Assembly (NCBI GenBank): GCA_001949185.1
Contig: BDGG01000002.1
Span: 3,469,826-3,533,825, forward strand
Length of the DNA stretch: 64,000 nt
Direction: 5' to 3'
From: Ramazzottius varieornatus
Lineage: Eukaryota > Animalia > Tardigrada
Below are positions 1-64,000 of the stretch, in pieces (the first letter of the stretch is position 1; every line of letters begins with the position of its first letter). The notes beneath the pieces were generated by a model that made no database searches, was not told the DNA's origin, and was given only the letters and a program-made list of their open reading frames with translations. The position numbers and the translations under genes were made by a program.

Positions 1-3000
1 GCCATAACTTCCCGAAGAGGGTAAGGTGAGTAGTTGGAGTACTGGCCCGACCACAGCGCCTTCAGTGTTCCCTGCATCACTCTGGCAAAGTTTCCTTTGG
101 AGCCTAGAGGATTCTGCTTATTGACCTCTTTCACAAATCGCCCCTCTGCAAAGATAAGACATTCGTTCACAACCATACACATAATTCAGCGAACAAAACA
201 ACTCAAAAGAAAATCTTTCAGAATCCAATAACAGTACGAAAGTATTCAAATTCGCAAATGAATTCGGACGTCCGCAAACAATTTCACCAGTTTACTATAT
301 TAAGTGGCGCACCTTTTCCTTGTTACAGGTCGGGAGCGTGCGCCACTTGGCAAAACGACGTTAGCGGAATCTCTTGCTAACGTCCCAGTTTAGAAAGGGA
401 ATGCCACCACACTTTTTGCCAGTTTCAATGTTTAGCCAAAATTTGCACCACATGGTCAGAAAGTTTAAAGTGACTTCGCTGAATTGTGTCCGATGTAATC
501 CGACTGGGTTATTAAGTTCAATCTCACGTACTGATGAAGTAGTCGCGCAATTCTCTAGTGTTCGCCAGACATTGGACAACCGCGTTGAGGTAGCATGAGT
601 TGCCCAAGTTGTTCAAGCCCGTCAAACCGTAATGCTTCTTCACAACCACCTGTGGGCTGTACGGGGTGGTATCACTTAAATCACCAATGGACTCGTAGCG
701 GTACATTCGATTGGAACCACTGTTCCAGCCATTCTGCCTGCCGTACACCGACCGAGACTGCTTCTCATGCCAGCCCTGACTCTCGCCGTTCTGCCTGAAC
801 ATCGTGTTGATGTTCTCACCATCCTCCTCGTCATCACCCGACAGGTAGCCGGAAGTGCTGCTGACGGCGTGATCTTGTGTTCTGTATGTGGCGCGAGGTG
901 GAACACGATACTGAACCGACGACTTTGGCTCCTCCAGGTGGGTGTTTCTTTTGACGGCTGCGGTAAGAATCAAAAATTACACATCAGCCGATGCTCCGGG
1001 AAAGCAACAGGGAACGGGATGTTAAGAAGATGATTTCACCCAGATTTCCATCTCAAGCGGCGCACGTTTTCATTGTTATTAGCTGAAAACGTGCGTCGTT
1101 ATTGAGAAAACGATTCGGCTGATTCGATTTGTCGACATCTCAAAAAATATCGGAATCGTTTCATGAATTAGAATATGCTTTCGTGTGTTGAGTAAGTCTA
1201 GCAATTTACTTTATGCTTCTCTCAGGATAAGAAACAAAAAGTAAAGTCCCTTACGTTCGGTGGGTGATTTGAGGAACAAATCGTGCCAGTAAGCCCGAGT
1301 TTTCTTGACCAATAAAATCTGCAGATATTGGTCGGCCATGCTCTTGCAAGCCTCTTCTCCCTCGCCGTGAGCTATAGACTCGATTGGCGCACTACAAACA
1401 GAACGGTTACTCATCAAAATGTCAAGCCGGCTAACATTCCAGCTACATTTAAAATCCATTGAATAATTGAATCGTTGTGGGCCGAACGAAGCCGGTTGAC
1501 TTACAATAACGGCTCGGACTCGTATCGAAATATGTCTTCCGATGTCCGCTGAACCCAACCACTAGGGCCTATGCTAGCGTTTTGCAGCAAGAACTTGTGA
1601 TCACTGCAAAAACGAGAAGTAAAATCAAAACAATCCAATGAGCTCAGCAGACGATAAAGTATAGCGTACCTTGTCTTGAATCTCAGGAGAAACCTCTGCT
1701 GGGTACACTGTAGATCGACCAAGGTTGCTTCTCGGAAGCGGAAGTTAACGTAGACATTCTGCAGCTTATCCTGAAAGAATGACCACAGTTGGAGGTTCGA
1801 ACGGTTCTTTTACAGCGTACTCTCGAGCTTACCCTCGGATCCTCGTTCCAGTCGTACACGAGGGAGCCGGCTCTCACAGGTATATCACCTGCAGTTTGAG
1901 GGAACACCCCATAGTCTGATACCGCTTCGATAACCGCTCCCAGTCCACCAGAGACGAACAAGTGCGGCCACTGTCCTTGACAGTGAGCAGCTTTGGTCAG
2001 CAAGATCGAGAAGGTCGATTCATCGGTCGACGCAACCGGTGACGGCTCTACTGGCTGAACTTCTCCCCTACGAAAAACTCACATGAAACTTCGAGCCTTG
2101 CTTCTGCACTTCAGGTTCAGTCACTCATACTAAACTCACCAGAGTTCATTTGGCTCAAAACGAAAGACGGTGTTCTCGTCGACTTTGACATTCTTCTCCA
2201 TCGCGAACTGCTCGTAGTATCCGGGAGCTCTACGGAGTACAAACGTCATGATGCGCTCAACATCTAACTTAGGCTTATCCAGCAGTGGGCTTACTTGGAC
2301 TTGAAACGTAGACACGGTATCCGAGAAGTACAAGAAAATTCCATCCACGTCACATTCGGAAGGGTGTAGTTGAGCGCCACTTTCTGTAAAATAGGAACTC
2401 AACGTTAGTTTCTACCGAGTTATCCAACAACGTGGCCAAGGTTTCCGCCTTACCGTTTCATAGTTCGCCGACTTGAGAGTTATTGCTCCCATGTGCAGAA
2501 TGACGTCCTGACTGTCAGCGCCATCGGGCTGCAGGGATTGCTCCTTGGGCAACGGCTCGCTTTCAGCCATGACCAGCGGGACCGGAGAGTTAACCGACAG
2601 GTTGGTCAGGTTGGCTAAGGTATCGTTCGAGACGACAGTCTTTGGTAGTAATGGAGCAGTCTCAGCATCATAGTTTTCAACCATGACGAAGCCATTTTCA
2701 GAGTCGGAGCTCGATGAAGGCTGTCCACGGATTGTCTTCTCAGCATCGCTCGAGCTCCCTGGACTAACGGCCTCGAAGGAAGACTCTCGATCTTCACGGT
2801 TAATCAAACTGGAAGAGAAGAAAGAAGAAACAGGTTGTGGGAAGATGGCGACACTTCATGAAACTCCTGTTCGATAATTCGATCTACTTTCAACAGGCTC
2901 AACCAAAAGAGGAGGAGCATACTACTGAACAGCAGTGTGCATGTCCTCACTGCATGTATGCACGTTGAAACCTGGAGCTTTCGTCGTGTACGTAGGTGCA

Positions 3001-3507
3001 TGAGAAACGCACGTTGACCAATCGAAGACTCTGAGTAAATTCGAGAGTTTGGAAGTAAAGCTTGACAAAGCCACAAAGAACGAAGATTTACCTGAAATCC
3101 GCCTCACATTCAACAGAAGACGAGCGATCGTCCCTATCTTGATCCCGTACAGGAGACAGTTCATCGAAGAGGCCTTCTGAGGAAGTTTCATGGGGAGTAC
3201 GATGTGGAGAAGACGGTGGAGTATGGAAAGGACTTTGGTCGAACGGCTCCAACTTGGTTGCCTCGGAAAATGCGAGCATCGTTTGTGCGTCGTCCTCGAT
3301 GTCCATATCCTCCACGAAACCACCATCTCCTTTCCCACCATTCTCCAGGAGTAAAGGCATCGGTAGCTTGGTGGTGTTTTCTTGGTCCATCGGAAGAGGT
3401 GACGTCGTGCGCGACTTCTTGCCTGCCGGGACACCGTCAGAGGTGGTCGGAGGTGAATGTTGTGGTGGCTGACCTACTGTCAGTCTTCTATTCACTGTAT
3501 CGGGCAT
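1..3507 (-). CDS. USP19: Ubiquitin-specific protease, USP19-like; multi-exon, 3' part lies beyond the left edge of the window
   Basis: Cys-box GLTGLNNLGNSCYLNAVVQCLANTRELRDYF (exon ending at 532) splices in phase over intron 146-531 to K-GRFVKEVNKQNPLGSKGNFARVMQGTLKALWSG. This matches the USP19 pattern NTRELRDFF...NNPLG.GG.LA..F..LL.ALW.G. Upstream exons carry CS-domain-like pieces (VYDWNED..., LQILLVKKTRAYWHDL). Start taken as ATG 3507 (MPDTVNRR); not every internal exon boundary was resolved. Confidence 0.8.
302..358. repeat. Palindromic repeat family copy (core only), in USP19 intron
   Basis: AAGTGGCGCAC (302-312) ... GTGCGCCACTT (338-348) followed by GGCAAAACGA. Confidence 0.75.
1016..1141. 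repeat. Palindromic repeat family copy (degenerate, near full length), in USP19 intron
   Basis: GGGATGT...ATGATTTCACCCAGATT..TCTCAAGCGGCGCACG - loop - CGTGCGTCG..TTGAGAAAACGATTCGG...TTTGTCGACATCTC. Confidence 0.65.
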
Positions 3508-3952
3508 TGCAGAGTATGGAAAAACTGGAAATACAAAGACGCTGATCGAAGACTCATTTTTAAAGGCACACAGATCGATATAGTACCAACTACACTGGAT
3601 CTCTACTTACGTCTCCATCAGCTGGTACAACAGCTGAGGCGAATCTAACCAGGCCAACTACTTGTCATACAAAGGAACACTCGAAAACTGTATCAGACAC
3701 ACCGTACTGCCCCCTAACGCTTCTGACAGGACCTGAGGTATGAGGAAAAATCAGAAATTCTGCAGGATCTTCCTGGCAAAACCAGAGAGTAAAAAAAGAA
3801 AATTAATCGGGAGTTTTCTGGCATGCTGAATCATCAATAACCTTATCTCGATTTCATGACGTCATGCGCCTTTCGCTGGGTCAGCGACTCAGATGCCCGG
3901 CACTGGCATCTGGGTTGATTTGGTTCAGCCGCTTTCCTTGATTTAGTCAGTA

Positions 3953-5285
3953 CGACGTGCTGGACCTAACTTTGTCAACTGGCTGAAACCTTGTATACTA
4001 CGTCCTGTATACGTATAGTCACTTTTAATAATTCAAAACGCCGCCGTGCCCGCCGCGAGTGCATGTATATGGTCCGTATCAAACGAGTGTTGTACGACGG
4101 CGTATGTTTCTGTGCCAGCCGGTGTTGTTCCGATAAGACTTTTTCGAATTCTTTTGCAATTACGATTAATTGAAATTCCTCGCGCAGCAGCAATTTGAAT
4201 TGCGGCTGCCTCATCCTGGCTGGATTATCAATTACGACTAATTCAAATATGACTTTCGACTACAATTGAAATTATTTGAATTATTGCGATAGTGTTTTCT
4301 AATTTCAGTTTCCATAAAACTTCCATATAATTTCTGTTCAGTACCCCGCGCGGGATGGGTTATCGTCTAGAAAGACTCTGGTCTTTCGTGTAGACTACTT
4401 CGTTCCCGGTATCCAGTACGGATGGCTGCCGTCAGAACGGACTGTTATGTACTACGAAGGAGCCGCGGTACATCGCGTAAGCGTACACTTGATCCCCAGT
4501 TCAGAGACAGAACCCTAGACAGGCCCACCGGGTGTTGGTTGCGCGTGAGAGGACGCACTGCACCTCCTTTAGGATGCACTACGTACGCATTGTAATCCTT
4601 AGCGGCGGTGTAACACGCACCAGCGCACCGCTGCTCAGTCAATCAAGCACTTGCGCTGCTTTATTAAGTGAGAAAATGATATACCTACGTGCATATCGCG
4701 TGCCTCTCATCGACGGTCACTATTTTGAATCACCAACATGGATTTCAATTGTACATCAAAACATCGTCGCGTCTTTGGGATTCAAATTCAATTCCGATTA
4801 ATATCGAGATGCACAATATAAAATTTTTAGTTTGAATTGTATCCGAATCTGAAAACCGTCCAATTTGGCCATTTTCAATTACCTATTACAATAATCGGAA
4901 CAACACTGGTGCCAGCAAGTACGGCGCACAGACAACGTTGCCTAAAATTTAGGCAAATTGCACTGAGGGAAAATCCCGGGAGAGTTCGCCAGAGTGCTGT
5001 ATGAGTCAGCAGTTTGCGGCAGTATGGGAAGCTCTTTCGGGCACCAGTCCAAAGACTGCGAGCATGTGTCAGTCAGAGCGATCAAACGATCGCATACGAG
5101 CCTTGCCCGTCACCCAACACAGGCGTCAGGCGTACTGATACGTCAGCGTTCTGAACAGCCAGTCAAAAAGTTAGCCTAATAAAACCTGCTATACATATAC
5201 GTTATAAGTATAAAGTGCCTACGACTAGCCCGCGACGTAGTGTACAAAGTTTTAGACAGTGGACAAAGTTAGGTCCAGCTCCTCG
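3953..5285. mobile_element. Non-autonomous Tc1/mariner-type element (MITE) with TA target duplication; contains a nested hAT element
   Basis: Left end TA-CGACGTGCTGGACCTAACTTTGTCAACTGGCTGAAACCTTGTATACTACGTC matches the reverse complement of the right end GACGTAGTGTACAAAGTTTTAGACAGTGGACAAAGTTAGGTCCAGCTCCTCG-TA. This is ~55 bp with few mismatches, and weaker similarity continues inward. TA at 3951-3952 and 5286-5287. Confidence 0.7.
4120..4908. mobile_element. Non-autonomous hAT-type element with 8-bp TSD
   Basis: TIRs CGGTGTTGTTCCGAT (4120-4134) and ATCGGAACAACACTG (4894-4908). Perfect 8-bp flanking duplication GTGCCAGC at 4112-4119 and 4909-4916. AT-rich subterminal CAATT/AATTG repeats. Confidence 0.85.
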
Positions 5286-5561
5286 TACTCGGTAGAGTAC
5301 ATTGATGAATGATGAGCTGCTAAACCGAGCACTACTGAGCTGATTGACAATCAATACTGGGCCGCTCGGTTTAGCAACTAGCAGCTCGACAGCGGTAGAG
5401 TACCGTACGATGCAGCACTATCGCCACTATGTCTTTGAATAAAAATAATTATTGTGAATTTGTGGCTTCGAGTCCTCGACTCTCCCAGCCTCCCTCGATC
5501 GTTTTACACAGTTTACTTGGAAGAGTCCTTGTGCCTGCACCGAGGGAAGTTTAGACAAAGG

Positions 5562-7075
<1,514 letters not shown>

Positions 7076-7111
7076 TTACTGTACATCAATCTCTTCAGCC
7101 TGCTGTGGAAA

Positions 7112-7232
7112 GGGACGTCGGCTACGATTTCACCCCGATTGCCATCTCGATCGGCGCACGTTTCCATTATGTCAGTCGAGAACGTACACCACTTGGGAAA
7201 CCGATTCGGGTGGTGTCATTTACCGACATCTC
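7112..7232. repeat. Palindromic repeat family copy (full length, degenerate), just downstream of the SLC25A35 stop
   Basis: GGGACGTCGG..ACGATTTCACCCCGATT...GGCGCACG - loop - CGTACACCACTTGGGAAACCGATTCGGGTG..TCATTTACCGACATCTC. Confidence 0.65.
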
Positions 7233-7702
7233 AAATATTCCCGATATTTTTACTGTCCTTATAGTCATTTATTTCCAAATTCCCATAAAGACATCTTGAG
7301 GCGGTTTCATACAAGCTGATATTTTCGGATTTCTAAAAGTCGACCAAGAGGGTATCTTGAGGATTTACAGTGACATTGCTCGGAGCTTCAGGTGGTTCCG
7401 GAGGATCAGCGGAAATGAATTCACCCCACATAAGATCCAACCGACCACAGAGCCATCATGTGAGACATACGTCATTGCATTGCCTTCAAAATTTTGGCTG
7501 GCGTGTGTCGCTTATGTGGGGTGAGTATGCGGAATTAACGCGAACGTCGCGCGGTACTGTCATCAACGATCAGCGGAGAGAAAGATCGACCGACACGAAA
7601 ATTGCCGTAAGGTTTCGCGAAGCAGAAGTAGTGCAGTACGTTTCGATCGCTGAACACTGAAACAGAGAACACCTCCATTCACTGTGTATACGCCTGATCG
7701 AT

Positions 7703-8041
7703 ATGGAAAATTGATCGACCATCGACGTCTATCGAATTCAGTTACGGCTACAGGTATGGCTACATACAAGGTGGTCCTGTCGGATTATTTCCACCCGGAG
7801 GAGGATGTACTGCACGAAACCAGCTCGTCTCGTTTCCATGCTGTCCTTCCATGCATTTCTTTCTTTTTACGTAGCTATGTTCTTCACTTTTTCGTATAGA
7901 ATGTGATTCGAAACTACTTGTGTTGCTGAAATTTAATCGACTTCGCTCCAGATGAATTTCGATGAATGGCTAGTGCTGAAGCGCATCATGAGAATCATCA
8001 GTCCACGGCATCTTGGTCGATGTCCTCTTTGCCCGCAGTGA
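7703..8041 (+). promoter_or_regulatory. Candidate upstream ORFs of the bZIP mRNA
   Basis: ATG GAA AAT TGA at 7703-7714. ATG 7952 opens an out-of-frame 29-aa ORF ending TGA 8039-8041 that overlaps the main ATG 7966. ATG 7962 gives M-N-G-stop. Putative 5'UTR intron 7754-7951 (CAG|GTATGG ... CCAG|). Confidence 0.4.
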
Positions 8042-9668
8042 ATACGCCAAGAGATTCGGTAAACCCGTACTTTCGAGTTCCGTATCCGCCACTAGGCCCA
8101 GCACCAGCGTTTCGAACCAGGTTGGACCGTAGTATTAGCAGTTCATCACGAAGTATCTCCCCAAAGGAGGAAGATGGGACGTCCAACGGGATGATGCAAG
8201 CTCCGGGGTTGGGTAATATGAGAGACCATCCTTTTCCTCCGCGGTTACCTTCGCTGTTCACTCCCTGCTTCCTGCCCGGCTTCTTCTCCTTGGACATGTA
8301 AGTTTCACCCTTTTTCCCCGAGTATCTCGAAATAGTTATATTGCAAGCTTGACTGGTTGTCGGTACTACTAGTAATTTTTTTGGACGGTTCGAGTTGTGT
8401 TTACCAATGCTGGCGGCAGTTCAGGGAGGACAAATATGAAATATTAAATGAGTGCTGTAAAATGGCGAAAGTTTCGATTGAAGCATCGTACAGCATAGCC
8501 ATGTGACGGTGTAGCCGGAAGCAGAATACAGTGTTCGTGGTCCTGAAACTGTGAGCTCTTCCGTCTTTTCACGTCAACAGTTGATGACCACAGCACATAA
8601 AGCACCGCATGTGTCGACCATCCCTTCTATTCAACTTACAGTAGCTTTCACGAAGGTGTTCGAGCAAACTTTAGGCTGAAGTTGGTGGCATAGCCGAAGA
8701 ACCGCTGGTTACTCTGAATTTGACAGAGTCTTTTCACCCCCATGTTCGAGTAAGCGCATAGGCCGCTTGAGGGAATTATTCGAAAATAATCTGTGATTAG
8801 AAGTCTTAGTACTGTGGTTTCATTTGGGATGGCTTACTGTATCACGGGACTCATCCCAGATCCCTGACATTGCCAGGCCGCGGTCCCAGCTGATTACACT
8901 GTCAGAAATTTTCATTGCAGGGCTGGTGGTTATTCAGTGGCTTATCCCCACATGTTTACACCTCCTGTCCTCGACCTCGTTCCTCCTCCTCCACGGATGC
9001 CCCACGTAACAACGATATCAGACAACACCAATATCTGCGACGGCCCCAGTACCTCTCGGCTGCCGCATCCGTTTCCGCAAATTAGGGTGCGTTAGTTTTT
9101 CTAGAGCTCAAAATAAGTATGCTGAAATCCGTAACTTCTGCAGGGTCCACCTCGGAACTTTCCACCTCGAGGTTCCCGCACGGACGAGTACGAGCGTTCG
9201 AGGTCTGATCCAGGCGGTAAATCTGACCTAAGCCGGACAACCTTTCCGGCGGTCTCGGTGATCAAACGAGCTCCTCCATTAGAACCTGTACCGGAACAGG
9301 TACCCCGTCCGAAGAGCGCACTTCCGCGATCTTCGCCGGGACCTTTAAGACATGTGAGAGCCAGGTCGCACCGTACTCCCGCCCCAGACTCCGAGATGGC
9401 GTCCAAGTCGTCCCATGCCGTCTATGCTAAACTCAACCGTGAACGCCGAAAGAAGTACATTGCGGAGCTGGAGCAGTATCGTGCTGTGCACAAGCAGGTA
9501 CAAATGGAGAAACGGAAGGTACTGAAAAACCTGCGTGAAGAAGCGGCTGCCCTGCAGAAAGAGATTACCGGCTACAGAAACGAGCTGCTGCACAACAAGG
9601 AACTCATGGCCTTACTACGGTCCGCATCAGCTTCAACCCCGGCTTCGACGTCAACAGAGATACTCTAA
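7966..9668 (+). CDS. bZIP transcription factor, CREBZF/Zhangfei-like; exons 7966-8297, 8921-9086, 9144-9668
   Basis: Three exons join in frame via GT-AG introns. Pro-rich N-terminus. The basic region/zipper SHAVYAKLNRERRKKYIAELEQ...LQKEITGYRNELLHNKELMALL resembles CREBZF (ARLNRLKKKEYV.GLE...LQEE..YL..VL.N...LA.LL). Confidence 0.7.
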
Positions 9669-10869
9669 CAAGAAGGCTGCAATCGATCTTAAATTATATT
9701 GTTCGGTGTACTGCCTATAAACGGTCGCAATATTTTTACTGTATTCATAAGCAAAGAAAACGACCCGTTTTTCGACTTCGCACCCCATAAACCAATCACG
9801 CACACCTGAAGAACGCTCAAAGAAAATTGGTATTTGCAATCTATTTTGCTTGTTACTTGTTTGCCAACTTTGTACAGAGCTCTGCTGAAGCGCGCACGAA
9901 CTTGAATAAGATTGCACTGTAGAATTTCGTACAGTACCTGCTGAAGTATACGGAAAATATCCCTACGAGGTGTAGGACATAGTTCGGGCATAGCGATTTA
10001 AGCACCATAATTCTGGCAATGCAAACATTTTAAGTATTATTATCAACGCTTGATTGATCCCTCTTCGTACACATGTTTCACCATTCGACAGACCCATCTC
10101 TCCTCGACGGCAGAGTTTTCTGACCTACAACATTTCGTCGTTCCCAAACTTATTCGGACCTTGAGAAGGGAGACTGATCTACCTCAGGAAATAAGAAACA
10201 CCTGATTACGTGCAGCAGGAGCTCCGAAAAAATATGACCGAATTTTGTTCTCTATCTCGTACGGTCGTTTGTGAATAGGTACAAAGGTTTGTTTGAGATA
10301 TGCATAACCGCGGAAGGTCTTGCGAGTGTCCGTAATGGTTTCTGTGTGCTCGGACATCAGAAAACGTGATTTTGGAGGTTCGCCAGGTACTCCATCACGA
10401 GTAATGTTACAAGTGGTTGATGTCTCCATTGTTTGCCCGCTTGTTTCGCGCGCTATCTCCGGCGACCTTGCTCTATGGCACTCGCACAAAAATCGTCCAG
10501 ATAAGGGTTTTATTACACGACGTCGACCGGGGTACGCTTCTAGGTAAACCAGAAACAGCAGAGTACTTTTCGTACACAGTAAACAGTATCATGTCTTGGG
10601 TTCAAGTTATGACACGATAAGTATGTTAGAAACGTTGGAGCATCACGTTATCTGAAAGGTACGCGAACACTCCTCCCAGGCCTCCAAATCTGTCTGGCCT
10701 GCGTGTGGAAAGGCAACACTGCCAATCCATTGTCAGAAGCCTCGTCGAAAAATGCTGCTGTAATGCAGCTGGTCCAAGTGTACTGCACGAGAAAATAGTG
10801 GGCTCGGGATTATTCCGTTACGCGAGTCAAGGACGGAATAAGCTGGATTATTTGACCGGAATTCACTGA

Positions 10870-13683
10870 ATGCACTTCGCCGGAATGACGGCTGCAACGA
10901 GAATCGTCCACTGTCTAAAGGCAGAATGGAGGATGATCGCGCTTATTTTCGCCATTGCCCTCGGTGCAGGTACTATCGAAGTTGATCTTGTCCGTCAATT
11001 ATTAGTCACGGTTTCCTTTCAAAATTTCGAGTTGAGAATGTAAATGATGCTGTCCTTGTTTGATATCCGAATATTAGGCTGGGTGATAGAATCCGAATAT
11101 TAGGCTGGGTGCACTGAAAATTCCAAATTAATTTGAGACGTCGCTAAATATATATCTCACGATCAGATCGTTTTCCCAAGTGGCTCGCGGTTTTTAATAT
11201 TGCTGCTGGCTGAAGGTGTGCGCCACTTGGGAAGACGATCTGATTGAATTCGTGTGCCGACAATCCATTCTCAGTTAAACACATGTACGTCCTTGTAATT
11301 GTTACATCCGGGTTTTCGTTTTTAGCCTTGGGCTTCACTTTGCGAGCCTTCGACATCCACGAGAATCCCCGCAATGTTATGTACGTCGGATTCATCGGAG
11401 AAGTCTTCCTCAATATGCTAAAAGTCGTCATCCTACCTCTCATCGTTTCATCCTTAATCACCGGTTTGGCCCAGATGGAGTCCCAGACCAGTGGAAAGAT
11501 CGGCCTTCGCGCCGTCGCTTACTACATGTCTACCACTATTCTAGCAGTCATTCTCGGTATCGCACTGGTCTCCGCTATCCAGCCAGGAAAGATCGGTAAG
11601 GGCGGCAAGCCCCTAACCGAGGACCTGGAAGTGCCTGACGCTGTGGAACCAGCCACTACGGCGGACACCTTCCTCGATCTGATCCGCAACATGTTCCCAC
11701 CGAACATCGTCCAAGCGTGTACCGCGCAGTACAGGACCGTCCTGAAACCGCCCAAGGAGAATGTAACGGAGACGTTTGATTTGATTGCCGTAATGAACAG
11801 TAGCACGATGCCCAACGGTATTCTCAATACGACATTATTCGTGGAACAGCTGCAGCTCAGTGGGGCCTTCCCGATGAACGCCACTGTACCACCGGAAAAG
11901 ACGGTGCCCACGAACGAAGGTGTGTTGCAGTTCCGTACTATCTGAATCTCGTCGAGGGTACGAGCAGATTTTACACATCGTCATTTTAGAATTGTCGTCG
12001 TGGATCATTGGTGGGAAATTCGTCGAAGGAATGAATATTTTGGGCATCGTTATTTTCGCCATTGTGTTCGGTGAGTGATACTCCGAGATTATCTTCCCGA
12101 CCTTCGTACTGTTTCTTCTGATAACAGCGAAGTGACAGAATTCAGTTGTTTTAGGTATCGTCATCAGCAAGTCTGGAGAAGAGGCGAAACCGCTGGCAAA
12201 CTTTTTCCTGGCGCTCAATGTTGTCATGATGAAAGTCGTCGGGCTGATTATGTGGTGAGAGAAGTACTTCCACCTTCTCAACGTCATCATGTTCCGTCAC
12301 AGGGAGCACCAATAAACTTATCGTCGCTCATTTCCAGGTTCGCACCCGTCGGTATATGCTTTGTTATCGCCGGTCAAATTATGAAAGTGGATGACTTCGG
12401 AGAGATGATCTCACAGGTATGAGAGCCGGACTCAAACGGGGAAAAATAATTATTTGTCGTACAAAGTGTCGCTTTCGTTTCAGCTGGGGATGTATTTCTT
12501 GACCGTTTGCGTAAGCTGATACTCTTCCGATCATCCTAAACAAAATTACTTTGTTCTGAAAATCAAATGGAACGCGACTTCCCATAGGCTGGTTTATTCA
12601 TCCACGGACTGATAGTGCTTCCTCTGATTTTCTTCATCTTCACCCGGAGAAATCCCTTCACCTACCTGAGCGGCGCCGGTCGTGCCATCGCAACCGCTTT
12701 CGCTACCAGCTCCAGTACTGCCACCCTACCCATCACGATGGAATGCTTGGAGAAAAATAACGGCGTAGACCCGAGGTAAGCTGGTCTGGGGTACTCGAGT
12801 TTTCCGTAGGTGGGGCCACATCATTATACCTGTAAGTTTGGCTTGTTTTCAGGATTTCGCGCTTCGTGCTTCCTATAGGCAGGTTCACGTTTTATGCCAA
12901 GCTAATTTTTCATGCTTTTCCAATAATGCGAGCTTGTTGATTCGTACAGGAGCTACGATCAACATGGATGGAACGGCTTTATACGAAGCCGTCGCCGCTA
13001 TCTTCGTCGCGCAAATAATGGACATACCACTGGGCTTTGGAAAAATCTTGGCAGTTAGGTAGGGTCGAACTTTAGCATATTCTGAAGGGTTTTCGGCGTC
13101 GATATGATCGCTCGATTTTCTCAGTATCACCGCAACTGCTGCCGCCATTGGAGCAGCTGGAGTTCCTCAAGCCGGACTTGTAACCCTGGTAAGATTTTGG
13201 TGGAAAGTGTTGCCCCATGCAACAACCCCCAGCTAACACCAACTTTCAACCAAATAATCAACGATTGTCACACTCGTAGGTGATGGTGTTAGACGCCGTC
13301 GGTCTGTCAGCGGAGTACGTCGGCACCATCCTTGCCGTAGACTGGCTTCTGTAGGTGGCGCTTCGAACAGCTACAATGCATATGATTGTTCGCACTACTC
13401 TCTGCAAAGGTTTCTGAATTCTATACACAGGGACCGGATAAGAACTGCTGTGAACGTGTTGGGTGACGTCATCGGAACCGGCATTGTCGATATTTCCTGT
13501 CGATCCTACCTGGCGGACCTGGACGCATGCGCAGCCGAGGCGGCCGGAGGAGCTGTTCTGCCGGCTGAAGATGTTTATTACCAGCACGTAGAAGTTATCC
13601 AGACATATCCTCCGAACCATGTTACAATCAACAACCCTAATGGCAAAGTGAGCTATTCGACTATCGAAACCCAAAAACTTTAA
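10870..13683 (+). CDS. SLC1/EAAT Na+-coupled glutamate/aspartate transporter, multi-exon
   Basis: [109 protein letters not shown]. The TM8 Arg indicates acidic substrates rather than ASCT type. Confidence 0.93.
11162..11244. repeat. Palindromic repeat family copy, EAAT intron 1
   Basis: ATCAGATCGTTTTCCCAAGTGGC ... GCCACTTGGGAAGACGATCTGAT, near-perfect inverted repeat. Confidence 0.8.
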
Positions 13684-14297
13684 AAACTTCCTTTTTTCTG
13701 TATCTTCGTTCTTTCCTAGCATCGACCAAGTTTCCTAAAAATATGTTAATTTTAGCCTAGGGCTATACTTTATAGCGATTTGAAATTTTCCTTTTGTGGT
13801 GACGATGGGGTGAATTGAAGCTTCTGTTCGTGGTAAAGACGATTGACGTGTCGAGTGATGCGGAACTGTTCACCGAAAACAATGGAAACGCTACGTCCAA
13901 AGCACAGACTTGTTGCGTAACAGCGGAAAGTTTTTCTGTTTCACTAATTTGCTGGAAACTTTTCAAATCATCCCCAAATTGCTAAACAAGTCTTGACACC
14001 GGGTACTACGAGACCTGTCACGTTTCGTTCGGAGATAAATTCTCGATGAAGACAAAGCTGCAAGCAATTAGGGAGCAAAGTGCCTGGACAAAAGACTGAC
14101 AAAAATTCTCACACGAAAAGTTTCAGTAATCCAGAAATAATTTATTCTTTTTCATGACGGCTAATCACGTACTGTTCTCATGTTGCTCGGACTTGACGCC
14201 AAACGTTTTCAGTACAAAAAGGCATGTGTCGGCACAAAAGTTTCCATTCTTTTTTCCGTCGCTTTTTAAATCTTTGTCGCCCGGCCCTCTCTTCGAC

Positions 14298-15343
14298 ATG
14301 CGGTCCTTCGTTCTTTTGGCCACTCTGATGGTCTGTGCCGCAGCCCAACGGCAGCAGTATGTATGGGACTTACTGAAACCATCGTTGGACGCGAGTCAAG
14401 TTACGGACCTTCTGCTCAATGCCCAACCCGGTGTATCGTACCCCAACTACGATACCATTCCACAGACAAACTTCCAGTGCCCGCAACAGCCAGGGTTCTA
14501 CGCGGACGTCAATGCCCAATGCCAGGTCTTCCATCGGTGCGTACATCCTTTTGTTCTCTTTCGTCAAGTTGCTCCGTCCTCCATCTCGATCCTACTGCAG
14601 GTGTGACATCAACGGCAATCAAACGTCCTACCTGTGCGTAAGCAGCACCGTTTTCAACCAGGCAAGTTTTGCGAATGTTCCATCAGTGTACATTATACAA
14701 CAATTTAGCATAACGAATATGACTGCGCAACTGAGCTTGGGGGGCGCTTTCTAGATCACTTTGGTATGCGATTACTTCTGGAATGTTGACTGTCAAAGGT
14801 AAGTCTCAAAAAACTGAAGCTCTCGCCGGAAGCTGCTCCTTCCTTTCGGGAACTCTGTCACCCGATCGGAATTTGGAAAGTACTGCATATGGTAATTCTT
14901 AACCTTCTCGGTTACAGCTCGCAGCAGTATGCCAACTTTGCCAACTCGCGTCTTTACACCGACCAGCAATTGTTCGGTAAGTTCTTTCAGTCCTTTCTTT
15001 TGACTAACATTTTTCTGTTCGATTATTCTGCTTCTTTACAACAGATACCCCTCCGGCCGACTATGTGGCACCCAGTCAATTACTGGCCCAGCAACAACAA
15101 GAACAACTAAACGGGCAAGCTACGCAAAGCCAGAATCAAATTACTCAGCAGCAAGTCAATGTCCAGCCCCAAAGGAGCCAGCCCCAAAGAACCCAGGTAT
15201 CGAGCCAGAACCAACGAGTCACTGCTAGGAGGACCAACGTTCAAAGTACTCAAACTCAGCCGACAACCACACAACGAGCCGCTCCCCAGAGGAACCAGCA
15301 AAACTTCCGCAGACTGGGTCGTGTCGTGAATCAGTCCGGTTAA
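14298..15343 (+). CDS. Secreted chitin-binding (CBM14/peritrophin-A) protein with Gln-rich low-complexity tail
   Basis: Signal peptide MRSFVLLATLMVCAAA. YPNYDTIPQTNFQC..PGFYADVNAQCQVFHR|CDINGNQTSYLCVSSTVFNQ|ITLVCDYFWNVDC gives the six-Cys CBM14 spacing. The final exon is Q/T/S-rich. Confidence 0.88.
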
Positions 15344-15642
15344 GGAAAAGATATAAGCAAGACTGTACCAGACCACAAAGAACCGTCCAAATTCATATTA
15401 GCAAGAAGCGAAGAAATTTCAACGCGGATACTGATTCCTCTTACTGGCCGAGTTTTAGTCGAATGAAATCTTGTAGTCTGTAGTCTGCAATCCTCTGATT
15501 CCTTTCCCACATGTCAGAAGTCCAACAGAAGGTTGCCAAGGTCTTGCTTAGGTTAGAAAAGTGCAAAACAGCTCGCTTGGTTTTGAAAATTTCCATTGAC
15601 GTATTTTCGACCAGTTCACATTGAATTAGAATAAGTGGAGAG

Positions 15643-17263
15643 ATGGCGGTAGATTACTATAAGGTTCTTGGTGCGGGTCCGAAAGATCCACCAACAGTAA
15701 TCCACGAATGTTATCGCGCACTGGCTCTCTCTCTGCATCCACGAAAGCAACACGCGAAGCCAGATTTGGCCAAGGCGCGCTTCCTGCAGGTGGCGGAAGC
15801 CTACGACGTCTTACGCGATCGCTCACTTCGGGAATTGTACGACCAGCTTGGTATCCCTCCTGCTTGCTCTTTGAACCCAACAAGTGATCAAGTTCTCTAA
15901 TCTGCAGGACATGATGGATTGACCAGCAAGTTCAACGCAATCCCCAACTACCCTTATGGATATCGATATCATGGCGACCCGATGCGGACGTATGAGGAAA
16001 ATTTCGGCACAACTAGCCCATATGCAAATGTAAGAAGGCTTAGCGGGGAACCAAAGAGAAACAACTTTCATCGCAACACCTTACAGCTGCAGCCTTTTTG
16101 CTGCCAAGTTGTTATTACCGTTTAGAATGCATTTACATGAGGGATGATGACATTTCTCTACCAGTTTTTCCTATAATAATTTCTGTTACATATGTATCCA
16201 CAGGTTTACTATCCAAGGGACGCGGGCAATGAATACAGTCTTCTCGACGACATCTTTCGAGCGCGACCGAAAGCCACCTTACCTCAGAACTTCATGGAGG
16301 TGGAAGTGACGCTGGAAGAGCTCTTCCATGGAAATATCCGGGAGATCGAGTTTACGCGTTTGGTATTGGACGAAGAGACGAATGCCGTAACCGAACAACG
16401 AGTGATAAAAGAAATCCACGTTCTACCGGGCTGGGGTTCCAACACGCAGATCGTCTTTGAGAAGGAAGGCAATCAAGCCAAGGACAAAATACCTAGTGAT
16501 ATCGTGGTCCAGATTATCGAAGCTCCTCACGACAGATTCGTCCGCGAAGGAAGCGACCTACGGATGAAAATAGAGATAAGCGGATCGCAAATTTGAAATA
16601 ATAGTTTTGCAATTCAGCAGTGTCTAGAATATGCATCGAAAACTGACGGATGGGTGCGGGATTTTTTCGATGAAAATCTAGTGATCGTCATCAGATCGTT
16701 CGCAAATAACTAAAAAAATACCGTCTCAACATTTCGAACTGATATCGGGACTTTCGACTCTTACTTTTTTTCAGTACCATTTTGAAGTTACTACATTGAA
16801 GTTTGAACAGGTGGACTTACTTGTGGCCTTGTGTGGGGGTGACATAACCGTGACCAGCATCGACGATATTCCCATCCGCATTGAAGAGACCAACGTCATC
16901 AAACCCGGAAGTAGCCGCATGATCCCCAGTTTCGGCATGCCGCTTCCCGAAGACAATACAGCCCGCGGAAATCTCTATCTGGACTACGACGTCATCTTCC
17001 CGCAAGACATGGACCTCGCCAGACGCGAAATGGTAGCTAGTGCCTTGAAGTATCGCCAACACCGCCCAACGATCCCCACCACGTTGATCGGCGTCACCGG
17101 CTTCAACCTGGAAAAGGATCTGAGCGCTTTAATGTTAGCAAAAGAGCCTCCAGCACCAGTTCCACCGCCGGAAGAGCCTGTTAAGCCCAAGATGTCTCTG
17201 GATGTCCCCAAGAATTTGTTCATTACTGAATCGATCAATTTACAACTGTTGGAATCTGAATAG
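15643..17263 (+). CDS. DNAJB13: Class B J-protein, DNAJB13 (radial spoke RSPH16)-like
   Basis: J domain MAVDYYKVL...LHPRK...AEAYDVL; YRYHGDPMRTYEENFG motif; C-terminal domains VTLEELFHG, VLPGW..NTQIVFEKEGNQ, PHDRFVREGSDL, ALCG, GMPLPED..RGNLYL.YDV.FP. Confidence 0.8.
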
Positions 17264-20200
17264 TGAATTTGAAGATGGAAAGTAGAATGGACTGTCTTGT
17301 GCGCTGTGAGCTTGGGTATTCTACCTGTGAGACAGGCGACCGATAATTCATCCTGGTTGGAAATTAAGATGTTGTAGACTGCTGACAGTTATGGCCACTA
17401 ATTGCTAGTCGGATGGACACGGCCAAAAGAACCTCGCTGTTCCCATCAGGTGCAGCCAGAACATTCTGGCATTCATATACATATCCCTTCCGTCAAAATA
17501 ATCGATGTCCATTCAGAGGAAATCTGTTGTTATTAAGATATTTCGTAGCGAAATTGTCCGCTTCGCTTCTCTCTTTTGCTCATCCCGAAGACACAGTGGA
17601 CAACGCGGAAATGAGATGCACTGCAGAATGGCTTCAACTCACAGTTTTCTGTCACCTGTGATACTCAGGGTTGGACGAAACCGATTTTAGATCTTTCTGT
17701 TTTACTTTTATGGAGATGACAAGTACAAGACGCCTAATTCGGCGTATCAAACACGGGCTATACGGTCGCTCGAGCTGGACCTACTGTTCTACAATAGAAT
17801 TGCCATCGCTAAACTTTGTTTGGCGCAGATGCGCAGGAACCCTGGACCTGTTGGAGATTACCATTTGGCAGCTGTCAAGATATACCGTGCCACCTGTTTT
17901 TGCTTTCTATCAACATCAATGGGGGAGACTTACGACAAATGATTGTGCATCTAAGTAGTTCAGAAACTGGTAAGAAATTCCGAGCAAGCAATGTTCAAGA
18001 CGGTCAAAATAACCGTGGAAATGTGTCGACATTGGGATTAATGCACATGAGTTTCGACTACAAGCGTAAAGAACCTTTTACAAAGTACGCAATACTACTG
18101 TATAGGAACTTAGAAACCGTCCCCCTCCTTACGAAAATGCGAATCGAGGTTATAGGTTTTCCATGGAGCTTTTCCTTCGAAGTTGTACGGATAACCTGGT
18201 AATGCAGGATGACATATATCGCTTAAGGGGATCCTATTTTTAGCGACCTCAGTGCCGGTATGACAGAAGAGTAAAGAACCGCAACGCGAACCTGTCAGGT
18301 AATATTTTTAGTATGAAGCGTAATATCTAATTTGGTTCAAACTAACGACCCATAAAGCAAGACCGTAGCATCGTTAAAACCAACGAGCACTAATTTTTTG
18401 GCTGCGCCATGCCACGGCGTGATGTCATATTCATATTGTCACACTTAATTTCATGCTCAATAAATAAATTTCATTTATGTCTGTATGACCAGTCGAATTC
18501 TTCAAAATATTATCGCTCAGTCACTGATTAAGTTTCTTGATTGTGAGCTGAATTTGGTCACGGAAAGGAATGGTCTGAATAGTCCATAAAAAGTGTTTGC
18601 CAGAATTGCGATTACAAAAGCCAGTTGACCTCGTGCTGTTTTGGCATCCTCAGATAGTCAACGTCGACGGAGGTGGTCGGCTTCTCCAATCTATCTATAA
18701 TATAATGTAATGTCGTGGAGGATGCAAACATGCCGACAAACATTTTACGACCTCTGAGCAAAGTGGCTATGGGAGACTGCCGAAATTAACTTCGTTGTAC
18801 ACCACGCCCGCAGCGAACATAAAACTTCCGCAGTGAAAGGTCTTCTGCCTTTTCACATGTGTGATTCATGTAGATATCTTCTGTCTTTCCAACAGACAAT
18901 TCTGCTGAAGTCGATGTCAATCAACAACATGGTTTTGATTAGCCAAAGGATATGTAATAACAAAGTCTTTATTGCACCGCCGACATCCGAACGAATTCCT
19001 TGGCCAGGCCTAGTCAAACTGAAAATCTGAAGGCTGGTAATTTTGAAATGAAGTAGCGCACGCTTCCAGCCAATAACAACGATAACTGCGCCATTTGAGT
19101 TGGCGATCATCTCATGACTGTCTGCCGGCCCTTCATTTTGTTCTGAAAGGCGTTACATAACTTGACATATCTGGTACTGTAGGCAAGGATTCTTCCGTTT
19201 CTGTCTTCAGAAGGTCGCAATCTCTGACGTCACCTCATAGTGCTGGTATGCGCTGTATGGTGACATAAGGAGCCCTGTTTCTACATGCCTGCACGTATGA
19301 CTCAGTGGAGGAGGGGCGACCAATCCCGAAAAAGACACGCATTTTTATGCTACATTTTCCCGCTGCCCGAATTCTCGCCACAGTTCAAGAACTCTACACA
19401 AAATGCGAAATGGTGCAAACTGAAACTCTGGCAGAGCACGATAGGTGGTTTAAGAAACTCTGCGAGAATTCCTGCGAAAAAACGCGTCAAAAGTTTTGAC
19501 GCAGACGGCGCCCCATAGAGCAGGAAGTAGGATTCGTGCAGTTTGACCGCAGCGAAGCATAAAGTTTGCAAGGAACCTTCCCACGCTTCGACGCAAGGCT
19601 GGCTCGGTAAATTTACAGTGGTGGTGTACGTGGTGATTGCGGCTGTAGTTCAGTTGGAAAGGGCGGGTAAACAGAGGCTGACACCCGCGTGTGTGCAGCT
19701 GTGCGTGGAATAAGTTATGAAGGACAACATGTACATGAGGAAGGAAAGGTCACTGGAAAGACAAACGCCTCAGTGCGATACGGGCAGCGGCGGCGGCTTG
19801 TGATCAGACCGGTTTTATGGAGGAAAATGAGTAAAGAAGAACAAAGATGGCAGTCAGAAGAAAGACCAGCCGAGCTGGCCCATAAACATATCGGCAATTT
19901 CTAACATGGCGTGATAAGAGGTAATTCCGCTGATAGGCCATGTATGAAGAAGAGCCATAATTCATCCGCCGCCTGACACACTAATTTCTACTCTCGCACA
20001 AAACCTATTTGAACCGTCCACCGTACCGTTCGTGCTACGCAACACCGGGACGAAGAATAAGCTCAAAATCGGGATCAAATTCAACGAAACAATCATTTGC
20101 TTTTATCCTGTCTCTTTTTTGACGGAATCCTCAGTGTTCGAGGCCGGATCTTTTTGCAACTTTTCTCAGGCCGTAACTTTGCTCAGATCGTCGCGAGCCA

Positions 20201-21188
20201 CTCGCAGGCACTTTAGGCTTGTAACGTACACTTGACTTACAGTATATGAGCAAAGCTGAAAACTGTGAGCAAAGTTAGAACCAGTTCCGCGTTCCTAAAA
20301 AAACTTCTGGGTTGCCATCGCTCGAAAATTCGTCCCGGCGAAAACACGATTCAGACAAAAGAAATTTCTTGGCTCAGACAACTGGCTGAATGTTGCTTTC
20401 CTGGACGGGATGCGCCTTTGAATGATGTAAAAAGTTCGACCTTCGCTTGAATTCCTTGAATATGGTTTACCGATGAAGAAATCTAACTTTCTAGTTTTTC
20501 TATCCCGTAGCCATGGCTCAGAGTTTGCTTATAGAGCAATTCTCCAGACTTGAACAAACAAAATCACCTCTTCCGCGATTAAGCAGATGCTGAAGGACAG
20601 TAGAAATGCCGTGTTGGGGAAGGGATGCGACCAATCGCATTTTGCCGCTCGCGGGCGTTGATTCCCAGCCCGTACATGCCCATTTCCCTTCTCGCTTTCT
20701 CGGAATGCCTCTGTTCACGCTATGACATCGACAACGATATGTAACAGCAGCGACCACGTCGTATTTGGGGATGAGATCGCTGTGTGGTCCAATCCAGTCC
20801 CGTGCCGAGACCCAATCGACAACGATACAGCGGCTGCCCCAGGTTTTGTGTCTCAAACACGAAAACGATAGACTAGTAATTGTGCACTTCTGCCGGCCAT
20901 AGCTGTATGTTTACATTGCCAGGCTAGAACTTACGGGCCGCACAAGGCGTCTAGGTCGTACGTCAAACACTGAAGTTGCACCTTCCTCACTCGATCATCG
21001 CACTGCAGCCACGTTCACGGTTTTTCAAGGCCTGCGCAGTCGTCGTCATCAAAGGCATTCTACTTTTACTTCTCAAAATTTTATTACGAATATCACTTGC
21101 TTTTTATTCCTGTCATAACCTGACATCTTGCATTTTTTATAACGCGCCCAATTAGCCAACGACAGGCTTGTCGAATGAGCACAAGGTT

Positions 21189-22746
21189 ATGTCGGATCCA
21201 AGAATGACGCTTGGTGCTCCTAATTTCCCCTTATCCCATCATCATCCCTTTGCTAATCACACTGTGGCCTCCTCTCATCACAACATGACCCATGGACAGG
21301 AAGCAGGAGCTCTTTCGTCGGCCTTCAGTGCAACCACCCATGCCTGGCCGTATTCCGGGTACCCGACAGTGTCCAGTCACGGGTCTTCCATCAATACAGC
21401 TTCCGCCATGGACCCCTTTTCAGGTTACGGATTGACGGGCAATGCCTACATCGACGACAGGAACCGTCAGTACCTGGCGGCCAGTTCTACAGGAATGGGC
21501 AGCACCTGCGGAACGTTTGGAGGGGACCCGTTCAGAGAATATCGCATGGCCGCAGCGGCAGGGGGAGTTGGGACCACCAACGCCTTCTTCCCGTCTTCTG
21601 TTGGTGAGCAAAGCTGTGGAAACTTTCATCCTGTATTCAACAGTCTAGAAATGAAATATTTTTCATATTGAAAGATTTTGTTCTTGTTCTTCTGCGAAAA
21701 CTTACTGAAGCCAGTTGTAAGAAACCTCAGAGAAAAATGGCCTGTTCCGCTGTAACGATGGATTCTCTACGGCATTTTGCTAAATTCTGGTTTGATCTTC
21801 GGAAAGTTTACAGATGGAGTTGTTATTGTTGGTTGAAAAAGGTAGGAAAGATAAAGGACGAGCCATAATGTTCAATTGATCGTAAAGAGTGTGGACGATG
21901 TCGTTGAACAGTGGCTAATTAGAGGCTTGGGTAACGGTTAATGACCACTAAAACTGCTCGTCAGCGGCATCCAAACATATCGCCATATTGTTCTTGCCTA
22001 AAGTTACGACCATCTTTAGTGCCTCGTTTTGAATTAGAAAGATTTGTCACAGGTGGATTTATGTCGATCGAAAAAAAGTTTTACCGTCTTCGGCTGCGGC
22101 CGCTTGACTTGCATCCCGATTCCGCTTGCGCACCTCACTATGTAACACACTCGACCTCGAATCTTTCCCGTTTGATTCTGATGTTGTTGTTTGTGTTTCC
22201 AGATAGCTTCAGTACAGCTCTGGACTGGACAAGTCAGATGAGCATGCGAAAGAAGCGTAAACCTTACACCAAATATCAGAATCTCGAGTTGGAAAAGGAA
22301 TATCTGTACAGCCAGTACATCACCAAGCAGAAGCGCTGGGAACTTTCGAAGTCGCTGAATCTCACCGAAAGACAGGTCAAAATATGGTGAGCAAAACGCT
22401 ACTCAGTTGATGTTCTGAAGAGTTCTGATCAGTTTACGAGTTTCGCCCATGGTAAGAACGTGGGCAGATCGTTCCTCAAGTGGCGCAGACTGCCACCCGA
22501 AGACAAGAGAAACGTGCGCCACCTGAGACATCGATCTGATTCAGCTCGTTTGCCCACGTCACGAATATTCTAATGATCCTTTGAAATTGTCGTTGCAGGT
22601 TTCAGAATCGTCGGATGAAGCAGAAGAAGACGGACCGTCGAATCTCCCATGCCATGCATAAGTCCGGCTCGGGGACCTCATCTCACAGTCGATCTGGCTC
22701 CTCACAGTCGGCTGGTACCAATGTTGCCAAGAGCGAGTATCACTAA
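21189..22746 (+). CDS. Abd-B: Abdominal-B class Hox gene, paralog A; exons 21189-21603, 22203-22386, 22599-22746
   Basis: [56 protein letters not shown]|[10 protein letters not shown]. The Trp upstream of RKKRKPY and KQKRWEL are diagnostic of Abd-B. Confidence 0.95.
22458..22559. repeat. Palindromic repeat family copy inside the homeobox-splitting intron of Abd-B paralog A
   Basis: ACGTGGGCAGATCGTTCCTCAAGTGGCGCA ... TGCGCCACCTGAGACATCGATCTG...TTTGCCCACGT. Confidence 0.8.
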
Positions 22747-23729
22747 CAACCATACCAATTTACCGCTGCCTGTGTGCTGAAACAGACTCGTTGTGAAGAG
22801 AATTTGCTGTCGGATCTGTTTTACCGCCGCTGGTTATATCTGCGTTTTTCTATTGGACTACATCTAGCGCTACAGCGGACGGTAGAGAACGTGTTTCTGA
22901 TGCCAAATTAGAGTGTATTTTGTTCTCATGTGTTTGACGACCCTATTAATCTTTTGTCTTGTTCTGAATGCCTTACCACGTTCCTCATTGTCACAACAAG
23001 CATGAAATACATTAGCTTTAGTTCAGTTTCATGTGAAAACAGCAGAATTGTTTGACCTGTATCTTATAGATCTGTTTGGTTCGTCTTTCCTCAATAAAAA
23101 GCTTGAATTCATTGTCAATAGTTCTGAAAACAAGTAGAAGAAAGCGACAGCTATCGCGAACGGTAAATGGAGTGCCTCAATTCAGACTGGTCTAATACTA
23201 GATTTAAGCGCAACGGGGCCAAAGTCCATAAGTCGACGGAAGTTTCCAACTTAGAAGTTTTTTGTATTCAGAGTTTTGGGTAGCTCGAGGAACACGAACG
23301 AAATGAACTCCGAATGGCGGATGCAGAATTATCAGCATACTTTCCTTCTTGCAAGTTGATTATCGATATTCAATAGGCAAAAGTGCTTGTCAGAGACTCG
23401 AGATAATTATGAGGCACTGCCAAACTCAGCAACGTGTACACGGCAGGAAATATCGATAATGGTCTGTGCAGAATAACTCTATGAACAACAAAGTGGCTAT
23501 GTCTGGGCCCAAAGTGAAATAAGTTAGAAGCTCAAAAACCGGATGCATCAAGCGGGTATAGCTGTGAGGTGAGACGTGGAAGCTAGCAGGTTATAGTTCA
23601 CGGTGCGCGGCGGAGCATTTCAATTTCTCGACTGCACGCGCTGTGACTTTCTAATACGGTGCTACTGCGGAGGCTCTTTCAGCACAACCGAGGGCAGGTA
23701 GGTAGATGCGTGGCTTCGTGACCAGACGT

Positions 23730-26489
23730 CTAAGTGGCAGTTGCTTCCGCCTTGTGGGCTTGGGAGTGCGAGGAACTAGGAGTAGCGGCGTTCTGGGATG
23801 AACTGGAGACAGCGGCCGGCTTGGGGTTCGCCGCACGAAGTGTGTGCTTCTTTTGTTTCATCCGTCTGTTTTGGAACCTGAAATGCATCGAACAGTTCTC
23901 CTTCATTCAAGTCAACGCCCTTGTACTTGGAGGTCATAAGTTGAACGGTTGATTGAGCTTACCAGATTTTCACCTGGCGTTCTGTCAAGTTCAGGTTGCG
24001 AGCCAGCTCCCATCGTTTCTGTTTGGTGATGTAGGAACTCATGTAGTACTCCTTTTCCAGCTCCATTGTTTGATATTTGGAATATGGCTTGCGCTTTTTG
24101 CGCATGGTGACCTGGGTCGTCCAGTCCAGTGAAACGAAGCTGTCTGTAAAAAGAACTAACTATTCAGTGAGCAAGAACCCAACTTCAACAAGAAAATTAT
24201 ACTCTTCTCGCAAGACAACAGATTCTACATCGGGACTTTCATTTAGATTCTATTCATTTTTTATTTGGTCGGAATCTTGTTTGTGAAGCAATTGTTTTAC
24301 ATTTCCAGTTGTTTCTCGACCGATTGAGTTAATGGGGAAAGCACGTAAAGTTGTGATAGGCACAGTGGCAAGCATGTTTGTCCTTGCCGTGTTCGCGTCT
24401 TTGGACATAAAATAAAGTTGACAGAGGCGAGATTTATGTCCCATTGAAGAAGTGGAGATTACAGCCACTTGCAAAGGTAGATAATACTTCGGCATCGTCT
24501 GTCCGCGGCAGTGAAGATTTATCTCGACGCTTATCAGTATTGCCTGCACCGTACATAGTACACACTGCACAATCTTCCCCCAGCTCCCGGCAAAGTTCAA
24601 AAGTGTCCTCTTTTACGATCAAATATTATTACGGCCTCGATTTACACTTGGAACTATTTATCAAGAAAACATTTGTCACACGGGTTCTACTGTTTTTCTG
24701 AAATCAGTGTCTAGTTCTCATACGGAAATGACGGACAATTGAGCGTAAGAAATACTTACTTACAGTGTGGCTACCCTTACCCACTCGCTTGCCATTTTTC
24801 TACGGTTACGATCAGAATTGTCTCAGACCAAGGTTTTCATGCAACATAAATTTTTGATGAAAGGAGGATCTCTAATTGCGGAAAGTTCTGATGTGGTCTG
24901 GGACCTTCGACTCAGCTAGTGTGGTTCTCTATTTTGTCTTATTGATCGTATGGGTGACAGACTCGGGGTTAATCCAGGCAATAAAAGCACAAGCGGCCTC
25001 CGTGACGAATGTGTTTCGTTTAACGATGATATGCGGCCAAAACGTGATGTTTTTTGGGACAAAGTCGTAATATCAGTTTTACGGGCTGCTGTTAAAAAGG
25101 AAATATAACAAGGCTTCTTGGTTGATCGCGGAGGTCAGTACTTGTCCGAGACTTCCTTGTACAGTACAGTACGTGAGGTGAGCGGCTTCGAAGCCGGGGT
25201 GAACCTTCATGAAGTGATGGATTTACGAGTATACTTCGAGCACGTACTCTGTATTGACGATTGTTCAATTGTTGACACCTGCTTTCTAAGAAGCTCGGCT
25301 CGTACCGCGCGGTCATTATGGCCTGCCGCGGTATTTTTATGGTGCTTTTATGGGCATTGTGCGGACTGCTAAGAACCTTATTTTACCCCTGTATTGGACC
25401 TTTTGTACATCTAATTAACAGCTGGGTGTTAATTTCTTCAATGAAGCAGTTAGTGCTATCCTAATAGGCCAAACACGAAGGTCAGTCGACTCATTACGGC
25501 TGTTTACGTGGCGGCGGCCTTTCTACTTTGATTGCTCAATCAAACGACTGGGCAAACAACCGGGCGATATGCCTGTTATGCTCAACAAGGTATTTCTCAA
25601 TTCAGGCCCATAAAATCAGTGAAACTACAGAAACCAATTTTTGTCAGGCTTTTGAAAACCTATCTCCAGATCTGCTGAATAACTGCGTCCAGACTAATTC
25701 AAAAAATGCATACCGAGGTTCAACAGACGGAATGTATAAGCAGGCAGTTGACTAGAACCAGATCGTTTCCCAAGTCGCGCAATATCCAGTCAAATGAGTC
25801 AGTGAAATAAGCATGCGGTTCAGTTCAATTGCCCAAGTTCGAAATTTTGAAATGTTGGGACCAAATCAGAGCGTTTCGAACTGGGTTTCAAAAACCTGAA
25901 CTTGGCTCGTCTTCGATTTTTCGAAGTGGAGGCATGCAGAAGGTCAACTTTGAAACCTCGCCAGACACCTGCGTTCCGTGAAACTGGACATAGTTCTGGC
26001 TTGACGTGGTTAATGCCGTCACTGACGGTCATTATCGTATGTTCGAAATCAAATAATACCTGTTGGTGAGGGGTAGAAAGCGTTGGATGCTCCGGCAGAC
26101 AACACAGCCGAATTAGCCATGGCCTGGTGGAAATCACGGAGTGGATCGGCGAAAGCGCCACAGGCATTGTTTAAACCAGTCGCGGCTGCATTGGCGTTGG
26201 CGAAATGTCGGCTCCGTTCATCCATGTAGGCATTTCCGGCGGACAGGTGATGATAGCCCGAAAAGGCTTCGATGGGCGAGCCACTGGGCATCGAAGAGCT
26301 GGCCGAAGTGGCGTATCCCGTCGTGTAAGGCCAAGTGTGCCCTCCACCCCCGAAAGCCGACGACAAGGCCGCGGCTTCGGCCATAGCCCCATGGTTGATT
26401 GAATGATGGGCGGCGGCGTGATGGCTGAAAGGATGGTGTGGCAGCGCAAAGTTCGCTGCCGCTCCTAATGTCATCCTTGAGTCCGACAT
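23730..26489 (-). CDS. Abd-B: Abdominal-B class Hox gene, paralog B; exons 26489-26060, 24143-23963, 23877-23730
   Basis: Exon 2 translates [61 protein letters not shown]. Exon 3 reads [10 protein letters not shown]...ATAT*. Exon 1 [10 protein letters not shown] is homologous to paralog A. This homeobox is absent from the ORF track. Confidence 0.95.
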
Positions 26490-29082
26490 AGAGTATATAC
26501 TATAGCTGTTGGAACTGTAGAGAGTAGGGTTATTTTACATCGGCAATAAACGGACGTAAAAAAGTACGGAACGACCTTTTTGGTTGGGGTGATGATTGTC
26601 CCAAACGAGTATAGCCCGACTATACTGGAGCTAATTTTGAGCGGTTCGTTAACAAACGAGATGGACACTCAAAATGAGCTTTAGTGGCGCTAATAATAAT
26701 TGCTCTTTCTTCATCGGTAGAAACGGCTAGAAGCAAATTAAAAATTAATGTTATAAGTTTGCAAAATGGCTCGTCATAACCTCTAAAGGGTCCGTATAAA
26801 CCAGGCTAACGCTAGGAGAGAATATATGGCTCATGTGCCATAAAGCGCTAAAAGGAACGAAAATGCTCGACCGATGAATAGCACGACAAAACTTTGGCGA
26901 CAGAAATGACTCTTCTCCTCAGCCTTTAACGGCGGAGTGTAAATATCAAAAGCACCAGTCGCAAAACTTTACTGGCCAGCGAAAAACCTCCCTGGTTTCA
27001 AGGAGGGTCTCTCAGCCATAGCGACGGCTCTTTCCATCGTGATCATGCGCTGACTGTCGCTTGTGCCTCCATATTCGATCGATTACCGAAGAAGTACTTT
27101 TATCGGACCTTTATCACCACTTGGATGAGTTGATGGCAGCCTGTGGCACAATTGCTATCGCTTTTACTGGACTCGATCGTACGAACCTAACTTGGTACAT
27201 TCCGTCAAATCGTCAACGCCACGTTTTTTCGCTCAGCTTCTCGACCTAAGGTTTCAGTCCAACGTCGGCTTCACAAATGGGCCGGAAATTTTTCAGTGCG
27301 TTTGAATGCAAATGCGACTAATACAGGCAGAAATTTCAGTCGAAGGCTAGTTGAATAGTCTGGTGAAAAACCTGTTCAATTCTTTATTCACCGGTTGAGG
27401 AAATCCCCTACGAGCGGTCATCCATGTCAAGTCATGTTATTGTCACATACAAGAGCATGCAATGCATCAAGGACTTGTGTTCTGACCGATCGTCCCAGCT
27501 AAAAAGAAATTTCGCGTTGTTCTTTCTCGAACTTATAGAAATTCTGACGTTTCAAAATACTTTATACGCAGCACCAAGCTCCTGACAATGAACGAGGCCT
27601 TTGATGTGCTTTTCTACGATTCTCGCTGCACAACTTGGCTCGCTGGTCTACCATCACCTGCGTTATTTCATAGTGCGGAGACGGAGGCTGATAATACCGC
27701 CGACTTTTATAATTTAGAAAGCGGGACGGATGCAGCGGCCCGAAAGCATTCAAGTCCTGATTACGTTATTGCCCTCACTCGCCGATCCTTAACTGAAGAA
27801 GATGTGACACAGCGCGAGCCATATAAAAATTAGGCGGTGCCGTAACTGGCCGACAGCGCTCTTCTTTGATGCAATTGTCTGCCAGTAACGGGCGCTATCA
27901 CCTTCATTAGTAGCCTCATAGAGCACAAATGTCCTGACAAACTGCTTGTTTGTCCCCTCACCCTCCCTTGCTCCTTCGGTAGGACAGTTGGTCTTTTCTT
28001 CACCGCTCATAAATTTCTACCTTCGGGAAAAATTCGTAGGAAAAGCTGAAGATGACTAGCCGTCCATGGATCGGTGAAATTCATACAATACGTTCTTTCC
28101 GTTCCTTTGACGATTTCTTCCGTGAGTACGTTGAGCGTTCTACGCTGTGTACCATGGGGTTTGAGTCAGGGCGAGTATTTTCAGTTTTCCACCGTAGTCG
28201 ACCCGAAATAAGTGAGCATTTGGCCGACGATGGTTTTTACGATTTCAGTTGAGCTAAAAGGCTGGCTAATAAAATCGTCCAGGCGTACTTTGAGCAAATA
28301 AAAGCGCAAATAGACCGCCATAGCTTTTAGCTAGCGCCTAGCGGAAAGGGTCTTGGTGCGCGGGATGTCGTGCTGGCAAGAGACAAACATTTGATTAGAA
28401 CGCGCCAGCATGGAGGACTTTATGGTTCCCGTCTTGAGGCCATTAAAGTCAGCCTGCATCACGGAACTTCTTTCAAGAAGCTATTTACGACATGGAAGGT
28501 CCTTTTATGACGGAATATTGGCCTGCACGCCGTACAGCGTATATCGCACATGCACTTTGCATCCCCACATGTGAACAGCGCCATTCGCAAAGAGCCGAAA
28601 TGAACCATCCGCCATCACGCTATATACAGTCGTTAAACGTTTCCTTGTTTATTCATTCCGCTGCACTGACGAGCTGATCTGTCCTCAATTTACAAAACAG
28701 ATTTTCATCGCGTTTATCGAGGTCAACATTTAATGCCCATGCAATGGCGGAAGGAAGACGTGAGGTAACTCTCGATTGCCAGTTTGAATGACCTTTGCCA
28801 TGTACAGCACGAAAGACTGACCTCTGATGTGACTCGGTTTAGACAGGAGCTGGCCGAGGGCAGAAGTAGTTAAATGGTTAGTACTTAGGACAGCATTCTC
28901 GCCGATCGTTTCTCACAGGTGTTCACTGCACAAGTTAGAACGGGTACGGTGAAACTCAGAATGCTTCTGGGGGACTGCTTCATTGAAAGGTTTCTTGGGT
29001 GTTCTTGATGACCTGCTGGCTCAGTATTGAACTAAACTCCGCTAGTCCTCAGAATACTTACTAAGTTGCGATATGGCTGACA

Positions 29083-29961
29083 CGCTCACGGCTCATGGGC
29101 ACCCGTGGTTTTCCTTTGCTGCCTTGTACCACTCAGTCCCGCCGTTCAATTTTCGTGATTCAAAACGTATTTGGTAGGAGAAGACTTGAGCTTTTCGATC
29201 ACGTGACGTTCCGGTCGCCCGTTCAATCAATCAACCGGTGAGCACTGATGGTCGAACAAAGATATGAGGGTCATTTTTGGTTATCCGTCTCCCGTCACTT
29301 GATAAGATTTTGGAAAATCCTGAAAGGCCAAAATGTAGCTCATACATCGGTCTATTTATTACAGCAAAAGAAATCCTCAGCAAGAATTTTTTGCAAAAGT
29401 TTACCCTACTGGGTCTACGGCCTGGTTTTTGACGTTCTCAATGGATGATTTACTTCGACCCAGTATGCCTTCCTTTGTTCTCGTCCCATTTCCGAGAAGT
29501 GCATTTTCGCAAGTAGCACCGAGTTCAGTCTGTCGAATGAGCATGCTTTGGATCTGTAGGCTCCTAGATGGGCAAGATAGCAAAGAATCGACTGAGAATC
29601 GCTTGAATTTGTTCGGAAAGGTAGGCTGTAAACCCCGTACGGTAAAATTTTGCAAGAATGTTCACTGGGGTTCCGTTTGCTGTACTGGATAGACCAATGC
29701 ATGGGCTACGTTTTGGCCGTTTAAGATTTTCCAAAATCTTATCAAGTGACGGGAGACGGATAACCAAAAATGACCCTCATATCTTTGTTCGACCATCAGT
29801 GCTCACCGGCTGACTGGTTGAACAGGCGACCGGAACGTCACGTGATCAGAAAGCTCGAGTCTTCTCCTACCAAGTACATTTTGAATTACGAAATTGGACG
29901 ACCGGATTGAGAGATACAAGGAGCCAAAGGAAAATCACGGGTACCCATGAGACCATGAGTG
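29083..29961. repeat. Long foldback / inverted repeat (~340-360-bp arms, ~140-200-bp spacer)
   Basis: 29235-29319 is the exact reverse complement of 29725-29809 (85 bp). Imperfect complementarity extends out to ~29083/29961 and in to ~29420-29445/29586-29620. Confidence 0.92.
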
Positions 29962-30769
29962 CCTACAGGTACCTCTTCAGCGTGACTGTAATAGATGAGA
30001 ACGAATGTCGTGAATTGTGATCCACTTCCAGCAGCGCCACCTGTGGGAAATCTTTTCTACCGGTATCAAAACAGCACAATGCGCTCCGAGTAACCAGTCA
30101 GCGGTAAAATTAATATTTGTGCTAGTTCACCTCTAGACTCGTGTCCTGTACACGTGCACTACTCCAGTCAGTCCAGATACAGATAACAGGTGCTGTATTC
30201 CTGTTGGTTGTTGGTTGTTATCGGCGCAAATTTTTCGATATGGTGTCGTTGTAGCCACCTACTGCTTTGACTCATCAGCTTATTACGTAGAGGGATCCGC
30301 TGATATCGAGAGGAGTGACCCACTTCGATCTGACCTCGCGTCAGTAAACTGACTTCCAGACGTCCGGGATCCATCGAGCAATAGCAAAACCCTGCGCACC
30401 CCTGATCAGAACCTCCCAGGCATCTTTGGATTTGTCAAAAACTTTAGGGGGTAGAAAGTAAGTAGGCAAAGCCATGCACGAAAAACAAATTCGACATCAT
30501 ATTCCCGAAAAACGGCCCAGCACGGTATCCGTTACTTCGAAACTGGATCCATGTCCATGCCATTTAATCAGATGCCGCGATCGCCACACGTTGCACCAAA
30601 CGAAGAATATTTCCCGAAATGTAAAGAACAGAAGCAGCTGCGAGATGAAGAAAGTCAAACTGAAGCTTTCCGAGGAAGTGCTGACAAAGAGCTGTGTAAT
30701 AGCTTTAATGAGGAAACTTAAGGTGTCTTTATCGCTTATTTTATTACCTTTCGGGGCAACTTTTTCTTT

Positions 30770-31500
30770 CATTGTGTGCCGCCGAGTGGCGCTTGTGGCT
30801 GTTGCAGCGTTGATTCCAGTGTCATAATTTTCGTCCATCGACCAGTTTTTTTCCCGTTTTGTAGTGCAGTACTTTCGCCCATGATTAACGTCTGCGCCTT
30901 TCGCCATCCTTTGCGATTAGAAGTGATGCCGAAACGATATTCACTATCTGACTTCCCCAAGTATTTTTATTAGCTTCCTTCCAATTTTTCACACGGCGAA
31001 CTCCCATCAATTATTTCTCCTCGACGCTTCTTTCATGCTGCTCCAGCAAGCGTTCGTTCATCAGTTTTACTGGGCTAGGAGTACTCCCCTGCATGTTTGA
31101 AAGATTGAACGTACAAGGCCCGGCATAAGGTCTTGTACAAGCCCTCACCATGAGCCGGCGTTCAAAGTGTGCCCGAGGAACATGTTTGTGAACGGGACTC
31201 TGGAGAACACCGATTATTATTCAGCTATTAAAATTTTACGACGTCGTAATTGTACGTCGCGAGGAAATTCTATGCGTGTCCCACACCATACTTCGTAGAG
31301 CAATCGTCGTCGGCTCTGCTGAACATCACTTTCTACGGGGTCTAGTGTCCGAAGAAGCACGGCACTTACGTACGATCTTTCCAGAATTTCATATCGACGA
31401 CACGCCGCCGCGGTTTCACAAGTCATCTATCCCACAACTACTCGCACTGCACCTTCACTTCCACGTCCTAACTGGACCGACAAAGTGTACCTACAGCAGG
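30770..31500 (-). pseudogene. Possible highly degraded Tc1/mariner-like transposase relic
   Basis: Broken frames include SRRRLLYEVWCGTRIEF and VHKHVPRAHFERRLMVRAC, loosely like the regions around the first catalytic Asp and the MVWA/G motif. No intact DDE/D triad or TIRs found. Confidence 0.2.
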
Positions 31501-31682
31501 TCGAAAGTACGGTTCGCATCGTAGAACAGGAGCGAAAATGGGCTCATTCTCGACATCTTATGGATTCCGTAAAATGCTTTAACACGTCCTGGCCAGTGTA
31601 GTTCTCAGAAATCGTTTCAGTGTATGTGTTAGTTTTCTTTTTATTCCAAGCGGGAAAGTTTTGGGAGCCCTTCGATTCATAC

Positions 31683-31974
31683 TAGTGATGTTCTAATATA
31701 GAAATATTGTAGTAAATTAAGTCATAGTAATTGATTTTCCATCTAGTATTCTTAACATTATTATATTAAGCGCACCGAACCCAAAAATAGAATATAAGTA
31801 TTATATCAGATGCAAAATGGTCCTTCAACTCACTACAGTATATTAAATTAAAAGTAGTGATATAGATGCGAAAAGCATCTACTATATTTAGTAATATCGT
31901 ATTAGGATTCGGTTGGAGGACGAATATTTGGTAACAGAGAGCAGATAAACTTTTGGCTTATTGGAACATCACCG
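31683..31974. mobile_element. AT-rich hAT-type MITE with 8-bp TSD
   Basis: TIRs TAGTGATGTTCTAATA / TATTGGAACATCACCG; 8-bp duplication ATTCATAC at 31675-31682 and 31975-31982. Confidence 0.82.
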
Positions 31975-32223
31975 ATTCATACCGTAGATTTTCAGAGATA
32001 GCTCCACATGGGCATCATTTAACTAAGGCAGCAGAAGCACCGACTACTAATTATACGGATACTTTTACTGTACGCAGGTTCACAGGGTGATGCATCTGAA
32101 TTACCTCAACGTCTAGGGTATTCGACAAAAAACAGATAAATTAGAAAAGTCTAATTAAAAGTAGCAATGTAGAAGTTTAATTAGAAAAGTATTAATCATT
32201 AGACTTATCAGAACAGTCCCTTC

Positions 32224-33530
32224 TTACTGGAACTTCTTGAGCGCCGCCACCACTCTTTCCGGGTTGGGGTGCTCGGCTACCGCACTAACGTGATATCCAG
32301 CCGACTCGAGCGCCTTTGCCGTAGTTGGTCCGATGGCCACGTACTATTCCAAGAACCGAGTATACTGTACATTTGCAATCAGAGAGCTTGGAATGAGTCA
32401 TGAGCAACATACCTTGGTCTGTTTGAAAGCAATACTTTCCGCTCGAAGGATCTGATCCATGAACTGGACCCCGGAAGGACTGAAGAAGACATTCACGTCG
32501 GGGAAACCCTGTAGGAAAAATACTTCACGACTCACGAGCAAGAAACAGTCTTAACAAATATTGAGCGAATGACCGACTTACCAAGGTGGCGATTTGATCA
32601 CGAACTAAGGCTACTAAATTAGGATGAGCCGTAGTCTCGTAGCACTCCAGGAATTCCACAGGTATGTCTTTAGAAAAACAAAAACTTAGATGAGAAATAA
32701 TAGTGGACTAACCGGATGCCACCTTACCGTGCTCGAGAAGAGCTACGCGGAGAGTTTCCAAGCGGAGATTCCCGCAAGGAAACAGTAACTTGATCTGATG
32801 CTTGCTCTTGTTAGCTTTGATTACTTCAGCAAGCGCAGCTTCGTTCCCGGAATTCTCTCCCATAATATTCGTGAGTCCCACATTGCCTGCGAAATCCATA
32901 AAACAATGAAACGTTGGCAAATGATTTCACCCAGATCGTTACCTCAAGTGACGCACAGTTTCGTTGTTATTGCGTGCGAATGTGCGCCATTCGGGAAAGT
33001 GTTCTGAGTGAATTCCTTTATCGCGTCCTAAACGGAAATGATTGAAGAAGTTGTACTGATCGAGCTTACGTGCTTCTGCGGCGGTTCCTTCGCCGATCGC
33101 ATACACTGGCTTTTGGTTCCATTTGGCGAGGTTGGCCTTCCAGTCTGAAACTTGGGAAGTAGAGACACAACATCCCAGTTGCGATAGTTTCTTGTGAGCT
33201 TTACCTCCTTCCAAGGTTCGTTCGGCGATGGCGAGGGCGTCGACGGCTCTTGGGGTGGTCAGTATCAGGCCGGAGTAAGAGTCAGGTCGCATCAGGGCTT
33301 CTTGTAGCTCGGGTACTCCTCTGTCTTGGAAGTTCAACACTGGAATCAGCGCAGTCCTCCACCCTGCATTCGTTAAAGCCTAAAAGGAACCAAAGAGTCA
33401 CAGATTATGCTTTCAAAAATTTCAAATTCACGAGATACTGCATAATCATACTCGGTTGTAGGCGTCTTCGCTATCCGGTGATCGAATCGACTTGTAGACA
33501 AAAGCCAGCGGCTTCTTCTTGTCCGGATCT
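32224..33530 (-). CDS. UROS: Uroporphyrinogen-III synthase domain; appears to be the C-terminal half of an NMNAT-UROS fusion
   Basis: Exons give DPDKKKPLAFVYKSIRSPDSEDAYNR|ALTNAGWRTALIPVLNF...YSGLILTTPRAVDA...|WNQKPVYAIGEGTA|GENSGNEAALA...LLFPCGNL|VEFLECYETTAHP|FFSPSGV|YVAIGPTTAKAL...HPNPE, stop TAA 32224-32226. No in-frame ATG upstream of 33530. Confidence 0.92.
32911..33015. repeat. Palindromic repeat family copy in UROS intron
   Basis: ACGTTGGCAAATGATTTCACCCAGATCGTTACCTCAAGTGACGCAC ... GTGCGCCATTCGGGAAAG. Confidence 0.72.
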
Positions 33531-33592
33531 CTAAGGATGAAACAAATCTAACCAGGGCTGCCACGGCAAGAAAAGACATTATCAAATGTCGC

Positions 33593-34713
33593 TTACAAGT
33601 TGGGGTCTTCAAGGTAAATACGCTCTTCCTCAATGAATTCAGCGACGTTCATGGGCACGATCATGCCGATGCACTGTCCTTGACGGACAGCTTCACGGAC
33701 CGCTGTGGACGAAACTTGGTTCTTGAACCATTCCGGAACCACCACGATATCTTCCTAGAGAAGAACCTCCTGGCCAGCGATAGAGAAGTCAAGTAGAAAA
33801 AACCTTACCGCATATCTGGTCAAGTTGGAGTGACGGAGGATCTCTTCGATGTTGCTACCTTCTCGGGCGATACAAACGATTCCGAACTTCTTGCAGATAG
33901 TGTCAAGCTACATGATTAAAAGGACGAATTGGAGGCTCGTTAATGTATCCACAAAAAGGAGCTTAAGACTGAACTTACGTGTTCTTCCTTCCACAAACCG
34001 GGAACCGTGAACGATTCAATGACATCACTACCGCACAGCAGCATGACTTGCACATGTTCGTCCGTCTCCAGTTCTCTAGCATCCTTGGCGATCTTGGTAG
34101 TAATCTCGTTGTCGGTCTGCCCACCATTGCAGACAACTTGATGGTACTCCAGCGTCTCGATAGTACGCGACCATGTTTTCTGTTCCGTCTCCCATTTGGA
34201 CGACCTACGAAAAAGATGCAGTGAACATTATATCCCAAGCCCAGGTTATCTCGCGCATGACATGACAAACAACCTGGACAAAGTAACGAGTCTGCACAAC
34301 CCTACGCGCCACCTGAAAAAGAATTCATTCAATCGATGTCTCGCGTGTTAGCTTACTTTAGCCACGGTAAATTGTGTTCCTCCAGCGCCAGCTCCACCAT
34401 TCGACAACGCTGCCTTGCGGTAGCTAGGTTCTATAACAGGATGCAAACCTTTCGAAGATGAAACATGGCATGTTCGGGACTGGAATTGGCTCACCTTCTT
34501 TTTATAGTCATCGTGGACTGGGGAAATGATGCCTCCGATGACATTCCATTGAAGCTTGTTGTAGAGATAATCCTTTGCCAGAACTGAAACACATCACAAC
34601 CGATAAAGACATGGGGCATACAGGATTTTTACGCGATCCTTACCGAACATGCGTAGGTGCATGAAGGTGACTGGATTGAAACTTCCGACGCAAACGAGGG
34701 CGACTTTCTTCAT
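33593..34713 (-). CDS. NMNAT: Nicotinamide/nicotinate mononucleotide adenylyltransferase (6 coding exons)
   Basis: MKKVALVCVGSFNPVTFMHLRMF|VLAKDYL...GGIISPVHDDYKKK|NLATARQRCRMVELA...W|WETEQKTWSRTIETLEYH...MLLCGSDVIESFTVPGLWKEEH|FGIVCIAREG|NQVSSTAVREAV...IYLEDPNL*. Contains GSFNP..xMH and the SST motif. Not recovered by the ORF track. Confidence 0.93.
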
Positions 34714-35599
34714 CTCGAAAGCTGAAAACTTTTCGCTCGGCGAAATGCTGCTCCGCTGTAGATAGGGCTATCCAAAGTCCTTACCTAGCTGTTGTAGGGC
34801 CGAAACTGAGGCCTATAATATAGACAATAGCAGCCTTGGCAGGATGAGGATGGAGAAAATGGGAAGCAGAGGCTGCAGAGAAACCGGAAAAGAAGAAGTG
34901 TTTTAACACTAATGGGATTTTTTCCAAACCGGAATCACAATCAAACGAATCAGTCTAAGGAAACATTCTGAGCCGTAGTAGTGATAACGCAGCGCATCGT
35001 TGAAACAGGGTGGTAATTCCCGGTCCAGTACGGTATTGTGATCGAGGGTGTACGAAACTGGGTCTGCCCAGTAACCCGGGTGCGATTTCCCACTATGTTG
35101 CCGTACAGTACAGTATTGAGTATTCACTATTCAGGTGTCAGGACCCTATAGGCTCTAGCGTCACTACGTGACGCATGACGTAATATCTACCCTACGCACC
35201 AACATAATCATTCTGAACTCCGTCTGGGAAGGTAAGACGTAGTGCGGCGGCCATAACGCAAAACATTCAGTTTCGCTACACCTTCTCGCAGCTGCTGCAT
35301 CCGGATGAAACAGTTCTTTACCGCATCAACAGAAGCAGAAAGCATAAAGCTAATCTTAAAGACCCCATGTCAAATCCCAGAGAAAAGTTCCAATACAGCT
35401 GGATGAATAATTTGACGAAAGTCGGAACTTCACACAGTATGAAGGTAAAATGGGTAGAATGTCACGGCAGCCGCAAAATGTCAGCACAGCTTGGTTGTTC
35501 TTCTCTCAGCAGACGAAAACTCTATGTAACTCTGAGCATAGCGAAGCTGTGGAGAACAGAAGAAAGAACAGTCCAGGATTCCTCCGTCCGGGATGAATG

Positions 35600-35845
35600 T
35601 TAGCATCTGATGCCTGTTCCGATAGCCATAAATGTCCCGAAAGTTCCACCACCTTGGATCATGGTCTTGCCAACGTGTTGTATGAGTTCCCGTCCTCTGA
35701 AACCTGCTCTTAAAGCTCCAAACCCACCAAACAACGCTCCGGACGCCATCCCAACGCAAAAGCCAATTCCAAAGCCCAGCTTCATCCTGTCGAAACAGCT
35801 GGGTTGTTGAGCACCGCGGTGCTGAGGTACAGCGGCAACGGGCAT
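35600..35845 (-). CDS. ROMO1: Reactive oxygen species modulator 1 (Mgr2/ROMO1)
   Basis: MPVA...[28 protein letters not shown]...RGRELI...[23 protein letters not shown], the characteristic family sequence. Confidence 0.96.
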
Positions 35846-36310
35846 CTTGAGAAGTCCAAAGGAACGATCAAGTCTTCGATCGCTTCCACCAACTCTGTCC
35901 GGTCTCCAGAAGCTCTTACTAGGTGTTCAAGCTGAGGTGAAGAGTATAAAAACGGAAGGAAGGATGGATACTGTAATAACTGTATTGAAGAGAAATCAGA
36001 CAGCGTCACAGCGACAGACTGAAAAATCAACAATCAAAATTAAATCTCAAATGACTCAAACGGTCGAAAGGTTGCGATAAAACGGATTTTTTTGCTGTCC
36101 ACATCACGTCGGTTGAACCGAGTCGGTTCTTCGCAGGATGTTCGACTGATTGAAGGCTGTTGATTGTTATGGTTCGTTACCCTAGGAACTTTTCCTAAAA
36201 GTTTTTGGAATACCAATTTTCTCTTCCCCTTCCCCCAAGAATCCTGTTGGACGTCGCTGTGTGATTCGTTCGCTGCACATTACGATGCTCCTGCCGTTCG
36301 TACTCTGTAG

Positions 36311-37744
36311 ATGGATTCAACGGATGGCCCTCATAAGGTGAAAGTGTCGAATGGCGCTCGAAGTAAGGAGGCTGTGGACAAACTGGTTGGGGAGATCGAA
36401 AAGTATGTTTCTAAGCTAAATTGTGGTTTCGCCTCGATTTGTGTGGCAAATGCGCACTCGTGGTAACTCACAAAAATGGTTCCAGGTCGGAAGCAGAAGC
36501 CAGGGTACTCCTTCGCGATTTGAAGAAGTTCTTCGAGGTTCAAGATAGTAAGATCATTTGGGAGCTGGGTGAACAAAATGTAAAACATCTTCGTCTCAAG
36601 CGGCGCGCGGTTTCGTTTCTAGTGCCTAGAAAGGTGCGCCGCTCGAGAAAACAATCATGTACGTTTTGTGCCCGGCTCTCATCTCTAGATGGAACTCCCA
36701 AAGACAAACGGTTTGGCTTCACGGTTTTTTTTTCGTTTTAGGGTGTTAACCTATGCTTCCTTATCATTTCAGATATCCGAAAGAGCGAAATCAAACTCGT
36801 CTCGGGCTTGAGGAAGAATTCGACCGTCTCCGGTGCTAAGTCGGCATCCGCTGGGCTCGTCACTGTGATTCACCGTTGGTCCGACTTCCTGCAAGATTTA
36901 AAATCGCTAGTAAATTAGTTTACACTATCAACACTTTCGTTTCGAGCTTCCGTATTTTATTATGACTGGATACCGCTGTTTGTCTTGCAGGTGGGGAAGC
37001 TGGACTCTGCTTCCTCAGATTCGCTGAAAGAGTGAGTGAAGATTTACAGTGGAGCTCTGCGGCGTACGCTGCTATTTCAGTGATTTTCAGGTACTTGGGA
37101 CTGATATCAACGTACCGCGCTGGCGTGAAAAGGCTTGACAATGCTGTCCAGGTAATACTGTAATGGAAAGACCCTCAGACACATTTAAAACTAGAATGTA
37201 TCTTGAATTTGCAGGACCAGGCTCGGGCGTCAGCGAGATGGAAGAAAGTGGAGAAGGAGGGAAAGTATTCTGTCACAACCGCAAAGTTGGCCGAGGTAAG
37301 GTCACCTGTCTTTGCTTTTCAGGAAGGATGTCTCCGTTTTGGAGGACTGACGATCATACGTTTTGTTTAGTTGACTAGGGAGCTGACGGAGGCGGAAATA
37401 GCGGTGGACAGTTTAACCGCTGGTTTAGAGAGAAAGCTTCAGTGTGTGCTGGACAAATCGAACGAGTTCTTCCCGCCGTTGATGACGACAATTGCGGCGA
37501 ACCAGGTGCTTTTTCCTCGTTCGGGAGCTTTGAGGTTTCCGCTTGTGCAAGCTTATATTCTTTTTTCTAGCGGGAGCTCTACCAGGTTTCTTACAAAGAA
37601 TACGACTGCTTGAGTCGGGTGATCAACCAGCAGTCTTCCATCAGTGAGAGAGAGCTGGAAGAGCGAACCCGGAACCTCTTGATGGAACTGGACGCTCTAT
37701 CGATCGTTGACAAGCCGAAAGACGCACCTTCGGGAGTTCCTTGA
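36311..37744 (+). CDS. BIN3: N-BAR domain protein, BIN3-like (divergent), multi-exon
   Basis: Spliced reading ARVLLRDLKKFFE...DSLKEYLGLISTYRAGVKRLDNAVQDQARASARWKKVEKEGKYSVTTAKLAE...FFPPLMTTIAANQ...LLMELDALSIVD aligns by eye with BIN3 (AVKRREQALQDY; YFQPSFESLIRAQ; LSELRALSIV). Confidence 0.65.
36590..36656. repeat. Palindromic repeat family copy in BIN3-like intron
   Basis: TCGTCTCAAGCGGCGCGC ... GTGCGCCGCTCGAGAAAACAATC. Confidence 0.68.
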
Positions 37745-38277
37745 AGGGGAACGGTTGGATGCTTCTTTCGAGTTCACGTTTATCCTTTTTGCCCGTCTTG
37801 CGGACTTCACTCTGTTGTTCGGTACTGGTAATGCCTGAAATCCCCCTGTGATATTGATCGGTATTGATTTTTCTTTCTCTGAGTAAGATTCTGCTTTTCT
37901 CAAGACGTTTGGTTGATTTTTTCTGTCCAGACGAAATTTCCTCTTGTCACAAAACGGTTGGATTTTGCCGATGGTTGCACTTTAATCTTACTTCGCCGAA
38001 GTCGTGAAGAGGTAATTACCAAGCAGGGGCGAATTCAAATCCAGATGGATGAATATCGAAAAACGAGGAAAGTTAAGCTTACAAGAAACAACAAGAGTGA
38101 AAATTAGCGTTTTTTGAGCGATCTGCACCAAAGAAAAAGAAAAAGCTATTCTAACCGACAAAATTCTGAACCACCTAGAAGAGCAGTCCAGTCAAAACAG
38201 CGCACGCAAAAAAGGTACAGGAGGAGGAGAGAGATTGTCCCATAGCCAAAAGTTTTGGCACAGAAAACCACAGTTCA

Positions 38278-38399
38278 ATACTGTATACTCTCCCGAAATT
38301 CATGTACGTCACTTCATTCAGAGTGTATTTTCGCCACGGTAACACTCCAATGATTTGAGAGTCAGTGACGTACGTGAATTTCGGGAGAGCATACAGTAT
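38278..38399. mobile_element. Small hairpin MITE-like element between convergent 3' ends
   Basis: ATACTGTATACTCTCCCGAAATTCATGTACGTCACT (38278-38313) vs AGTGACGTACGTGAATTTCGGGAGAGCATACAGTAT (38364-38399): 36-bp inverted repeat with 2 mismatches. Confidence 0.7.
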
Positions 38400-38484
38400 G
38401 GTGATTTGGAACAGGAACGGAACAAAATATCAGAAAAAGATTCGACAAATCTTTACGTCATCTTGGTCAGGTTGGGTAACAAGT

Positions 38485-40926
<2,442 letters not shown>

Positions 40927-41779
40927 CACCGCCGTCTGCAGCAAGTCTGCAAACCAACAAACCAGATTGTTTCCTCAAAGCATCGAATCTGGTCATGAAA
41001 CAGTTAAACAGAATTCGTCAGATCTTGATAACTTGATGATAAGATCAAGGAGCAGGCTCTTCGGGGGCCAAGAAAAGAAGGATTTCTCGAACCGCAGATT
41101 TCCATTTTCCAGCAAAAATCCTGATCAAACTAAAATTCTCGCGGTGGAGACTTAAAACAAAACAAATTGCTACTCAGGGGCTAAGGCAGATGGTGGTTGA
41201 TTGCTTGACTAAGAGTAACTAGGTGCGCGCTTGGTATTTGGTGCACGGATACAAGCTTTGCACAGCGAGAGAGGAACAGCTGATCCCACCACCATTCGGG
41301 CGGGTTCGCGGCACACCTGCACAAGCGGTGCCTTTTGGTGCTTTTTTTCTACCTTAAGCCTCTCTGATATACGATTTTCCACCTTTCCACCCTAAGTTAG
41401 ACAACGAAGGTGCCTTACGCAAGGTGGAAAAGGTGCCTTAAAATCAATAGTAGCCATTTTTATCGTCAGATCGTAGTGTCTTGATGCTCTGGCTCGATTT
41501 TTGAGGTTAAGCTTGTCATTTTGCTTTTAAGGTTAATAAAGTTGTATTTTATCCAAAGTACAACGTCAGCCATTTTTGAGCGGAACAGACGGAGCACTTG
41601 TAGGCCGAAAACCAAACGGAAAGAAACGGAAAAGATAAGCCTTTTCGAAAACGGAAGCGGACCGAAATTTCCGCCCGTTCCGGTTCGGTTCCGCTTAGTG
41701 GACCATTTTTATGCTCTGACTCACACTGATAGAACCATCTGAGATAGGTTGGAAAATCCTGTTCTCCTCTTGGTCCTCT

Positions 41780-43150
41780 TCTGCAGACTCCATCCTTTCC
41801 ATCAAATTTGCTTGTAAGAGTGGCCATTTTCTGGGCGGTGGACTGATCAAGCTTGCTACAAAGCTCAGCTCCCTTGCAAGATCATCATTACGACTGGAGG
41901 AATGGAGACCGAACTTTAGCTAACCACGCCACGTTCTCGTCCTTCTCGATGGACTCTCTTGACATCGCGGCACGTATGACGCTTCTGAAACCGTTCGGTT
42001 GATCAACCATCTCCGAAACGAGCTCTGACCTGACTGTACTACATCAGATTTGAGGCCGCGTGGAATGCGAAGATTAGGAGGAACCATGCTTCACGCACAC
42101 AGACATCAAGACTTCGACAAAGCGCCTGTCCGCTTGGCCTATCCTCCTTACCTGATGATCTCAGTCTCATCAAAGTCCCTCTTCGATCGGTGCAGGGCAG
42201 TGGCGGCACCAACAGCAAGAATAATGGTAATAGCTAGTATTGTGTTGCAGTAATGTTAGCTCATTGCGTCCACGGAGAATATACTAAGACAGTTAGCACT
42301 ATTGCAGGGCAGATGGTGGGTGCGATTTGCGAAACGGAGAATCGAATTATCGAACCCTCTATTTATTTCGAACCTGTGATAGCACCTCCGATTCCACTCG
42401 GCGAAGTGCAAAATGTGGCTGGACGTCAACGCTTCACTTTGCGGTCCGAACACACAAAAGAAGCTCAGGTAATTGCTGGCAAAATGGATTGACACGCGGA
42501 ACCAGATCGTTCTCCCAAGTGGCGCACACTTCCAGCCAGTACCAGAGGAAGCATGCGCCACCTGAGACGACGATTTGATTCAGCTCTTTCGCCCACGTGC
42601 CGTTTTTCCTGTTTCTCAGTTTCAATTGCTATGACGAGTTTGGGCTCAGTTGTAGGATCTCAGCGATGACTTTTTGTGTAAGTTGATCAAATTCGTCCAA
42701 CCTGCTTCCCGGGCTGCCGAAGCTAACGTCGTTGTATACCAGCGGCGTGGTCCCGTTGGTTACTGTTCGAGAAATTCTGCCTTCGACGGCGCTGCGTGTT
42801 TACAAGAAGAAACCTGGAAGCAGTACGGTCCCGTACTTTCGATATGTGGACCTTCTGAAGTCTTTTTTTGAGTCTTTTCCAGCTCTCTCTTTAGATACGC
42901 GGAAGCTCGCCGACGCTTTCGTGGCATCCAGCCGTCGGCGCTGCGAAGACTTGCACCGAAAGAAGGCGCTAGTCTGCAAAGAAAAGGCAGGGATGCTCAA
43001 CGTCAAGAAGAAGTTAAGCTGACAGTTTCAACACAGTAAGAAAACTTATCCACACGGCGTTCATTGGAGGACGTGTGGTGCTTGCAGAACAGGTGAAAAG
43101 GGAGGAGGAACGTAAAAAACGGACAGAGCCCGACAGACATGTCGAGCAAC
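41780..43150 (+). pseudogene. Possible degraded DNA-transposon (Mutator-like/unclassified DDE) ORF
   Basis: Frameshifted or stop-interrupted fragments CKSGHF../WTDQAC, STISETS..YIRFEAAW, GTNSKNNGNS*YCVAVM and PYFRYVDLL recall animal transposase-like proteins. AACGGA-rich repeats at ~41570-41700 could be a terminus. Confidence 0.25.
42477..42598. repeat. Palindromic repeat family copy
   Basis: ACCAGATCGTTCTCCCAAGTGGCGCAC ... GCGCCACCTGAGACGACGATTTGATTC...GCCCACGT. Confidence 0.78.
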
Positions 43151-43656
43151 GAGGTCGGCAAGAGCTAAAAAGCTACAAGGAAGTACGGTGGAGAAAGTTT
43201 TTGTTCACTGTAATGCTAGATGGATTTGAGTGCTTTTCTGCTAGTTGATGCTGATTTGTTCATCGTTTTAGTAGCTCTGACACCCCAGGAGCAGCTAAGT
43301 AATGAGAATCATCTGGTTAGAGCATGAGCCAAAACTGACGTTGTGGATGATTGCCTTGGGAAGAGGTTAGTTTGCACTGTTGTTGTTCTGTTTATCGATG
43401 CGCCGCCTCAGTCTTCGGTGTTTTTTCGCAAGTTTGGTTGCGATGTTGTAGACCCTGAACCTAGAAATAGCCGAAAGTCCGGAACACCTTACAGGAAAGC
43501 GCCCTTGTTTTCCTGGTAGACCGATGGATCGGGCGGTGAACAGGAAGAAAGTTCTTCAGAGAACCCTAACCGCGGTGACCGCGAAGAAAGGGCTATAAAG
43601 AGCAGCTGAAGCCGCTTTCGCTACGTGAAAAACGGGAACTACAGTAGGAAGTGGGC

Positions 43657-43778
43657 GGGACGTGGGCAAATGAATTGAACCAGATCGTTGTGTCAAGCGA
43701 CGCGCTTTTGCATTGTTATTGGCTGAAGTTTGCGCTACCTGGGAAAACGATCTGGTTCGAATCATTTGCCCACGCCCC
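43657..43778. repeat. Palindromic repeat family copy (best-preserved termini)
   Basis: GGGACGTGGGCAAATGAATTGAACCAGATCGTT ... GGGAAAACGATCTGGTTCGAATCATTTGCCCACGCCCC. Confidence 0.82.
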
Positions 43779-44502
43779 CTGTGGAACTTGTGGTCCGAGG
43801 CGGAAGTGAGGTTATCGTTTCCTCTACGTACTTGCCGTATGTTCTCAGTACCACTGGTACCTGAAGAACTGCTGAAGAGATGGAAGGGACCGAGTAGCGC
43901 CAGTAGCGTCTCGGAAGTATGGTGCAAAACGTCGAAGAATCTTCGGAAAGGCCAAAGGGGAGAGGTGAAGTTTCTGGGGTGTATATATCCACCATGACTG
44001 CTTTTCGAAATTGTACGGTACGGGTAGCTGTTGTTTTGGCAGATCCGAAACCAAGCATACGTCATTGAGAAGGGAAAGTAGTTGCTTTACAGCAGCGCGT
44101 AAAACAGACGAAAGATCCTTCTTCCACGCAGGCTTCAAGGGGAATGAAATCGGTGGCATGGTCTTTTTGTACATCAAGACAGCTTCTTCATCTAAAGAAG
44201 ATAGTATCCAAATTTGCTGCCTGAATCTCTGCTCGACAGTGTAGCGCGAACCAAAGTACAAAGATCGCTTTCGCTATCCAGTCCTATGTCGATATGTACG
44301 CTACCGCATCGTATCAGAGAACAGAGATACTGCAATTATCTTTATTTGATTTGTGACTAAAATTGCAACTGGCAAGCACGTCCTGTTCACCTCCTACGTA
44401 AAAGAATATTATTAACAGTTGGATCTTTTGCTGCCGAAATGGTGCATCTTTCCTGACTTAGGCCCGCACGAACGTACGAGACTCCATATTGATACACGGA
44501 AG

Positions 44503-47500
44503 ATGCCGTCTACTCAGCGACCCAACTCACAGTAAGTACATAGTACAATGTTCACAAACGCCTGGGAGATTTCACTGTTGGTTTTGCACTCTAGTGAGAT
44601 CTATCGGAAGATCTCGATGGTCAGCCCGGCGCGTAGCGGAAAAAAGAACTCCATATCCCTGAGCCACGCTCTGCCGTTCATCAAACCGGCAGTGTCCGCC
44701 GACCAAGCTCTGAACATCTCTTTCAGCTATTGGCACATCTCGCTGATTGTCGCTACTGTCGGTCTGCTCTATTTCGTACCGTTTTACGTTTGGCTTCTCG
44801 GTAAGGAATGTCACCCAGTATTAGTTGCTGTTCTTACGTGCAAAATACATAGTACTTGGGAGAGCGTGCAGGATCGTCATCACGCGCGGCGCATGTTTCC
44901 ACTGTTACAAGATAGAACGTGCGCCACTTGAAGCAACGACCACGTGCGTTCTCTTCGCCGGCTTTCCACTTGATCTCAAGTTTTGTTGTCTTGTGTATAG
45001 TATCCACATGTATTTACTTGGCCTACCGGATAACGGAGTTTTATCGTGTTTGGGATCCATCGTGGCCGATTCTCCTTGCCCTCCGTCAATACTGCATTGT
45101 AGTCGCCTACCGATACTTCGGATTCTACCAAACATGGAAGTTCCACAGAAGCAGCTTCCGCGTCGCCGCTCAGCAGGAGGAGACCCTCCTCGACCTGATC
45201 AAGCTCAACGAAAGCACGGAGTACTCCAAGGACCATAAGCTGAGTCTGGAATACATCACGAGCTGTGAAGCGTTCGTGCGACTTCATCCCCTCACCAAAG
45301 CCACGGACTACGTCTCGTACACGGAAAGACTAAAGAACGGAGAGGACAGAGTCATGACGGCAGAAAAGCCGTCGTACTTTTCGAACACTTCCGGCACCAT
45401 TGGTGGTCCGGTGCTGATACCTTTCACAAGGAGGGTGGCCAAAAAGATCATCCAGGTTGTGGCTTTGCAACAGTACAACGCCCAGAAACACATCCCCTGG
45501 GAAGAACTTCACCGACTTAGGCCCGTATGTGTGATTATGGTCAAAGAGTGGCAGCACGCTGAATTGACGAATTTCTATGATTGTTTGGACTGTGTCAATG
45601 ATAATACTGTGGTGTCGCTTTAGACTTGCTCGTAGCTGGCCCGTGATGGGTTGACGCATGTGTCACAGCAAACACAATTCGATCAAACTGTTTTTTGTAG
45701 ATACTCAAGTTGAGCTATGGGACGAAGAAGCGCACTGACACTACGGCGTCCGGCATTCGGGTGGGTGGAGCCGCGACAAACCCTTTCCTGTTCCAATGGT
45801 ACGGTGAGGTCTTCACGGCACCCTCGATCGTATACGACATCGAAGATCCACGGGCTGCCACTTACGTCCAGCTGCTTTTTGCCCTGAAGTACCGAAACCT
45901 CGGAGCCATCGATGGTCTGGCGGCTTCCCTGGTCTACTTTGCCCTGAAGCAGCTGGAGGCGGACTGGAAGGAACTGGTCAAGGATATTCGGTTGGGGTCT
46001 CTGAACAAAGACCTGTTACTGAGCGATAGTGTTCGGAGAATACTTGAAAGCCAACTTACTCCGGACCAACAACGAGCAAGCAGGCTGGAGCGGGAGTTTG
46101 AGAAAGGGTTCTCGAACATCGCTAACCGAATCTGGCCAAAGTTGAGAATCATAAACTGTATCACGATGGGAGCTTCCACCATTTATGCTAGGTACATTCG
46201 AGACTACTACGCTCGAGGTATGGTATCGTCCGTCTCTTTTTTCCGGTGCGCCAGTTACAGTATAAGCCACTGATATTCATAGGATACGAATTAAGATATA
46301 ATTGGATTTGATACGTTCTGGTACAGATGCTAGTATGTACACTGTGGCTTACGCCGGAGCCGAAGGACTTTTTGGCATTAACTTATGGCCACAAATGTAT
46401 CCCAGTAGATTCGCTCTGCTACCCGATGTCAACTTCTACGAATTCATTCCTCTGAGAGACAAAGATAAGGAGCAACCCAAAACTCTCTTCATGGAACAGG
46501 TAAATATTCGAACTCATTCTTGCCCAAAAAGTTGCTTGACCTGTTGCCTGTTGGGCCCTTGTCGAGCTAAGGAACCGTTCAAAAATGTTGCAGTTGGAAT
46601 GGAACCACGATTACGAACTGGTAATTACCACGGCAGCCAACTTGAATCGCTACCGGCTAGGTAATTACAAGCGATAACGTATATTGTGCGGCACACCGCT
46701 TTGCTACAGTATTTCTTCTGCTGTTATTGGAGGAAAAATTTTTTTGTTGAACCCAATAAGGCTCGTTTTTCTTCCAGGTGATATCGTTCGAGTGGTGGAT
46801 TTCTACAACGAGATTCCTGTGGTCGAGTTCAAGGAAAAGTGAGTAAACTACACTCCTACAGATTTACTACAGCCTTCGGTCACCCGCTTTCCCCTACGTT
46901 ATTTTGTACTTTCAGACCGAGTGCGACCTTGAGTGTCAGAGGCGAACAAGTTCCCGAGAACTCTGTGTACCGCGCCCTGATGAACACCATAGCTCAGATG
47001 AAGTCGCGCATTTCTAACCTCGTGGACTACGCGACCTGCGAAAATATTCTGCTGAATTCCGCTAATGTTGATCTAGGTTAGACTCCTTTTGAGCACCACC
47101 CACGGTTGCCGTAGTTTATCACCTAAGGATTGGGCGCGCATTCCTCGAAACAACACACCTAACATTATGGATCTCGCCCTAGGTCTAGCCTTACCATACC
47201 ACGCGATATTTGTCGAAATTAGCCCATCGCCCACCGAGAAAGACGATACAGCCGACCTTGCCAAGGACATCGCACAAACCGTAGGTGATACCGTTTGACG
47301 AGAACGATTTGATGAGCATACATTTTTCCCTTTATAACAGTACGACGAGAATCTTCGCAAGATCCACGAGAAGTACGACGAACTCCGAAGCCTTCCTTCC
47401 TTGTCTTGCGCGGTGGTTTACCTGATCAAAGCCGGAGGCTTCAGCCGGCTAAAAGATCATCTAATCCGGACAATGGGTGTAACCTCTTTCGAAGTGAAAA

Positions 47501-47565
47501 TGCGGCACATACTGCAGAAACGGGAGCTGGTGATGTTCTTGCTGAACAATGCATTACCCACTTAA
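44503..47565 (+). CDS. GHDC: GH3-domain-containing protein (GHDC-like) with N-terminal hydrophobic segments, multi-exon
   Basis: STEYSKDH...FVRLHPLTKATDY..Y.ERL.NGE.RVM, TSGTIGG..LIP, ATYVQLLFAL, RIWPKL, YAGAEGLFGINLWP, FYEFIP, YELVIT...YRLGDIV, LSVRGEQV; stop TAA 47563-47565. First exons 44503-44531 and 44595-44800 join in phase. Confidence 0.85.
44871..44940. repeat. Palindromic repeat family copy in GHDC intron
   Basis: GGATCGT...GCGGCGCATGTT ... AACGTGCGCCACTTGAAGCAACGAC. Confidence 0.62.
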
Positions 47566-49178
47566 GTGACGCACGTGTACACACAGAGAGAAAGAGAGAG
47601 GGAGAGAGTGGCCGCAGCATAATGCGAGCTGAGCATTGTCTTTTGTGTAAACGTTTATTGGAATGCGTTTGTTGATCAGCTCATCCTATTAATTAGATCA
47701 TTGTTAGAGCGGTGCCAGATTGACCTGATCTGTCTTGCTGTCATAAAAGACATCCTTGAAGAGAGTTTACTGGCGCCACACACTGTAGCGTCAGAGTACA
47801 ACACTGTGCAAACACTCAGATGACGGTTAGTAAAATAATTATCAAACACTTGGGCGGCAGAGAATGACAGTAGACGGTCGGAGCACCACTGACCACATTA
47901 ACCTCGGTGAGCAGCGATATTTGACATTCGTTTATAAACTGCCAACAGCGATCTGCTCCAGTGTAAACGAGAAGAATACTCGGATAATATTACCTGCATA
48001 TGATCCTATGCAGAAAAATGATTTTGAGGTCTGTGTAGTATCATCTTTCCTAAGAACCGTTAAGGCTTTATAGAAAAAGTGGGTCGAATGATACTACGAA
48101 CCGATTTTCGAACGCTTATTGGCTTAGGAAATCCTTGATGGCTGTTGAGTGCCATTGATATCAATGTGAGCTTGAATGTACAGGAAGAATGGTAGCTCGT
48201 AATGGCGGTTCTTCTACAGTTTTCCGATATTTATGGTGTAGCCACACTAGGTTCACTGGACACGCGCGAAACATAAGACCTGCATAAGACCTGCTCGTAC
48301 CGTTTCCTATTTCCGTGTTTCTCGCCTGCTTCCCTGTCAGAGCTTTCTGGCTCTTTTGTTTCCGTTGCAGTCAAAAGGTTTAGGGAAGAAGGCAGCTGGT
48401 ATCGTACTTGGATTTCGCTTACAAGATACACTTGCTTGCATTCACCGCTCGGATTAGAGCGGCTTCCAGCTGGTGTCCTGAATTAAAATAAAGCACTCGT
48501 CGTCAATCCTTCGCTCCATGAACCGCAGACACCATTAGACATGCTTCCTCGTTAGCGCTGACGCTCTGACACAGTTTGGTTTGTATTAATTGCATTGCTG
48601 CCTTCGGCTGACTGAAGCTTCTGCGGCTTCCCTGATTCCTATTATTCTTCCGCTCAACTAAACCGCCCGCGAAACGTCGAGAGTGATATTTATTCTCGTC
48701 AATAACATATGCTCTGCTCATTTTGAGCGTCGACATATGTGGTCAGTAATTATAAATGCAAGCAACAGGCAGGTGTCACATCATCCCTCCGAAACCGGTT
48801 CACCTTTTTTTGCCTACTCTCTAATTACAGGACTGAATGGTAATGAGCAGATGAGCTGCAATCACCACCTGTCGACGGCACGTGGAACACGTGAAGCGCT
48901 TATCGATAGAATACCGAATTGGTCGAGTCTGGAGAGTAGACTGAGACTTGTAGAGCAACTTGTGATGCTCGATGACTGACCGATGATTTTAACAGGTCTC
49001 AAAAAAGGATGCCGCCAGCGGATGGCCTTAATCATGACAGCAAAGTGTCGGCTTAGTATTAACGTCGTTTAAGTGTAGTGAGAGCTCTTAATTGCATAAT
49101 CCCTAGCTTGCTGAGAACCTTGCGATGATGGATGTTTCAAGCTTGTCTTGTTTTCCAGCCTAATAGTCTTCCCGACCA

Positions 49179-49256
49179 ACCCGGATTGTTTTCCCAAGTG
49201 GCGCAAGCTCTCGGCCAAAAGCAATGAAAACATGCACCACTTCAGATAACGGTCAT
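49179..49256. repeat. Palindromic repeat family copy
   Basis: ACCCGGATTGTTTTCCCAAGTGGCGCA ... TGCACCACTTCAGATAACGGTC. Confidence 0.68.
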
Positions 49257-52200
49257 TTCCGAACCGACCATGCGGTTACAACGTTGTGCACGCGGTACTC
49301 GAGAACCAACCCGGAAGAAGAAATGTAGGTCGGCTCTGTCAAGAGTCGATGTCATTACCTTTCTGTTGTTGCAGTGCAAGATTTGGTAGCGGGGTGAAGG
49401 AAAAGATGAACAGAAGTTTACTCAGTGGATTCTGATCAACAAGGAAATTCGTCAGTGATATTGAGTTTGAAGGAGATGTTATAGTTTAGACAATGGCCGA
49501 TGATCGGAGGCTTGATCATGCAGTTTGATGAAGCCGTATTCGTACACACAAGCTGTTCATTGTTTACCATCTGCAAGACTATGGTCAATTTCCATTCGAT
49601 CATCTAGATTGAGGCAGGTGTTTGGCTGGCGATAAGAAAGCCTTCTTGAAGCGACAGGTCAAGCTGACCACATAGTGTACTTGAATACCAACTTTGATCA
49701 TTTTACAGTGTACAATTATGCACCCGTCAAGATCACAGGGAGGAAAGAGCGAATATTCCGAAACATCTGCAGCAAATTAGCAGTCTGGAGACAGTAGCCG
49801 CTGGTCAAGACACTGACAGCTGCTGGGCTTGAAGGAGTGCATAATCAATTCACGATGTAACGCGTCAGACGGATGCAGAGGGCGATCAAGAGTCAGAGGG
49901 GTACTTCAATTACGTTTTGCCAAGCCTTTCTTGCGCCGCGTAGATAGATGGACGTGCTGGTCGAGTGCGCCGTCCGAAGATCGACTTCACTGTGCAAATT
50001 GGATATGACATAATAGCATCTTTACTTGTCTGTCAGCTTGGATCGTGTTGGTCAGTTGGTTCCGGACGGAGATTGAACTTCGACCAGACAGTCTTCTTCT
50101 CTTTGTTGAAGGACCTTATTAGACTTGTAAAAAGATGGGATTGGAAAAAACAACTTTCTAATTCCCTTGTACTCATTTTCCTTTTAGGGTACCCGTATAC
50201 TTGGTACGGTTTCTCGCTGGACGTCGTTTTGTGACTTGCTGGCTGTGGTATAAGAGACCACGACGATTTTCTACGTTAGAGACACTGAGTTAATTTTGGA
50301 TTTCGTCATCAGGGTTCGAATACACAGTAATTTTACGGCGTACCTCGAACATCTCTGGGGAATATTATTGTCTAAATTACGATATAATTTTCAGTAAGAT
50401 AATTATTATGTGCTTTTCCGTACAATATCCGCAAGACAGAAGATAAACATATGGCCAATCACCTCGCACGCCGACGCCCACCGAGCTGTCGATCTTCCGT
50501 CTCGCCACGGTCAGCATTCGCGGCAGCCACTACAGATCGTAGAGTAAGGCAGCTGAAGCAGCAGTTCTAGTGGCAAAGCGCACCATCTTTATCGCCAGCT
50601 CCAAGCTGTTCGTCAAGACGTGCGTTAAATCGGAACGATCATTCTTATTCCGCTTGTTTATTTCCCCGTCAAGTGTTGGCTTGCATACCATCTCACCTTA
50701 TCGCTGCCTTGTCTGAATATTATCTCGTACCGCACTTTACATAAACTGCCTTCGATTTCATCATGCATCTATGTCATTGGAAAGCTGATATCCGGTCTCT
50801 CTTGTGTGTTCTGTGATTGGGGAAGTTTGTTGTGGAGATTTGATCCCATCCTTCGCATATCTCGTTGATCTCACGGTTTTAAACCGGTAAGTCCTTCCTT
50901 TGTCGTCTCGAGATGCGCCACACATTCCTACAATACCTCCACACAAATCACCCTCAAAGGTTTTTTCCACTCTGGCGCGACTACTTTTCCCGGTAGTCTT
51001 AAATATATGGTGTGCCGCGATCAACAGCCTTCTGTTGTTTCGGCCATTGAAGAGGCCCACAGCTTGCAGCTGTCAGTTACGTTTTTTCTTCGCCATTTTT
51101 GTCGAAGCCAGATTTTGACATATGGCGCTGCCTTTGTTCTTTTATGACATGACACGTTTACAACCTTGTTTTTTGCACAGCCGGTTCTTCGTCTATTGCG
51201 CTCGGGAACTAAGATGGCAACGTTAACCAGTGTAACAGGTTGCTGCAGTCCAAACTTTTACGGAAAATATACAGAGAGAATATTCAGGAAGGGCTCGAAG
51301 AAAAGTTCAGGATGACTCAGGATGAAAAGTTCAGGAGGATGGTAGTTCAGGATGATATCATCGTGGGATTGTTCAGATTGAATACAAGTTGTCTTGTGGT
51401 TCTTGAGGGTTGAGACAAAAGGTTCAGGGTCTGTTTTTAATTGGAGTGTGGGCTGTAGAGTGTCTTCGTGGTTTTCCGAGAGTGGATCTGTGGGGATCAA
51501 GTCAAGAGCTTGTGGCGGCTGTCATGTAGGGTTTGCTCTTGCATCCAGTGCGTGACAAGTCTTTGCACCTTGCAAATCACACTTGTCCACTTACTCGTCC
51601 GACAACGGCATTCGTTCTCTCGCTTACCGTTACGTAAGGCAAGCACCAGAAAGTCAGAGATTCCGTGCCCGACGACAGATCCTGACTCATGTCGCTCGTG
51701 ACTTTACGTTTTGATTCTTGGCCGAATATCGTAGAACAATTCCCGCAACAAAGCGTGCCGACGTCGAAACTGCATAAGCCTAGTCAAGATCGAAACCAGG
51801 AAGTAACGTGGTAGACGAAGGTGTTCTTGGAGAATGGTGGAATTTTTGTGTCATGACTTCTTCTGAAGGACCCTTCGACCTTTCCGGTGTTACAGCAGAG
51901 GTTCTTGGTCAGTACAGGCAGTGATGCAGGTCTGCGGGGTGGATTATGCATGGTCATTTGCGTACCATATGGACACTTCGATGAAGCCATCGCATGGCCG
52001 CTCGAACGTGGTTACAAAGAACCACAAAGCAGCTCAGGTTTTACCTTGAGACGCGCAAACACGTTCGTACAGTGTATACCTTTCATTCCATTGCATTCTC
52101 TACACAGTATGTAACATACCCATGTTTGTTCTGGGTGCGCTGTGACAAAACATCAGATCGCTTTTGATGTCATCAAAAAAGGGCCGCGGAGAACCAGCTC

Positions 52201-53507
52201 GGTCCCTCCTTACCTTCACGGTCCTCTGCGACTGCACAGTCGGCTCTCTGTGCGGAAGCACTTAACCGTGAAACGATTAAGAGCTCTCGCAAACATTCAC
52301 ATGGTCAATCAAAACCCGCTCCGAATAAAACTTGACGGTGAAGAAAAGAAACTCGCTTGCACAATTCCGCCGACGGCACAGACAATCTGTCACGATCAAT
52401 ATGCACTAACACCATCCACCGGTCAGTCTGTACGTAATTAGGTCCGACCAAGCTCGTTGAGAGAAAAACCTTCCGCAACGAGGCATTACTGCTTTTTTTA
52501 ATTGGCTTCTCGCGGTTTTTCGATGACAGATTGAGAACGGGCCATTTGACCGACCATTGCGCGTAACAACTCGCTCACAGTTGGGCCCGCGTAGTTTGAC
52601 ACGATACAGCTTGCTCCACGTGGGTTCTCTGCTTTTCTGCGTTGTCTTGCAATTCGAAAGAAGGCCTATGTTGTAACCATGCTGGAGCGAAATGTGTCGT
52701 GACAAAACATGCTGGTAAAAAGTCGCCAAACGAAGATTAACGGGCTGCTTAGCGCGATTGGCACTGACTGAGGATGTACACTTTTGTCACGAACTCGGTC
52801 GATCTTTGAACCATCAGGCCTTGTTCTTTACTTCATACGGCGCAGTCTTTTACCACTTCCGCACGACGTGTTCCGGAAGTGCTGTTCAGCAAGCCCGCAA
52901 AACTTTCTTCCGCTTCATCAAAAAATTGAGTTACCATCAGACCGTTCATCTTTACAGGGCTGGATCGCATGCTGCTTTTGGAAGAATCGGTAGAAAAAAT
53001 TTCGAGTCTCGATACTCCGATCCGATACTCAATTTACATTTTCTTGTCTGTCCATGCATCGAAAAATCAACATGGGACTGACAAATCGATGAATACATGT
53101 TCAAGAAGACGCTGTAATAGCATCTGCCAACGTCGGCATACGCCCATGAAACCTACATTCGTACTTCACCCGCGCGATAAGAAACCCGCTTTCCCGTGCA
53201 GCGCATAACGAGCGATGATGCGTAATACGACAGCTGTAGCATTATCATCGAAGCACAGGCAAGTCGAGCGCATTAGAACGGAAAATGCGACATGGACCCA
53301 AAAATGGAGCATTTTATACTGTATACACAGACATTATGATAAACGAGTCAGCCGCATTACGGCGGACCGTCACACTGTAGCAGTTCTCAGCGTAACATGA
53401 GTAACCTCCCTTGCTGAAAGACAACATTGGACATCTCTGTATCAATATTACGTTATTTTATGCATCAAGCGTTCCTTTCTCTTTTAGCGCACACGTTTTG
53501 ATCAAAG

Positions 53508-56500
53508 ATGCATAAATCGGTCCATACATTTCGTCTGTCGACACCAACGTTGCCGGCTCCTGTGAACATCAAGCGCCTTTCCCGCACCGGCTCCTCCCTG
53601 TCGGGTAGCTCCAGCACTATCAATCGTTTATCTTGCGCGCCCGATGAGAGCGCCACACTTTCCCTGGCATTGCAGCAGAAATCCCCTGCTCCCGTCGCCA
53701 CTAATCCCAAAGCTCCGTCCTCATTGAATTTTAATTCCCGACAAGCATCTACTCAACAGAATCGTAGGAAAGTGGCTGAAGCCACTCCATCAGTGGATGA
53801 TCATTTGTACGAGGAAATCAACAGTGTTTACCGCAGCCCTTCTTCCACGATTTCTCCACCGGAAAATAACCCCTCCGTGATCAAAAGAAATTACCGCTGC
53901 CATGCTTCTACACTTTCCCCAGGAGATAACTCAAAACGAAATTCATATTGCCCTTCTTCTACGCATTTATCCTTTCCTGTGACTGGAAGAGGGAGTAAAA
54001 TGTCGACATCGACGTCGGTCTTGACCGCACCTATTTCTTCCCAGACTACTTCAAGTGTCAATCCCCCCCCTGACCCACCCAAATTAGCACCAGTCAGCGG
54101 TGTGCTGCACAATCAGGTAAGAGCCGTTTTACTCTTCGGTGTATTCGCAGAGAGATATGGTAATCGGGATGTGCTTAAGAAGAATAATTGCCACCTTTAC
54201 AAGTCGCCTTTCGATTGCTCTTGACAATGGTGTGAAAGGCAAGGGGACGCCTGCATCCCTGATCTTCCATGGATTCCTGAGATAAGATTAAACAATGGCT
54301 AGGGATGAACTTATTTCTTGGCTTCGGCTTGCTATGGCCGCTCTGGCCATTGGACAGCGGTCGTTCGCATCGATGAGCAAATTCAATAAGGAAAACGTGC
54401 AAGGGAATATCGATTGATATCCAACGAATTCCCTAAATATCTCTTTGGAAGTGGGTAAATGAAAGGCGCGGCTGGGCTGCAACAACTCCAAAACTTATTT
54501 GATTAAATGCAGTTTGAAATCGAATTGGGACTTCCAATGACCGAAAGAAAATGATCGTGACCGATCGAAAAGCGTTTCCTGTCCAAAACACCCTTTATCT
54601 TTATGACCCATACACAACTCCTGGAGATAGCTATACTATCAACGCGTTAAATAGCATGCCGGGAATATTTCTCGTTTATCCAAAATCCGTTTAGAAGATT
54701 CAGCATCATGATATGAATATCATAAGTTCGTCAGATACATGTTTTCTACGTTTGTCTACGTTTATCCACGCTTATCTGGGCACGACAGTTTATCGACACC
54801 GCAAAAACTTCATTTTTCGAAGTGATGACGCATTCCCACATTCTTCGTGCATTTTCCCACCAGTCGAGACCCAACCACGCCCATGTTAACGTCACAATTA
54901 ATCACCGCCTTGATTCTTGACACATGTTTGACTGATCAAAAAACATTTTGTCTATGTGGATTAAAGGCAGACAGTTCGAGAGTAAGACCGATGTCACCAG
55001 GCAGCTTTCAGCCTCCTTGCAAGCCGGCTGAATACATCCGGTGGTAGTTCAAGCGTAACCGGCGAACTTGTCAGCTAGACAGGTGCGGATATCGTGATGT
55101 GACTGAGCCGTCTAAACTGGCCTCTTCCCTTCCTTCACCTGTTGAAGGAGGGAAACTTAATCCGCGTCCAGCATATCTATTCATATTTACTGAACAAAAA
55201 GATCATCTTTGCCTCGGAACTTTTGCTATGACTTTTACTTGCTCTAAACGAGCCGGTTTGGTCGTCTTTCCAGCCACCGAGACCACAGAGGCTTTAGAAA
55301 TGCAAAGAAGGGAGAAAGAAGTTTAAACCGGTTTGACAGAAGCTTTAGAAGTCTTTGCTTTATAGCTAGAAGCTGAATTTGAATATGGACGCGGTGGCAT
55401 TTTCAAGGTTTCGAATTTCAACACAAGAGGTCGATTTCTCAAAGTGGGTAACAATCAGACAAGTTGAAGGGGGAAAGGCAAGGTGTAATGGAGAAACTGT
55501 TTGTGACACATAACGGGTCAGCAGACATGGAAAGACGTGAAAAGTTATAATTTGGTAATTGTAGCCATGAGTGCCCATATGTGAAGAGACTTGTGCGAGC
55601 ATGTTGTCTTCGAGCTCAGACTTAAATCAAAACGTCGCGGGAAATTGCATGCATGTGCCTCATTCCGACTAAGAACATTTTAATGATGACTGCATAGCGT
55701 ATTGCCACACAGTCAACGACGTGACCAATATCAGAAATGATGAATTATGACAGCTCTCGCCAATTTCGCTCACAGTGTATCCGCATTTCGGTAGATCATA
55801 TCGACTAAGAACATTTCTGCATGAGTGGTCTCCAACCGCTTTGCATGACTATCCAACGCAAGCTTGGCTCGGGTCGACTAAGAAATCTTCGTTCACGAGC
55901 GATAATTACAAAACTAAAAGTGATCGAATGTTAGCAAAGTTACGCACAATTTGAAGACCCAAAAGCATCAAAACTAGCATTGGAAGTATTATCGGGAACA
56001 GTGGGAAGTCCTTCTAGTCCGCACATTCCAGTAACGTTCATCTTTGGTTATGAAAATAAACTCGCATGGAGAGGAAACGCGTGGGTCACATCTGGCTGTA
56101 AGAGCCTATTTATATTCCCGCTTTATGGGCGGTCACTATACAGACGGAAGGATAAAATCAAAAGAGCATTATTTGTTCTAATGTGGCGCATTTTGTTTCG
56201 CTGTATGCTTTATTCATCAGTGTTTTTCTTACTTTGTAGAGTCCGGCACTCATCCGGCCTATTGCCTTCCGGCCGTACATCCGGACGCCGATCGATATCG
56301 ATCAGGACCTGGACGACGTGGTGGCTCCACTGACCTCACCCAAGCCGTCCCTTTCCCACAGTTCGACCAAGCCCACGGCTGAATCGGTCTCTAATGGCCA
56401 CTTGAGTCGTAAGCCCACCGGACGTTCGCTATCTGACCCCTGGAAGGGCAGTGGGAACCGGAAAGCCATTGCGCCCTTTGGAGCCAGCAGCAGTGATTTT

Positions 56501-57911
56501 AAAAGCCGCTCAACACCGTCGTCCGTCAAGGAGGAGACCGGCAGTCAACATGTGTATTATCCGTCCAGCAGTGACAAGTCCAGCTATGGATATGTCAGCT
56601 GCAGTGACCAAAGCGTCGAGAGCTTGTACAACGCTACGTCGGGAACCCCAAGAACCTACCATGCTCGCATGATCGGCTCCACGTGAGTGTTGACGCAAAA
56701 CAAGTCTTCCATCAAAATTTTTTCAAATATTTCAAAAAATACAAAAGAAGTCCTCAGTATTCAAACTTTTTTAACCTACAAAAGAAGTCCTCAGTACTGA
56801 TTTTTCACGGTTATCTGCAGTGACGAAGAAGCTTTCAACCTGGACGAAGGATACCATGTCATCAGTACACCTTCTCCGAGTGATTCCGGCATTGCTATCA
56901 ACTACGAAGCCCTTCTTCGAGACCGCGACAACGAGATTATCGCACTGCGGAAAACCATGGAGCTCAACGAGAATGTGATTTTCAGGGTACACGAAGAGAA
57001 AGAGGTATATTACGGAAACCACTTCCGTGTCTTTCGCATTCTAGTGTGTGATTGAACTCACCATTGTTTCATCTGCCGTTTAGGCTGCCTGGCGAAGGCA
57101 GAATGAGTCCATCAAGCAGCATTACGAAGGTCTACTGGAGAAGCAGCGAAAAGAGCAGGATCAGCGCGTTGCCGAGCTGACGCGGACCATTGAGGAGCTG
57201 CGTGGGCAGAGTGTCAAGCTGCAGACACAAGTGCAGACAGCCATGAACAGTAAAATTGATATGGAATCGTCAATTCAGCAATTAGAAAAGCAATGTCAAG
57301 ACGCACAGATACGCTTGGACGAGGCTAATTGGAGCGTCGGTGACAAGAACGGCCAGCTTGCCTTACTGAAGAAATCTACCCGTACTGCCGATAACGAGGC
57401 CACCTGTCAGCAAGTCACCATCCTCCAACAAAAACTGGAAGCTGCCCAAAAGGAAGCCCTACAAAGGAATGCGGAACTGAAAGACCTCCGGCAAACTCTC
57501 AACTTCCTCTCGCAAGAACTCTACCAAGTACAGCAGAAGTTTGACGCGACTAGGGAAGAACTCGATACGCGAAGGGACAGTGGTGCCGCCTCGAAATCGA
57601 ACCGCGAATCTATCGTGGCGAACCTTTGCGAGTCCTTGGATTATATGGACATGGAGAGGTTGAAGAAAGAAATGGCAGACATGAAAGCCAAGTACAATAC
57701 CGAAAAAAGAACGTTCGAGGAAGAAAGAGCGACGTGGTTCGAGGAGAAAGAGAAGGTGGTGAAGTACCAAAAGCAGCTTCAGTTGAATTATCTCGAGATT
57801 TATAAAAGGAATTGTAGTCTGGAAGCGCAGTTGGATGATGTCACGGCCAGTTTGAGACTGAACGGTCATGATGATTCAAGGCCGAATAGTGTGCGAGAAT
57901 CAGATTGTTGA
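53508..57911 (+). CDS. Leucine zipper tumour suppressor (LZTS/Fez1-domain)-like protein, multi-exon
   Basis: Ser/Pro-rich N-terminus with PPKLAPVSGVL, RPIAFRP and SPSDSG motifs; long coiled coil; C-terminal FEEERATWFEEKEKVVKYQKQLQLNYLEIYKRNCSLE (Fez1 signature); ends in PDZ-ligand-like ESDC. Confidence 0.82.
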
Positions 57912-58224
57912 GAAATAGTTCCTGGCGTTAGGGTTTTGTAGACTGGGAGTTTTCTGCTCGCATTGACACGAATATCTTTCTAGTTCTAAGTGTACCGATA
58001 GATCTCTTGCGAATGAATAATTAACACCGAAATATTGTCTGTCCAATCAAGAAAAGCAGATGAAACTCGAAATACACGGAACACTTCCACATTCAGGTGA
58101 TTAGTCGAGCGTCGTAATTCCTGGTGCAGCTTGCAAAAGCTGTAAAGCCACTAAACTTACAGTGCAGTCTAAGTTCTGATTGTTACAATTCATCGGAATA
58201 AAACCGGACTTCGTTCACAAAATT

Positions 58225-58296
58225 GGCCGCGTGGCCTAATGGCAAGGCGTCTGACTTCGAATCAGGAGATTGCGGGTTCGACCCCCACCGTGGTCA
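58225..58296 (+). tRNA. tRNA-Arg(TCG)
   Basis: Acceptor GGCCGCG/CGTGGTC-A, D arm TGGCCTAATGGCAAGGC, anticodon loop CT-TCG-AA, T loop GTTCGAC, followed by a T-run Pol III terminator. Confidence 0.93.
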
Positions 58297-58456
58297 ACTT
58301 TTTGGTTTCCAAAACAAGGTTTGAGTTGCCTGCTTTTACCTGTCACATACGCGATAAAAACATGGTAAAAGCACAAATGGTCTTTTCTTTCGGGAAAGCT
58401 GTCACGGTTCAAAATATCAGTCTTCCAATTTCCACTGGACGGGAAAATGTCAAAAG

Positions 58457-58529
58457 TGACTCTGCCGCGAGTCGAACGCGGAATCTCCTGATTCGTAGTC
58501 AGGCGCCTTAACCATTGGGCCACAGAGCC
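58457..58529 (-). tRNA. tRNA-Arg(ACG)
   Basis: Reverse complement GGCTCTG TGGCCCAATGGTTAAGGCG CCTGA CT-ACG-AA TCAGG AGATT CCGCGTTCGACTCGCGG CAGAGTC-A, then TTTT. Confidence 0.93.
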
Positions 58530-58779
58530 TTATCACGTATATTGTGTGAAATCATTCTTTATAACTATTGTGCTTCTCCACCCAAAACTGGATAATCCAT
58601 GTTTCGGATCTTCATAAAATTTTGCTCTGGTCTCCTATGCAGTTCTTCTGCCATACGATAATGCAACAGCAGTAACCATAGAAGAGATAGTTAAAGAGCC
58701 TAAACTATGTATCATGAAGAAAAGATCTGAGAAAAAGAAGAAGGGTTGCAACTGGGTGAGATAGAACTTACACGAGTTC

Positions 58780-59680
58780 TTAGTCTGCTGCCTTCGGCGA
58801 AACATCCACTCTTTGAGTTCTAAAGCAGAAGCCGTTTCGGCATTGTATCGTTAGACGGAACGGCGGGGGAACTCTGCAGGTACTGACGACCACATCCGTG
58901 TCGGTCGATGTAGTATTCGAAGCAACGAACTGCACTTCGCACTCCATACACGAGTGAACGGATTCGCACTCTACAATCGTAGAGCTTTTTAATTTCAGCA
59001 AATTCAGTTTACTATGAGAGAGTGCTATCAGTTTATATATTGAGAGTACTGCGAAAAAGTAGGGGCACCCTGTCAACTTACTTCGCCAGCAGCGTTTTCC
59101 AGGAATCTTTTCCGGTATATCCACACACTCGAATTCTACACCGCGAACTGTCAGACAATCGGCCTGCGATCTACACGTCATCGGACCGGTCAGCAGACAT
59201 TTGCGATCGGTGCAGCGATACATGGGCTTACAATCTGTATCTTGGCTGCACGACCCATCTGCAAAAAAAACCAGGGCACACTACACGACCTTACGTTCGT
59301 CAAGCGGATGCGTTTTGGGAAGCTATTACGGTACCTGTAGGTGGAAAATGCGGCGAGTCCTTCTTTACACAAAACTTCCATGTGTCGTCACAGCGGAACT
59401 TGGCGGGACATTCTTCGGTGCCATTGCAGATCTGAAGCTCGCTCTCAGTTGGAATTCCCGCGGTGTAGTACGCTTGTAGGAGAAGCTCTTTGAGATCGTC
59501 ACTCAGCGACATCCACTGGTCCGAATGGTTATCGGCCAGGCTCAAGTTTACACCACCAAGACCATAACCGTTCCCGTTTCGACCATTTCGCTTTCCTTTC
59601 AGAGGCACTGCTTGCCCATAAACAAAGAGAACGGCAGTCAACACGGCAAGAACAAGAGAAAGCACGTAGCTTTTTGCCAT
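58780..59680 (-). CDS. Secreted cysteine-rich protein of unknown family, paralog 1 (3 exons)
   Basis: Signal peptide MAKSYVLSLVLAVLTAVLFVYG; repeated C-x5-C-x5-C modules (CNGTEECPAKFRCDDTWKFC; CSQDTDCKPMYRC; CRSQADC...FEC...IPGKRCWR). Confidence 0.75.
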
Positions 59681-60382
59681 GGTTCTTGAGTAGTGGGACA
59701 AAGAAGGAGATATGATGGCTGCTTTTTCCAAGCGACAGAAAAAGTGGGTATGTCTCCGGATTCCTTCGATCCAGTTATATAATAAGATGCCTCGGTGTAG
59801 ACATGTTCCATAAAATCGTACGTCAATAGATCCGTCCCGAACAACCATTAAAGGAGCTCTTTAATATCATATTCTATTTTTCGCACATAAAATAAACACA
59901 GTTTGCTCGATAGACTAAAAATGACAGCTCGGACGTCGTTGTTGGATGGATTCGGTACGCAGTGCCTCCATCAAATTAGATTCTTTTGTAATCGTAGTCC
60001 CAGATTGGAACACAGCATATAAACAACAGCAGTAACTCGTGATAAAGAAGCGTGATCAGCGTGCGTCACATGCAAAAGAACTTTGCGGCCTTTCCCACAT
60101 GCAAAACCGTGAGAATACTTCTGTATGACGAATGGCCATTTCCGCCATATCAAACTCGATGGTTTGATAAAAATTTACTCATCCTGGGCACCGATCCAGG
60201 GTCATGCATTACTCATATTGTGAACTTTGGCATCCTTGGAGCTAAAGTTTGGCGGTTAGCTGCGCATGCATTGCACTGCGGCTGCGTGCGAGATATGCCA
60301 GACGCAGCTTGAATGTTTCGTCATTTGGACACCGTATGCGGTGACCCACGCTTCCCGCGGATCGACAGTCAAATCTATGGTG

Positions 60383-60432
60383 NNNNNNNNNNNNNNNNNN
60401 NNNNNNNNNNNNNNNNNNNNNNNNNNNNNNNN
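60383..60432. other. Assembly gap (50 N)
   Basis: Run of N. Confidence 0.99.
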
Positions 60433-60693
60433 GCGCATCCACCCGCGGTGAAAGTACTGTGGACTTGTGAGTCGCGCGGCTCACCATACAAACCCCACCA
60501 TCGTGTTTACAGCACATGTGATGGACGTTACAATTTATAATTCTTCAGTAAAGCTATTTGCATATCACAGATTGCCCGATTCTCTTACGATAAAGTATGT
60601 AACTCATGATTTTGCCATGAAACAAAGTCTGCTGGCTGTACGATGAGGAAGTTGATGGTGTCATGTGGGTTTGTAGTTGTACAGGTGGGTATC

Positions 60694-61490
60694 TCAATTG
60701 TAGTCGTCGCAGGCAATCTTTCTGCTGCAATAGCCATCACAGCAAGTGACAAATTTGCGAAAGGTCTCTGGATATCGGCATCTGTTCCCGTTGCAGTCGT
60801 GACAGTCGCGGTCCAGATGACACTCTGAAAGCCAGCAAGCGTTCAAAGTACTGGGATAACTTGGCTCCTCTTGGTCTACTACGCGCTACAGTATAGGTGG
60901 CGCTGCTTACTTCTATAGCACTGCTTCCCAGGAATTTGCGTTGATATTTCCCGGCATTCGTATTCCAACCCCAGTTCTTGAAAGCAATCCACCTTTCCCA
61001 TGCAGGCTTTGAAGAACGTGTACTCGCATGTGTTGTTAAAGCACCGGTACAGGAACGGGCATTCGTGATTATCTTCGCACGTTGCTGCAATCAGAAGCAT
61101 CTGTACAGTTTACGGTACACACCGATGTCAAGCTGCGAGTATTGACAACGAGTCCGTACTGTTGGGCATAGTTAGAGGGTATTCTGGAGCATCCTTTGCA
61201 ACGCACAGCTTGGTCGTGGTATCGCATCGTTGAAGTCTGCTGTCACAGTGGTCGTTCAATTCACAGAAGGTGGTGCCAGGTGGAAAACTTGCCTGCGTCA
61301 GAAAACGGATCAAGTGGGTTCGTTGCTCGTGTGAAAGCTCCACAAAGCTACTAGCTCCATGTCCTGTCAAAGTATAAGTACTGTGGCCTCCGCTGGTCGT
61401 CTGCTGGAAGCAGACGGATAACAGCACTGAAACCAAGATCACAGAAACATTCTGGACAGCAAAGGAACCCATCCTTAGAAGAAAAACCAT
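60694..61490 (-). CDS. Secreted cysteine-rich protein of unknown family, paralog 2 (3 exons; start 61490 or 61472)
   Basis: Hydrophobic N-terminus VILVSVLLSVCF; CELNDHCDSRLQRCDTTTKLCVAKDAP; CEDNHECPFLYRC; CMGKVDC...YEC...IPGKQCYR; last exon CHLDRDCHDCNGNRCRYP...CCDGYCSRKIACDDYN*. Confidence 0.75.
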
Positions 61491-61986
61491 GTGCCGATAT
61501 TGACCTTCGAGATGCGACACGTAGGAAACTCAAGGGTACGACAAAGAACGACGTTCTGTTATTGTAGGAGCAAGTCGCTTTTGGAAGGGTGTGGATCGTC
61601 TTCCGGTGAATATGTTGACAAGGCCTGTACGCTGAACGAACAGGGGCTCTTCCGACATCTTGCTTATCTGGCGTGGTGGCGGACTATCAAGACCATTAAA
61701 ATTTGTTATGAGCCATTCTATGGAGAAACCTCTGCACTGGATGTGGGCTATTCTTGGCGAGACCGAACTAGCGGTGAGGCAGAATTCAGAGGTGTGAGAC
61801 ATGACACCGTGATCACAAATTGGTGAATAACCGTCAAGTACTGAATTTCGCTCGAAAAACCCATGGCGTTTAATTATAGTATTATCATCTCTAGTACTGG
61901 AGTATATAGAGTACTCTATGTGAAAGCAAGATTTAAATCAGCCGATTTCTTTCGAACGCTTTCCGCGATGCGGTTTCAGCAGTTTT

Positions 61987-63838
61987 CTACACCACGCCGT
62001 CGATCATGTAGAGCTGGTGCTCTAACTTGTCCAGTTTTTCCAGTTTGGCCAGGTGGCGCTTCAATTCGTTTGTCTCCTCGACCATCTTTGCCAAAGCCTC
62101 CTCCATCTTTTTATTCAATTGCGGAGTGGTATCTTCCAGTTTGTCCAATCGATGTTCCGTCGGGGACTTATTCTGCTCCTCTTCCGGGGTAGAGTCCATT
62201 CGACCACTCGGCCGACCTCTCTCGACCAGCGCCTTCTTCGCCAACGGAAAGCTCTCCAGGACTTCCTGGAAGTCTTGCTTGGACAGCGTAAACAGCTCGG
62301 AATAGGATTGGCTGCGGACGGTCTGTGTGCGGAGTGGGTCGACCTTCGTGAAGCCGCTGAGGAGGCTGACTTCGCCGAAGACGCTACCCTGCGACAGTGA
62401 CCCGTAGATCTCGGATCCATCTTCGGAAACAATGTGGAGTATGCCGGTCCGGACAATGTACATTTCGCGGGCCACTTCGCCTTTGCGGAAAACCAAGTCA
62501 CCGGGTCCGTAGAAATGGCGCTCGAGTCGCATGATGAATTCTTCCAGGGCTTGCGGCTCGCACCCGCGGAATAGTTTAACCCTCTGCAAGAGCAGCAATT
62601 ACTGCGATTTAAGATAGAAGAACGACCGGTGTACGAATTTGGGAGAAATGACAATGTTCTTATCCGACGACCCCACTTCTTCACACGCCGTTACGTGTCG
62701 CAAGTGCATCTTCAGCGTGATAAAATAATACAGCAAGAGTTTCAGATTGGTGTAGAAATCGTAATTTTTCTCAGCACTGGACTGCGCTGTTTTTGAACTT
62801 GGAGTTTGATTTTAGATGGGTGTGTCACAAGTTTTGGGGTCGAGTGTACCTGAAACGTGTCTTGAAACGAAACTTTTGCGATGGCCAGTCTCAAAATGGG
62901 CGGTAAAATTTCTAAGTCGGCCTGTTCATCCGTGAACATTTTCTGTTCCCACACATAGTTAAACCAGGCCCGAACCCTCTTTTGCATGTGCTCATCGACG
63001 TCCCGTAAAGCCATGTACTGCTTCACCGCATCCAAATGATGGCGGTACGCTTCAAGATGTCTGTTCTTGGCAGCCAGGAGATGTTCGGCGATCGCGATGC
63101 CGGCACCCAGGAGGAAGGTCCCTTCCAGTGTGACAAAGATACGTAGGACGCATTCGTACCAGTTGGCGTAGACCAATCCATCAACGTCCTTGGCAAGTAC
63201 TACCAATGCCCACTGGAAACTCCGCAGGTACAGGTTGATAAAGTTGCCTTCTTCCGGTGTGGTGGTGTTGGCGAAGTTCGGGAAGGTCCAAAGATCGAAG
63301 CCGAAGCCTTGCCAATAGTTGAGGGCGTAGTAGGCGCAGCAGTTGAAGTGAATCACAATGATCGAATACAAAACCACCTAAAAAGCACGTAGGGAGGTAA
63401 AGCCTCAAAGACCAGAAGAAAATACTCAAAACAGTATGAAAAAAAGGATTCTGGATCGCTAATCGTAAACTGATCCTCAATGATAACCAGCAGCAAGAAA
63501 ACTCGGTTCGAAAGAAGGAATAGACTGATAATTTAATCTACCTGTTTTATCTCAGCGTCCGGTAAAGATTTTAAAAAGTGTTCAAAGTAGCCGCACCTGA
63601 AGGAAACGAAAGTAGACGGCGTAAGTCGAATGGACGTGGGTGCGTTCAAAGAGTTCCTGGACGCGGTGAAAGCGAAGAAGGCGATTCAAGCGGACTGCGG
63701 CCATGCGGATGCCCCATACGAAGTACAGAAAGTCGGTGGGGATAATGCTGAGAATGTCCAACTTGAACTGGGTGCTGCGGAAATACTGCTTCCGTGATAT
63801 ACGAAGATCTGCGGCCGGAATACCTTTTCGCGGAATAC
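61987..63838 (-). CDS. Cyclic-nucleotide-gated channel-like subunit; exons 63838-63597, 63377-62850, 62583-61987; 5' part beyond the right edge
   Basis: FKLDILSIIPTD, S4 VRLNRLLRFHRV, IVIHFNCCAYY, C-linker LDAVKQYM..R.V...MQKRVRAWFNYVW, CNBD YGPGDLVFRKGEVAREMYIV...GSVFGEVSLL...RTQTVRS.SYSELFTLSK, C-terminal coiled coil. Confidence 0.85.
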
Positions 63839-64000
63839 CTGAAAACACCCGAAAAACACGTTGATATGGCATGTTCGCTACGGCTGTGTTCTGAGACTAA
63901 ATCTCATCATATAAAAAAGCTGGCTAAATTATAAACATGGATAAAGCTACGTTACGAGGTTTATTTGATTAGTATGGATTATGGCATATTTGTCTTACTT

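What the first reader, a model, noticed from the sequence alone, without database searches (positions are those of the whole stretch)
32224..34713. Splice-controlled NMNAT-UROS fusion gene linking NAD+ synthesis and heme synthesis
Seen: on the minus strand the last NMNAT exon ends ...GAC CCC AAC TT|GTAAGC, so the NMNAT stop (TTG TAA, TAA at 33595-33593) lies inside a strong splice donor. The 66-nt intron (33596-33531) is typical in size for this window and ends ...CATCCTTAG. The next exon begins A GAT CCG GAC AAG, giving the in-frame read IYLEDPN-L-DPDKKKPLAFVYKS...DAYNRAL into a complete UROS. In the UROS frame there is a TAG ~20 nt upstream of the acceptor and no ATG. The only ATG in the gap (33579) is in another frame, and the first internal Met would delete the N-terminal strand. 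Only ~60 nt separate the two coding regions, leaving no room for a promoter. Established: NMNAT makes NAD+ and is an oligomeric stress chaperone; UROS cyclises unstable hydroxymethylbilane in heme synthesis; in the animals I know they are separate genes. Inference: UROS here is made only as a C-terminal fusion to NMNAT, and intron retention yields free NMNAT. One splicing choice could then set the ratio of the two activities or stabilise the labile UROS on an NMNAT oligomer. I am not aware of this fusion having been described, but could not search.
Basis: partly seen in the sequence, partly recalled or inferred. Interest (0 to 1): 0.9.

Follow-up and report, generated by a model that had tools for sequence, protein, structure and literature searches.

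The report
Tardigrade NMNAT-UROS fusion enzyme gene
In the tardigrade Ramazzottius varieornatus, the only gene for the NAD-making enzyme NMNAT and the only gene for the heme-pathway enzyme UROS are spliced into one mRNA coding for one 501-residue protein; two other tardigrades carry the same fusion and no paper found describes it, but nothing seen here suggests that splicing switches between fused and free forms.

Summary
Transcript contigs from four separate studies each carry the predicted joint 33597|33530 and all 11 other introns removed, as one about 1.85-kb mRNA.

- **Product:** the spliced ORF is 1506 nt, or 501 aa. It is identical to the public protein RvY_04610 (GAU92541.1) of Ramazzottius varieornatus.
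- **Domains:** residues 3-236 match human NMNAT1 (E 2e-51) and residues 254-499 match human UROS (E 8e-45). The predicted fold agrees.
- **Copy number:** neither half has another copy in the 55.8-Mb genome. HMBS, UROD and ferrochelatase are present.
- **Conservation:** the same architecture occurs in Hypsibius exemplaris and Paramacrobiotus metropolitanus, and in no other protein found. That spans two superfamilies of Parachela.

The "splice-controlled" part is not supported. No intron-retaining contig was seen, and the same share of words is held in all 14 RNA-type runs. A stop inside the donor follows automatically from a phase-2 GTAAG donor; intron 3 has one too.

Verdict: a real, constitutive, lineage-specific bifunctional fusion gene. 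It is already in public annotation under an NMNAT-only name and absent from the searched literature. I did not see this fusion noted before in this scan.

The parts
32051..34923 (-). Whole transcription unit of the NMNAT-UROS fusion gene (RvY_04610): 13 exons and 12 GT..AG introns
   Evidence: One contig per run (1831-1889 nt) covers 32051 to 34851-34923 with all introns removed, in X3, X5, X12 and X14. Flanks 31800-32027 and the intron-only bin 32940-33053 have zero depth, so these runs behave as RNA.
34851..34851 (-). A 5' end of cDNA, a likely transcription start. Other contigs reach 34867, 34904 and 34923.
   Evidence: The loose end of the X14 contig at 34851 is the reverse complement of CAGTGGTATCAACGCAGAGTACGGGG. 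From my own knowledge that is a SMART-type template-switch oligo. No spliced leader is attached.
34644..34713 (-). Coding exon 1, starting at ATG 34713. It holds the GSFNPVTFMH nucleotide-binding motif.
34495..34583 (-). Exon 2 (NMNAT)
   Evidence: Joints; frame.
34357..34430 (-). Exon 3 (NMNAT). Its donor AA|GTAAGC also gives an immediate in-frame TAA if the intron is kept.
33979..34204 (-). Exon 4 (NMNAT), 75 codons
   Evidence: Hits to human NMNAT1 and NMNAT3 in the PDB. This is the only match in the whole genome.
33809..33907 (-). Exon 5 (NMNAT)
33597..33754 (-). Exon 6, the last NMNAT exon, with the VSSTAVR motif. It ends with TT of codon 239.
33531..33596 (-). Intron 6 (66 nt, phase 2), the fusion intron. 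It holds the former NMNAT stop TAA (33595-33593) and an in-frame TAG (33550-33548).
   Evidence: Skipped in all four contigs. Sequence and stops.
33452..33530 (-). Exon 7: the linker (DPDKKK) and the first strand of UROS (PLAFVYKS...)
33205..33379 (-). Exon 8 (UROS, TTPRAV motif)
   Evidence: Pfam HEM4 positions 7-55.
33070..33144 (-). Exon 9 (UROS)
32728..32886 (-). Exon 10 (UROS, LFPCGNLRLE motif), preceded by the 183-nt intron 33069-32887
   Evidence: Pfam HEM4 positions 89-136.
32582..32667 (-). Exon 11 (UROS, CYETT motif)
32413..32508 (-). Exon 12 (UROS, FFSPSG motif)
32224..32343 (-). Coding part of exon 13 (UROS, AIGPTTA motif), with stop TAA at 32226-32224
   Evidence: Pfam HEM4 positions 199-230.
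32051..32223 (-). 3' UTR. All four contigs end at 32051-32053. AGTAAA at 32069 is a possible poly(A) signal.

Best explanation
This is a true fusion gene, not two genes and not a switch. One promoter upstream of about 34851-34923 drives a 13-exon pre-mRNA. Intron 6 (33596-33531) is removed like the other introns, and it takes with it the stop codon that once ended NMNAT. The mature mRNA of about 1.85 kb carries a single ORF of 501 codons, for a protein of 56.3 kDa.

The N-terminal half (about residues 1-236) is a complete eukaryotic NMNAT. It adenylylates NMN or NaMN to NAD+ or NaAD. A short, unconserved linker (about 237-245) follows. The C-terminal half (about 246-501) is a complete two-lobed uroporphyrinogen-III synthase, which cyclises hydroxymethylbilane.

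Neither half has another copy in the genome, and the heme pathway steps on either side of UROS are encoded. The animal therefore most likely gets both activities from this one polypeptide, in a fixed 1:1 ratio.

The fusion arose before Hypsibioidea and Macrobiotoidea split. The likely route (inferred) is that the spacer between two neighbouring same-strand genes became an intron.

Shown here: the splice, the ORF, domain identity, single copy, and presence in three genera. Inferred: both activities are retained, the protein stays uncleaved, and the two chemistries have no special coupling.
For: **The mRNA.** Four runs from four studies each give one contig spanning 32051 to 34851-34923 with 12 canonical introns removed, including 33530|33597. 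No other contig lies on the gene, and depth is zero in the flanks and the intron-only bin.

**The protein.** The ORF is 1506 nt with a single terminal stop. It is identical over 501 aa to public protein P0152 = GAU92541.1 RvY_04610.

**The domains.**
- Pfam on P0152 gives CTP_transf_like 7-207 (2e-18) and HEM4 261-494 (9e-41).
- PDB sequence search gives human NMNAT1 over 3-236 (2e-51) and human UROS 1jr2 over 254-499 (8e-45).
- The AF2 model has mean pLDDT 90.2. Foldseek gives 1jr2 (TMt 0.73) and 1nup (TMt 0.92).
- Motifs are present and invariant in the three species: GSFNPVTFMH, VSSTAVR, TTPRAV, FPCG, YET, FFSPSG, AIGPTTA.

**Single copy.** HEM4, NMNAT exon 4, P0152 and a spider NMNAT all match only this locus in the genome. 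HMBS, UROD and ferrochelatase are present.

**Conservation.** Both Pfam domains occur in H. exemplaris OQV17544.1 (534 aa) and P. metropolitanus XP_055332715.1 (496 aa). Both halves are 55-63% identical between species, while the linker is 0-14% identical and varies in length.
Against: - All RNA evidence comes from assembled contigs, which drop rare variants. They cannot prove that one molecule runs from ATG to stop, and they cannot measure a minor intron-retaining or internally started isoform.
- No protein-level data were available. Cleavage at the linker is not excluded, and enzyme activities are inferred from homology only.
- The H. exemplaris protein has a Met exactly where a free UROS would start (…TQI-MEPLVF…).
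Confidence: 0.85

Rival explanations
1. Intron 6 is a regulated switch: splicing gives NMNAT-UROS, and retention gives free NMNAT ending at TAA 33595-33593. The ratio would be tuned by physiological state, such as desiccation or irradiation.
For: The stop does lie two bases into the intron, so a retained-intron mRNA would encode exactly a full-length 239-aa NMNAT. The exon side of the donor (TT|GT) departs from the usual AG|GT. Contigs cannot exclude a minor isoform.
Against: - No contig with intron 6 appears in 4 runs of 4 studies.
- All 14 RNA-type runs hold the same 0.47 share of words, near the 0.487 expected for a fully spliced mRNA and below 0.524 with retention.
- A stop in the donor follows automatically from phase 2 plus GTAAG, and is also present at intron 3.
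- A retained-intron mRNA would carry about 1 kb of spliced sequence after its stop. By inference from general knowledge of nonsense-mediated decay, it would be prone to decay.
Confidence: 0.08
2. A second, shorter transcript starts inside the gene, in intron 5 or exon 6. It would be translated from Met217 or Met221 (ATG 33664 or 33652, in frame), giving a near-free UROS with a short N-terminal tail. The fusion would then not be the only source of UROS.
For: The two ATGs are in frame with UROS. Met217 and Met221 are invariant in the three tardigrades, while human NMNAT1 has no Met there. Contigs cannot show internal starts.
Against: No contig end, branch or loose end lies inside the gene in any of the four runs (tables 6-8). 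No evidence was sought or found for a promoter there. The conserved Mets lie in a conserved NMNAT segment, so that alone may explain them.
Confidence: 0.05
3. The fusion is made as one polypeptide but is cut at the unconserved linker. The cell would then hold separate NMNAT and UROS, and the fusion would only enforce co-expression.
For: The linker (residues about 237-245) is not conserved and varies in length, as expected for an exposed tether.
Against: No protease site or self-cleaving element is recognisable. The AF2 model gives the junction a pLDDT of 87-91 rather than a disordered loop. No data bear on it directly.
Confidence: 0.06
4. An artefact: chimeric contigs or a misassembled genome join two separate genes.
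For: Contigs across two genes can be chimeric in general, as the caution says.
Against: - The joint is an exact GT..AG excision that keeps the frame.
- It is found independently in four studies.
- UROS has no start codon of its own.
- Three species have the same architecture in independent annotations.
Confidence: 0.01

Closest known systems
Human NMNAT1 / NMNAT3 (PDB 1kku, 1kqn, 1nup)
   Same: Full-length homology to residues 3-236 (E 2e-51, about 40% identity). Same fold (TMt 0.85-0.93). The GxFxPxTxxH and SSTxxR motifs are present.
   Different: The tardigrade protein lacks a free C-terminus and runs on into a second enzyme. The internal variable loop (about 105-128) is short and of low confidence.
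Human uroporphyrinogen-III synthase (PDB 1jr2) and vertebrate UROS
   Same: Residues 254-499 align end to end (E 8e-45). Identity to a bird UROS is 40% from its residue 17. The fold is the same two-lobed one.
   Different: It has no initiator Met of its own. Its N-terminus is tethered to NMNAT by about 9 residues.
Known HemD fusions: HemC-HemD (PF01379+PF03900+PF02602) and uroporphyrinogen-III methyltransferase/synthase
   Same: UROS occurs as one domain of a bifunctional protein. P0175 and P0179 show the HemC-HemD form, and P0177 carries the methyltransferase/synthase name from JGI.
   Different: Those partners are neighbouring steps of tetrapyrrole synthesis. Here the partner belongs to an unrelated pathway (NAD).
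NMNAT fused or conjoined with other genes: fish NMNAT1-lipocalin (RBP7) models; bacterial NadR and NadM-Nudix (the last two from my own knowledge)
   Same: NMNAT as the N-terminal part of a longer predicted protein. P0061 and P0165 carry PF01467+PF00061.
   Different: The fish models look like read-through of two genes that also exist separately; P0163 is named retinoid-binding protein 7a. The tardigrade gene has no separate downstream start, no second copy, and is conserved across genera.
Conjoined (read-through) genes and nematode-type operons with trans-splicing
   Same: Two formerly separate neighbouring genes are transcribed together, with a very short spacer of 66 nt.
   Different: The spacer is removed by cis-splicing in frame. 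There is no downstream ATG. The cDNA 5' end carries no spliced leader.

Membership tests
Eukaryotic NMNAT (Pfam PF01467 CTP_transf_like) | Pfam model above its curated cut-off | tested here: met
   P0152 scores 67.3 bits against a cut-off of 21, over residues 7-207. Single exons alone were too short to score.
Eukaryotic NMNAT (Pfam PF01467 CTP_transf_like) | Full-length sequence and fold match to solved NMNATs | tested here: met
   1kku at E 2e-51, residues 3-236 against 8-257. Foldseek 1nup TMt 0.92.
Eukaryotic NMNAT (Pfam PF01467 CTP_transf_like) | N-terminal GxFxPx(T/H)xxH and C-terminal SxTxxR nucleotide-binding motifs (motif definitions from my own knowledge) | tested here: met
   GSFNPVTFMH at 10-19 and SSTAVR at 201-206. 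They are invariant in three species and aligned to the human motifs.
Eukaryotic NMNAT (Pfam PF01467 CTP_transf_like) | NMN/NaMN adenylyltransferase activity | not testable with these tools
   Needs an enzyme assay or complementation.
Uroporphyrinogen-III synthase (Pfam PF02602 HEM4) | Pfam model above its curated cut-off over its full length | tested here: met
   P0152 scores 139.9 bits against a cut-off of 27.5, over profile positions 1-230 of 231. Exon-wise hits appear.
Uroporphyrinogen-III synthase (Pfam PF02602 HEM4) | Two-lobed UROS fold and full-length match to a solved UROS | tested here: met
   1jr2 at E 8e-45 over residues 254-499. Foldseek rank 1, TMt 0.73.
Uroporphyrinogen-III synthase (Pfam PF02602 HEM4) | Pathway context: the steps before and after are encoded in the same genome | tested here: met
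   HMBS, UROD and ferrochelatase are present. HEM4 matches only this locus.
Uroporphyrinogen-III synthase (Pfam PF02602 HEM4) | Cyclisation of hydroxymethylbilane to uroporphyrinogen III | not testable with these tools
   Needs an enzyme assay or hem4 complementation.
Conjoined / read-through gene pair | Both parent genes also exist as independent transcription and translation units | tested here: not met
   No ATG is available for UROS. There is only one contig path in 4 runs and no second copy.
Operon resolved by spliced-leader trans-splicing | The downstream ORF has its own start codon and a trans-splice acceptor carrying a leader | tested here: not met
   The acceptor at 33531/33530 is joined in cis to exon 6. 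There is no downstream ATG. The template-switch oligo abuts genomic sequence at 34851.
Regulated intron-retention switch | A detectable retained-intron isoform | tested here: inconclusive
   None appears in contigs of 4 runs, and the word share fits full splicing.

The most novel reading that the evidence does not exclude
The fusion may be adaptive rather than a neutral by-product of genome compaction. Tethering UROS to NMNAT could stabilise or localise UROS; mammalian and fly NMNATs form oligomers and act as chaperones. Alternatively it could lock NAD+ and heme supply together for rebuilding respiration after anhydrobiosis, perhaps with minor regulated retention of intron 6 releasing free NMNAT. 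That would be the first obligate physical coupling of NAD and tetrapyrrole synthesis in any organism.
Probability: 0.12. Interest if true: 0.75.

Novelty: new variant of a known kind. Interest (0 to 1): 0.45.

Why it matters
- **An unusual pairing.** Two essential housekeeping enzymes of unrelated pathways are welded into one protein in an animal lineage, and it is the sole source of both. In the protein searches run here this pairing turned up only in three eutardigrades.
- **A phylogenetic marker.** It is a clean rare genomic change, usable for tardigrade phylogeny: present in Hypsibioidea and Macrobiotoidea, with Apochela and Heterotardigrada still to be tested.
- **An annotation trap.** Public names call the protein only 'NMNAT 1/3', 'hypothetical' or 'uncharacterized'. 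Name-based pathway reconstruction could therefore score UROS as missing in tardigrades.
- **A test case.** It lets one ask whether fusions in compact genomes are neutral or functional. First readers of this scan noted several other candidate fusions in the same genome, all still unchecked.

Tried and rejected
- **Exon-wise searching.** Single NMNAT exons gave no significant CTP_transf_like hit because they are too short. Identity was settled with PDB hits and the full public protein.
- **Handling of the joined model.** The joined spliced model was never typed or sent to a search tool. Exons were searched by reference. A local script joined them only to count the frame and to test identity with P0152. 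All later searches used the id P0152.
- **Other tardigrade loci.** The genomic loci of H. exemplaris and P. metropolitanus, and of the fragments P0001, P0002 and P0004, could not be fetched. Whether the fusion intron is conserved in position is untested.
- **Metagenome scan.** A scan with the three-fusion alignment found no relative.
- **Domain-domain packing.** Complex prediction on residues 1-236 against 246-501 gave no verdict (score 0.01). That is neither support nor evidence against an interface.
- **Literature.** No paper was found on the fusion, on RvY_04610, or on tardigrade NMNAT or UROS. One search found papers holding 'tardigrade' with 'spliced leader' and 'trans-splicing', and the one I read says nothing decisive on trans-splicing in tardigrades.
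- **Rejected readings.** An operon with trans-splicing, a start at ATG 33579 (wrong frame) and a retrogene (single locus) were all rejected.
- **Other long NMNAT-like proteins.** P0023, P0040, P0065, P0074, P0131 and P0134 carry no HEM4 domain.
Full report
**1.

On the minus strand the NMNAT reading frame starts at ATG 34713 and runs through six exons: 34713-34644, 34583-34495, 34430-34357, 34204-33979, 33907-33809 and 33754-33597. The last one ends ...GAC CCC AAC TT followed by GTAAGC. TTG TAA (TAA at 33595-33593) would therefore end NMNAT if the next 66 bases were read.

Those 66 bases (33596-33531) begin GTAAG and end CATCCTTAG. The next exon starts at 33530 with A GAT CCG GAC AAG. In that frame a TAG lies at 33550-33548, and there is no ATG before the exon. 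The only ATG in the intron (33579) is out of frame.

**2. The splice is real and is the only form seen**

The look-up of sequencing runs listed 14 RNA-type runs of one organism from four studies, each holding 0.47 of the sampled words. I laid one run per study (X3, X5, X12, X14) on 31800-35200. Each gave one contig of 1831-1889 nt lying from 32051-32053 to 34851-34923, with twelve stretches skipped. All twelve have CT..AC ends on the + strand, that is GT..AG on the minus strand. One of them is 33530|33597, skipping 66 bases.

- Depth is zero in the flanks (31800-32027) and in the bin that holds only intron (32940-33053). The runs therefore behave as RNA, not DNA.
- No second contig lies on the gene. 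The only other record, in X3 at 35050-35200, is upstream of it.
- The X14 contig ends at 34851 in letters whose reverse complement is CAGTGGTATCAACGCAGAGTACGGGG. From my own knowledge this is a SMART-type template-switch oligo. It marks a cDNA 5' end and shows that no spliced leader is attached.
- A fully spliced mRNA should hold 0.487 of the genomic 31-mers of the query, or 0.524 if intron 6 were also present. The observed 0.47 in all 14 runs fits full splicing, but this is only a rough check.

Limits of this evidence: contigs drop rare variants, they cannot give isoform ratios, and they do not strictly prove that one molecule spans ATG to stop.

**3. What the mRNA encodes**

The UROS exons defined by the joints are 33530-33452, 33379-33205, 33144-33070, 32886-32728, 32667-32582, 32508-32413 and 32343-32224. 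The thirteen coding pieces sum to 1506 nt with one stop at the end. That is 501 codons, with codon 239 (TT|A, Leu) split by the fusion intron.

The joined model was not sent to any search tool. Exons were searched by reference. A local script joined them only to check the frame and to compare with a database protein.

An all-against-one HMMER search with exon 4 led to P0003, a 496-aa protein with both CTP_transf_like and HEM4. Searching with P0003 returned P0152, which is identical over all 501 residues to my model. P0152 is GAU92541.1, 'hypothetical protein RvY_04610' of Ramazzottius varieornatus, UniProt A0A1D1USU4, named there NMNAT 3. The genome size reported by the genome search (55.8 Mb, 200 contigs) fits that species, from my own knowledge.

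**4. Both halves look like complete, working enzymes**

| Test | NMNAT half | UROS half |
|---|---|---|
| Pfam on P0152 | CTP_transf_like 7-207, 67 bits | HEM4 261-494, 140 bits, profile 1-230 of 231 |
| PDB sequence search | human NMNAT1, residues 3-236, E 2e-51 | human UROS 1jr2, residues 254-499, E 8e-45 |
| Foldseek on the AF2 model | 1nup, TMt 0.92 | 1jr2, TMt 0.73 |

The AlphaFold2 model, built on a 24-row alignment, has mean pLDDT 90.2 and pTM 0.79. The hallmark segments GSFNPVTFMH, VSSTAVR, TTPRAV, LFPCGNL, YET, FFSPSG and AIGPTTA are present and invariant in three species.

Aligned with a bird UROS, fusion residue 261 matches UROS residue 17. A free UROS would therefore start near residue 245, six residues after the splice. 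The first Met of the UROS half is residue 295, behind the first strands and helices of the model. Activity itself is inferred, not shown.

**5. It is the only source of either enzyme**

In the whole genome, four queries match only this locus: the HEM4 profile, NMNAT exon 4, the whole P0152 and a spider NMNAT. The locus is C2:3502052-3504538, which is window 32227-34713. The other CTP_transf_like hits lie elsewhere, and neither NMNAT query hits them.

Porphobilinogen deaminase, uroporphyrinogen decarboxylase and ferrochelatase are all encoded. The heme pathway is therefore in place and needs a UROS.

**6. It is conserved in eutardigrades and was not found elsewhere**

The same two-domain protein exists in two other species:
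- Hypsibius exemplaris: OQV17544.1, 534 aa, 61% identity.
- Paramacrobiotus metropolitanus: XP_055332715.1, 496 aa, 56% identity.

These species belong to two superfamilies of Parachela. Between species, the NMNAT halves are 55-63% identical and the UROS halves 57-60%. The linker (237-245) is 0-14% identical and differs in length. Both enzymes are therefore under constraint, and the tether is free to vary.

A search that drew its words from the UROS half alone again found only these three, plus a HemC-HemD fusion. None of the other long NMNAT relatives has HEM4. The nearest non-tardigrade hits are ordinary single-domain NMNATs (spider, fishes, mammals) and UROSs (reptiles, birds). These searches have limited reach: word-based candidates, and representatives only. 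Absence elsewhere is likely but not proven.

**7. How it most likely works and arose**

The simplest reading is a constitutive bifunctional fusion: one promoter, one mRNA, one 56.3-kDa protein, two active sites, fixed 1:1 stoichiometry.

Origin (inferred): two neighbouring same-strand genes were separated by a very short spacer. The spacer became an intron whose donor overlaps the old NMNAT stop (TT|GTAA), and the UROS start codon became dispensable. Two details fit this:
- The intron length is a multiple of three.
- H. exemplaris still has a Met at exactly the place where a free UROS would start (...TQI-MEPLVF...). It could be a relic or a coincidence.

**8. Why I do not accept 'splice-controlled'**

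- No retained-intron form is seen.
- The intron side of the donor and the acceptor are as good as those of the other introns.
- A stop two bases into the intron follows from any phase-2 intron with a GTAA donor. Intron 3 of the same gene reads AA|GTAAGC.
- A retained-intron mRNA would have about 1 kb of spliced exons after its stop. By inference from general knowledge it would be a decay target.

A minor regulated isoform cannot be excluded with contigs. The same holds for an internal start using Met217 or Met221 (in frame; invariant) and for cleavage at the linker. I give these 0.08, 0.05 and 0.06.

The test of whether the two halves pack against each other gave no verdict and counts neither way.

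**9. Novelty**

The protein sequence with both Pfam domains is already public. No paper in the searched library mentions the fusion, the locus tag, or tardigrade NMNAT or UROS.

Bifunctional fusions of UROS (HemC-HemD, methyltransferase/synthase) and of NMNAT (fish NMNAT1-RBP7 models; bacterial NadR and NadM-Nudix, from my own knowledge) are known. This pairing and its status as the sole source of both enzymes are not. I class it as a new variant of a known kind, of moderate interest.

**10. Tools that were not available**

Noticed in passing
window 35603-35845 (minus strand): An 81-aa ORF upstream of the fusion gene on the same strand is a Romo1 (reactive oxygen species modulator 1) homologue: Pfam PF10247, E 1e-23. 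The small X3 contig at 35050-35200 may be its 3' UTR.
   Followed up: partly
P0151 (H. exemplaris OQV17544.1), alignment A1 columns about 285-290: The H. exemplaris fusion has a Met exactly where a free UROS would begin (...DTQI-MEPLVFVFK). It also has a 44-residue N-terminal extension absent from the other two species, which may be an annotation artefact. Its gene model could not be checked.
   Followed up: no
P0152 residues 217 and 221 (window ATG 33664 and 33652): Two Met residues near the end of the NMNAT half are invariant in the three tardigrades, in frame with UROS, and absent from human NMNAT1. They could serve an internal start if a shorter transcript existed, but no evidence for one was seen.
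   Followed up: partly
P0061, P0165, P0163 (fish proteins): Several fish gene models join NMNAT1 to a lipocalin (RBP7) domain, PF01467+PF00061. One NMNAT-only protein is named 'retinoid-binding protein 7a isoform X1'. They look like read-through or conjoined models of neighbouring genes.
   Followed up: no
Public names of P0152, P0151 and P0003: The three fusion proteins are named 'hypothetical', 'putative NMNAT 1', 'NMNAT 3' or 'uncharacterized'. None of the names mentions UROS, so name-based pathway surveys could report UROS as missing in tardigrades.
   Followed up: partly
Same genome, other windows (s1-808290, s1-789740 and others): First readers of this scan noted several other candidate in-frame fusions of unrelated enzymes in this genome, for example MCT transporter-arylsulfatase and fucose-1-phosphate guanylyltransferase-glycerate kinase. 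If real, fusion by loss of spacers may be common in this compact genome. None was checked here.
   Followed up: no
G000:C3:1444533-1445804, C3:4984314-4984679 and C14:1355956-1356165 (L004-L008): Other CTP_transf_like loci in the genome. One has two tandem domains. I guess they are phospholipid cytidylyltransferases, from my own knowledge. Neither NMNAT query hits them.
   Followed up: partly
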